From Octopus sinensis (Eukaryota), in assembly GCF_006345805.1 (NCBI RefSeq), contig NC_043009.1:59458001-59522000 (forward strand): a stretch of DNA of 64,000 nucleotides. The letters are read 5' to 3'. The translations under genes were made by a program, and so were the position numbers. Position 1 is the stretch's first letter; each line of letters begins with the position of its first letter. Positions 1 to 64,000 of the stretch are shown here, piece by piece. The notes beneath the pieces were generated by a model. The model saw only the letters and a program-made list of their open reading frames with translations, made no database searches and was not told where the DNA came from.

Positions 1-54
1 GGGACTGAACCCAGAACCATGTGGTTGGTAAACAAGCTACTTACCACACAGCCG
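1..54 (-). mobile_element. SINE family A, tRNA-like head (element runs off the window)
   Basis: Reverse complement ggctgtgtggtaagtagcttgtttaccaaccacatggttctgggttcagtccc matches the heads of the copies at 5797, 13527 and 62570. Confidence 0.8.
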
Positions 55-75
55 TGCATCGATTTTGATAGATGA

Positions 76-123
76 AGTCACAACGTTTCGTTTGTTGCAG
101 TCGCAGGTCGTCTTCAGGTGACT
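76..123 (-). ncRNA. Minimal type I hammerhead ribozyme motif, Penelope-like type (stem II degenerate)
   Basis: Minus strand reads agtcac-CTGAAGA-cgacctgcgactgcaacaaac-GAAAC-GTT-gtgact: 6-bp stem I, intact core and palindromic AACGTT stem III. Confidence 0.55.
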
Positions 124-544
124 ACTGATTCGTTAGCATTGATGGAATTTCGTATCGATCAATTTATTACTTGGTCTCATTCCGTTGCCAATGCCGGGAA
201 TTTCTTCGTGTTAGTTAATCTTCTATTTGTGATGCCGACTGCTCAATTCGCTTGAATCAGTTAGAGGGCGTATGTGTGTGCGCGCACGCATGTAAGCATG
301 TGTGTATGCGCTTGTGCGTCTCTGTATGCGCGTATGTAAATGTATATGTTTGTCTGCATAAAAACATTAATATATATATATATATATGTGTGTGTATGTG
401 TGTGTATATGTGTATTTGTGTGTGTATGTGTGTGTGACTCTGTGTGTGGTGAAAAGCGTTCATGAAAACTTTTAATTTCTCCACATGGTGAATTATACTA
501 AAAACATCTGAAAAGAATGAAAATGCGCAGACATTCTGTTAGAC

Positions 545-587
545 TATACACACACACACACACACATACACACACACATATGTATAT

Positions 588-659
<72 letters not shown>

Positions 660-890
660 TATTATATTATATTATATTTAAATCATAGTATATATATACA
701 TATATACATATATCTATCTATCTGTCTTTCTATCTATCTATCTATCTATCAATTTTCTGTCTACCTATATATATATATACTTATACATAGATATATACAC
801 ATATATATCATATATATGTAACATAAGATATAAATATATATATATATATTTATACATATATACATACATATATATATATTTTATATATAA
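545..890. repeat. (CA)n/(TA)n/(TCTA)n compound microsatellite
   Basis: Directly visible. Confidence 0.9.
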
Positions 891-1486
891 AAATACAAAA
901 TTCTCACTTCTCTCCTCTTTTCACTTCACTGTGTCCCTCTCATTTTTTCTCGCCCCTCTTTATTTCTTCTGTTCCTCTGCCTATACCTCTCCCTTTTCTC
1001 TTCTCACGTGACCGGTGTTCGGCCAAGCCTGACATTTCTTTCTTGGTTCGGCCGCCATCCGTGCAACATCTATATTCCTCCATGTGCCTGTGAAATCTTG
1101 TATCCCTGTCGTAAGGCTTGACTTGTATACACGCCAGCCTCATTTAATTCGTCCTTGGTCGAAAGACATCCGTTGTTATGTCCTGTCATTTGTATTTGTG
1201 CAACATTCTCCGTTTTATTTCGGTCCTTGTTTTTGTATACATTTATTGCTTTCTTCCAAGGAATCTAATGCTCTTAGCTTAGTTTTTCCTTGGGGCTGGC
1301 CAGATTGGAGCAATCTCGAGTATAACTAGCCGAAATTGCAAAGTTAATCTGAAAGTCGACCGAGGAAAGAAAACTCTCAATGACCCATCCTTGTTTTCTT
1401 TGTATCGTCTGTCTGGATGTTTTGTTGTCCCTTTTTTGTATCACCACTTATCTGCCTAGATGTTTTGCGTTCTTGTCCCATTTTTG

Positions 1487-1495
<9 letters not shown>
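888..1495. mobile_element. Unclassified insertion in (TA)n, possibly a Penelope-like pLTR relic
   Basis: Complex sequence bounded by (TA)n on both sides, with short inverted termini (aaatacaaaa ... ttttgtattt). No intact ribozyme core is seen. Confidence 0.3.
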
Positions 1496-1554
<59 letters not shown>

Positions 1555-2342
1555 ATATAAAAACTTAAACATATATATGACTTAAACAAGGGCATGATTT
1601 AGCTGATACGTATATGGAACAGTAAGGTGACTACAGCTGAATGTAATAACAGACGTATGTATATATATATGTATATATATCATTTGCCATATATATATAT
1701 ATATATATATATCATATATATATATATATATATATATATCTATATATATATATATATATATACTACGGAATATAAATATTATTATTTATAGAAGCAATCA
1801 ATTATTTCCTCAGTATTGTAAAGGCTTTTAATAATTAATGCATGCAGTTCAGTGAACAAATAGTAAACATTTTATAGTTTGGCATCATTTTTTCCTGAAT
1901 ATCTATATTACGTGCAACGCTATAAACACCGCATGTTGTCTTTTAAGCTCTATCATGAATTAAATAAGGTGTCATAAAAACCGTAATTATTTCTGCCTTG
2001 ACTCAGTGCCATTACACAGTAAGGGGTAGCTAAATGGTTAGTGCGTTGCACTCACGATTGCAAGATTGAGATTTTGATTCCTGGATCAGGCGTTGAGCTG
2101 TGTTCTTGAGCAAAACAGTTCATATCCCGCGTTGCTCCAGTCCACTTTGCCCTAAATGAGAAATCTTGTGTTGAATTAATGTCATGTTCAAAAGGAATGT
2201 TGTGACTCTGGTTACTTAAACGGCCTGGAATGTCAGTAACTGACCCAGTGCATCCAAGAACACGAGATAGTTATATCCAGGGGATAGCTGTTTTGGAGAT
2301 TATCACTGACCTAATTTTCTGAGATGTTTTGTAATATAAATG

Positions 2343-2525
2343 TTTCTTTATTACCCACAAGGGGCTAAACACAGAGAGGACAAACAAGGACAGACAAACG
2401 GATTAAGTCGATTACATCGACCCCCAGTGCGTAACTGGTACTTAATTTATCGACCCCGAAAGGATGAAATGCAAAGTCGACCTCGGCGGAATTTGAACTC
2501 AGAACGTAACGGCAGACGAAATACA
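2343..2525 (-). mobile_element. SINE family B, body lacking the 5' head
   Basis: Matches the copies at 18194 and 60444 (gttcaaattccgccgaggtcgactttgc...tcatcctttcggggtcgataaa). Confidence 0.8.
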
Positions 2526-2532
2526 AGCTTGA

Positions 2533-2745
2533 ATGCGGTGAGCCGACAGAATTGTTGCCACACCGGGCAATATGCTTAGCGGAATTTCATCCATTTATAT
2601 GTTCTGAGTCCAAATTCCGCCAGAGTCGACTTTGCCATTCATTCCTTAGAGATCGATGAAATAAGTACCAGTAGAGTATTGGGGGTCGGTGTACCCGACT
2701 TGCTCTCGTCCCTGAAATTGCTGGCTTGGTACCAACATTTAAAAC
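2533..2745 (+). mobile_element. SINE family B, diverged copy
   Basis: gcggtgagccgacagaa head, then ttctgagtccaaattccgccagagtcgactttgcc core. Confidence 0.65.
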
Positions 2746-2914
2746 CAATGAAAATACAAACCTGGAATTTTTGGTGCTAGGAAAAGAATTCGTCGAATCC
2801 GTTGACCCCAGTGCTTCAGCAAGTGGTTTATTTTGTTGACCCTTATAGTGTCTCAACTTAGAAAGTAAAGAACCGAATCAGATAGCGCGTGGCAATTACT
2901 TTTTCCGCTCATGC

Positions 2915-3080
2915 ATGGCTGTGTGATAAGAAATTCCAACATGGTTTCGGGTTTAATCCCTCTGCTTGGCACCTTCTACTTTAGCCTTGGGCCGGCCAAA
3001 GCCTTGTGAGCGGATTTAGTAGACGGAAATTTAAAGAAGTCTGTGTGTCTGTGTGTGTGTCTGTGTGTGTGTCTGTGTGT

Positions 3081-3127
<47 letters not shown>

Positions 3128-3310
3128 TATTTGCCCATCACCACTTGACAATTGGGGTTGGCGTTTCTACGTCCCCGTATCTAAGCGGTTCGACAAGAGA
3201 CACCTATTAAAATAAATACCAAGATCTAAAAGTAAAATGAGAACGCAGTCGAATCCTCCATTCAGTGCTCCAGCATGGCAGCGGTCTACTGACTGAAACA
3301 AGCAAAAAAA
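2915..3310 (+). mobile_element. SINE family A with internal (TG)n
   Basis: Head, ccaaagccttgtgag...gacggaaa middle, internal microsatellite and gtgctccagcatggc...actgaaacaag tail. Confidence 0.75.
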
Positions 3311-3805
3311 ATATATCTAACGAATTTGCCCTATCAACTGCCAGTCTCATTGTTTCTAACACAGGGCCAAAACCTAAAATTTTTTCATTGGAGCATCCGT
3401 CAATACCAACGACCGTTGTACTTGACATTCTCTTTATTTTTGTCGACCCCGGAAGAATGAAAACGCAAATCTGAACTTGACAGGGTTCGAACTCAGGTCG
3501 TAAAGGATGTAACTAAATAAAGACATTCTCTACGGAGCTCAGAAATAACGGTCTCAAATTTTATCTAAAGGCCAACAATTTTTGGACTTACTTATTTTGA
3601 AGACCTCGAAAGAAAGACTAGCAAAGTCTACCTCGGCGCTCTAAAATAATAATGTTGATTATGTATTTTATATATGTGCTTATGCCTGTGTAAATATAAT
3701 TTTATATAAAAAGCATAAATGTGTGTCTGCTGTTTATGTGCATAGTAGCGCTTACGTCTGCTTATATGCAACCCACTCGGATTTTTTAAAATTCCTGTAA
3801 CGCAT

Positions 3806-3844
<39 letters not shown>

Positions 3845-4221
3845 CCACACATACATATGTCACTCTCTCTCACTCTCACACGTTCTCCCTTTATTCGTGC
3901 GCGTATGTATGTAGTATGTGTATATTTATGTGTGTGTTTGCGTGTGTGTGTACGTGTGTGCTTGTGTGTAAAAGAATATTTTTTTACTATCCAAATACAT
4001 TTAGGTTTTTGCAATATTTGTCATTTTGTTGACGATTTAATGCCTGCCCAGAGTGTTTACTCACAGAGCAGGCTCCACACACACATACACACACACACAC
4101 ACACGCACACACACACGCACACACTCACGCACTTCTATGCACGCATATACACAGACGCACACAAATATATGCAAGCACACTCACACTCAAATATACATAT
4201 ATATATATATATTCATGTCAT

Positions 4222-4446
4222 TATTCTTTTACCTGTTTCAGTTATTTCACTGCAGCCTCGTCGTATATATAATATATATATATATATATATACGATGGGC
4301 TTCTGTCACTTTCCGTCTACCAAATCCACTCACAAGGCTTTGGTCGGCCCGAGGCTACAGTTGAAGGCACTTTCCCATGGTGCCACGCAGTGGGATGAGA
4401 ACCTGGAACGATGTGGTTGGTAAGGACGCTACTTACCACACAGCCA
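4222..4446 (-). mobile_element. SINE family A (internally deleted)
   Basis: Matches family A head and tail on the minus strand. Confidence 0.7.
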
Positions 4447-4479
4447 TATATGCTATACAGATATATAGGTGAATCGATC

Positions 4480-4955
<476 letters not shown>

Positions 4956-5796
4956 TGAGTGATACAAGAGAAAGTGGGAGAAAAAGCTTTGTTTAATTGC
5001 AAACGAGAACTACACTGCTTCTGGTCAATATATCTTGTTACTTGATCGTAGATCTGTTGGCTGTGGCAATAAGGATGCTAATGGCTGTTGTTGTGATGAT
5101 GATAGTGGTAAAGAGGAGGAGGAGGAGAAGGACGACAAAGAGGAGCAGGAAGAGGCTCTTGTTTACAAATGGCCGTTTTATTATCATCTTAACAAAAACC
5201 TGAATAAATATAGAGTCCAAGGTACAGAATATCTTTATAAATTAATAAAACACCACTACACTTTCGAGATAGGTTACCCAGCTGATGGGACTTGAAAAAA
5301 CCAAACAAAACGAAACGAAAAAACACACAGAGATCTTAAAGTTTCTGGTTTCAGTCGTATCTAATTCGATTTCTCTCATTGTCTTTGCTGTAAACAACAT
5401 TTACACCATCAAGTAACAAGATATAATGATTTTAGAAACGGACGGTAGAGTCTTTTGTAATGAAGATGCTATATTTCATCATTCAACTTTCTCTTGTTTC
5501 CATCTCTCTGGCTTCGACTGTGTCTGTCTGCGGAGTTTAGTTATAATGCGTAAAAAGCAGTAACTTTGCAAAACCAGTCAACCGCACATCTTCAGATCTG
5601 GACAGGAGCATTGGTCTCCGGCAACTAGACAGCTCTCACTTGTGGTTCCCAGAAGTATGTTGAGTTCCCCCGATGACCACGCTATGGGTATCTCACTTTA
5701 GTTAGTGAGAAAAACAAAGTTGAGGGTGCCGCCAATCTCGGAAGGATTGTTATACAGGGGAAGTTACTAAAATGACACACGAGACAAAAGTACTCC

Positions 5797-5955
5797 ATGT
5801 GGTAAGTAGCTTGCTTATCAACCACATGGTTCTGGGTTCAGTCCTACTGCGTGGCACTTTAAGCAAGTGTCTTCTTCTATAGCCTTGGGCCGACCAAAGC
5901 CTTGTGAGTGGATTTGGTAGACGGAAACTGAAAGAAGTCCGTCGTATACACACAC

Positions 5956-6007
<52 letters not shown>

Positions 6008-6236
6008 TCTGTGTGTTTGTGTATGTTTGTGTGTCTGTGTTTGTCCACCCAACATCGCTTGACAACCGATAGTGGTGTGTTTACATGCCCGTAACTTAGC
6101 GGTTCGGCAAAAGAAACCGATAAAATAAGTACTAGGCTTACAGAGAATAAATCCTGGGGTCGATTTGCTCGAATAAGGGCGGTGCTCCAGCATGGCCGCA
6201 GTCAAATGACCGAAACAAGTAAAAGAGTAAAAGAGG
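5797..6236 (+). mobile_element. SINE family A, near full length (tRNA head, CORE-like segment, internal (TA)/(TG)n, gtaaaaga tail repeats)
   Basis: Pol III A/B-box-like head (tgtggtaag...ggttcagtcc). Other copies carry ccttgggcaagtg, which resembles the CORE-SINE domain. About 10 copies occur in the window. Confidence 0.85.
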
Positions 6237-6374
6237 GTCAGAAGGCATGACAGAAATATATGAGACACGCTCCTAGGGCACGCGCTTGACAGAATACAGA
6301 CTCGGCCACATACAGCGAGGAGGACATTCCAAAGGCTGGAGCAGCTTCAATGGTAAATGATGCCCCCACCCAGT

Positions 6375-6626
6375 CTTCAAAATCATTTGGACAGAAAATA
6401 TATGAATTCTGTAGATGAGGTCAGAACAGTACTGGAGGAGTATTTTTCGTCACAGACAACTGAATTTTGGAAGAGGGTCCATGCAAGTCTACTAGATAGA
6501 TAGAAGAGCATTGTAGAAAATGAAGGAGAGTATATTTTAGATTAAAAAAGAACTTTGTTTATCTTAATTTTGAAAAATAAAAGAATTATATAAAAAAAAC
6601 TGCGTTATTTATGATATGACCCAATA
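6375..6626 (+). mobile_element. Mariner transposase C-terminal relic with right TIR
   Basis: Translates to ...SVDEVRTVLEEYFSSQTTEFWKRVHASLLDR*KSIVENEGEYILD*, a typical mariner C-terminus, and ends ...gacccaaTA. Confidence 0.65.
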
Positions 6627-7129
6627 CACATTTTGTCTTGGTATGAAAGATGGGCTACGGCAAATATTCTGTTCGGTTATACAGATTTGCTTGTCAGTTG
6701 TTTGGCCTTAAGCAGTTGAACTTAGTGTCTGACAATATGTGCATCTCTGCTCACGAACAAGAGTAGTGGGGTGGGGGACATCTTAGCCAAGTCTTGGGAG
6801 AATTTCTTTGGGGATTGAATAATTTGTCCCTGGAAACATAGGTATTTCGTTCATCTTCCTTAAACAACCCTTATTCAGGGACCTTTTGAACGGGATGGGC
6901 TATTCGACCTTAAGAAAATTCTAACAGGGCCCCACCTGCAAGGTCATGCATTGTTTATCTTGATATGAGATCCCCATGTTGCGCACATATGGTTGTGATG
7001 CATGTGCCTGGTGTACACTTATCAGACGGGTAGTCATGCTGGGTATACTGGGCTTCGTATATTTGTATTCCAGTGTAACTTTGATGGCATGTGCTGTTCT
7101 CTATCTCAATAATAATAATAATAGTAATA

Positions 7130-7170
<41 letters not shown>

Positions 7171-7171
<1 letters not shown>

Positions 7172-7550
7172 CGAAGTTGCTTACTTATCGACCGACCATG
7201 CCCATTTGATTCCAGGATCGTAAAGAAAGAGGAAGAAAAAAAATACAATCCCTTAAAATTTGAAATAGGAAGTGTTTGGCGCATGCGAACAGTAAAGGCC
7301 GGGCCTATCATAATTGGTGCATTGGTAAAAAGTAAGCCAAGATGTAGACAGGAGGCTTAAGGAAATTGGAATAGAATGCCCGGTAGAGCTCCTATAGAAA
7401 GTTCATCTCTTAGGGACGGCAAAGATTATGAGGAAGGTTCTAAGCACATGAAAGACTACTTAATACGTTTAGATACCTAAGGTTACAGGTAGTAATCCGC
7501 TACTTACATAAATCCTACCAGAAATAAAACCGAACCTGAGCTAATCCGAA
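7171..7550 (+). mobile_element. R4/Dong-clade LINE 3' fragment (restriction-like endonuclease end) in (TAA)n
   Basis: Translates to IDRPCPFD..KKYNPLKFEIGSVW..PIIIGAL..LLGTAKIMRKVL, homologous to the 48182 ORF, with TAA repeats on both flanks. Confidence 0.7.
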
Positions 7551-7953
7551 ATAATAATAATTCATTTTATTAGCCACAGGGGCATATGGAAGTGATCGAT
7601 TATTTTAAAATCAAAACAAGACAACGTAAAAGAAGTAATACGAGGCTATGTTTTGTACTTTTAAGTTGACCCTTCGTATTTTCATTTTAGCTTACATTTC
7701 CATATTTCGAGATTTGAACCCATTTTTTTTTTTTCAGGAAATCTTCAGAGAAGGGACTCTGTGAGTTGATATCTCTGTTTTGTTGTCATCTCTGTTTTGC
7801 AGTGAGACCATCAAAAATTATACACACGAACATAAACATATATTATGTGTCGTGTATTTTGTGTATATGATCGTACTATTAAAGTTAGACGGATATAAGT
7901 AAAGTCAACAAGTTGTGTCTGTGTGTATACACGATTACACACAGAGACACACG

Positions 7954-7989
<36 letters not shown>

Positions 7990-8255
7990 TTTATATATGC
8001 AGAGAAGAGGAAGAAGAGAAGAAGAAGAGAGGGGTAGAGAAGTAGATGATGTGAGAAATGGGTGAGAATCGGGAGAAGTAAGGCACAAGGCGAGCGAGAG
8101 TGGGAAATGTTTGTATAGCATATATGCAAATGTATGGGAATACGTGCGCGTGTTTATATTGTATGTATATATATATATATATATATATATAAATATATAT
8201 ATCTGTATATGTATATATATATATATATATTATATATATATATATACGCATACAG

Positions 8256-8325
<70 letters not shown>

Positions 8326-8924
8326 CACACACATATATATATACAAAACGAACCAGAGAGGGCGGGGGAGAGAGGAAGGAGGATAAATAAATAGATAGGT
8401 ACATAAATAGATAGACAGATAAATAAGTTGAGTGTGAGTGCGAAAAACCTACGCCGTCATACACTCATACACACACACACACATATACATACACATATAT
8501 ACATACAAGCCCACGCATCCTACACCACACACACAGAGGCACATACACACACACACAGGCACAAACACACAGACAAATGCTCGGAGAGAGAGTAAAAAAC
8601 ATCTATAAAACACGAACACCCAGCAGTATTTAAGTTATATTTTTTCTAAAGTGGTTTTTAAGCCCATTTTTATCCAATACCCAAACCTCCAGACGGCCAT
8701 AACACCATTTCTAGACTGCTCTACTTTAGACTAAATCACACATAAGCTGGTTTATTTACATATACGCATATGTTTGACGCCAATTTACCATATTTATGAC
8801 AGATAGCTCTATAGAAATGAAAAGATAAATTGTGTTTATTTTGAAAACTTTAAAAATAATACCATTTCACTTTATTCTATGAATATGTTCAGAATAAACA
8901 ATGATTAAATATATTGCTGTACTT

Positions 8925-9895
8925 AGATACGCTTCGTTCTGTTTTGAGTTCAGATACCGTTGAGATCAACGTTTCTTTACATCCATTGGGGTCGATAATA
9001 TAAAGTACTAGTCAATTATTGGAGTCAATCTAAACGAATAACCACGCACACACACACACACCATTCAGAACTGCTGATCTTGTCTGTAAATTTGACATTT
9101 GTAGAGCGTTAGATTGGCAAAATCGCTTGACCATTGATAACATTTTTCATGCCTAAGTTTCGGTGTTGAAATTCACCCAATGTCAAATTTACTTTTCATC
9201 CTTCTAAGGTCGATAAAATAGACCATCAGTTAAGTACGGGATTCAGTTTAGTCGATTAACCCGTTTATTATCAAATTTCTGATCTGCTGCTTATCGTGTA
9301 CGCATAAAAACTATTATAACGACGAAATAACAGAATCGTTAACACATCCGATAAATGCTTACCAACGTTTGTTCCAGCTCTTTGCTTTCTGCGTTCAAAT
9401 TCTGCTGAGGTTGACTTTGTCTTTATTCATTTAGGGATCGATAAAATAAGTGCCAGTTGGGCACTGGAGATCGATAGGATCGATTTCCCCCTTACCTTGT
9501 TATTTACTGTCCTTATGCCCAAATTAGAAATAATTATGAGAGTTCAAATCCCACCGAAATCAGCTTTGCTTTTCATCCTTTCGCGGTCCTTAAATAAAGT
9601 ACCTGTCGAGTACTGGAGTCGATGATATGAACTAACTCCCCCACTTAAAATGGCTAGCTTTTTGCCTAAATTCTGAAGAATTACTTTGGGGTTATGAAGA
9701 GGCAGAATCGTCAGCGCTGGAAACAGTCGTGCAGTATTTTGTTCCAGCTCCCTACGTTTTTATCTCAAATCCCTCCGAGGTTCAAATTTGCCTTTCATCC
9801 CTCTAGGTTCATTGAAACGAAATACGATTGAAATACTGGGATTGAATGTAATGATTACTCCCCCCTCCTCTTAAAATTGTTGGATCTGTGCGAAA
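8925..9895 (+). mobile_element. Cluster of ~6 diverged family-B SINE fragments, all in the same orientation
   Basis: Recurring gttcaaat...ctttcatcc...gtcgataaaa..gtacc...tggagtcgat motifs. Confidence 0.65.
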
Positions 9896-10199
9896 AATTG
9901 ACATTATTATTATTATTATTATTTCAAATATTATAACATTGATACCATTAAACATTAGTTTAATTACCGAGGATTTTAGCCTGAAGCTGGATGACAAGTC
10001 TCTTCAGATTTCAAGGATCTTAAGAGTTTTAAAGAATACAGGAGAGCATTTTTCTGCACGTGTCTCAATTCCAATATCCAATAACATCTGAAGTAGCAGT
10101 TAGGGTTTTGTGCTAAATGCAGCAATTTCAACCATTTTTTTTCCATTGTGTACCACAATCTGTTCATCTCTCTGGCTAAGTCATATTTCTCTCTTATTT

Positions 10200-10299
10200 T
10201 TTTTATTTTTTTATTTTGGAGTGTGTGATTTGCTTGAAATCCACTCAGCTTTCATACGGTAGTGCATAGTCTATGATCTTACACAGTTTTTCATTTCCT

Positions 10300-10334
<35 letters not shown>

Positions 10335-10990
10335 GACTATCTGGCTTTTTTGACTCAATGATAAGACTGTCTGAAGAAATCCCACGAGCTCCTTTAATTA
10401 TCATTCTCCATGACAACCTCTGACTCGTCTTCATCCATTCCCGTCACTTCAAATCCACAAAACTTGTTTAACATCTCAATGCACTCTTTCATCGCCTCAT
10501 TCAATCTCGCGTTTGTATTTTCGCTGTCCATCCTCTTTCCTGTGACATGAGTTTTATCAATATTTGTCTTTATCAAACCCGAGCTAATGACTTGTTCCTG
10601 ATCTGCTATAATTACCGACTCAATTTCTTTCATCAGGTTTCTGTCTTTTAGCCACAACTGACATTCTTCACTTCCAGCTTCTTCGGTTTATAGCATGAAT
10701 TAACCACATAGCTCTTTCTCTTTCCAGCTTGTTACCTTGCCCTTCTTTCTATTTTTGAAAATTACCGATGTCGTAGGAACTTTTAGCTATTTCTAGCCGA
10801 AGGAAAATTCTTCCCTTTCCTTCAACAAAAATTTTCAAACCCCAAAATTAAAAATTTATTTGTTTTCTGCATTTAATGAACCTCTGCCTTCTTCCCTTCT
10901 GGGTAAATAGGGCTTAACAAAAATTTTCAAACCCCAAATCTTAACATTTATTTGTCTTCTACGTTGAATAAACCTCTGCCTCTGTAGGGC
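10200..10990 (-). mobile_element. Degenerate R4/Dong LINE fragment
   Basis: YLPRREEGRG and WLKDRNLMKEIESVIIADQEQ...IDKT align with the WLRSSGLKAE..F..AAQDQ region of the 48182 ORF. A ~95-bp internal duplication lies at 10823-10980. Confidence 0.6.
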
Positions 10991-11051
10991 TTATAGATAT
11001 AAATTTATGGTGGTTTTTGACAGTGTTGTAGTTCGCTTGAAGCATTGTAAT

Positions 11052-11439
11052 GTCCTTTCTACTAAAGTTACAAGGTCTTGGAGGACGCTAGCTGATTACA
11101 TCGAACCCAGTGTTTCATGGAACTTAATTTATCGAGACCGAAAGGATGAAAGGCAAAGTCGACAACGGCGGAATTTGAACTCAGCACGTGAAGACAGACG
11201 AAATACCTATTTCTTTATTACCCGCAAGGGGTTAAACATAGAGGGGACAAACAAGGATAGACATAGGTATTAAGTTGATTACATCGACCCAAGTGCGGAA
11301 CTGGTACTTAATTTATCGACCCCAAAAGGATGAAAGGCAAAGTCAACATCGGAAGAATTTGAACTCACAACGTAACGGCAGACGAAATACCGCTAAGTAT
11401 TTCGACCGGCGTGCTAACGTTTCTGCCAGCTCGTCGCCT
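11052..11439 (-). mobile_element. SINE family B dimer with 15-bp target-site duplication
   Basis: TSD ttgaagcattgtaat at 11037-11051 and 11440-11454; two tandem bodies behind a single head. Confidence 0.85.
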
Positions 11440-11989
11440 TTGAAGCATTGTAATATCGAAGAAATTAAAAAAGGGAGTAAATAGAAAGCTTCTGACAATG
11501 CAAAAGGTTTCATAAAACTTCCTGCGTTGTCAGAAGCTTTCTCTATCCCCCCCCCTTTTTTACCTCATACGCTGTGAGCAGTTTCCAAGTTCGTCTATCC
11601 AGTTATTTTTTTAAAAAAGGAGACAGGAACGGACTATCTCAAAACTGGTATGGTACAAGTATGGATTACCTTGATGATCTCACCTCCCAAACCTTTTCTT
11701 ATACCCTTTGGATATTTTCATTATGGTGTCATCCTGTAGCGCTCCCAGGTACTTGTATTTCTTATTGCTTTTTCAGTGATCTAATGTCATTCCAAATTTT
11801 GGCACCAGACCAGCAGATTTGAATGGAGTGGGTGAGTCGATTATATCACTTCCCCCTTAAGTTCTCAGCTGGTATTTATTTTATTGACTCCGAAAGGAAA
11901 AGGGTGAAGTTGACCTCGATGACATTTCAGCTCAGAACATAAAGAGCAAGAAAAAAAGGAGTCGCTTTCGTTCATTTCACATCTTATGA

Positions 11990-12420
11990 TCACATTGCTG
12001 TTAACCTTCTTATAGATGATAAGGTTCTTCAGACACTCCAGAAAGCAACGTTGTCGCTCATAATCATATGCCTTCCGTCTCCTTCCTAAATGGGGTGATA
12101 CTGTTGTGAGGGATGGCTTCCTGATAATCTTTCCAACTAAGTACAAAGTTATTTCTCATCAGAAATTCGTTTAGTATTATTTTATCGAAATAATATATAT
12201 ATATTAGCAGGTTTTTTATTTCTATCTGCGTCCTTCTTGCGTTTCTGGTAGCAGTTTTTTTCTGTTTACAGAACGCTAAACAATTCATCTGCTATGAAAG
12301 CAGTAAGTAATCTTCAAAGAATTAAGCGCAAAAATAAACCTAAAATTATTGTATTCCACTCGCTTTTTGTTTCAATCATTCTGTATTAACACTGAATTTT
12401 CATCTTGCATGATGGTGCTC
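11990..12420 (-). mobile_element. Possible mariner transposase N-terminal relic
   Basis: CLAFCKQKKTATRNARR resembles the mariner N-terminal HTH region; heavily disrupted. Confidence 0.35.
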
Positions 12421-13174
12421 CATTTTCTTTATATATATATAATCGGTAATAAACTGCTGTATATGACTGAGCGTGTTTGTAATATTTTAAAACCAGAATC
12501 TCAGAAAATTACGCACCGTCAAGAAGCTGCTTCGAAACAAGCCCCATAATTTTGGGGAAGAAGAAATATTCGAGTCATTATCAAGGACATCAGACCTTAC
12601 CTCCTGAGAGGAACTAGAGGCTCCCTTTTCTTGCTCAGCCAGCAGTGATAATGAAAGGAGTGGACAAAGGGAGACTCAATCGCTGCAAGAACAACAGCAA
12701 GGAGCAAACTAGGAGAAAGTCACTCGTTACAGCAAAATCAACCCTACACTTATGAAGATAGGGGCTAAACGGAAACCGAAGGAGAATGACACCTTTTTTT
12801 TCTTGTCATGGCAATGAAAGGCAAACACACTGCAGCAGTAACAATGGAAAAAGTCAATAAAAGACACTTGTAGGGATACAGTTCTGTGAAAATAAGATGC
12901 TCATTGTGAAGGAATCATTCCCTATCCAAGAGATTCCATGTCTCGTAAAGATCTCAAGAGGACAGCACCCCTTGTAAAGGTGCTTCTATCTTATTCTTGG
13001 AGAAACCCATCTCCACCACGAATTTATTAATTTCATATCATTCCAAAGACCAACTAATACATGGAACACCCACGCAAAAAGCACGGGGCCTCTCCAGTCG
13101 AAATACAGTTTGAAAAGAAGGGATATAACTACAAATGCAAAAAAAATTTAATAATATTTCAAAAGATAGGGGAT

Positions 13175-13527
13175 TCTTTTATTCTTTTATTTGTTTCAGT
13201 CATTTGACTGCGGCCATGCTGGAGCACCGCCTTTAGTCAAGCAAATTGACCCCAGGACTTATTCTTTGTAAGCCTAGTACTTATTCTATCGGTCACTCTT
13301 GCCGAACCGCTTGGTCACGGGGACGTAAACAAGCCAGCATCGGTTGTCAAGCGATGTTGGGGGCTTCAACGGGCTTCTTTCAGTTTCCGTCTACCAAATC
13401 CACTCTCAAGGCTTTGGTCGACCCGAGGCTATTGTAGAAGGCACTTGCCCAAGGTGCCACGCAGTGGGATTGAACCCGGAACCAGGTGGTTCGTAAGCAG
13501 GTTACTTACCACACAGCCACTCCTGCA
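13175..13527 (-). mobile_element. SINE family A
   Basis: Head gcaggagtggctgtgtggtaag and family tail both present; internal segment deleted. Confidence 0.85.
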
Positions 13528-13994
13528 AGAAAAACATTTCCGAAGTCGTGTATTACTTGTTAATTGATATCCACAAGATGTAAGCCCTTCTCGTCCACTT
13601 TGACCCAAAAGCTTATGGAAGACTCCCGGAGTTCTCACCGTAAGGAATACTATAAAAGTATGGAGAAACAGTGTAGAAAGAAGTTTGTAATTGGTGCTGT
13701 GGTATGATGTAATCAAAATATGCAATTACACTTACATGCGCACGCACACCCACGCGCACACACACACACACACACACAGGGAGTCGTCTAAGGGTTTTAC
13801 TTATCGGTTTCGCGCAGTAGAGTTTTGGATGAAACCCAATTTGGCACGCGTCAGAAGGGGCGGGTGAGGAAGCTCATGGCAATGGCTCTCTGCCACTGTA
13901 GGTCAGGAAGTGTCACATCCGGTTTATGGTAGCCGAGAAGAACCAGAACGCCCCTGCGCACGTGGATATGCATACATTTATATATATGCATATT

Positions 13995-14040
<46 letters not shown>

Positions 14041-14066
14041 ATATACATATATATATACATATATAT

Positions 14067-14097
<31 letters not shown>

Positions 14098-14103
14098 TAT
14101 ATA

Positions 14104-14159
<56 letters not shown>

Positions 14160-14268
14160 CATATATATGTATATACATATGCGTGTGTGTGTGTATATAT
14201 ATATATTTACATACTTATGTATATATGCTATGCAAATAGATATGTGTATATCTGTCTATTTAAATATG

Positions 14269-14347
<79 letters not shown>

Positions 14348-14634
14348 TACACATAGATGCATATATACATACACACGCCTATACACTTACGCAATCACGT
14401 ATTGTTTTAATTATTGCGTTTTTATTATCCTACTGTATTTATTCTATGTTTTTTTTCTTTGTATTTTCACAATAATTGCATGACATATTCAAACCAGTCC
14501 CCCTTGTCTTTACATAACTTGCTTATTCCACGCACACACCTTACCATGTTTGCAAACCCCTCCTATTTTCCTATTTAACGTTTCTTTGTGAAATATTATT
14601 GTAACATTCGATCCCTTCTGGCTAATAAAGAAAC

Positions 14635-14689
14635 ATTATTACTATTATTATTATCATTATTACTATTATTATTATTATTATTATTATTA

Positions 14690-14740
<51 letters not shown>

Positions 14741-14770
14741 TATTATTACTATTATTATTATTATTATTAC

Positions 14771-14806
<36 letters not shown>

Positions 14807-14876
14807 TATTATTATTATTATTACTATTATTATTATTATTATTATTATTATTATCGTTACTATTATTATTATTATC

Positions 14877-14908
<32 letters not shown>

Positions 14909-14977
14909 TATTATTATTATTATTACTATTATTATTATTATTATTATATTATTATCATTACTATTATTATTATTATC

Positions 14978-15024
<47 letters not shown>

Positions 15025-15082
15025 TATTATTATTATTATTACTATTATTATTATTATCATTACTATTATTATTATTATTATC

Positions 15083-15120
<38 letters not shown>

Positions 15121-15208
15121 TATTATTATTATTATTATTTTTATTACTATTATCATTATTATTATTACTATTATTATTATCATCATCATCATCATCATCA
15201 TTACTATC
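14635..15208. repeat. (TTA)n/(TCA)n microsatellite ~570 bp
   Basis: Directly visible. Confidence 0.95.
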
Positions 15209-15716
15209 ACTTTGTTTTTTTGTGATTATGCATATTTCTTTTTTTTACGTAACATTTTATATTCACATCCTTGATTATTTATTTTTTATATTCTTGCCAA
15301 ATGTTTTCGTTAATGTATTCATATCAACAAATCAATATTTGTTCATTGATTCAGCTGTTGAATTATTTACAAGCACGTGAATATCAAAAAATATTGAGTG
15401 TTAAATTTTATTCTCACGTCATTTTTACTTTCAATAATGAATTCCTTTATATTTTCGTAAACCACAGAAAAATGCTCGTCTTGACATCCCACGTTTTATT
15501 CCGTTGTATATTCTTTTCTCGAATCCATACAGACTGGAAAAAAAGAAAGTTCACTAACATCTCATCGTGGACGTGTTGATGTTGACAGTCGTGCAACTGT
15601 AAGTTACGATGAAAGAATGAGCTCTGCTTATATAATAGAGAACTTGTGTGTACATGCGAATGTGAGCATGTATTGGCGTGTATGCACACACACACACACA
15701 CACACACACACCACAC

Positions 15717-15751
<35 letters not shown>

Positions 15752-15852
15752 GTGGTTTTAAGTTTTCTACTTCTCTTTCTAGCACAAGGCTTTTCTTATT
15801 TGGAAGCCTCTTATGGTATTTATCCCCCTTATCATCTCTCTCTCTCTCTATA

Positions 15853-15959
<107 letters not shown>

Positions 15960-16729
15960 ATGTACGTACGTACATATTTATCAATTTCTCAGCATTTTTA
16001 CCTCGCTCTCTCTCTCTCTCTCTCTCTCCCTCCCCCTTATCATCTCTCTCTCTATATATATGTATACATATATATATATATATATATGTTTGTGTGTGTG
16101 TTTGTGTGTGTGTATGTATGTATGTATGTATGTATGTATGTATGTACATATTCGCCATGATAGATCGCTAGCCACTAACACATTTCCATGGTCCTTCAAG
16201 ACCGAAGGGTGGCTTTTCCCTCTTGCAAGTGTTGAATGAAAAGGTTTCTTATTTGTTCAGTGAGATCAGTTCATCGTTGGACGTTGCCAGAGAATCCTGT
16301 CGTGTTGGCAAAGGCTCAAACACCGTTTTGCAAGTTGTTTAGAACCAGAAATCTAATTGCATAATTATGGCTTCAACTTTAAGAATCGTTCCGGATCTCT
16401 CTTACAAAATCTGTCTTACAAAATCAAATACGTAAAAACGCCAAACATATATGACACTGTAGCTAACCGGGACAACCTATTGAGTTCCTTGCACTTCTGT
16501 AATATTTCGTCACGTAACTCGAATGTACGTGTAAGTACTTTACCGCAAGACAACCAATGCACTTGTCCTTGGGCTCTACTCATTAAAAATACGAAATATT
16601 AAACAAATGAGCCTTGATAAAATTGGTTTCACTTTCCCTTCCAGCGTCGTCTTCCATTCTCCTAGTGTGTTTCTTACAGCCAATATTTCTCTATGCAGCA
16701 ATCAACCCTTTAAACATTTGGCATAATAC

Positions 16730-17328
16730 TTCTTCTTCTTGTCTTGAGTCAGCATTCACCCGGGGTGGGTTGAGCTGGCTTCATTCATCTTCAGTGCTGC
16801 ATCTCTCACAAACGCCGACCAGACCTGGCGATTTGAGGCTAACGACTGCGTTATCTCCAACCACTCCATATTCCAGTGGCGAACGCCGTAGACATGGGGG
16901 CCTAGGTTGGGTCCCAGATCAGCCTTGACTGTCATCAGCCAGGTTTTTCGTTGTCCACCACATCGCTTTCGCCAACCCTGAAGGGGAGCTGGGGCAATTG
17001 CTTCGTAGATGAATTCTCCTGGTTGACGACGGAGGGCATGACCCAGCCAACGCAGACGTCTCGTTAGGATGACTTGTCGGAGGGAGGTGATTTTGCATTG
17101 GTGTCGCACCGAATTGTTGGAGACAAAGTGATGCCATCGGACACGAAGGATGCGGCGTAGACAGAGGTGATCGAAGGACTCTAGTCGCTTAGTATCTTCC
17201 ACTCTCATCGGCCATGACTCGCTGCCGTAGAGGAGAATCGTTCACGCTAGTGCTTGGTAGATCCGTACTTTGGTGGTGCGTCGGATCTCAGATCTTGACC
17301 AGAGTCGTGCACTGAGTCGGTTGAAGGC
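16730..17328 (-). mobile_element. RTE-clade LINE, 5'-truncated 3' end with 12-bp TSD
   Basis: ORF LLYGSESWP..CLRRILRVRW..RRLRWLGHALR..GGQRKTW, a (GAA)n tail, and TSD ttggcataatac at 16718-16729 and 17329-17340. Confidence 0.9.
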
Positions 17329-18193
17329 TTGGCATAATACCCTGAATGTTTGCCTCGAGTCTTCTTCATTTTCCTGGTATTGCAGGAGCTCTACCAATAC
17401 AGATTCCTATGTATTTTGATCACTCAGTTTATGTGTTAGCAATGATTGGCAAAACAGAAAATCTCCACTAATCGTACCAATAAATTTATATTGTATGAAT
17501 ACAAGCAAATCAGCTCAGTTAGAAATATCCGTGCGTTTATTTAATTGTAAGGAATAATATTCACATTTAAGCAGTCTTTTCACTCACTGATTTTTAACAA
17601 TATCAGACATATCTTCTATTCACCGCTGCACAGAATTGTTTGGTAATGGAATCATATCATGCCATAATTCCTTGTTAGTTTGTCTCTGTGTATTCTAGAG
17701 ACAATTGCTTCAGCAACAAGCGAAATTAGTTCTACTGTTCTGTATGGTTTTTAACTCTATGCTATTAAAAGAAACACATCATACGATGCTAAAACTGTAT
17801 TTTTTTTATTTCACACTCAGTTGTGTTTTTTTTTTCTATTGAATTTTGTGGTGAAAGCAGTTTTTTCCGTCTTCGTTGAAAATATTCAAATTGATATACG
17901 CACTTGAAACAGACTAAGATTAAATACCTGAGTGTATATACGTAATTTGTATAGAAACTTGGTACGACACTAGCTGTCACATTTTTGTTTGTTTTGTTTT
18001 GTTTTTTGGGTTTTTTTTCAGAAAAAAAAAATTCAAAAAGACGTATGAGCCAAAAATGCAGGACATTGCTCAGAAAAACCGGTAGAACACCAAAAGCGGT
18101 GTTTTGACGTGATTTTGGTTTCTCAGTTGTGTTTTGGTTTCTTGGATGTTCCAGAAAATGCTTCTTCGGACATAGAAATCAGTGGATAATACG

Positions 18194-18615
18194 AAGGCGG
18201 TGAGCTGGCAGAAACGTTAGCACGCCGCGCGAAATGCTTAGTGGTATTTCGTCTGCCGTTACGTTCTGAGTTCAAATTCCGCCGAGGTCGACATTGCTTT
18301 TCTTCCTTTCGGGGTCGATAAATTAAGTACCAGTTACGCACTGGAGTCGATGTAATCGACTTAATCCATTTCTCTGTTCTTGTTTGTCCTCTCTGTGTTT
18401 AGCCCCTTGTGGGTAGTAAAGAAATGGGTATTTCGTCTGCTGTTACGTTCTGAGTTCAAATTCCACCGAGGTCGACTTTGCCTTTCATCATTTCGGGGTT
18501 CGATAAATCAAGTACCTGTCACATACTGGAGTAGATGTAATCGACTTTATCCCTTTGTCTGTCCTTGTTTGTCCCCCTATGTTTATCCCCTTGTGGGCAA
18601 TAAAGAAAGGAGAAA
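18194..18615 (+). mobile_element. SINE family B dimer
   Basis: Head aaggcggtgagctggcagaaacgttagc followed by two tandem bodies joined at gaaatgg|gtatttcgtctg. Confidence 0.85.
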
Positions 18616-19411
18616 TCAGTAAATGAAACAGTTACTGAACTACGCAGAGGATAAACAAGCTAGAATTAAATTAACTTACTCGCCTGAAACAAGCTTAAAC
18701 ACCGATATGCATACGCATATTTTGTAACTGCGATGTTTTGCCTCGGAGAAACCTCTCAAAGAGATTTGGCGAAGTTTGGTTGGCTTCATGCTTTCATTGA
18801 ACAAAGATCTATACCTGAACTGCCTTTGGCTCCTCTTCGCCTCCGCGATAGCTGCATTTATATGGAAAGGATTTGCAATCCCCCACGATGTTTACGAGTT
18901 TTACATTTTGAAACGTGAGCTTGGTTTTTATTTTTCCATTGAAACATGTTCCCTCATCAACTGTGCTTTCACGATGATTTTTTAAAGAAATGCTTCCAGT
19001 TTTCTTCTTAAACTTGCGATCCATTATTACCAAGGGATTATACGATGGCATATATAAAAACGATTTTTCAATGATGTAATGAATGCATGTTAGGTAAAGA
19101 GAATAATTCATAAAGATACATGTATCATATAGAATTTATCCATATATGTCGTGTTCAAATATAATCCTTTAAATAAATGCCAGTCAAAATACTGAGCCGC
19201 GTTCACACATCTATTATATTAATTGTTAGTAGTCAAATTCTTGTTGAGCATGCGCATGAGGAAATGTGATATACGTCATCATCAGTCCGAGGACATTACA
19301 ATTCGAGTGTTAAGACTCATAGGCTTGGAGCTTAACTCAATTTTCTTAGGGTTTAAGTGGTGGAGGTCACAATTTTACGCTTGAACAGGAATCAACTCGT
19401 CGCAACTGAGT

Positions 19412-19842
19412 CTTCTTCTTGTCTTGAGACAGCATTCACCCGGGGTGGGTTGAGCTGGCTTCATTCATCCTCAATGCTGCATCACTCACAAATGCCGACC
19501 AGACCTGGCGATTTGAGGCTAACGACCGCGTGATCTCAAACCACTCCTTATTCCAGCGACGAACGCCATAGATATGGGGCCTAGGTTGGGTTCAAGATCA
19601 GCCTTGACTGTCATCAGCCAGGTTTTTCGTTGTCCACCACACCGCTTTCGCCAACCCTGAAGGGGAGCTGGGGCAATTGCTTCGTAGATGAATTCTCCTG
19701 GTTGACGACGGAGGGCATGACCCAGCCAACGCAGACGTTTCGTTAGGATGACTTGTCGGAGGGAGGTGATTTTGCACTGGTGTCGCACCGAATTGTTGGA
19801 CACGAAGGATGCGGCGTAGAAAGAGGTGATCGAAGGATTCTA
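19412..19842 (-). mobile_element. RTE-clade LINE 3' end, second copy, with 13-bp TSD
   Basis: Highly similar to the 16730 copy; TSD gtcgcaactgagt at 19399-19411 and 19843-19855. Confidence 0.9.
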
Positions 19843-19855
19843 GTCGCAACTGAGT

Positions 19856-19980
19856 AGACTGGTGTGACGTGGAGTGAAGTGTTTTGCTCAACAACCCAAC
19901 GTGCCGCCCATTCAGAGAGAAGAACTCGTGATCATGTGGTCGGGAATGCAACACGTTAACCACTAGGTCACGTGCCTTCA
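19856..19980 (-). mobile_element. tRNA-derived SINE head (family C-like); its body is interrupted by the RTE copy
   Basis: Minus strand gaaggcacgtgacctagtggttaacgtgttgcattcccgacc...ttgagcaaaacacttcac. Confidence 0.55.
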
Positions 19981-20204
19981 CTTGTCAGTATTCAAGGCAA
20001 CATTTGCGAAACCTGTTAGTAGAGTTTCGTGGTTTAGTGGTTAGGGGTGCTAGATTCATGATCATGAGATTGTGTTTTCGATTCTTGGACCGGCAACCCG
20101 TTGTGATCTTGATCAAAGCACTTCATTTCACGTTGCTCTAATCCCCCCAACTGGCAAAAAAGAATTATTCTGCGACGGACCGGCCTCCCGTGCAGGTAGG
20201 GAAT

Positions 20205-20508
20205 ATTGTTTGTTCCTTCTCGAGCCACGCCTGGCTCATAAGGGCCGGTTTCTTGGTTTCCTTGACGTATAGGTTCCTCACCTGGACGGGACGCCGGTCT
20301 GTCGCAGGTGAGCTACAAGATGCAGGAAGAAGAAAGAGTGAGAGAAAATTGTGGCGAAAGAGTCAGAAGTTTGTCATTATCTTCTGCCGGAGCCGCGCTG
20401 AGTTTAGGTGTTTCGCTCATAAACGCACACATCACCCGGTCAGAGATTCGAACCGGCGATCCCTCGACTGAGGTCCGCTGCTCTAACCACTAGGCCATGT
20501 GCCTCCAC
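20205..20508 (-). mobile_element. tRNA-derived SINE, family C variant
   Basis: Minus strand ggaggcacatggcctagtggttagagcagcgga...ggttcgaatc; shares gagcgaaacacctaa...gctccggcag with the 21451 copy. Confidence 0.75.
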
Positions 20509-20756
20509 GGTAGGTAGTATAAAGGCCATGAAATCGTGGGACCCTTATGTGTTGATATGACTTCAGAAGATAAATTTAACATTATTTTTGCTTGTTTTCG
20601 AAATCTGTTAGGTCATTAAAATCTTCATCTAAACGACTGAACATTAAAATTCAATATTTCAAACATTCATTATACATCCAGGACATTTATAGCATATTTG
20701 CAAATTTTAACATCAGAATTACAGTATGCAGTCCTGCAAAGAGACGAAATAAGATA

Positions 20757-21261
20757 ACGTAAATCTTCGAGTATAGTCCGCAAGGGATTTTTAGGGGGCT
20801 GTACTTATGAAAAACCTAAACCTTGTGTATAATACGCACCCATTCTCTAACTTGAGTCGTACGTAATTAAGCCAGCAGCACCTAGTCGAATAAATACTTC
20901 CGTGCATGCGTAATACAATAATAGTGATGTTCTTAATTGTTATATTGGAATGTAAATATGTTTGCAAATTGTTTTTGTTACATGTTATTCTGTGTTCTGA
21001 ATACTTTTATTTTAATAAATGTTGCTTATTGCAAGTAAATGGATGATTCTTTTATGACTTCATTGCTTTCAGGTTAGCTTAAGGTATTTTCGCGCCCAAC
21101 ATCACAAAATGCGTCTGAATTAACATTGCCGGACAGCAAATAGAGACTCGGACATTGCTTAGAAAATAATTTTCATTTTTAACCTCGTATATAGTACGCA
21201 CTAGGGTTTTTGACCTTTAAATTATGGGGGAAAAGTGCGGATTATACTCGAGGATTTACGG
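20757..21261. mobile_element. Tc1/pogo-type MITE with TA TSD
   Basis: TIRs acgtaaatcttcgagtatagtccgca / tgcggattatactcgaggatttacgg with TA on both flanks. Confidence 0.8.
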
Positions 21262-21450
21262 TACTTGTAACCCAATTTTGCAGCCTTTTGTTCATAGAGG
21301 CAGAGCAAATTTGAATTGAGATATCGAAATTACATGTGCAACAGGCGATGTGGCAATGATATTGTATAGGTATCTTTCCTTTACTGGTGTGATTAATGCG
21401 TTTAATGTCCAGTCCCGTCACCTGGTCTCCAAGGCACTATCTCTAGGAAG

Positions 21451-21839
21451 GAGGCGCAATGGCCCAGTGGTTAGGGCAGCGGACTCGCGGTCGTAGGATC
21501 GCGGTTTCGATTCCCAGACCGGGCGTTGTGAGTGTTTATTGAGCGAAAACACCTAAAGCTCCACGAGGCTCCGGCAGGGGATGGTGGTGATCCCTGCTGT
21601 ACCCTTTCACCACAACTTTCTCTCACTCTTACTTCCTGATTCTGTTGTACCTGTATTTCAAAGGGCCGGCCTTGTCACTCTCTGTGTCACGCTGAATATC
21701 CCCGAGAACTACACTAAGGGTACACGTGTCTGTGGAGTGCTCAGCCACTTGCACGTTAATTTCACGAGCAGGCTGTTCCGTTGATTTCGGATCAACCGGA
21801 ACCTTCGTCGTCGTAACCGACGGAGTGCTTCCATCCACC
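21451..21839 (+). mobile_element. Full-length tRNA-derived SINE (family C) with 12-bp TSD
   Basis: A-box tggcccagtgg, B-box gtttcgattcc, and TSD atctctaggaag at 21439-21450 and 21840-21851. Confidence 0.9.
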
Positions 21840-22225
21840 ATCTCTAGGAAGATTTAGGTCAACATTTGTAGGTTAAATTAAAAGTAAAAATGAGAAGTGA
21901 GGGAATAGAATGCTCTGGTTTGAATAAATGCAAAAGTGTGGATTCCGAGAAAGACAGCAGAGGCCCGCGTTGTCATTGATGTGTCGGTGTTAAAATGGCT
22001 GGCGAGTTGAGGAGTGCTTGTATAGAAGTTCCCGTGTAGCACTAGTTTGATTTGGCGCACCTGGGGGAAACGGCATTGTCGGAATATAAAGAAAGTATTT
22101 GTGATCACCGCGCGAGGGCGCTGAAGGTAAATAAACGGCAATTGTGTGATGTGGTGATACAGATATATATGTATATATGTATATATTATATATATATAAA
22201 TGTATATGTATATGTATATATATAT

Positions 22226-22269
<44 letters not shown>

Positions 22270-22289
22270 TCATCATCATCATCATCTAC

Positions 22290-22358
<69 letters not shown>

Positions 22359-23269
22359 CATACATATATATATATATAGAGAGAGAGAGAGAGGATGGGG
22401 GGGAGAGTGGGAGAGGAGAGGGGGGAGGGAGGGAGGGAGGGAGAGACAGACAGACAGAGACAGAGAGAGAGGAGGAGTGTATCTATGTATGCATGTGTGT
22501 GAGTGCGTGTGTATGCATATATGTATTCCTAAATGTGTATGTATATATATGTATTTATATATGTAAGTATATGCATGTATGAATATATGTATTTACAAAT
22601 GTATGCATGTGTATACATGCATGTATTTATATATGTGTAGGTATATATATATACGTGTGTGTGTGCGGGCATGTATGTATTTATATATATGTATGTACGT
22701 ACATATATGTGTGCGTGTATGTGCATGTATGTATGTATATATGTGTGTACGTGTATGCATGTATGTATATATGTATGTATTTGTATAGCGTGTCATCATC
22801 AGTGTCATTATGGCTATCATGTTGATTCTGTTATATACACAAGCGTGCATGTTTGTGTGGGTGTATATAGGTGTGTATATGTTAGTATATAAGTGTGTGT
22901 GTGTATGTGTATATGTGTACATAAATATATGCGTGTGCGCACATGTTTATATATAGATTAGCATATCTTCATGCATTAGTATGTATGCATGTGTGAATAT
23001 ATATAAATATATATGTGCGTGTGTGTGCTCGTGTGTTTGTGTGTTTGTGTGTGTGTGCATGTGTGTGTGTGTGTGTGTATGTGTGTGTGAGCGTGTGTGT
23101 GTGTGTGTGTGTGTGTGCGTGCTGTTCGTGTCAAACGAGTGTGGTCGACGTAGTCAACTTATGCACCGCCCTTTGTTACACATACCTTTGCTGACCGGAT
23201 ATAGGAAACTGGAAACCGGCTTTGATATGGGGAACAAAAAGTCAGCCATTCATTGATTCAAACACTTCT

Positions 23270-24145
23270 ACCGCCATCACCACCATGAAACATCACCATC
23301 ACCACCACTAACAACAACAACAACAGCAACAGCAACAACACCGCTAACCGACATATCCTTCGCCTTCACCTTCCGATGACTTCATCCCGAATTTGTAACT
23401 ACTACTACCACTACCATCACTGCTACCACCAGCCAACACCACCAACACTACCACCACCATCACTACCATCCTTAACCGAGATACTCACCGCTGACATCCT
23501 CACGACTTTCATTTGCAACAACCACTACCACCAACACCACTACACCCAACACCACTTGCAGCACCTCCATCACTAACTCCAACACGACTACCTCTTCTGC
23601 AACTACCACCTACACCACTACTGCTACCACAAACACGACTGCCACCAACACTACTACCTCCAACACCACTATCACTACACCAACACCACTGCTACCTCCA
23701 CCACTTTTTTCTGCCTTTATCGCTATCACTACCACAACGCCACTGTCACCTACACCACTACCACCAAGAGCAATACCACCTCCACCACTACCACCTACAC
23801 CACTTCTACCTACACCATTGCCACCAGCACCACTTCCATCTACACCACTATCACCAAGACCACTACCGCCAACACCACTACCACCAAACACAGCACCACC
23901 TCCACCACTACCACCTCCACCACAACCACCTCTACCACTACCACCAACACCGCTACCACCAACACCGCTGCCACCTCCACCACTACCACCAACGCCACTC
24001 TCACCAATACCACTACTACCCCTACACCACTACCACCTACACCACTACCACCAACACGACTACCACCTACACCACAACTACCTACACCAAACCACCTCCA
24101 CCACTACCACCTCCACCAAACCACCAACACCACTACCACTAACAA
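23270..24145. repeat. Degenerate (CAC/CAA/CTA)n trinucleotide tract
   Basis: Directly visible; produces poly-P/H/T pseudo-ORFs. Confidence 0.9.
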
Positions 24146-24889
24146 TAATAACAGTAACCCTTCCTACTCTAAGCACAAGGCCTGAAATTTAATAGGAGGG
24201 AACTTATCGACCCCAGTACATAACAGGTATCGACTCTGAAAGAATGAAACACAAAGTCAATTTCGATGACGAATAATAAGGAAGGAAAACTAGACGCAAA
24301 TTACAAGGATGGATGGATGTGTGGTAAGAAGTTAAGGGAGGAACAATGGAGAACTTCATCAAGAAGTTTAAAAGGAAGGTCCGAAGGGAGGGGATCCTGT
24401 CCTTGCACGGAGGACCCAGACTGGCCTTTGCAAGTGACTGCAGAGGTCATATGAGAAACGGATCTGTGCAGGATAATGAACTCCTTCTCGGAGGACACTT
24501 TTGATTTTGCATTGAAGCGGCCCGACTTGACACCGTCCAGGTGTTTGACCAAGGCGAGAGGTCTAGTCGGGCTGGAAGATTTGTAATCAATCAAAGTAAG
24601 AGGCTTGGTGCCTCATTTGTATTGTATTATTGATTTTTTGACTTGTGTAAGAGGTTCACTGCTTGGCTTTCTTGTAAGAGGTTTATTGCCTCCTTTATGT
24701 TTTGTTATGTAAGAGGTTAGTGGCCTCAATATGTATTTATAAAGAACAATGTGCTCGGGTAAACAGCAATTGGTGGGTGCTGCTGTTGCCCTCATTATTA
24801 TCATATCGTCAATCATTTCATCTCATTATGTCCTTGTCCAGCCCGCAGCTTCCTTTCTTTGTGAGGCCCTTGTGGCCAATTGAATGAAT

Positions 24890-25546
24890 AAAAGAAGTTC
24901 GCTTCGTAACCACATGGTTCCAAGTTCAGTCCCACTGCGTGACACCTTTAACAATCGGCAAGCGTTTTACAATATAGCCTAGAACCGACCAAATTCTTCT
25001 GGGTAGATTTCGTAGACGTAACCTGAAAGACACTCATCGTACGAGGGGCTACTAAAAAGTTCTTGGCTTTGGGTTAAAGAAAATACAGAATAATCAATTA
25101 ATTATGATTTTATCGAACGTATTCTCCTCAAATTTACGCACTTATTGCAGCGGTCCTTCAGTATTTAAGCCCTGAAAAAGAGCTCAGAATGTAGGGCCTT
25201 TCGCGATACCCTTAGAGCCAGGAACTTTTCTCCACCTCCTCCTATATGTATACATGTGTGTGTGTGAGTGAGTGTGTGTGTGTGTGTGTGCGCGCGCGCG
25301 CATGATCATGTGCGCGCGCGCGCATGATCGTGTGCGTGCGTGGCTTTGTGTGTGTAGTTGTCGACCACAACTGCCTGACCACGGGTGTTAGTTTGTTTAT
25401 GTCTCCATAATAAGCGGTTCAGCAAAAAATAGGACCGAAAGTATAAAGTACCAGAATTCAAAAAAATGAAAAGAAATAAATATAGAAATAAAATTACTGG
25501 GGGGTCGATTCGTTCAGCTAAAACTTTTTCAAGGCGGTGCCCCAGC
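24890..25546 (+). mobile_element. SINE family A interrupted by a mariner MITE
   Basis: Head at 24890-25035 and tail at 25370-25546. Confidence 0.65.
25042..25242. mobile_element. Mariner-type MITE
   Basis: Imperfect TIRs TAcgaggggctactaaaaagttcttggcttt / agagccaggaactttt..cctcctccTA. Confidence 0.6.
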
Positions 25547-25995
25547 ACTACTACTACTACTACTACTACTATACCTTCTATTACTACCACCATCACCAAC
25601 GCCACTACTACTACTACTGCTGCTGCTACCATCATTACTACTAATACAACTATTACTATCAACGCTACTAATACTACCACTACTAACACTACTATTACTA
25701 CTACTACTACCACCACCACTACTACGTTACCAACACTACTATTACTTCTACCACTACTGCTGCTACAAATACCACCATCACCACTTTTACTACTACCACC
25801 ACCACTAGTACCACCACTACTACTACTACACCTTCTATTACTACCACCACCACCACTACTGTTACTACTACTACGGCTACCAATACTACTACTATACCTT
25901 CTATTACGACCACCATCACCATCACTACTACTATTACTACTACCACCAACAACAACACCACCATTACTACTACCACTACAAGAATAATAACAACC
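25547..25995. repeat. (CTA/CCA)n tract
   Basis: Directly visible. Confidence 0.9.
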
Positions 25996-26759
25996 ACTCT
26001 GAACGTTCGCCTCTACCCCCCCCCTTACGTCTATAGCTGCAGCAAGGTCTTCAGTGACTAAAGTCAAACTAAATTACGTCAGTCATCAAATTCGTGGACA
26101 ATAGATTTCCTATTTTGTTGTCCGACAGCTTCCTTTGAAAACCTTACGAAGATGAAAGGACCCAGCCCCAAACTTCAGACACGATTCTATGAAACGGCAC
26201 ACCTGAAATAAACACTACGCATTGCTCTCCTCTGCCCTTCCCTACACCGTCTTCCTTCCCCTTCTTCGTTTACAAACTAAAACCGCATTCTTTAATGCAT
26301 TGTCATACGTTAGTGCGTATCATAGACGCAGGATTGGTTTTAATTCAGTTGAGAGCAAACCCAATTTAGCTCAGTGGGTTGAAATTTCTTTAATAATCCT
26401 GTTATTGGACTATCACTTAACATACATACAGTTTCTCTTTTTTTTAGTTTTCGGTGAATATTTAACATGGTATAATTACAGGAGAGATTTTGTTTCAATA
26501 ATCATCGCGTGTTGCCTAAAAACCCGTGGCATATCATATAGCCACACCTCGTAGCTTCGCCATCGTGAATTTAATAAGCGGCAAAAACATTAATTTGAGA
26601 CGAAAAAGAGAAATACGATTAATAGGATACAAACCTCATATCTACCGCGTCCATGTTATCTATTTTGGGGAATCTTGTTAAATTTCTTTCAACTACTTTA
26701 AATCTTTCAAATTTTCACCGTATTACAAAACATGTAGTTCTGATGTGGCCAGACTGTAT

Positions 26760-27543
26760 TACCTAGTTCTTTACTGCTCACAAGGAGCTAAACGCAGAGA
26801 GGACAAACAAGGACAGACAAACGGATTAAGTCGATTATATCGACCCCAGTGCGTAACTGGTACTTATTTAATCGACCCCGAAAGGATGAAAGGCAAAGTC
26901 GACCTTGGAGGAATTTGAACTCAGAACGTAGCGGCAGACGAAATACCTATTTCTTTACTACCATAAGGGGCTAAACACAGAAGAGGACAAACAAGGACAA
27001 ACAACGGATTAGTCGATTACATCGGACCCTACTGCGCAAAAATGTACTTAGTTTATCGACCCCCAAAAGGATGAAAGGCAAAGTCGACCTCGGCGGAATT
27101 TGAACTCAGAACGTAGCGGCAGACTATATTACCTATTTCTTTACTACCCACAAGGGGCTAAACGCAGAGAGGACAAACAGGGACAGACAAACGGATTAAG
27201 TCGATTATATCGACCCCAGTGCGTAACTGGTCCTTAATTTATCAACCCCCGAAAAGAAGAAAGGCAAAGTCGGCCTCGGCGGAATTTGAATCAGAACGTA
27301 GCAGCAGACTATTACCTATTTCTTTATTACCACAAGGAGCTAAACACAGAGAGGACAACAAGGACAGAACAACGGATTAAGTCGATTATATCGACCCCAG
27401 TGCGTAACTGGTACTTATTAATCGACCCCGAAAGGATGACGGCAAAGTCGACCTCGGCGGAATTTGAACTCAGACGTAGCGGTAGACGAAATACCGCTAA
27501 GCATTTCGCCCGCATTGCTAACGTTTCTGCCAACTCGCCGCCT
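26760..27543 (-). mobile_element. SINE family B tetramer (one head plus four ~185-bp tandem bodies)
   Basis: Units restart at about 26761, 26945, 27131 and 27314; head at 27500-27543. Confidence 0.85.
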
Positions 27544-27829
27544 TATTACCTCTGCACGTTGATGGTTGGACTTCTAGAAGTGAGATTCGAACTCAAAACT
27601 TGAAGAGCCGGAAGAGATGCTACAATGTATTTCTCCAATTCTGTTCAAATCCCTGGACTTTATCTATCAACCACGAAAGAACGAAAAGCAAATTTGGCTT
27701 TGGTTAGATTTGAACTCAGACGTCATATTATGGTACAAACACCGCAAGGCATTTACCCTACAACCTAGCGATGTTTGTCAGTTCACTATCCAAAGCTACT
27801 TCATTGGGCATTAAATACGATAATCTTTA

Positions 27830-28025
27830 ATACCTATTTCTTTACTACCCACAAGGGGCTAAACGTAGAGAGGACAAACAAGGACAGACAAACGGATTAT
27901 GTCGATTATATCAACCCTGAAAGGATGAAAGGCAAAGTGGAACTCGGCGGAATTTGAACTCAGAACGTAGCGGCAGACGAAATACTGCTGAGCATTTCGT
28001 CCGGCGTCCTAACGATTCTGCCAGC
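27830..28025 (-). mobile_element. SINE family B
   Basis: Matches family B consensus seen elsewhere in the window. Confidence 0.75.
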
Positions 28026-28374
28026 AATCTTAATACCAGTGCTCCGCAACCTTTCTCCCCTTGCGTTTCAAAATTCGGCGGCACACCTGAGCTACAAAAT
28101 ATTACTAAATGTATTGGGAAAAAAATTATGTTCAGGTTACACTGCCCCACACCTACCATAGTCCCACGGCACACCAGTTAAGGGATCTTTTCTTGTGAAT
28201 ACTTACTTGTTGCAGAGCACAGTTATATGGTAAAAGAGAAGTCCTCTTCGTGTTGTCGTCTCTTCCCACACGATCAGTTTGTGACCTCTTGACCCAGAAT
28301 AAACTTCTGATAAAATTTATATACACATACATACAGATGTGTTGCAGCAGCTGCACTGATTTCTACTGCATATT

Positions 28375-28781
28375 TTTATTCTTTTAATTGTTTCAGTAAT
28401 TTGATTGCGGCCATGCAGGAGCACCGCCTTTTAGTCGAGCAAATCGACCCAGGACTTATTCTTTGTAAGCCTACTACTTATTCTATCGTTCTTCTTTTGC
28501 CGAACCGCTAAGTTACGGGACGTAAATTACGGGTACGTTACGGGGACACCAGCATCGGTTGTCAAGCGATGTTGGAGAAACAAACACAGATACACAAACA
28601 TATACATATATATATACGACATGCCTCTTTCAGTTTCCATCTACCAAATCCACTTAAAAGTCTTTGGTTGGCCCGAGGCTATGGTAGAAGACACTTGCCC
28701 AAGGTGCCACGCAGTGGGACTGAACTCGGAACAATGTGGTTGGTAAGCAAGCTACTAACCACACAGCCACTCCTGCACCTA
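28375..28781 (-). mobile_element. SINE family A, full length
   Basis: Head aggtgcaggagtggctgtgtgg through to the tail. Confidence 0.85.
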
Positions 28782-28794
28782 TAAAAAAATTATC

Positions 28795-28909
28795 TGTCAG
28801 ATGTGGGATTCAAACCCACGCCCACAATCGTGGAGCAGAATACCCGACGTTCTGGTTAAGATAACATGAACCTTGAGTCTGGCGCCTTAGACCGCTCAGC
28901 CATCGTAAC
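28795..28909 (-). tRNA. trnL-CAA: tRNA-Leu(CAA) with 31-nt intron, probable pseudogene
   Basis: GTTACGATGGCTGAGCGGTCTAAGGCGCCAGACT-CAA-G[intron 28841-28871]TTCTGCTCCACGATTGTGGGCGTGGGTTTGAATCCCACATCTGACA, with a long variable arm and a T7 terminator downstream. The acceptor and anticodon stems have mismatches and the T-loop reads TTTGA instead of TTCGA. Confidence 0.85.
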
Positions 28910-29294
28910 AGATGCATGTCGTAAATATTTTTCACAAATTAACGATGGGATAAAATGCAAATTTCCAGCAACCTTTGACAAGAAGTAAATCAATTTATTA
29001 AATGATTCCCAGCAAAGCGTGGAAAGTGAGTTTGCTAGTTTATTTTTGCTATTATTATAACTGTACAATTTTAGGTAGTATGGCCGAATGGTTTAGGAAG
29101 TTCGCTTCGCATCCACCAGCTCCAGATTTCGATCGCAATGCGTGGCATTTTAAGAGTATGTCATTTCCTAAAAACCCGGGTCAACTCAGTCCTGGTGAGT
29201 GAGACACGAGACCTAGAAAATATTTGAAAGGCAGGGGTATGTGTGTGTGTGTATGAGTGTTTGTGTAACTATACCTATCCTGTGTATTTATATG

Positions 29295-29519
29295 CAGTAA
29301 TACCTAACCATATCGCGGTTCACCTATCGCGGTTTATTATTTAAGCTTACGTCAATATCTCTGTGGTGTTGTTTTGTATTGATAATAAAATAAATGTATA
29401 CAAATTATAAAAATAATTTTTTAAAAATATACAGTACAGTACTGTTTCTACTTCGCGGATTTTCACCTATCGCGGGTGAGTATTGGAACGTAACATCCGC
29501 GATAGTCAATGGATTACTA
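29295..29519. mobile_element. pogo/Tigger-like MITE
   Basis: Imperfect TIRs cagtaatacct..atatcgcgg / ccgcgatag..ggattacta and internal cacctatcgcgg repeats. Confidence 0.6.
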
Positions 29520-29661
29520 TACTTGCGCACGCACACACACATATGCATATGTATACATATATAGTCTAGTCAAATAAACGAACATTGCAAATAACAATAA
29601 CAAACAAGGTGGACGTGAACATGGAATATATTAGTTTGACGCTTGGTAAGAGGAGAGGGTG

Positions 29662-29694
29662 TTTGACGTTTCGGATACAGCTCTTCGTTGGAAA
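29662..29694 (-). ncRNA. Degenerate Penelope-type hammerhead motif (same family as 38631)
   Basis: Minus strand ttt-ccaacga-agagctgtatcc-GAAACGTC-aaa with a mutated core; flanks are homologous to 38598-38672. Confidence 0.35.
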
Positions 29695-29919
29695 GGAATG
29701 AAGGGTAGATCCAAAGAAGAAAAAAATTCACCAACAGCACGTGTATAGTTACTGCGTAATAACGATAAATAAAGGAACTTTAGGCTACTTAGAATATAGT
29801 GGTGATATCAAATTCTAAAATTAAATCGAGTGCAGTTACTGTCGAAACAAAAATTCTCACTCGTAAAAGGTGAGAAAACACCATATCTGCTCAGCGCCTC
29901 TCCATATAAGCAGACACAG

Positions 29920-29959
<40 letters not shown>

Positions 29960-29992
29960 TCTTAATATCAATTTAATGCATAGAAGTACGTA

Positions 29993-31219
29993 CAGAGATT
30001 GGACAGAATAATGGAAACACCTTAAAATTTCAAGCAAATTTATTTTAATATAGGTTGGGACTGCCTTTGACAGTAATTACAGCTTGAATTCTACGTGTTA
30101 TGGACTCGTACAAAGTTTGAATTGTTTCCAAAGGAATTTTTGTCCAGTTCTTGTAGTGATGTTTGTGGAGGATATCGAATCCTTACTTTTTTTCTAAAAT
30201 GCACCATAAACGTTCAATAATATTGAGACCTGGGGACTGTGGTGGCCAGATAAGATGTTCAACTTCACTAGAATGATTCTAGTGCCATTCAGTAACAACT
30301 TTAGCTGTATGAATTGGTGCATTATCATCCTGAAAGATTGCGTTTCTCTCTGGAAACAGTTCCGCAACCATAAGATGAATTTGATCAGATAAAATGCTAA
30401 AATAATCTTGACTATTAATTCTGCCGTGAAGGAAAAGAATATAGCCCTCCAGATCATCACAAATCATCCTCCATGTTTAACAGTCGGAAGAAGGCAATCT
30501 GGGTCAAATGCTTCTTTTGGCCGTCTTCACACGTATACTTGGTCAGTGGTCGGAAATAAGGTAAAGTAATACTCGTCCGAGAAAATAACATTCTTCCACT
30601 GCTCTCGGGATCAATTCTGCAGGTTTTTACTTCGCTCTAAACGCTTTGCAACGTCTGTTTTTGAAAGTAGTGGTTTTCTGATTGTAGCCCTCCAGTGAAA
30701 TCCGGCTTTGTGCAGCTTCCAGCGAACAGTTTTTGCGGAAACTGGGTTCTCGAGGTGGTCATTAAGCTCTGCAGTAATTTTGGCAACTGTACTTTTGTGA
30801 TCTTTTCTAACAATTTGCGTAAGAGTTCGACGGTCTCTATCTGAAAGTTTTGGTTTTCTTCCGGAGTTTTGTTTCGACGAGGAGGTTTTTCCCTTTTTCT
30901 CAAAGGCTGTCATTACTTTCGAGACAGTACTTCATGATACATCAAACATTTTGGCTGTTTTTGCTACGATAGCGCCTGCCATACGACCACCAACAATTTT
31001 ACCTGTTTGAAAGTCAGATAGATCTGTCACTTTAATGAATTTTAATTACATTTTACTTATGATAACCGAAAAGAAACAGCAATTTTAGCAAAACATTTTA
31101 AGCAATACTAATAGTAAATCAAAAAACATAAAAATAAACAAGCTTTTGACGGTTTTATAGATATTTCACAATTATGATGCTATGATGCTAGGTGTTTCAA
31201 TTATTTAGTCCAACCCTTG
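29993..31219 (-). mobile_element. Tc1-family DNA transposon with both TIRs; transposase pseudogene (~31030-30110)
   Basis: TIRs cagagattggacagaataatggaaacacct / aggtgtttcaattatttagtccaacccttg, TA TSD, and motifs SGRKPKLSDRD, VIFSDE, FQDDNAPIH, WPPQSP. Stops and frameshifts present. Confidence 0.92.
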
Positions 31220-31309
31220 TATATATGTCCCTGTAACTTAACAGTTCGGCAAAACTGTCCGATATTATAAATAAATACAACAAAATATAGAAGGTGGCAT
31301 CCGTTCTAT

Positions 31310-31505
31310 TAAATCCAAAAGGCCTGCACTTTTACGGGGAGGGAGAAGTTGACTACCTCGACCTCAGTATTCAACTGGTACATGTTTTACCGAACACCCG
31401 AGGATAAAAGGCAAAGTCGATCTCAGCGAAGGTTGAACTCAGAACGTAAATACGATCTAAATACCGATGAATATTTCTTTCCGACGCGCTAACGATGCTC
31501 ACCGC
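31310..31505 (-). mobile_element. Diverged SINE family B
   Basis: aggataaaaggcaaagtcga...ttgaactcagaacgta. Confidence 0.65.
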
Positions 31506-31798
31506 TTTAAGACAGAAGAAAATTTCCAACAACACAGAATGAACGCACGATTATTGATATATATATATATTTATTATGCAGAGCTTTCAACAAAAAGAAC
31601 AATAATTCGTTTCTCTGTGAGTCTTTGAGCACCGAAATCAGATTAGGAAATGTATGTTTGTTAAAACAACGAAACAATAAAGCAATAAATATATGAATAC
31701 ATATGCTTATATATATATATACATATTTTCGTACATACATACGTACATACATACATGTATACATACACGCACACACATACATATATATATATATATAT

Positions 31799-31837
<39 letters not shown>

Positions 31838-31996
31838 TAGCGATAATAAGTGATGATGCTAACGAGTGCAGCAAAGATAACGAGTGCAAAACAATTAGCA
31901 TTCATATAATTTTCAGGGATTACCCTTCCTTCTATTACAGATCAAAGCAGTCTGACTAGATTATTACCATATACTTACATATATACAAAATTTCCT

Positions 31997-32032
<36 letters not shown>

Positions 32033-32098
32033 GAATGTGTATATATGCACATACACACATACGTAGATAAAAAGATATGCATACATACATTCATATCT

Positions 32099-32178
<80 letters not shown>

Positions 32179-33174
32179 GTGTGTGTATATATATGTACAT
32201 ATATGACTCTGTATGTATATATGTATATATATATATGCATATATTTATCTATGTAAGTATGCATTTATGTTCCTATAGATGTATATATGTGTGTATGTAT
32301 ATAAGTATGTATGTATGTATACATACGCACATATATATATATATATATATATATAAATATATATATATTATATATATATATATATGTATGTATATATGTA
32401 TGTGTGTATGTATGTACGTATGTACACTACATACTTACCTATATATGTGTGTATGTATATATGTGTTTATGTATATGAGTATGTATGTATCTATGTATAC
32501 ATAGGCACATACATATATATATATGTATGTATATATGTATGTGTGTATGTGTGTGTGTGTATGTATGCATTTGCATATGAGCAGAACGCTTTATAAGTTA
32601 ACGGGATGGGCAAGCCCTCCGCGCCACTCCCACCCCACTTCATTCAAAAGATAATTTTCTGCTAACTCAGTAAAGTCATATTTTTTTAAGATTTGCTTTC
32701 CCCCCTCCCTCTGCACAAACACACACACGCACACACACACACACACAGACACACACACACGCATACAATCTTATACGTAATAAATATATGTACGTCTGTG
32801 TGAATGCGAACATACACATGTTTCAGTTTACTTTTGTAATATGTGTATGTGTATGAGTGTGTATGTGTATATGTATGTGTGTGTGTATGTGACTGTGGTT
32901 GCGTGCATGTGTATATCGGAACTCATCCACACTCACACAAACGCAAATGGTGTTGATGTTGTTGTTGTTCTTGTTCGTGTTGGTGTTGTTGTTGTTGTTG
33001 TTGTTGTCGGTGCTGTTGTTATTTCGCTGTATGGAAATATAATTGTGGTAAATACGCCCATGTGTTAGCAACATGCAGTGGTGTGTATATGTTTGCCCAT
33101 AAGACATACATGTGTACCCATGTACTCACTCTACACATGTTTATATATATATATATATATATAATATATATATG

Positions 33175-33340
33175 GAGGCGTCGTTATGTAGTAAGAAGAT
33201 TACTTCTCAGCTATATGTTTCCGGGTTCATTCCCACTACGTGGCACCTTGGGCAAGTGACTTCTACTATAGCCCCGTGCCGACCAAATCCTTCTGAGTGG
33301 ATTTGGTAAATAGAAACTGAAGGAAAACTGCCGTATGCAT
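33175..33340 (+). mobile_element. SINE family A 5' half
   Basis: ccgggttcattcccactacgtggcaccttgggcaagtg... Confidence 0.7.
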
Positions 33341-33354
33341 GTGTATATATATAT

Positions 33355-33356
33355 AT

Positions 33357-33409
<53 letters not shown>

Positions 33410-33426
33410 AAGACAGACAGACAGAC

Positions 33427-33466
<40 letters not shown>

Positions 33467-33526
33467 GGATAGATAGATAGATAGATAGATAGATAGACGG
33501 ACGGACAGACAGACAAGCCGGTAGGC

Positions 33527-33605
<79 letters not shown>

Positions 33606-33606
33606 C

Positions 33607-33648
<42 letters not shown>

Positions 33649-33654
33649 ACATAC

Positions 33655-33716
<62 letters not shown>

Positions 33717-33727
33717 GCAGGCAGATT

Positions 33728-33800
<73 letters not shown>
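33355..33800. repeat. (GATA/GACA)n
   Basis: Directly visible. Confidence 0.95.
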
Positions 33801-33801
<1 letters not shown>

Positions 33802-33859
33802 AATATATACACACAAATATAAACACACACCGATATATAGATACAAATATATACACACA

Positions 33860-34484
33860 CAGGTGGGGTTTTCCTTAAAGATTTCCCCTGACAAACGAAA
33901 CTTAGCATAATAATTAGTCCTTCCCTACAAAGCTACCACCAATGGTGACACACTTCTACCATCGCTTTATGCAGCTGTGAAAATCTCGTCTGTAGAAATC
34001 GGCAGGTTGTGTCTGGAGCCAAGACTTCACCTCGGAAACAAGTTCGTCATCGTCCGAAAAGTGCTTCCCTTTCAAAAAAGAATTCATGGTTGGAAAGAGG
34101 TGGAAGTCAAATAGTGCAAGTTCGGGGTAACGGGGATGAATAAGGATTTCATAGCGGCAACATAGCTGGACAACACCCGCATCGTGAACTTGGCCGTCGT
34201 CTTGGTTGAGGTGGACTCGTTTGGTCAGCATGACACGCCTCCCTGCTTCGATGGCGTCCTGCAATTTGTGCAGCACAGTAGCATGATATGCCCCGTTAAT
34301 TGTGGTCTCCTTTACCAGAAAATTAATCATCACTACACGGCGATGGTCCCAAAAGACTACAGGCAGTATCTTGCCTGCTGAGGGTTGGTCACGAGACTTC
34401 TTTGGAGGTGGTGAGTTATCATGCTTCCATTGCTTCGACTGGACTTTACCCTCAGAATCATAGAGATGGATCCATATTTCATTC
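33860..34484 (-). pseudogene. Mariner transposase catalytic-domain relic
   Basis: WIHLYDSE..QSKQW, AGKI..VFWD, TING.Y, HP..PELA.FDFHLF (mariner YSPDLAPSDF-like), F.DD.E. Confidence 0.85.
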
Positions 34485-34854
34485 ATATATATATATATAT
34501 ATATACATATATATATCCTTCGCGGGAAGGAAAGTTTCTATCGAAGATGCGTATCGCCTTCACCTTCGAAACGCAGAGTAGATGAAACCATGGCGACTGA
34601 AGAAGGGGAATTTTCCTTGTGTTATTTGTCCTGTACTCTATTTTTTCGTTGTTTAAGAAAAATGTCCAGTTCCTTGGTTTTGTGTTTATGTTTTCGTTTC
34701 TCATTGTGTTCGACGTTTTTTTTTTTGGTGTCCTGTACCCATATATGCATGTATATATACATGTAGAGGTAGGTACGTACATTTATGTATGTATATATGC
34801 ATATGTTTTATTTATTAATTTATATATATACATATATTGATATATATATATTTT

Positions 34855-35257
34855 TTATTTTTTATTTTACTTGTTTCATTGATTTGACTGCGGCCATGCT
34901 GGAGCACAGCCTTTGGTCAAACAAATGGACTCCAGGACTTATCCTTTGTAAGCCAAGTACTTATTCCATCGGTCTCTTTTGTCGAACCGCTAAGCTACAG
35001 GGATGTAAATACACCAACATCGGTTGTCATGCCATGGTACAGGGACAAACGCAGACACACAAATACATACATACATACATACATACATACATACGACGGG
35101 ATTCTTTCAGTTTCTGTCTACCAAATCCATTCGCAAGGCTTTGGTCCGCCCAAGGCTATAATAGAAGACACTTGCCCAAGGTACCACGCAGTGGGACTGA
35201 ACACGTAACCATGTGGTTAGGAGCAAACTTCTTACCACACAGCCACTCCTGTGCCTA
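34855..35257 (-). mobile_element. SINE family A, full length
   Basis: Head and tail match the family. Confidence 0.85.
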
Positions 35258-35365
35258 TACAACAATATACAAAAAGTAAATAAATATATATACATATATA
35301 CAATATATACATGAAAAAGTGTGTGTGCGTGTGCGTGTGTGTATGCGTGTGTGTGCGTGTGTGCG

Positions 35366-35401
<36 letters not shown>

Positions 35402-35579
35402 CTTATCACTAATTCCAGTATGCTTCACACATATCCGAACTTGCATATTCGTAATCACCGACAATTAAAACGTCGGAATCCCGAAAAAATATTTTCAAAG
35501 AAAAGCATTTTTTAAGGAGAGATACAAATCTGCATTAGCCCCTGTATTATAGTATGCATATATATATGGATATGTGTAT

Positions 35580-35624
<45 letters not shown>

Positions 35625-35852
35625 CGTGTGTGTTTTATATTCTGCTGATATCTACTTATGCAATATTTCTTCACAATCATATCAGCATTGTATTTTATAT
35701 TCCTACTCGCGCGTGCGCATCCAAAAACACTGATGTGCGTGTATGTGTGTGTGTGTGTTTGTGCGTGTGTGTTTGTGTGTGTATGCGCGTGTACATGTGT
35801 GTCTGTGTTAAATAGAATGAGAGAACAAAGCCAAGGCTGTGTGGAGAAATTT

Positions 35853-35900
35853 ATCTTACAGCTGTTTCTGTGATACTTGGGATACCTCTTCATCAGGGGC
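35853..35900 (-). ncRNA. Penelope-type hammerhead motif (stem I degenerate)
   Basis: Minus strand CTGATGA-agaggtatcccaagtatcaca-GAA-ACAGCTGT-A with palindromic stem III and a GUA site. Confidence 0.45.
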
Positions 35901-36347
35901 TATATGAGAGTACAACACAGCACTCCGTTACCAGCTCCAATTATAAGCATCACATCCACAAGCACATCTGCCTCCACCCCAGCACCACCTTCCCCATCAC
36001 CACCTAGAAAACCATCATATATATTTATATGTGTATGTAATATCGATATCATTACATTTTCTTTTCTCTGTATATAAATTACTGGTCACAAAGTGCTTAA
36101 TATTTTAACAGCATTGCAACGCAGACAATAGAGGTTTTGAATTATATGTGTAGACATAAATATACTGAAGGAGTATCGCAATGGATATCGGAAGATATTC
36201 AGTTAAGTATGCATACTTAAATACCTACACACACACGCTCACACATATATATATATACGTGTATGTGTGTGTGTGGGTGTGTGTATAAGTGCGTTCACAT
36301 AAGTACGTATTTGTGTGTGTGTGTATGTGGTCGCAGTCATATGTGTA

Positions 36348-36399
<52 letters not shown>

Positions 36400-36408
<9 letters not shown>

Positions 36409-36448
36409 TATGTATGTATGTATATTTAAACATATAACCGCGACCACT

Positions 36449-36496
<48 letters not shown>

Positions 36497-36622
36497 AATG
36501 CACACACAGATGTGAACACATGTGCATATGTATGTACGTGTATGTATCATTTGTGTCTGTGTGTGTTTCAGTGTGGGAATCTGTGTGTGATCGTCAGTAT
36601 AATGTATATATATTATATATAT

Positions 36623-36655
<33 letters not shown>

Positions 36656-36710
36656 TATGTATGTATGTATATTTAAACATATAACCGCGACCACTCACAC
36701 ACACACACAT

Positions 36711-36742
<32 letters not shown>

Positions 36743-36850
36743 AATGCACACACAGATGTGAACACATGTGCATATGTATGTACGTGTATGTATCATTTGT
36801 GTCTGTGTGTGTTTCAGTGTGGGAATCTGTGTGTGATCGTCAGTATAATG

Positions 36851-36875
<25 letters not shown>
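36400..36875. repeat. Tandem duplication, ~247-bp period
   Basis: accgcgaccact at 36437 and 36684; gggaatctgtgtgtgatcgtcag occurs twice. Confidence 0.85.
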
Positions 36876-36886
<11 letters not shown>

Positions 36887-37254
36887 GTGTGTGTGCTTGT
36901 TTGTCCGCGTGTGTGGATGAGTATTTCTGCTCGAGTGGTTGTATGTGTGTAATTAGGCATACCCGCGCGTCAGTGTGCGCGCATGCGTGTATGTATGTTT
37001 CTGTGTATGTAGGCTTGTGTGTGTGTTTGTGTGTGCGTGTTCGTGTGTGTGTGTATGTATGTATGTAAGCGTGTGTATTTGCGTGTGTGTGTGTATGTGT
37101 GTGTGTGTGCATAGGCATTCGATAATGCGAGGCTGTATTTATTGTATAAAAATCATGGAAAATATTTATGAATTCCTATTGTTTGCCTCGGCAGACAATG
37201 TTATTATGTTATTATTGTAAATATTGTTGTTGTTTCTTTTTTTAAGAACCAACA

Positions 37255-37306
37255 GTAATCATCTTCATCATCATCAACATCACCATCATCTTCGTCGTCG
37301 TCGTCG

Positions 37307-37337
<31 letters not shown>

Positions 37338-37390
37338 CAGCGTCATCATCATCATTGTCAGCATCATCATCATCATCATCATCGTCATCG

Positions 37391-37421
<31 letters not shown>

Positions 37422-37422
37422 T

Positions 37423-37475
<53 letters not shown>

Positions 37476-37719
37476 TGATATCAGTATTCCTATCATGAGC
37501 ATCATCCCCATCATCCTCATCCTCATCGCCGTCTTCTTCATCACCATCATTATCGTTAGCACCATCATCACCACCACGACCACCATCACCACTATCATCA
37601 TCATTATCATCATCAGCGCAGCCATTCATTACCACTACCACCATCATCATGATCATCATCATCATCAGCAGCAGCAGCAGCATCGTCATCATCGTCACCC
37701 ACCGTCGTCGTCGCCGTCG

Positions 37720-37765
<46 letters not shown>

Positions 37766-37810
37766 TGTCATCATTGTCATCATAATCACCGTCCTCATCA
37801 GCATCATCAG

Positions 37811-37841
<31 letters not shown>

Positions 37842-38225
37842 GTCGTCGTAGTTATCGCCGTCAACGTCAACATCATCATCACCATGAATGTCATCATCAT
37901 CATCATCATCACCATCAATGTCATCATAGTCATCATCATCATCATCATGATCATCATCGTCATCATCTTCATCATCATTGTCATCTTCAACACAGCATTC
38001 CGTTACCAGCACCGCTTTAAGCATCACATTCACCTCCACCACCACTACCACAGCACCGCCTCCTCCACCAGCACCTTCGTCATCATCATCAAGACAACCA
38101 TCATCATAATTATCAACAGCAGCAGCATTACCATCTCCACCATCATCACCACCATCACCCCATCACCAACCTCACGACCACGACCACCATCACTACCATC
38201 GTCACCACCATCATCATCATCATAT
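37255..38225. repeat. (CAT/CAC)n tract ~1 kb
   Basis: Directly visible. Confidence 0.95.
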
Positions 38226-38249
38226 TATTCCAGGCTGTCCACCAAAGAG

Positions 38250-38560
38250 TAGAGATGCAATGGCCCTGTGGTTAGGGCAGCGGACTCGCGGTCGGAGGAT
38301 CGCGGTTTCGATTCCCAGATCGGGCGTTGTGTGTGTTTATTGATAATTAATAGTAGTTGGTATTGAAGTGGAGGCGCGTGGCTTAGTGGTTAGGGGTGTT
38401 GAGATCATGATCGTAAGATTGTGGTTCCGATCCCTGGGCCGTGCACTCAACTAGTAACATAAGTAATCCTCCGGTGGACTAGCGTCCCGTCCGCGAAACT
38501 TTTTTCTTCCACGAGAGCTCCGGACCCCAGTTATGAACAAGAAGTGTGCAAGAAAAAAGA
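38250..38560 (+). mobile_element. Two family-C-like SINE fragments
   Basis: Head near-identical to the 21451 element at 38250-38342; second head ggaggcgcgtggcttagtggttaggg at 38370. Confidence 0.7.
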
Positions 38561-38630
38561 CAAGACAGAGTCAAGTGAGGGGACAACAAGCAAGGCGTAT
38601 TAGTTTGTCGATTTGAGTAAATGGAAAGTA

Positions 38631-38664
38631 TTTGACGTTTCGAGTCGATGCTCTTCGACAGAAA
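38631..38664 (-). ncRNA. Penelope-type hammerhead motif with one core substitution
   Basis: Minus strand ttt-CTGTCGA-agagcatcgactc-GAAAC-GTC-aaa; core position A6 is U. Confidence 0.45.
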
Positions 38665-38723
38665 GGAATGATAGAAGAAAACGGAGAGAAAGAGAAAAAG
38701 AAACGGAGAGAGGAGGAAAACGA

Positions 38724-38757
<34 letters not shown>

Positions 38758-39662
38758 TCTTTGAAGCATTACTCCCAATTAATTAAGTTATGCATGTATG
38801 CGCACAAACATATACACGTGTACGAATTGAGGATTGCCCATGTACTTAACACGGCTTTTCTTTTTTTGCTTAATACCGAACAAAGTTTCGCATTTTTTTC
38901 TCAATATAAAACGAAGAGCCGAAATATACAAAAAAAAGAAATGAATAAACAAAAAATACACCTAAAAAAATATCTATGACAGACAATAACATGTTTTGAT
39001 ATTTTGTAATATTTTGCTTTTATTACGCATTACACACACATTCTCTTTCGTATATATACACACGCAGAAGGAGTGAGAGAGATAAAACACGTACAAACAC
39101 ACTCAACAATTTTAGATATGATAACAGCCAAGAGAAGAAGCATATACAGTTTCGTAGCAAATATATACACAGGCTTGTAATAATGTTATTAAACATGGTA
39201 CAAGATGTAGTGCAAACATTTGTCTTACATTATACAATATCGCTATTGTATTAATATATATCGTTGAGAAATGTAATTACGATCTTTCTATGGAGAACGG
39301 CAGAACATTACAAGTAATATAAAATGAAGTCCAAATAGAATTTTGTATTACCAATGAATATATGAACATACGTGATTGCACATGCTTTCTGTGTAAACCA
39401 AAGTATCGAACTTTCCATCCATTCATCAATTTACCTTTCTATCTATCTATCTATCCATCTATCTATCTATCTATCTATTTATCTATCTATCTATATATAT
39501 ATATATTATATATATATATAATATATATATATATATATTATATAATATATTATACATATCTACCTTTATATCTATCTATCTATGTTTCGTACGATATAGC
39601 TTTTTATCTATTCATCCACCTATCTATCTACGTCTATCTATCTTTAGATCAATATAACTTTA

Positions 39663-39735
<73 letters not shown>

Positions 39736-39830
39736 GTATGTCTGTCTGTCTATCTATCAATCTATCTATATCAAGGTATTTATCTATTTATCTTTCGATC
39801 TGTAAAATTTTCTATTTGTCTATCTATCTC

Positions 39831-39932
<102 letters not shown>

Positions 39933-39947
39933 ATATCAACCTCCATC

Positions 39948-40400
39948 TGATGCGTTACATCATAGACAGGGTAGTTAAGGAACCTGACATGAGTGGGGCC
40001 TGATCAATTTGGATCAATCAAAAGCTTTCGATGGGGTAGACCAACGATACTTGGAGGCTGTCCTGGGAGCGACTGGTCTAGGTCCCGTCTTCTGCAGCTG
40101 GATAGCTGCTTTGTACAGAGGCATCCGTTCGGTAATTCGCGTAAATTGACATCTATCGGGACCTTTCGACATTGCACGTTCGGTCCGTCGGGGATGCCTC
40201 CTCCCGTCGCTTCTATATGTATTGACTCTCGAGCCACTACTGCGGAAGCTGGCGTCTCTGAGGATCATCTCGCGAGAATTGGAATGCGGGAAGAGAGTGT
40301 CTGCATAAGTGGACGTCAACATCATAATGTCTAGCCACGAGCACATTGAGCTGGTCGGCGAGACACTGAAAGACTACGAAGCGGTAACAGGAGCGAAATC
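39948..40400 (+). pseudogene. L1/Tx1-clade reverse transcriptase fragment
   Basis: INLDQSKAFD.VD, SVR.GC..LLYVLTLEPLLRKL and a decayed SAY(ADD)V; frameshifted. Confidence 0.75.
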
Positions 40401-40419
40401 AAGAAGAAAAGGTCGATAT

Positions 40420-40675
40420 CATTTGGCGAACCGCTGGATTATTTTATCGATCTCGATTGGATATGTTAATTTATCGATCCCATTTGGCGAACCACTAAGT
40501 TACTTTATCGACATCCTTTGGCGAACCGCTAAGTTATTTTATCGATCTCGATTGGTGAACCACTAAGTTATTTTGTCGATCACTTTTGGCGAACCTCTAA
40601 GTTATTATATCGATCACCTTTGGCGAACCACTAAATTATTTTATCAATCACCTTTGACGAACCGCTAAGTTATTT
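40420..40675. repeat. 34-bp minisatellite derived from SINE family A
   Basis: ttggcgaaccgctaagttattttatcgatcacct units start at 40484, 40518, 40552, 40586, 40620 and 40654. Confidence 0.8.
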
Positions 40676-40860
40676 AATCTTGTAGTAGATTTATCACCAT
40701 TCACTTAGGGACTAGTAACCACTATAAGCTGTGGTTTGAAATGGTTCACACGTGGCTAAAGGATTTTACATTTAGATATAACTGGGGTACTTATGTGTAC
40801 CCATGTCTTTTGCTTCTGCTTTTTTCCATGGGTGCGTGTAAGTTTTTCATTTATTTCTTA

Positions 40861-40917
40861 TCGTATTTTCTACTGAAGAGGGAAAAATCCGAAATTGATT
40901 CAATATAGAAATAACGA
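40861..40917 (+). ncRNA. Type I hammerhead ribozyme motif, intact core
   Basis: tttcta-CTGAAGA-ggg(aaaaa)tcc-GAA-attga(t)tcaat-A-tagaaa. Stem I extends by 4 bp (tcgt/acga) beyond a 2x2 internal loop. Predicted AUA cleavage after 40905. Confidence 0.75.
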
Positions 40918-41103
40918 ACTTTTAAAAAATATTCTGTTGGCTAGCTTCCCCGATTTCAGCACGACGTGTATTTATAGTGAGTGTATAATGATATGTGGAA
41001 ATTGATTATTTAAAGTCTGTTATCAGCATATTGGCATGGAAATAATTTTTCTTTTGCCCTTGTTTATAAGTTGCTTATAATTTTAACCTTTAAATGTATC
41101 TTA

Positions 41104-41166
41104 ATATGCTGCCACTTTTTGATGAAATTTTTTCTGAAAAGATTTCATCAAAAAGTGGCAGCATAT
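41104..41166. repeat. Perfect 25-bp inverted repeat (fold-back hairpin)
   Basis: atatgctgccactttttgatgaaat / atttcatcaaaaagtggcagcatat, with further pairing in the 13-nt spacer. Confidence 0.9.
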
Positions 41167-41230
41167 AAATATATATATACATATATATACATGATACATA
41201 TATATATATATATTATATATATATATATAT

Positions 41231-43612
41231 AGCAATTAAGGACAACTACTTAATAAGGAAAACTTAACAAGAAATTGTCAGTAGATAGCGTAAAAACCTC
41301 ATAAGAGAAAAAATTTCGAAAATAATTATTTCTTATTGAACATATTATTTATATATAGAGGGCATTATACATACATGCCAGGAGGCATTCTACATACACG
41401 CCATACGCTAAGAGGGACAATCAGTCATTTCTAACAAAAATATTACTAATCCCACCGAATGCAATTTTTCAAAGAAAGACATTTAAAAATATATAGACCT
41501 GTATCACAGTGATTTCATACTTACGTAATCATCAGCAGGCCTGAATATACTATAAATAAACAACGACCCTGCTTCGCTTAAGCCGATCAGCTAACTGATC
41601 AACATCAACGAAGCACATGGGTGGGTTTATATATACTATATCCGGATGAATGGCAAACTTTTACGAATTGCATTTCGGGAGAGGAAAAGTTTTTTCGGAA
41701 TAAAAATTTAGCAATTAAGGACAACTACTTAATAAGGAAAACTTAACAAGAAATTGTCAGGTAGATAGCGTAAAAACCTCATAAGAGAAAAAATTTCGAA
41801 AATAATTATTTCTTATTGAACATATTAATTTATATATAGAGGGCATTATACATACATGCCAGGAGGCATTCTACATACACGCCATACGCTAAGAGGGACA
41901 ATCAGTCATTTCTACCAAAAATATTACTAATCCCACCGAATGCAATTTTTCAAAAAAGACATTTAAAAATATATAGACCTGTATCACAGTGATTTCATAC
42001 TTACGTAATCATCAGCAGGCCTGAATATACTATAAATAAACAACGACCCTGCTTCGCTTAAGCCGATCAGCTAACTGATCAACATCAACGAAGCACATGG
42101 GTGGGTTTATATATACTATATCCGGATGAATGGCAAACTTTTACGAATTGCATTTCGGGAGAGGAAAAGTTTTTTCGGAATAAAAATTTAGCAACTAAGG
42201 ACAACTACTTAATAAGGAAAACTTAACAAGAAATTGTCAGGTAGATAGCGTAAAAACCTCATAAGAGAAAAAATTTCGAAAATAATTATTTCTTATTGAA
42301 CATATTAATTTATATATAGAGGGCATTATACATACATGCCAGGAGGCATTCTACATACACGCCATACGCTAAGAGGGACAATCAGTCATTTCTACCAAAA
42401 ATATTACTAATCCCACCGAATGCAATTTTTCAAAGAAGACATTTAAAAATATATAGACCTGTATCACAGTGATTTCATACTTACGTATCATCAGCAGGCC
42501 TGAATATACTATAAATAACAACGACCCTGCTTCGCTTAAGCCGATCAGCTAACTGATCAACATCAACGAAGCACATGGGTGGGTTTATATATACTATATC
42601 CGGATGAATGGCAAACTTTTACGAATTGCATTTCGGGAGAGGAAAAGTTTTTTCGGAATAAAAATTTAGCAATTAAGGACAACTACTTAATAAGGAAAAC
42701 TTAACAAGAAATTGTCAGGTAGATAGCGTAAAAACCTCATAAGAGAAAAAATTTCGAAAATAATTATTTCTTATTGAACATATTATTTATATATAGAGGG
42801 CATTATACATACATGCCAGGAGGCATTCTACATACACGCCATACGCTAAGAGGGACAATCAGTCATTTCTACCAAAAATATTACTAATCCCACCGAATGC
42901 AATTTTTCAAAGAAAGACATTTAAAAATATATAGACCTGTATCACAGTGATTTCATACTTACGTAATCATCAGCAGGCCTGAATATACTATAAATAAACA
43001 ACGACCCTGCTTCGCTTAAGCCGATCAGCTAACTGATCAACATCAACGAAGCACATGGGTGGTTTATATATACTATATCCGGATGAATGGCAAACTTTTA
43101 CGAATTGCATTTCGGGAGAGGAAAAGTTTTTTCGGAATAAAAATTTAGCAATTAAGGACAACTACTTAATAAGGAAAACTTAACAAGAAATTGTCAGGTA
43201 GATAGCGTAAAAACCTCATAAGAGAAAAAATTTCGAAAATAATTATTTCTTATTGAACATATTAATTTATATATAGAGGGCATTTACATACATGCCAGGA
43301 GGCATTCTACTACACCCATACGCTAAGAGGACAATCAGTCATTTCTACCAAAAATATTACTAATCCCACCGAATGCAATTTTTCAAAGAAAGACATTTAA
43401 AAATATATAGACCTGTATCACAGTGATTTCATACTTACGTAATCATCAGCAGGCCTGAATATACTATAAATAAACAACGACCCTGCTTCGCTTAAGCCGA
43501 TCAGCTAACTGATCAACATCAACGAAGCACTTTTGGTAGAAATGACTGATTGTCCCTCTTAGCGTATGGCGTGTATGTAGAATGCCTCCTGGCATGTATG
43601 TATAATGCCCTC

Positions 43613-43620
<8 letters not shown>
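41231..43620 (-). mobile_element. Hammerhead-containing ~480-bp tandem array 1 (retrozyme or non-autonomous Penelope-like), 4.8 units plus inverted tail
   Basis: Units start at 41231, 41710, 42190, 42668 and 43147, with one hammerhead per unit. An inverted copy of unit sequence lies at 43531-43620. Flanked by (TA)n; no ORF. Confidence 0.8.
41497..41540 (-). ncRNA. Type I hammerhead ribozyme motif (first of 10; others start at ~41977, 42457, 42935, 43411, 44027, 44509, 44986, 45462, 45940)
   Basis: Minus strand aggcctg-CTGATGA-ttac(gtaa)gtat-GAA-atcac(t)gtgat-A-caggtct: 7-bp stem I, stem II with GUAA tetraloop, palindromic stem III and AUA site. Confidence 0.8.
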
Positions 43621-43667
<47 letters not shown>

Positions 43668-43726
43668 ATGTATATGTATCATGTATATATATATATATAA
43701 TATATATACATATATATACATGATAC

Positions 43727-43759
<33 letters not shown>

Positions 43760-43760
<1 letters not shown>

Positions 43761-46106
43761 GCAATTAAGGACAACTACTTAATAAGGAAAACTTAACAAG
43801 AAATTGTCAGTAGATAGCGTAAAAACCTCATAAGAGAAAAAATTTCGAAAATAATTATTTCTTATTGAACATATTAATTTATATATAGAGGGCATTATAC
43901 ATACATGCCAGGAGGCATTCTACATACACGCCATACGCTAAGAGGGACAATCAGTCATTTCTACCAAAAATATTACTAATCCCACCGAATGCAATTTTTC
44001 AAAGAAAGACATTTAAAAATATATAGACCTGTATCACAGTGATTTCATACTTACGTAATCATCAGCAGGCCTGAATATACTATAAATAAACAACGACCCT
44101 GCTTCGCTTAAGCCGATCAGCTAACTGATCAACATCAACGAAGCACATGGGTGGGTTTATATATACTATAATCCGGATGAATGGCAAACTTTTACGAATT
44201 GCATTTCGGGAGAGGAAAAGTTTTTTCGGAATAAAAATTTAGCAATTAAGGACAACTACTTAATAAGGAAAACTTAACAAGAAATTGTCAGGTAGATAGC
44301 GTAAAAACCTCATAAGAGAAAAAATTTCGAAAATAATTATTTCTTATTGAACATATTAATTTATATATAGAGGGCATTATACATACATGCCAGGAGGCAT
44401 TCTACATACACGCCATACGCTAAGAGGGACAATCAGTCATTTCTACCAAAAATATTACTAATCCCACCGAATGCAATTTTTCAAAGAAAGACATTTAAAA
44501 ATATATAGACCTGTATCACAGTGATTTCATACTTACGTAATCATCAGCAGGCCTGAATATACTATAATAAACAACGACCCTGCTTCGCTTAAGCCGATCA
44601 GCTAACTGATCAACATCAACGAAGCACATGGGTGGGTTTATATATACTATATCCGGATGAATGGCAAACTTTTACGAATTGCATTTCGGGAGAGGAAAAG
44701 TTTTTTCGGAATAAAAATTTAGCAACTAAGGACAACTACTTAATAAGGAAAACTTAACAAGAAATTGTCAGGTAGATAGCGTAAAAACCTCATAAGAGAA
44801 AAAATTTCGAAAATAATTATTTCTTATGAACATATTATTTATATATAGAGGGCATTATACATACATGCCAGAGGCATTCTACATACACGCCATACGCTAA
44901 GAGGGACAATCAGTCATTTCTACCAAAAATATTACTAATCCCACCGAATGCAATTTTTCAAAGAAAGACATTTAAAAATATATAGACCTGTATCACAGTG
45001 ATTTCATACTTACGTAATCATCAGCAGCCTGAATATACTATAAATAAACAACGACCCTGCTTCGCTAAGCCGATCAGCTAACTGATCAACATCAACGAAG
45101 CACATGGGTGGTTTATATATACTATATCCGGATGAATGGCAAACTTTTACGAATTGCATTTCGGGAGAGGAAAAGTTTTTTCGGAATAAAAATTTAGCAA
45201 TTAAGGACACTACTTAATAAGGAAAACTTAACAAGAAATTGGTCAGGTAGATAGCGTAAAAACCTCATAAGAAAAAAATTTCGAAAATAATTATTTCTTA
45301 TTGAACATATTATTTATATATAGAGGGCATTATACATACATGCCAGGAGGCATTCTACATACACGCCATACGCTAAGAGGGACAATCAGTCATTTCTACC
45401 AAAAATATTACTAATCCCACCGAATGCAATTTTTCAAAGAAAGACATTTAAAAATATATAGACCTGTATCACAGTGATTTCATACTTACGTAATCATCAG
45501 CAGGCCTGAATATACTATAAATAACAACGACCCTGCTTCGCTTAGCCGATCAGCTAACTGATCAACATCAACGAAGCACATGGGTGGGTTTATATATACT
45601 ATATCCGGATGAATGGCAAACTTTTACGAATTGCATTTCGGGAGAGGAAAAGTTTTTTCGGAATAAAAATTTAGCAATTAAGGACAACTACTTAATAAGG
45701 AAAACTTAACAAGAAATTGTCAGGTAGATAGCGTAAAAACCTCATAAGAGAAAAAATTTCGAAAATAATTATTTCTTATTGAACATATTAATTTATATAT
45801 AGAGGGCATTTACATACATGCCAGGAGGCATTCTACATACACGCCATACGCTAAGAGGGACAATCAGTCATTTCTACCAAAAATATTACTAATCCCACCG
45901 AATGCAATTTTTCAAAGAAAGACATTTAAAAATATATAGACCTGTATCACAGTGATTTCATACTTACGTAATCATCAGCAGGCCTGAATATACTATAAAT
46001 AAACAACGACCCTGCTTCGCTTAAGCCGATCAGCTAACTGATCAACATCAACGAAGCGTATGGCGTGTATGTAGAATGCCTCCTGGCATGTATGTATAAT
46101 GCCCTC

Positions 46107-46115
<9 letters not shown>
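43760..46115 (-). mobile_element. Hammerhead-containing ~480-bp tandem array 2 (duplicate of array 1)
   Basis: Units start at 43760, 44241, 44721, 45196 and 45673; inverted tail at 46058-46115. Confidence 0.8.
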
Positions 46116-46159
<44 letters not shown>

Positions 46160-46779
46160 ATGTATATGTATCATGTATATATATATATTATATATATATA
46201 TATATACAAATATATATACATATATATACATGATACATATATATACAAAACCACAGAATTTTATGATATAGCCCGTACCCTTTCATATATTGAAGTTATT
46301 AAAGCCCATCTGGCCACATATATATTTCAGGATGCTTTGATACTTACTACGATGATGGTGATGATGATGAGCTCAATGGGCTCAATGACCGTCCAGCAAT
46401 TAAGAGTGAAAGCCCCGTAATCTTTGTATAGACATCTCACCAGACGGAAATTCAGAAGGAATACTACCAGCACCGCCACCACCGCCATCCCGCCTCGTTG
46501 CTAAGGTAGAGAATTGTTCGTATTTGTTTCTGGACTAATTTATTTTTAGTCGAGAAGCCTCAGCTGCGAAGTACAAGTTGTTATTGACTTTATACTTCGA
46601 TGTGGGCTTTGCTGACAGCCATTGTCTTTAACATCTAGCGTAAGATAAGATACTTTGTCAGTGATGATCCTACTTTTTTATAAGTTGGCAGCCATTTTGT
46701 ATGTGCGTATGTACATATGTTCGCATTTGTTTATACATATTTGTGTATGTGTTTGCATGTATATGTATGTATATGGCTG

Positions 46780-47095
46780 TAGGTATGGATATGTGTATAT
46801 ATGTTTGTATATATATATATATGTATACGTATGCATATATGTATGCATGTATGGATATGTGTATATATGTATGTATATATATGTATGTATACGTATGTAT
46901 ATATGTATGCATGTGTGGATATGTGTATATATGTACGTATATATATGTATGTATACGTATGCATATATGTATGCATGTATGGATATGTGTATATATGTAT
47001 GTATAAATATGTATGTATAGATATGCATATATGTATGCATGTATGGATATGTGTATATATGTATGTATAAATATGCATGTATAAGTATGCATATA
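46780..47095. repeat. 64-bp minisatellite built from TATG/TA microsatellite
   Basis: ggatatgtg recurs at 46853, 46917, 46981 and 47045. Confidence 0.75.
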
Positions 47096-47903
47096 TGTAT
47101 ACATATATGTTTATACAAATGTTTATACACAAATACACATACCCGTGCGACGTTTGATTGTAATAATGTACAACCGGACAAAAGTATAACTTATAAACAA
47201 TATGTAAATAAATAACATTAAAAATACCAGAAATAATTTATATAAAAAAATAACATATAAATAATGTATAAATAAATAATGTTGACGTATTTTATACTTC
47301 TTAAAGCTAATTAGAATTGCAGGAATTCGTTAAAATTCCATGCCCAGCAAGCCTTCTTCCAATAGCATTTCAATGAAGAAAGCTCATTTTAAACTTCCTT
47401 AATGACCTTTCCCGTTACATGTGATCGTGTGTCGCATACTTCCGATAAATCAGCATGACATTATCACACACGTTGATAAAAATTCAAACTGATGGGATTT
47501 GTTCTCGTGGTATCATTTCGATGCAATTTCCGTTTATGTTTTGCAATGTAGAGAAATCTTTAATCAAGTTATTAAGATATATTATTTTTTTTCTTTCGCA
47601 GCATTTGTTCTGTTTTGTTCTCTGTATATATGATGAGGTGTAATGTGTACACACATGCGCATTCACGCATACATAATTTTGTATGAGTGTGTGTATGTAT
47701 GTATATGTGTATGTATGTATGTGTGTGTGTATATGTACGAAAATAAACATGATTAAAAGTGAGATCTTTCTCCAACGCTGTTCACGCAATTCGTTTCTGC
47801 CTTCTGTTACAACTAAGGCTTTATTCTTAAAATATTAGTCGAGGTCAGAATTATGTAACACAAATTTCCGAATTGCGATAGAGTTAATGGCCAGTTATTT
47901 ATT

Positions 47904-47971
<68 letters not shown>

Positions 47972-48012
47972 TATTATTATTATCATTATTATTATTATTA
48001 TTATTATTATTA

Positions 48013-48960
48013 CTTTTTTTTTCTTCTTTCAAATTTGCTTCCATTTCTTGCCGAGTGTCTTCCCGACTCCTAGGTCAAAGAAACTCATAGTATACATTGG
48101 TAGGCCATTAAACCAAACTCAGTAGTTCGTTTATTTTTTTTTTTTTTAAGTTAAATTAAAATACATGAGCAGCAACAGTTCTCACATCGACAATGCTCTT
48201 CTCAATACGTGTGATGTACCAGTAAAGACAATCTTTTGCACTTCTTGCAGGGATGGTAAGCCAGGGATCATTCTCATATAATTTTCGGTTCCCTTCTTGA
48301 TCATTCCTAGTGCTCCTACGATCACTGGTATTGTAACCGCCTTGAGATGCCACATTTTCTCAATTTCAATGAGTAGGTCTTTATATTTTCTGAGCTTGTC
48401 AAACTCTTTCGCTGAGATATTATGATCACAGGGGATGCTCATGTCGATCAATAAGCAAACTTTATTGTTTTGGTCTTTCACAACAATATCTGGTTTATTG
48501 GCATTGATGGTTCGGTCTGTATGTACTGGAAAGTCCCACAGAATGGTTACATTTTCTCCTTCAGTTACAGCCTCAGGGTGGTGATTATACCACTTGTCGG
48601 CAGTTTTGATATTGTAATGCCGACTTATTAGCCAGTGTAGATATTGGCCAACTCTGTCATGTCTTAATTTATACTCCACTGGTGCTAAGACTTTACATCC
48701 AGAGATTAGGTGGTCCACTGTTTCAATCATGTCGTTGCAGAATCGGCATTTTGGGTCTGCTCCATTTTTCATCACATTGGCCTGGTAGTTCCGGGTTAAT
48801 AGGCTTTGATCTTGAGCAGCCAGGATGAAACCTTCGCTCTCTGCTTTTAGCCCTGAGCTCCGTAGCCACTGATGGGTTTGCTTCTGGTCAACATCAGCTT
48901 GTTTGCTGCGGGTCACATATTTGCCGTGCAGAGGTTTCTCCTCCCACCTATCAGCCAATT
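48013..48960 (-). mobile_element. R4/Dong-clade LINE 3' end, family 1 copy 1; open 258-aa frame (CCHC knuckle plus restriction-like endonuclease)
   Basis: CRFCNDMIETVDHLISGC, RHD, NKPDIVV..LLID..K..KY; inserted in (TAA)n. Confidence 0.92.
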
Positions 48961-48994
48961 TTATTATTAATATTATTATATTATTATTATTATA

Positions 48995-49939
48995 CTTTTT
49001 TTTTCTTCTTCAAATTTGCTTCCATTTCTTGCCGAGTGTCTTCCCGACTCCTAGGTCAAAGAAACTCATAGTATACATTGGTAGGCCATTAAACCAAACT
49101 CAGTAGTTCGTTATTTTTTTTTTTTTAAGTTAAATTAAAATACATGAGCAGCAACAGTTCTCACATCGACAATGCTCTTCTCAATACGTGTGATGTACCA
49201 GTAAAGACAATCTTTTGCACTTCTTGCAGGGATGGTAAGCCAGGGATCATTCTCATATAATTTTCGGTTCCCTTCTTGATCATTCCTAGTGCTCCTACGA
49301 TCACTGGTATTGTAACCGCCTTGAGATGCCACATTTTCTCAATTTCAATGAGTAGGTCTTTATATTTTCTGAGCTTGTCAAACTCTTTCGCTGAGATATT
49401 ATGATCACAGGGGATGCTCATGTCGATCAATAAGCAAACTTTATTGTTTTGGTCTTTCACAACAATATCTGGTTTATTGGCATTGATGGTTCGGTCTGTA
49501 TGTACTGGAAAGTCCCACAGAATGGTTACATTTTCTCCTTCAGTTACAGCCTCAGGGTGGTGATTATACCACTTGTCGGCAGTTTTGATATTGTAATGCC
49601 GACTTATTAGCCAGTGTAGATATTGGCCAACTCTGTCATGTCTTAATTTATACTCCACTGGTGCTAAGACTTTACATCCAGAGATTAGGTGGTCCACTGT
49701 TTCAATCATGTCGTTGCAGAATCGGCATTTTGGGTCTGCTCCATTTTTCATCACATTGGCCTGGTAGTTCCGGGTTAATAGGCTTTGATCTTGAGCAGCC
49801 AGGATGAAACCTTCGCTCTCTGCTTTTAGCCCTGAGCTCCGTAGCCACTGATGGGTTTGCTTCTGGTCAACATCAGCTTGTTTGCTGCGGGTCACATATT
49901 TGCCGTGCAGAGGTTTCTCCTCCCACCTATCAGCCAATT
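48995..49939 (-). mobile_element. R4/Dong-clade LINE 3' end, family 1 copy 2 (tandem duplicate)
   Basis: Identical protein to copy 1 at an offset of 979 bp. Confidence 0.92.
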
Positions 49940-49971
49940 TTATTATTAATATTATTATTATTATTATTATT

Positions 49972-50964
49972 CAGTAGTTTTATTTTTATAGCGTGCTTTC
50001 ACTTCACTACCGAACGCAGCTCTGTGTGCCTTGGGTATGTGCTGTGATTTGTTGTGACGCTCTGATGGTTATTGTATGGAAAGTGTTCTGCGTAGGATGT
50101 GTGCAGTGCCTAGTAGTGCAATTTTCTGTATGTTATATGTGTTTGTAAGTCCTGGTGTTTTTGTTATGTATTTGTCTGAATATTTTTTTATCATGCCTAA
50201 TGCACCTACTATGATAGGAATTGTTTGTTTTCAGATTCCACATTCTAGTTACCTCTATTTCCAGGTCTTTGTATTTTGAGAGTTTCTCCATTTCTTTTAG
50301 AGACACGTTGTCATCAGCCGGTATTGATACATCAATTAGAAAGCATTTTTTTTCTTCATGGTCTCTGACAACTATATCTGGTCTGTTGGCCTTAATTTCT
50401 CTATCTGTGTGTATCGGCATATCCCAGAGTATGGTTGCTTTCTCGTTTTCTGTGACCTTTTCTGGTGTGTGCCTATACCATCTTTTTTCTGTTGTTATTC
50501 CATAATGTTGGCATAGCTTCCAATGTATGTAGGTTCCAACTCTGTCATGTCTGTGAATATATTCCTTCTTAGCCAGGACTGGGCAGCTAGAGATAATATG
50601 ATTTATTGTTTCTTGTCCATCTCCACATATTCTGCAGTTACTTGTAATATTTCTTTTCATTACATGTTTTTGGTAATTTCTGGTGGGGAGGCTTTGGTCT
50701 TGTGCTGCAATTAAAAATCCCTCTGTTTCTGCTTTGAGTCCTGAGCTTCTCAACCATTGCTGGGATTTTTCATTGTCTATTTCTTTTGCGTTTAGTTTAG
50801 TCCAGTATTTCCCATGAAGGGGCTTTTCTTGCCATCGTTTTATCATGGTTCGTTGCTGTTCTATTTTTACTTTGGATTTCATTTGTTTTATAGCTTTTGT
50901 TGTTTCTTCATCTTCTTCTTCTTATGTTTATTAGGTGGTATGATTTCTTGTTTGTATTTGTCAG
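49972..50964 (-). mobile_element. R4/Dong-clade LINE 3' end, family 2 copy 1
   Basis: CRICGDGQETINHIISSC, RHD, NRPDIVV..FLID; 3' end abuts (TAA)n. Confidence 0.92.
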
Positions 50965-53900
50965 AATTTCTAACTTCCTGGGAATTTCGTCGAAAACTTC
51001 ATGGAAAGTTCCGAGGATTTTCTAACTTCCTGGATATCTCGTCGAAAACTTCATGGGAAATTCCGAGGATTTTCTAACTCCCTGAAAATTTCGTCCAAAC
51101 CCTCATGGAAAGTTCCGAGGATTTCCTAACTTCCTGGATATTTCTTAGAAATCCACATGGGAAGTTCAGAGGATTTCCTAACTTCCTGGATATTTCATAG
51201 AATTCCTCATGGGAAGTTCCGCGGATTTTCTAACTTCCTGGAAATTTGGTCGAAAACTTCATGGAAAGTTCCGAGAATTTCTAACTCCCTGGAAATTTCG
51301 TCCAAATCCTCATGGAAAGTTCCGAGGATTTCCTAACTTCCTGGATATTTCGTAGAAATCCTCATGGGAAGTTCCGAGAACTTTCTAACTTCCTGGGAAT
51401 TTCGTCGAAAACTTCATGGAAAGTTCCGAGGATTTTCTAACTTCCTGGATAGTTCGTCGAAAACTTCATGGGGAGTTCCGAGATTTTTCTAACTTCCTGG
51501 AAATTTCGTCGAAAACTTCGTGGGAAGTTCCGAGGGTTTTCTAACATCCTGGAAATTTGGTCGAAAACTTCATGGGAAGTTCCGAGGACTTTCTAATTTC
51601 GTGGGAATTTCGTCGAAAACTTCATGGCAAACTCCGAGGATTTTCTAACTTCCAGGAAATTTGGTCGAAAACTTCATGGGAAATTCCGAGGATTTTCTAA
51701 CTCCCTGGAAATTTCGTCCAAATCCTCATGGAAAGTTCCGAGGATTTCCTAACTTCCTGGATATTTCGTAAAATTCCTCATGGGAAGTTCCGAGGATTTT
51801 CTAACTTCCTGGATATTTCGTCGAAAACTTCATGGGATTTTCCGAGGGTTTCCTAAATTCCTGGACATTTCGTCGAAAACTTCATGGGAAGTTCCGAGGG
51901 TTTTCTAACTTCCTGGAAATTTGGTCGAAAACTTCATGGGAAGTTCCGAGGACTTTCTATTTCCTGGAAATTTGGTCGAAAACTTCATGGGAAGTTCCGA
52001 GGACTTTCTAATTTCGGGGAATTTCGTCGAAAACTTCATGGCAAATTCCGAGGATTTTCTAACTTCCTGGAAATTTGGTCGAAAAGTTCATGGGAAATTC
52101 CGAGGATTTTCTAACTCCCTGGAAATTTCGTCCAATCCTCATGGAAAGTTCCGAGATTCCTAACTTCCTGGATATTTTGTAGAATTCCTCATGGGAAGTT
52201 CCGAGGAGTTTCTAACTTCCTGGATATTTCATCGAAAACTTCATGGGAATTTCCGAGGATTTTCTAACTTCCTGGACTTTCGTCGAAAACTTCATGGGAA
52301 GTGCCGAGGGTTTTCTAACATCCTGGAAATTTGGTCGAAAACTTCATGGAAGTTCCGAGGACTTTCTAATTTCCTGGGAATTTCATCGAAAACTTCATGG
52401 TAAGTTCCGAGATTTTTCTAACTTCCTGGATATTTCGTCGAAAACTTCATGGAAAGTTCCGAGGATTTTCTAACTTCCTGGATATTTCGTCGAAAACTTC
52501 ATGGCAAATTCCGAGGATTTTCTAACTTCCTGGATATCTCGTCGAAAACTTCATGGGAGGTCCCGAGGTTTTCTAACTTCTTGGAAATTTCGTCGAAAAC
52601 TTCGTGGGAAGTTCCGAGGGTTTTCTAACTTCCTGGAAATTTGGTCGAAAACTTCATGGCAAACTCCGAGGATTTTCTAACTTCCAGGAAATTTGGTCGA
52701 AAACTTCATGGGAAATTCCGAGGATTTTCTAACTCCCTGGAAATTTCGTCCAAATCCTCATGGAAAGTTCCGAGGATTTCCTAACTTCCTGGATATTTCG
52801 TAAAATTCCTCATGGGAAGTTCCGAGAATTTTCTAACTTCCTGGATATTTCGTCGAAAACTTCATGGGATTTTCCGAGGGTTTCCTAAATTCCTGGACAT
52901 TTCGTCGAAAACTTCATGGGAAGTTCCGAGGGTTTTCTAACTTCCTGGAAATTTGGTCGAAAACTTCATGGGAAGTTCCGAGGACTTTCTAATTTCCTGG
53001 AAATTTGGTCGAAAACTTCATGGGAAGTTCCGAGGACTTTCTAATTTCGTGGGAATTTCGTCGAAAACTTCATGGCAAATTCCGAGGATTTTCTAACTTC
53101 CTGGAAATTTGGTCGAAAAGTTCATGGGAAATTCCGAGGATTTTCTAACTCCCTGGAAATTTCGTCCAAATCCTCATGGAAAGTTCCGAGGATTTCCTAA
53201 CTTCCTGGATATTTTGTAGAATTCCTCATGGGAAGTTCCGAGGATTTTCTAACTTCCTGGATATTTCATCGAAAACTTCATGGGAATTTCCGAGGATTTT
53301 CTAACTTCCTGGACATTTCGTCGAAAACTTCATGGGAAGTGCCGAGGGTTTTCTAACATCCTGGAAATTTGGTCGAAAACTTCATGGGAAGTTCCGAGGA
53401 CTTTCTAATTTCCTGGGAATTTCATCGAAAACTTCATGGTAAGTTCCGAGGATTTTCTAACTTCCTGGATATTTCGTCGAAAACTTCATGGAAAGTTCCG
53501 AGGATTTTCTAACTTCCTGGATATTTCGTCGAAAACTTCATGGCAAATTCCGAGGATTTTCTAACTTCCTGGATATCTCGTCGAAAACTTCATGGGAGGT
53601 CCCGAGGTTTTTCTAACTTCTTGGAAATTTCGTCGAAAACTTCGTGGGAAGTTCCGAGGGTTTTCTAACTTCCTGGAAATTTGGTCGAAAACTTCATGGG
53701 AAGTGCCGAGGACTTTCTTATTTCCTGGAAATTTCGTCCAAATCCTCATGGAAAGTTCCGAGGATTTCCTAACTTCCTGGATATTTCGTAGAATTCCTCA
53801 TGGGAAGTTCCGAGGATTTTCTAACTTCCTGTATATTTCGTCGAAAACTTCATGGGAATTTCCGAGGATTTTCTAACTTCCTGGAAATTTCGTCGAAAAC

Positions 53901-55829
53901 TTCATGGGAAGTTCCGAGGGTTCTCTAACTTCCTGGAAATTTGTTCGAAAACTTCATGGGAAGTTCCGAGGACTTTCTAATTTCCTGGGAATTACGTCGA
54001 AAACTTCATGGAAAGTTCCGAGGATTTTCTAACTTCCTGGATATGTCGTCGAAACTTTATGACAAATTCCGAGGATTTTCTAACTTCCTGGATATTTCGT
54101 CGAAAACTCCATGGGAAGTTCCGAGGTTTTTCTAACTTCCTTGAAATTTGGTCGGAAACTTCATGGGAAGTTCCGAGGGCTTTCTAATTTCCTGGGAATT
54201 TCGTCGAAAACTTCATGGAAAGTTCCGAGGATTTTCTAACTTCCTGGATAGTTCGTCGAAAACTTCAGGGAAGTTCCGAGGTTTTTCTAACTTCCTGGAA
54301 ATTTCGTCGAAAACTTCATGGGAAGTTCCGAGGGTTTTCTAACTTCCTGGAAATTTGGTCGAAAACTTCATGGGAATTTCCGAGGACTTTCTAATTTCCT
54401 GGGAATTTCGTCGAAAACTTCATGGGAAGTTCCGAGGTTTTTCTAACTTCCTGGAAAATTCGTCGAAAACTTCGTGGGAAGTTCCGATGGTTTTCTAACT
54501 TCCTGGAAATTTGGTCGCAAACTTCATGGGAAGTTCCGAGGACTTTCTAATTTCCTGGGAATTTCGTCGAAAACCTCATGGCAAATTCCGAGGATTTTCT
54601 AACTTCCTGGAAATTTGGTCGAAAATTTCATGGGAAATTCCGAGGATTTTCTAACTCCCTGGAAATTTCGTCCAAATCCTCATGGAAAGTTCCGAGGATT
54701 TCCTAACTTCCTGGATATTTCGTAGAATTCCTCATGGGAAGTTCCGAGGATTTTCTAACTTTCTGGATAGTTCGTCGAAAACTTCATGGGAATTTCCGAG
54801 GACTTTCTAATTTCCTAGGAATTTCGTCGAAAACTTCATGGAAAGTTCCGAGGATTTTCTAACTCCCTGGAAATTTCGTAGAAATCCTCATGGGAAGTTC
54901 CGAGGACTTTCTAACTTCCTGGAATTTCGTAGAATTCCTCATGGAAAGTTCCGATGATTTCCTAACTTCCTGGATATTTCGTATAAATCCTCATGGGAAG
55001 TTCCGAGGACTTTCCAACTTCCTGGAATTTCGTAGAATTCCTCATGGGAAGTTCCGAGGATTTTCTAACTTCCTGGTAATTTGGTCGAAAACTTCGTGGG
55101 AAGTACCGAGGACTTTCTAATTTCCTGGGAATTTCGTCGAAAACTTCATGGAGAGTTCCGAGGATTTTCTAACTTCCTGGATATCTCGTCGAAAACTTCA
55201 TGGGAAATTCCTAGGATTTTCTAACTCCCTGGAAATTTCGTCCAAATCCTCGTGGAAAGTTCCGATGATTTCCTAACTTCCTGGATATTTCGTAGAAATC
55301 CTTATGGGAAGTTCCGATGATTTCCTAACTTCAAGGATGTTTCATAGAATTCCTCATGGGAAGTTCCGAGGATTTTCTAACTTCCTGGAAATTTGGTCGA
55401 AAACTTCATGAAAAGTTCCGATAATTTTCTAACTTCCTGGAAATTTCGTCGAAAACTTCATGGGGAATTCCGAGGATTTTCTAACTTCCAGGATATTTCG
55501 TCGAAAACTTCATGGGAAATTCCGAGGATTTTCTAACTCCCTGGAAATTTCGTAGAAATCCTCATGGAAAGTTCCGAGGATTTCCTAACTTCCTGGATAT
55601 TTCGTAGAAATCCTCATGGGAAGTTCCGAGGACTTTCTAACTTCCTGGGAATTTCGTCGAAAACTTCATTGAAAGTTCCGAGGATTTTCTAACTTCCTGG
55701 AAATTTCGTCGAAAACTTCATGGGAAGTTCCGGGAATTTTCTAACTTTCTGAAAATTTGGTCGAAAACTTCATGGGAAGTTCCGAGGACTTTCTAATTTC
55801 CTGGGAATTTCGTCGAAAACTTCATGGCA
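50965..55829. repeat. 52-bp satellite, ~93 copies, with ~20-mer (~1.04 kb) higher-order repeat
   Basis: Consensus aacttcctggaaatttcgtcgaaaacttcatgggaagttccgaggattttct; ccgagg occurs at 51011, 51063 and 51115. Confidence 0.95.
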
Positions 55830-56251
55830 GTTATGAAAGGCTATCAAGACTAAGCACCCAGGAAAACTGATAAATGGAGTCTTGTTTCATTAGGACAATG
55901 CTTCAGCACACAAATTCTTGGTTTCAATGGTTGCTGTGTGTGACTGGCTTTGAACTGGTTGATCATCCTCCCTATGTTAGTGATTTGGTTCCTTCTGTTT
56001 ATCATCTGTTTCCCAACATAGAAAAACACTCAGCTAAGCACCAGTATCACTATGATGAGAACACCTTATCTGTTGTTGATGACCATTTTGATCAACAGAG
56101 AAGTTTCTTCACCAGTGCGACCCAAGCACTGCAACGTCTAATGGAAGCGTGTGGACAGTAAGAGGAACTGTGTTAGAAAATGAACTTCATTTGGTCACAT
56201 TCCATTGAGAGTGTCTTGCTCAGATTAGGAACATTTCAGTCGACCCTCATA
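55830..56251 (+). pseudogene. Mariner transposase C-terminal relic with right TIR
   Basis: FH*DNASAH..GFELVDHPPYVSDLVPSVYHLFP; ends gaacatttcagtcgaccctcaTA. Confidence 0.8.
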
Positions 56252-56284
56252 ATAATAAAAATTATTATACCTGCATTTTTATTA

Positions 56285-56325
<41 letters not shown>

Positions 56326-56347
56326 TATTATTATTATTATTATTATT

Positions 56348-57341
56348 CAGTAGTTTTATTTTTATAGCGTGCTTTCACTTCACTACCGAGCGCAGCTCTG
56401 TGTGCCTTGGGTAAGTGCTGTGATTTGTTGTGACGCTCTGATGGTTATTGTATGGAAAGTGTTCTGCGTAGGATGTGTGCAGTGCCTAGTAGTGCAATTT
56501 TCTATATGTTATGTGTGTTTGTAAGTCCTGGTGTTTTTGTTATGTATTTGTCTGAATATTTTTTTATCATGCCTAATGCACCTACTATGATAGGAATTGT
56601 TTCTGTTTTCAGATTCCACATTCTAGTTACCTCTATTTCCAGGTCTTTGTATTTTGAGAGTTTCTCCATTTCTTTTAGAGACACGTTGTCATCAGCCGGT
56701 ATTGATACATCAATTAGAAAGCATTTTTTTCATCATGGTCTCTGACAACTATATCTGGTCTGTTGGCCTTAATTTCTCTATCTGTGTGTATCGGCATATC
56801 CCAGAGTATGGTTGCTTTCTCGTTTTCTGTGACCTTTTCTGGTGTGTGCCTATACCATCTTTTTCTGTTGTTATTCCATAGTGTTGGCATAGCTTCCAAT
56901 GTATGTAGGTTCCAACTCTGTCATGTCTGTGAATATATTCCTTCTTAGCCAGGGCTGGGCAGCTAGAGATAATATGATTTATTGTTTCTTGTCCATCTCC
57001 ACATATTCTGCAGTTACTTGTAATATTTCTTTTCATTACATGTTTTTGGTAATTTCTGGTGGGGAGGCTTTGGTCTTGTGCTGCAATTAAAAATCCCTCT
57101 GTTTCTGCTTTGAGTCCTGAGCTTCTCAACCATTGCTGGGATTTTTCTTTGTCTATTTCTTTTGCGTTTAGTTTAGCCCAGTATTTCCCATGAAGGGGCT
57201 TTTCTTGCCATCGTTTTATCATGGTTCGTTGCTGTTCTATTTTTAGTTTGGATTTCATTTGTTTTATAGCTTTTGTTGTTTCTTCATCTTCTTCTTCTTC
57301 ATGTTTATTAGGTGGTATGATTTCTTGTTTGTATTTGTCAG
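56348..57341 (-). mobile_element. R4/Dong-clade LINE 3' end, family 2 copy 2
   Basis: Near-identical to 49972-50964, with (TAA)n on both sides. Confidence 0.92.
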
Positions 57342-57342
57342 C

Positions 57343-57378
<36 letters not shown>

Positions 57379-57681
57379 TATCAATTTGTGTGCTATACTG
57401 AGTAGAGTTCTGTCACGTTTATATACATATATACATGCAAACGTACGCAAACACGCATGCACGCACACACATACATACATACATGCATGCATACATACAT
57501 ACATACATACATACATACATACATGCATACATACATATACACATACACTGCTGAATATCACAGTGAAAAACCACAGTAGAATGTAAACATATTAAACATG
57601 TCATAGTGATGTGGGCTAGTGTAGAGAAACTGTGTAAAGTTATGGAAACCAGCTACGAGCGGATGCTAACATAAATCTGAA

Positions 57682-57780
57682 GATCAGCGTAAAAGAAAAT
57701 GCAAACGCTGTACTGTTGAGAAATCTAGTTATTATACCTGTAATTATTGTGGTAATGAGATATGTAACAGACTGCCTAAT
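57682..57780 (+). pseudogene. Possible piggyBac transposase C-terminal Cys-rich relic
   Basis: DQRKRKCKRCTVEKSSYYTCNNCGNEIC (C-x2-C...C-x2-C-x4-C); the upstream frame is closed. Confidence 0.35.
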
Positions 57781-58124
57781 TATCAATCTTGAAAAAATAA
57801 GCTTCTCAAAACCGGAAATGTGAGAGCTGATTCGAAATCTACAGATCCAATCCATGACTGGAACTGTAAGAATCTGTAACACTTTCCAGAAGTTTATCAT
57901 TTAAATATATACGAGCATGTCTAGATATGCAACTATATGCATGAGAATACAAACATAAAACATACAAATTTGCACGTGCACTGACTCCAAATACTGCTCA
58001 TATATATGCAAAAATACCCTGGTGATGATGTTGAAATTCCAATGAAGAAGTCTTGGATCGAGGTTAGAAACCGGCTCCTTCGCTTATTGGCGAGACATCT
58101 TGAAATAAACCTGAACAAGTTCAT

Positions 58125-58575
58125 CCATCCATACATTCATACGTTCATACATACATACATGCATACATACACCCATACATACATACATACATACATACAT
58201 ACATACATACATACATACATACATACATGCATATATGCATATATATTCATGCATACATGCGTACATACATACACGCATATATACATGCAACATACATACA
58301 CACATGCATACATACATACGTGCATACATACACACATGCATACATACATGCATACATACACGCATGCACAGATACATACATACACGCATGCACAGATACA
58401 TACATACATACATGCATACATACATACATACATACATACATACATACATACACATACATACATACATACATACATACATACATACATACATACATACATA
58501 CATACATACATACATACATACATACATACATACATACATACATACATACATACATACATACATACATACACATAT
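58125..58575. repeat. (CATA)n
   Basis: Directly visible. Confidence 0.95.
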
Positions 58576-59877
58576 CCATGCTTGCATGCATGGATATGTG
58601 TATCCTATACATTTATCCATATTCACGACCATATATAAATATCTCTGCGTGTGTCTGCGAGAATTTACCACCTCTTACTTCGCTGCCTGTTTTGCGTAAT
58701 GGATTGAATAATACCTTAATGCATGCTGCAACCTATCACACCCAGAAACGAAAATATCATGTTTCATTTCTCTGTTTTTATTGAAACCCAGTCATAATAT
58801 CAAATATAGTTAAGAATTTCTTATTTCTAATTAGGAAACATATCTCAGCCTGCCACATATATAGATATGCTCCCATCTATTCAATAAAGGAAGATGACTG
58901 ATGTAACCAGTTTCTATCATGCCAGTAATATTATATAATTAATATTATTACATAGTGATATTATATACAGAACAGCGTTAATATAATATTAACAATTAAC
59001 CCCGAAGAGCTCACCAGAGGAATATCCATGAACCTGAGTGTACTTGAAAGGCGAATGAACTCTGCTTTCTCGTTGGTTAATGTTTATATAATACAATAGT
59101 CTTCAGATGTATAGTTACGTCTTAAGACAATAGATATGCATAAACTGTCTTAGAACAGGTGAAAGTGCTTGACTTAATCAGTTGATTGGTTTAGCTCTGC
59201 TACCTGGCCGTGGAGTGACTTTAGACGAGTATATTTTACTCTCTGGTTTAAAGATAAGATTCGTCCTTTATTCCAGCCAACCATGAGAACTCTTCAAAAG
59301 GTCACAGGTGATGCTTTCTCCTCTGAAGCAAACCGTACTATGACAAGAGGAACCTTTTTCACGGTTACTCAAGTAGCCAAATTTCTCTCAATTTATTCCC
59401 TGTCATCAAAGGCAGAAATTATACCTGTCGAATGTTATCGTTAAGATAGAGACTGGTGCATCAAGTGGAATTATAAGAGCGAAGATTCATCTTAAACGCT
59501 AAGTATCATTTCTGAATCCATTAGCTTATTTAACATAATAATGTCAATTATTATGTCATTAGATGACATTTGTGTCATCTGATGAACGAGTGGCCGAACC
59601 TCTGAATATGAAGTTTTGTGCAAGAACAGGAACCCGTTGGAATTACTTGTCCTGACTGTAGTGAAACAGGACAAATGGGAAAATATGTGGTCTGCATTAT
59701 GGCTAAATTATTAGGATGTTTATGTCATCCGTTCTTCCTTTTGAAAACACAGACTGGGAGAAAGTAGATGACATCTGAAGCCACCAGAAGCACGCAACAT
59801 GCCTTTCTTGCTGAGGTTGATTGTCAGAGACTTCGTTAAAACGAAGATTCACTTGATGCTCAGAAGTATTGTACTAA

Positions 59878-60043
59878 CTTTAGTCGAGCACATCGACCCC
59901 GGGACTTATTCTTTGTAAGCCTTGTACTTTTTCTATCGGTCTCTTTTGCCGAACCGCTAAGTTACGGGGACGTAAACACACCAGCATCGGCTGTCAAGTG
60001 ATGTTCGAGGGACAAACACTGACACACAAACACACACACATAA

Positions 60044-60079
<36 letters not shown>

Positions 60080-60215
60080 ATAGATATATGACGGGGGCTT
60101 TTTTCAGTTTCCGTCTACCAAATCCACTCACAAGGTGTAAAAGGTGCCACGCAGTGGGACTGAACCCGGAACCATGTAGTTCGTAATCAAGCTACTTACC
60201 ACACAGCTACTCCTC
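59878..60215 (-). mobile_element. SINE family A
   Basis: Matches the family with an internal deletion. Confidence 0.8.
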
Positions 60216-60443
60216 AATATTTAAGTGTTTGTCTCTAGGTTTTATCCTTTACTTGTTTCAGTCTTCGGACTGCGGTCATGCTGGGGCATTTCTTTGAAAG
60301 GTTTAGCCGAACAAATCGTCACCAGAGCTTATTTTCTGCATATATGTACATGTATGATATATGTGCGTGCGTGTGATGTGTGTAATTATACGTGAATGCA
60401 TAGATATAAACATACATTCCTAGAGCACATGCATAGCACATTT

Positions 60444-60860
60444 AAGGCGGCGAGCTGGCAGAAACGCTAGCACGCCGGGCGAAATGCGTAGCCGTATTTC
60501 GTCCGCCGTTACGTCCTGAGTTCAAATTCCGCCGAGGTCGACTTTGCTTGTCATCTTTTCGGGGTCGATTAAATATGTACCAGTTACGCACTGGTGTCGA
60601 TACAATCGACTTAATCCGTTTGTCTGTGCTTTTTTGTCCTCTCTGTTTTTAGCCCCTTGTGGGTAGTAAAGAAATAGGTATTTCGTCTGCCGCTACGTTC
60701 TGAGTTCAAATTCCACTGAGGTCGACTTTGCCTTTCATCCTTTCGGGGTCGATAAATTAAGTACCAGTTACGTACTGGAGTCGATGTAATCGACTTAATC
60801 CCTTTGTCAGTCCTTGCTTGTCCCCTCTATGTTTAGCCCCTTGTGGGCAATAAAAAAATA
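60444..60860 (+). mobile_element. SINE family B dimer
   Basis: Head aaggcggcgagctggcagaaac followed by two bodies joined at gaaatag|gtatttcgtctg. Confidence 0.85.
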
Positions 60861-60949
60861 ACATACATAAGCACATACACATAGGCATAGACACGTATAC
60901 ACATATACACACACACACACACGTGCTCGCAGTGTTGCAGTGAGTGAGT

Positions 60950-61008
60950 GTCTGCTTCTGAGCAAGTGTGATTATGTGTGTTTGTGTGTGTACCTTTGTG
61001 TGCGTATG

Positions 61009-61060
<52 letters not shown>

Positions 61061-61761
61061 CGTGATGTGGCTGGGTGTTTGTATGCGATGCGCTATGTGT
61101 ATGTATATCAGCACACATGTCTGTATGTGTGTGTATGTGTATGAAAGTGTGCGTGTGTGTGTGTGTGTTTATGAGCGTGTGTGTGTATGTGATAAGCATG
61201 TGACTGACTCTGTGTGTGGGATGGGGTGGGCGAGGTAGTGCAGTATGTGTATATTCATGGAGTCTGTATGTGCATGCGCGTGTGTGCATATGTATATATA
61301 TGTATTTGTTTGCTTATGTGTGCGCGCGTGTGTACGTTGTATGTGTGCAATGTGTGTGTGCTTACAGTTGAGTGTGCGTGTGTTCGAGCGTGTGTGTGTG
61401 TGTGTGTGTATATGTCAATGTGTATGTGTGCATATGCACGTGTGAGTGTATATGCGCGTAAGTATGCGTGTAAGGTGTGAATGAGTGCGTGTAGTAATAT
61501 GTCTATATATATGTGTCTGAGCAGACATGTGTGTGTGTGTGTGTGTATGCGTGTGCACGAGCAAATGTGTGCACGCTTGTGTGTGTGTCTGAGTGAGTGC
61601 CTGTATATGAATGTGTGTATATATGAATGTGATTAGGTGTGTGCGTGTGTTTGCAAGTACGTGTGTGTGTGTGTATGTGTGAGTGTGTGCGTGTGTGCGC
61701 GCAAATGTGTGCACGCTTGTGTGTGTGTGTGTGTGTGTGTCTCAGTGAGTATCTGTGTATG

Positions 61762-61792
<31 letters not shown>

Positions 61793-62160
61793 GTATGTAT
61801 GTATGTATGTATGTATGCATGTATGTGTATATGTATGTATGTATGTATATATGTATGTATGTATGATGTATGTATGTATGTATGTATGTATGTATTATGT
61901 ATGTATGTATGTATGTATGTATGTATATGTATGTATGTATGTATGTATGTGTGTGTATGTATGTATGTATGTATGTGTGTATGTATGTATTGTATGTATG
62001 TATGTTGTATGTATGTATGTATGTTGTATGTATGTATGTATGTATGTATGCATGCATGTATGTATGTATGTATGTATGTATGTATGCATGTATGTGAGCA
62101 GGTGTGTGCGTGTGTTTGCAAGTGTGTATGAGTGTATGAGTGTGTGTGTGTGTGTGTGTA
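60950..62160. repeat. (TG)n/(TATG)n compound tract
   Basis: Directly visible. Confidence 0.9.
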
Positions 62161-62569
62161 GTGGTGGTGGTGGTGATGTTAATAGGGCTATTATCTAGAT
62201 ACGCTGTCATCATATATCGCTATTTCAGCTTTTACATAAATGTTGACATCTATGAGAAATCTAGTTGACATATTTATCACGTCTTCTGATAAATGAGATC
62301 TATATTGCAGCGCCGCCGCCATCGCCATCATCATCAGCACCACCACCACCACCACCACCGCCACTACCACCACTACCACCAACACCATGACCATTAAAAC
62401 GAACCTACACAACCAACAAACACTACCACCACTACCGTTACTAACATCCCCACAACAACAACCAACAAAGAGAATATTACCACCTCTACTACCACCTACA
62501 CAACTAGATACAGCAATGATGCCAATACCACTATATCGATCACCACTACAGTCAACAAGAGCAACATAT

Positions 62570-62947
62570 ACAGGTGCAGGAGTGGATGTGTGGTAAGTAG
62601 CTTGCTTAGTGACCTCATGGTCCTGGGTTCAGTCCCACTGTGTGGCACCTTGGGCAAATGTCTTTTACTATAGCCTCGGGCCGATCAAAGACTTGTGAGT
62701 GAATTTGGTTGACGGAAACTGAAAGAAGCCCGTTGTATATATATATTAACATATGTGTGTATATGTGTGTGTATGTATATATTTGTGTGTCTGAGTTTGT
62801 CACACACCCCCCACAACATCGCTTGACAACCGGTTCGGCAAAAAGAGACCGATAGAATAAGTACTAGGCTTCCAAAGAAGCCTGGAGTCGAGTTGCTCAA
62901 CTAAAGGTGGTGCTCCAGCATGGCCACTGTCAAATGACTGAAACAAG
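62570..62947 (+). mobile_element. SINE family A
   Basis: aggtgcaggagtggatgtgtggtaag head through to the gtcaaatgactgaaacaag tail. Confidence 0.85.
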
Positions 62948-63179
62948 GCCAACATATATCGCAACTACAACCACCATAAGGACTAACAAAGACATCAGTG
63001 GTACCACTATAACAACTACCACCGCAACTACCACCGACACCAGGAAACACAACATCACCACAGCCATGACAACCACTACCATCTCGAAGCACCCGCCAAT
63101 ACCACTACAACCACTATTGGCACCATCACTGCTACCAACATCACCATCAAAAACACAACCAACAACAGCAACAAACATC

Positions 63180-63840
63180 AAACGTAATAACCATCACCAT
63201 CACCACCACCATTACGACCACCATTACCACCACCACAACAACTACAACAACAACCACTACAAACACCACCACAACAACTACCACAACCATCACTACCACA
63301 ACCAGCACCACTACTACCACCACCACCACCACAACTACCACAATCATCAACACAACTGCCACCACCTTAACGGCTACCACCACCGTCACAACCACATCCA
63401 CAGCCACTACCGCAACAACAACTACCATGACCACCTCTGCCACAACCACCACCACCACCGTCACAACCACCATGATTACATCCACAGCCACCACCACAAC
63501 AACAACTACCACAACCACCACTACAGCCACCACCACCGTTACAAACCACCATAACTACATCGGCAACCACCACCACAATCACAACCACCACCACCACCAA
63601 TACAACCACCACCACCACAACAACTACCACCACCACCACTACAACAACTACCACCACCACAATCACAACCACCACCACCACCACCACTACAACCACCACC
63701 ACCACAACCACCACAACCACCACTACAACAACTACCACCACCACAACCACCACCATAACAATTACCACCACCACCACTGCGGCCATCACCACCGTTACAT
63801 CTCATCGTAACCACATCCACAACCACAACCATCACCACCA
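63180..63840. repeat. (CAC/CAA)n tract
   Basis: Directly visible. Confidence 0.9.
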
Positions 63841-64000
63841 GGTCCTGACTGTAACCGGGGGGCTACCACTGGCTATAGTTGGTAGTCGTTTTACTGTCTC
63901 CATTAGACGTACCTTGATCACCACTACTACCACCACCACCAGCACCACCACCACCATCTTCGATTAGAAAATGTGCATAAATATATATATGCTATTCTTA

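What the first reader, a model, noticed from the sequence alone, without database searches (positions are those of the whole stretch)
41231..46115. Ten tandem hammerhead ribozyme motifs in a ~480-bp non-coding repeat: candidate cephalopod retrozyme / circular-RNA system
Seen: every ~480-bp unit carries on the minus strand aggcctg-CUGAUGA-uuac(GUAA)guau-GAA-aucac(u)gugau-A-caggucu. This is a complete type I hammerhead core with a 7-bp stem I (extendable by 4 bp past a 2x2 internal loop), a GNRA-capped stem II and a palindromic stem III with a 1-nt loop. The units have no ORF and are near-identical. Established: tandem non-coding repeats with one type I hammerhead per unit define non-LTR retrozymes (newt satellite 2, Schistosoma Sm-alpha, Dolichopoda pDo500) and Penelope-like pLTRs. 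Palindromic stem III motifs favour dimeric cleavage between adjacent copies, and such monomers can circularise. Inference: a minus-strand read-through transcript would self-process at AUA (between 41502 and 41501, then every ~480 nt) into unit-length linear or circular RNAs mobilised in trans by a Penelope-like RT. Caveat: the 10.1-11.1 pair is U-U rather than the usual G-C, which may lower activity. I cannot tell whether this family has already been described.
Basis: partly seen in the sequence, partly recalled or inferred. Interest (0 to 1): 0.9.

Follow-up and report, generated by a model that had tools for sequence, protein, structure and literature searches.

The report
Ribozyme repeat copied from RNA circles
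This 480-base non-coding repeat carries a hammerhead ribozyme motif in every unit and sits in TA microsatellites at many places in the genome; the shape of its insertions suggests it is likely pasted in by a Penelope-like retrotransposon enzyme that would copy one small RNA circle round and round from both ends of a DNA break.

Summary
Observation confirmed. Ten minus-strand type I hammerhead motifs lie in two five-unit blocks, which are duplicates of one insertion. The motif has 2,339 copies genome-wide, and its stems covary among subfamilies (10.1-11.1 is U·U, A-U, G·U or G-C; stem I has compensatory changes). It is a new member of a known class, the animal non-LTR retrozymes.

What is new is the insertion anatomy. 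Of 83 loci examined, 65 are head-to-head inversions, mostly within (TA)n. All 65 end once at each of two fixed sites about 120 nt apart; neither site is the ribozyme cut. An old Penelope-like family in the same genome follows the same rule (8 of 8 resolved copies). Units within an array share variants across both arms, and two of four variants tested occur in one array only. This favours rolling reverse transcription of one RNA monomer, likely a circle, primed from both ends of a break.

Not shown: cleavage, expression, circularity and the partner enzyme. No homology to autonomous elements was found beyond a similar ribozyme stem.

The parts
41163..41229 (.). Left (TA)n target microsatellite
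41230..43530 (-). Block 1, long arm: 4 full 480-bp units (starts 41230, 41709, 42189, 42667) plus 388 bp from 43146; ribozyme-sense RNA is the minus strand. Its outer end at 41230 is fixed site S1 (unit position 1), an inferred reverse-transcription start
43531..43623 (+). Block 1, inverted arm (unit positions 212 to about 120), head-to-head with the long arm; its outer end is fixed site S120, the second inferred start
43624..43758 (.). TA-rich spacer: right flank of block 1 plus left flank of block 2
43759..46057 (-). Block 2, long arm: duplicate of block 1 (unit starts 43759, 44240, 44720, 45195, 45672)
46058..46117 (+). Block 2, inverted arm (unit positions about 182 to 120), shorter than in block 1
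46118..46245 (.). Right (TA)n flank
41495..41542 (-). Type I hammerhead motif, unit 1; predicted cut 41502/41501
41975..42022 (-). Hammerhead motif, unit 2; predicted cut 41982/41981
42455..42501 (-). Hammerhead motif, unit 3; one base missing in stem II
42933..42980 (-). Hammerhead motif, unit 4
43409..43456 (-). Hammerhead motif, unit 5
44025..44072 (-). Hammerhead motif, unit 6
44507..44554 (-). Hammerhead motif, unit 7
44984..45030 (-). Hammerhead motif, unit 8; one base missing in stem I
45460..45507 (-). Hammerhead motif, unit 9
45938..45985 (-). Hammerhead motif, unit 10
41502..41981 (-). One predicted RNA monomer (cut to cut, 480 nt); folds at -130.7 kcal/mol, z -6.4; stem I joins its two ends
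41548..41641 (-). Long predicted hairpin just 5' of stem I, present in every unit; its inner part folds at z -5.6
41709..41828 (-). 'Tail' of about 120 nt between the two fixed insertion ends (unit positions 1 and 119-124), shown for unit 2

Best explanation
This is a young, protein-free, genome-wide repeat family with a type I hammerhead motif in each 480-bp unit, and it likely spreads as a small RNA circle that a Neptune-type Penelope-like RT/GIY-YIG enzyme would copy into (TA)n microsatellites. Steps: (1) inferred: read-through transcripts of an array are cut at AUA once per unit, with neighbouring ribozymes pairing their palindromic stem III; (2) inferred: the monomer is ligated into a circle that is stable because stem III cannot close alone; (3) inferred: the enzyme cuts both strands of a (TA)n tract and each DNA end primes cDNA on the same RNA, one at S1 and one at S120; (4) inferred: each cDNA rolls round the circle for up to about 16 units and stops at a random point, and the two are joined head to head, often at short microhomology; when only one end is extended, a plain 5'-truncated array results; (5) shown: the products are TA-flanked arrays with fixed 3' ends, scattered 5' ends, one end at each site and shared variants across both arms; (6) shown in two loci, cause inferred: a whole insertion can later be duplicated together with its TA flanks, as in this window.
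For: Family: 293 matches at the 39 of 450 candidates scored, the 150 listed at 98-100% identity; 2,339 motif copies with 0 in the reversed control; 1,302 exact copies of the U·U form. Structure: stem I and position 17 were not in the search patterns, yet stem I shows two compensatory double changes among subfamilies and 10.1-11.1 reads U·U, A-U, G·U or G-C. 92.6% of cells pair, with 9 double-change cells against a shuffled mean of 2.7 (relatedness inflates this). Anatomy: of 83 loci, 65 are inverted, and 65 of 65 have one outer end at S1 and one at S120 (L181 and L196 assigned by eye across a 20-bp indel; L057 and L058 completed). Both flanks pass a strict TA test in 36 of 39 young and 12 of 20 older loci. 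Only 2 of 108 inner ends fall within 10 nt of the cut site (about 5 expected by chance). One template per insertion: mean difference at 18 variable columns is 0.50 within arrays, 2.52 between arrays and 0.10 between opposite arms; 25 of 32 multi-unit arrays have one haplotype. Genome-wide, 16 of 16 copies of C355T and 13 of 13 of A370G lie in a single array, on both arms. Same rule in a Penelope-like family of this genome: family D has one end at each of two sites in 8 of 8 resolved inverted copies, with 3 more unresolved, and families A and B also show two TA-flanked 3' ends. Intact 781-aa and 775-aa RT+GIY-YIG frames with a C-x4-C-xx-C linker exist. Literature: a purified Penelope-like protein cuts and extends both strands, starts at two internal RNA sites that bound the tail, and is predicted to be a dimer (PMC11167929).
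Against: No cleavage, expression or circle was observed. The young subfamily has U·U at 10.1-11.1, and the active fold is disfavoured in silico (stem II pair probability about 0.25). Eight of nine Xenopus retrozymes did not cleave in vitro (preprint 10.64898/2026.07.22.740005), and ribozyme mutants did not impair insertion by the anole element (PMC11167929). No partner is identified: blastn and nhmmer found no significant similarity to families A-D, and pairwise alignments gave only 1-10 of 500 shuffles for three unrelated families alike. The tail is about 120 nt, against 30, 31 and 40 nt in A, B and D. Seven of 32 arrays are not single-haplotype, and L034, L047 and L049 are clear mosaics. Two of the four tested variants also occur elsewhere: T398C in 3 loci and T105C in 4. 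The window's own array has a variant in one unit only. Array lengths and indels may carry assembly error. Only 150 of 5,030 GIY-YIG candidates were scored.
Confidence: 0.7

Rival explanations
1. Same Penelope-like enzyme, but the template is a long uncut linear multimer transcribed from a source array; the ribozyme is weak or a passenger in the young subfamily.
For: U·U pair and AUA triplet; poor predicted folding; RT passes the cut site many times; uncut RNA is the main substrate of the anole element in vitro (PMC11167929); mosaic arrays L034, L047 and L049.
Against: A variant carried by every unit of one array and by no other locus needs a one-unit bottleneck, or a source array absent from this assembly. 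Stems covary across subfamilies.
Confidence: 0.12
2. The monomer circle is first amplified RNA-to-RNA (viroid-like rolling circle) into a linear concatemer, which is then reverse transcribed.
For: Explains the one-monomer bottleneck equally well. RNA-to-RNA replication is stated for a plant retrozyme in the abstract start of PMC9695139 (search listing only).
Against: No ribozyme motif on the plus strand of the unit. It needs an extra, unshown activity.
Confidence: 0.07
3. A single unit inserts and the array grows afterwards by unequal crossover, which also homogenises it (the model discussed in preprint 10.64898/2026.07.22.740005).
For: Whole insertions do get duplicated at DNA level (this window and L260).
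Against: Arrays are 98-100% identical yet up to about 20 pieces long; both inverted arms carry tandem units and share variants (mean difference 0.10); inner ends fall at random points in the unit, as for RT truncation.
Confidence: 0.05
4. The inverted arm comes from fold-back of the first cDNA, or from self-priming on an antisense RNA (proposed for rotifer Penelope, PMC3846280), not from a second priming on the same RNA.
For: Would also give identical variants on both arms; 30 of 40 arrays are compatible by length with fold-back in one direction.
Against: 10 of 40 are too long for fold-back in either direction; the S1 arm is the longer one in 18 of 40, so neither site is always first; junctions are scattered with no fixed palindrome; the one-end-each rule would be unexplained.
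Confidence: 0.06

Closest known systems
Metazoan non-LTR retrozymes (coral, mussel, axolotl; PMC7229834)
   Same: Tandem non-coding units with one type I hammerhead each, GC under 50%, highly paired predicted fold, Penelope-like elements in the same genome; axolotl HHR_Amex2 also has U·U at the base of helix II and cleaves better as a dimer.
   Different: Unit of 480 nt is above the 170-400 nt given there; strict (TA)n target, head-to-head inversion and two fixed ends were not described in the results and discussion I read; cleavage and circles are shown there but not here.
Vertebrate retrozymes as Penelope-like derivatives (preprint 10.64898/2026.07.22.740005)
   Same: Argues that retrozymes use Penelope-like machinery; unit lengths of 51-972 bp include this one.
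   Different: Evidence there is co-occurrence and pLTR homology in Xenopus; 35 species with no mollusc; arrays are ascribed to local amplification. Here homology to a pLTR is not detectable, but the integration fingerprint and the one-template signature are.
EN+ Penelope-like elements (Neptune and Poseidon clades; PMC8557442, PMC11167929, PMC3846280)
   Same: Partial tandems, inverted 5'-truncated copy head to head, tail at one end only, microsatellite targets, two internal RT start sites.
   Different: No ORF; tail about 120 nt rather than 30-40; up to about 16 units per arm; 5-bp palindromic stem III rather than a minimal ribozyme.
Non-autonomous Chlamys elements such as MRC1 (PMC8557442)
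   Same: Non-autonomous Penelope-like partners forming multicopy head-to-tail insertions.
   Different: Those share 3'-end sequence with their autonomous partner, and most Chlamys lack a canonical hammerhead.

Membership tests
Non-LTR retrozyme | Type I hammerhead motif in each unit of a tandem repeat | tested here: met
   10 of 10 units, 8 intact; 2,339 copies
Non-LTR retrozyme | Short non-coding unit, GC under 50% | tested here: met
   480 bp, GC 33%, longest stop-free frame 59 aa
Non-LTR retrozyme | Dispersed multi-copy arrays, no LTR layout | tested here: met
   83 loci mapped, bounded by TA and not by LTRs; PBS and PPT motifs were not searched for separately
Non-LTR retrozyme | Stable self-paired monomer fold | tested here: met
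   z -6.4, 0 of 100 shuffles as stable; prediction only
Non-LTR retrozyme | Self-cleavage of the RNA | not testable with these tools
   covariation suggests selection; folding predicts dimer dependence
Non-LTR retrozyme | Accumulates as unit-length linear and circular RNA | not testable with these tools
   only assembled contigs were available
Non-LTR retrozyme | Target-site duplication | tested here: inconclusive
   hidden by (TA)n flanks
Non-LTR retrozyme | Autonomous Penelope-like elements in the same genome | tested here: met
Canonical type I hammerhead | Core CUGANGA, GAA, A15.1-U16.1, H17 | tested here: met
Canonical type I hammerhead | G10.1-C11.1 pair | tested here: not met
   U·U in this subfamily; A-U, G·U and G-C in older ones
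Canonical type I hammerhead | Loop 1-loop 2 tertiary contact | not tested
   loop 2 varies (GUAA, AGAG); no 3D test made
Autonomous EN+ Penelope-like element | ORF with RT and GIY-YIG | tested here: not met
   no ORF; in 115 loci (overlapping) no RT-EN hit overlapped an array, and the nearest young copies (L036, L059) are separated by a TA tract
Penelope-like integration product | Inverted 5'-truncated copy, head to head | tested here: met
   65 of 83 loci
Penelope-like integration product | Tail at one end only | tested here: met
   65 of 65 inverted loci; length about 120 nt, not 30-40
Penelope-like integration product | Microsatellite target | tested here: met
   families A, B and D end in (TA)n too
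Non-autonomous derivative of a named Penelope-like family | Sequence homology to the partner's pLTR | tested here: inconclusive
   no significant hit to A-D; family D shares stem II arms and the same G/U/A variation at 10.1, but was found with a pattern demanding this; most GIY-YIG candidates were not scored

The most novel reading that the evidence does not exclude
Each insertion records one RNA circle being reverse transcribed twice, from both ends of a break in (TA)n, with an obligatory split between two start sites 120 nt apart. This would be genomic proof that retrozyme circles are transposition templates, and a general explanation of the tandem, inverted and tail structure of Penelope-like elements.
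Probability: 0.55. Interest if true: 0.75.

Novelty: new member of a known kind. Interest (0 to 1): 0.55.

Why it matters
How animal retrozymes move, and why Penelope-like elements leave tandem and inverted copies with a tail at one end, are described as open in the papers read (PMC7229834, PMC8557442, PMC11167929). This family is young, abundant and small, and intact candidate enzymes lie in the same genome. Its insertions make sharp predictions: two start sites, one per DNA end, and one monomer template. These can be tested with a 480-nt RNA and a purified protein. The arrays also argue against growth by unequal crossover for this family.

Tried and rejected
Expression: no RNA holder listed (20 rows, RNA status guessed). 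Four runs laid as contigs cover the unit and cross the unit-to-unit join, which cannot tell a circle from a tandem transcript or DNA; not used as evidence.

Rfam: no hammerhead model matched.

Partner by homology: blastn, shuffled pairwise alignment and nhmmer with a reversed control (best E 0.88) found none. A 70-nt AT-rich likeness to the 3' end of family A is not significant (E 0.059, E 7.5). Other hammerhead-like hits (218 vs 9 control; 30 loci read) showed no link to the unit, and one RT hit beside a simple-repeat match.

A-to-I editing written back into the genome: suggested by the first sample, but not supported with 61 loci (11 vs 9, p 0.15; polarised 10 vs 9, p 0.22). A 3'-G bias (p 0.012) is post hoc.

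Fold-back origin of the inverted arm: fails for 10 of 40 (five complex or truncated loci left out). Ends at the ribozyme cut site: rejected.

The promoter scan is bacterial and uninformative; the promoter is unknown. A recalled Pfam accession was not in the library. Earlier findings of this scan: nothing.

Literature searches showed no description of this family. Repbase, Dfam and subscription journals were not searchable, and the supplements of PMC7229834 and of the preprint could not be seen, so the family may be listed there.
Full report
Observation. No shuffled unit in 3,000 gave a hit. The region is two blocks of about 4.8 units, each followed by a short inverted arm and bounded by (TA)n. 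The blocks match each other with their flanks at 97% over 2.6 kb and share a variant in their third unit, so they are one insertion duplicated; another locus (L260) holds a whole insertion three times. Rfam has no matching model. No call names the organism; 'octopus-like cephalopod' is my inference from the 2.7-Gb genome and a recalled likeness of other repeats in the window.

The family. The unit gave 293 matches in the 39 candidates scored of 450, the 150 listed being 98-100% identical. A pattern for core plus stem III found 2,339 copies and none in the control; the exact U·U form has 1,302 copies, and 117 copies have a two-base loop 3, mostly in older subfamilies. Older subfamilies are 81-96% identical to the unit. 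Stem I, which the patterns did not constrain, changes from AGGCCUG/CAGGUCU to AGGCUUG/CAAGUCC and AGUCUUG/CAAGACU, and the 10.1-11.1 pair is U·U, A-U, G·U or G-C. On 28 distinct rows 92.6% of cells pair and 9 cells change on both sides against 2.7 in shuffles, but these reduce to 3 pairs and the rows are related. Core and stem III were fixed by the pattern, so their invariance is not evidence. The cut-to-cut monomer folds far better than shuffles (z -6.4). Stem I is stable (0.89-0.99), stem II is weak (about 0.25) and stem III does not form in a monomer, while two copies pair at -10.1 kcal/mol: a dimer-type ribozyme is predicted.

Insertion anatomy. I mapped 83 loci: 38 best DNA matches plus the window, 20 chosen for variant motifs, 4 more and 20 young loci picked from the first-contig list. 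This is a sample, not a census. Sixty-five are head-to-head inversions whose outer ends are RNA 3' ends, and all 65 end once at unit position 1 and once at position 119-124; independent choice of sites would give this about once in 10^19 (my arithmetic, 0.5^65). Eighteen loci are not inverted; their fixed end is at either site, apart from one internal fragment. Inner ends are spread over the whole unit and are not enriched at the ribozyme cut (2 of 108). Of 40 simple junctions, 21 overlap by 1-14 nt, 4 are flush and 15 have extra bases. Both flanks pass a strict TA test in 36 of 39 young and 12 of 20 older loci.

One template per insertion. Among 198 full units, differences at 18 variable columns average 0.50 within arrays, 2.52 between arrays and 0.10 between opposite arms; 25 of 32 multi-unit arrays have one haplotype (the columns were chosen as recurrent variants, leaving out those beside homopolymer shifts). 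Four array-wide variants were counted genome-wide. Two lie wholly in one array, on both arms (16 of 16; 13 of 13). Two do not: 10 of 14 and 7 of 10 copies are in the array, the rest elsewhere. Three arrays are clear mosaics (L034, L047, L049). Fold-back copying is impossible by length in 10 of 40 arrays, and neither site owns the longer arm (18 vs 22).

Candidate enzymes. A GIY-YIG search gave 147 matches among 150 scored of 5,030 candidates. These include a young family A with intact 781-aa RT+GIY-YIG frames and a family B of 775 aa, both with a C-x4-C-xx-C motif before the nuclease; PMC8557442 gives such a motif for Neptune and Nematis, so 'Neptune-type' is a likeness, not a tree result. A pattern for the same stem II with a different stem III found 100 hits, mostly an old family D; at least 14 of the 30 loci read have RT or nuclease homology nearby. 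In D, 8 of 8 resolved inverted copies end once at each of two sites about 40 nt apart, with 3 unresolved; A and B also have two TA-flanked ends about 30 nt apart. No significant homology links the 480-bp unit to A-D, so the partner is not identified.

Mechanism. Shown: the motif, its covariation, the family, the target, the two fixed ends, the one-end-each rule and the shared variants. Inferred: transcription, dimer cleavage, ligation to a circle, cutting of both target strands, two primings on one RNA, rolling synthesis and end-joining. The strongest outside support is the anole element, which cuts and extends both strands and starts at two internal sites that bound the tail (PMC11167929; main text and start of methods read). 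The same paper found the ribozyme dispensable for insertion in vitro, which counts against an essential role for cleavage.

Comparison. Non-LTR retrozymes and their circles were described in coral, mussel and axolotl, with rolling copying by a Penelope-like RT proposed but not shown (PMC7229834; parts 2-4 of 6 read, supplement unreadable). A 2026 preprint ties vertebrate retrozymes to pLTRs by co-occurrence and homology, samples no mollusc, favours local amplification and saw cleavage in 1 of 9 constructs (10.64898/2026.07.22.740005; parts 1-3 of 5 read, supplements closed). Tandem, inverted and tail features of Penelope-like elements come from passages of PMC8557442 and PMC3846280. The idea of circular templates for Penelope-like tandems is in passages of PMC4209133, and the retrozyme model in passages of PMC7761336. 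Passages of PMC10886601 and PMC9977147 added little. An AUA triplet in a natural viroid hammerhead is from the abstract start of PMC1636495 (listing only). Nine searches showed no account of this family; repeat databases and subscription journals were out of reach.

Verdict. A real, selected hammerhead-bearing retrozyme family and a new member of a known kind. Its value lies in the unusually clean record of how it integrates. Interest 0.55.

Noticed in passing
L149-L178 (e.g. G000:C3:57945606-57948630): Old, decayed Penelope-like family D whose 3' end carries a minimal hammerhead (stem III AGCGCU) with the same stem II arms and the same G/U/A variation at 10.1 as this family; possible common origin of the ribozyme.
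   Followed up: partly
L099-L103, L107-L112: Very young two-ORF Penelope-like family A (479 aa + 781 aa), with copies 96-99% identical, TA-targeted, and a degenerate ribozyme core (UUGAUAA).
   Followed up: partly
L036:5280-5524, L059:5711-5924: Two young arrays sit in the TA tract at the 3' end of young family B copies (98-100% identical to L106); may reflect the shared target only.
   Followed up: partly
L199-L228: Further dispersed hammerhead-like motifs of several sequence types (218 hits vs 9 control), single-copy per locus in most loci read and with no link found to this unit.
   Followed up: partly
unit-wide, 61 loci: Polarised array-level changes on the ribozyme strand are G>A 10 against C>U 1: a strand asymmetry that might reflect deamination of first-strand cDNA; post hoc and small numbers.
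   Followed up: partly
L232:700-2600: The G-C subfamily array contains repeated shorter sub-units with an internal deletion right after stem III, interleaved with full units.
   Followed up: no
window 47973-50964 and 56310-57341: About 1-kb 3' fragments of a LINE (zf-RVT hit, E 4e-4; likely restriction-like nuclease end) in near-identical tandem copies flanked by (ATT)n, with another copy 5 kb away.
   Followed up: partly
window 50967-55827: 52-bp satellite, about 94 copies.
   Followed up: no
window 18243-18608, 26750-27487, 60494-60860: A 184-186-bp repeat in tandem runs of 2-4 copies at three places; recalled as resembling an octopus SINE, not tested.
   Followed up: no
window 39990-40680: Decayed LINE RT-like fragment (judged by eye; no Pfam hit) followed by a 34-bp tandem repeat of about 6 copies.
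   Followed up: partly
all inverted arrays: Read-through of a head-to-head array would form a long perfect RNA hairpin, a likely substrate for small-RNA or editing pathways; untested.
   Followed up: no
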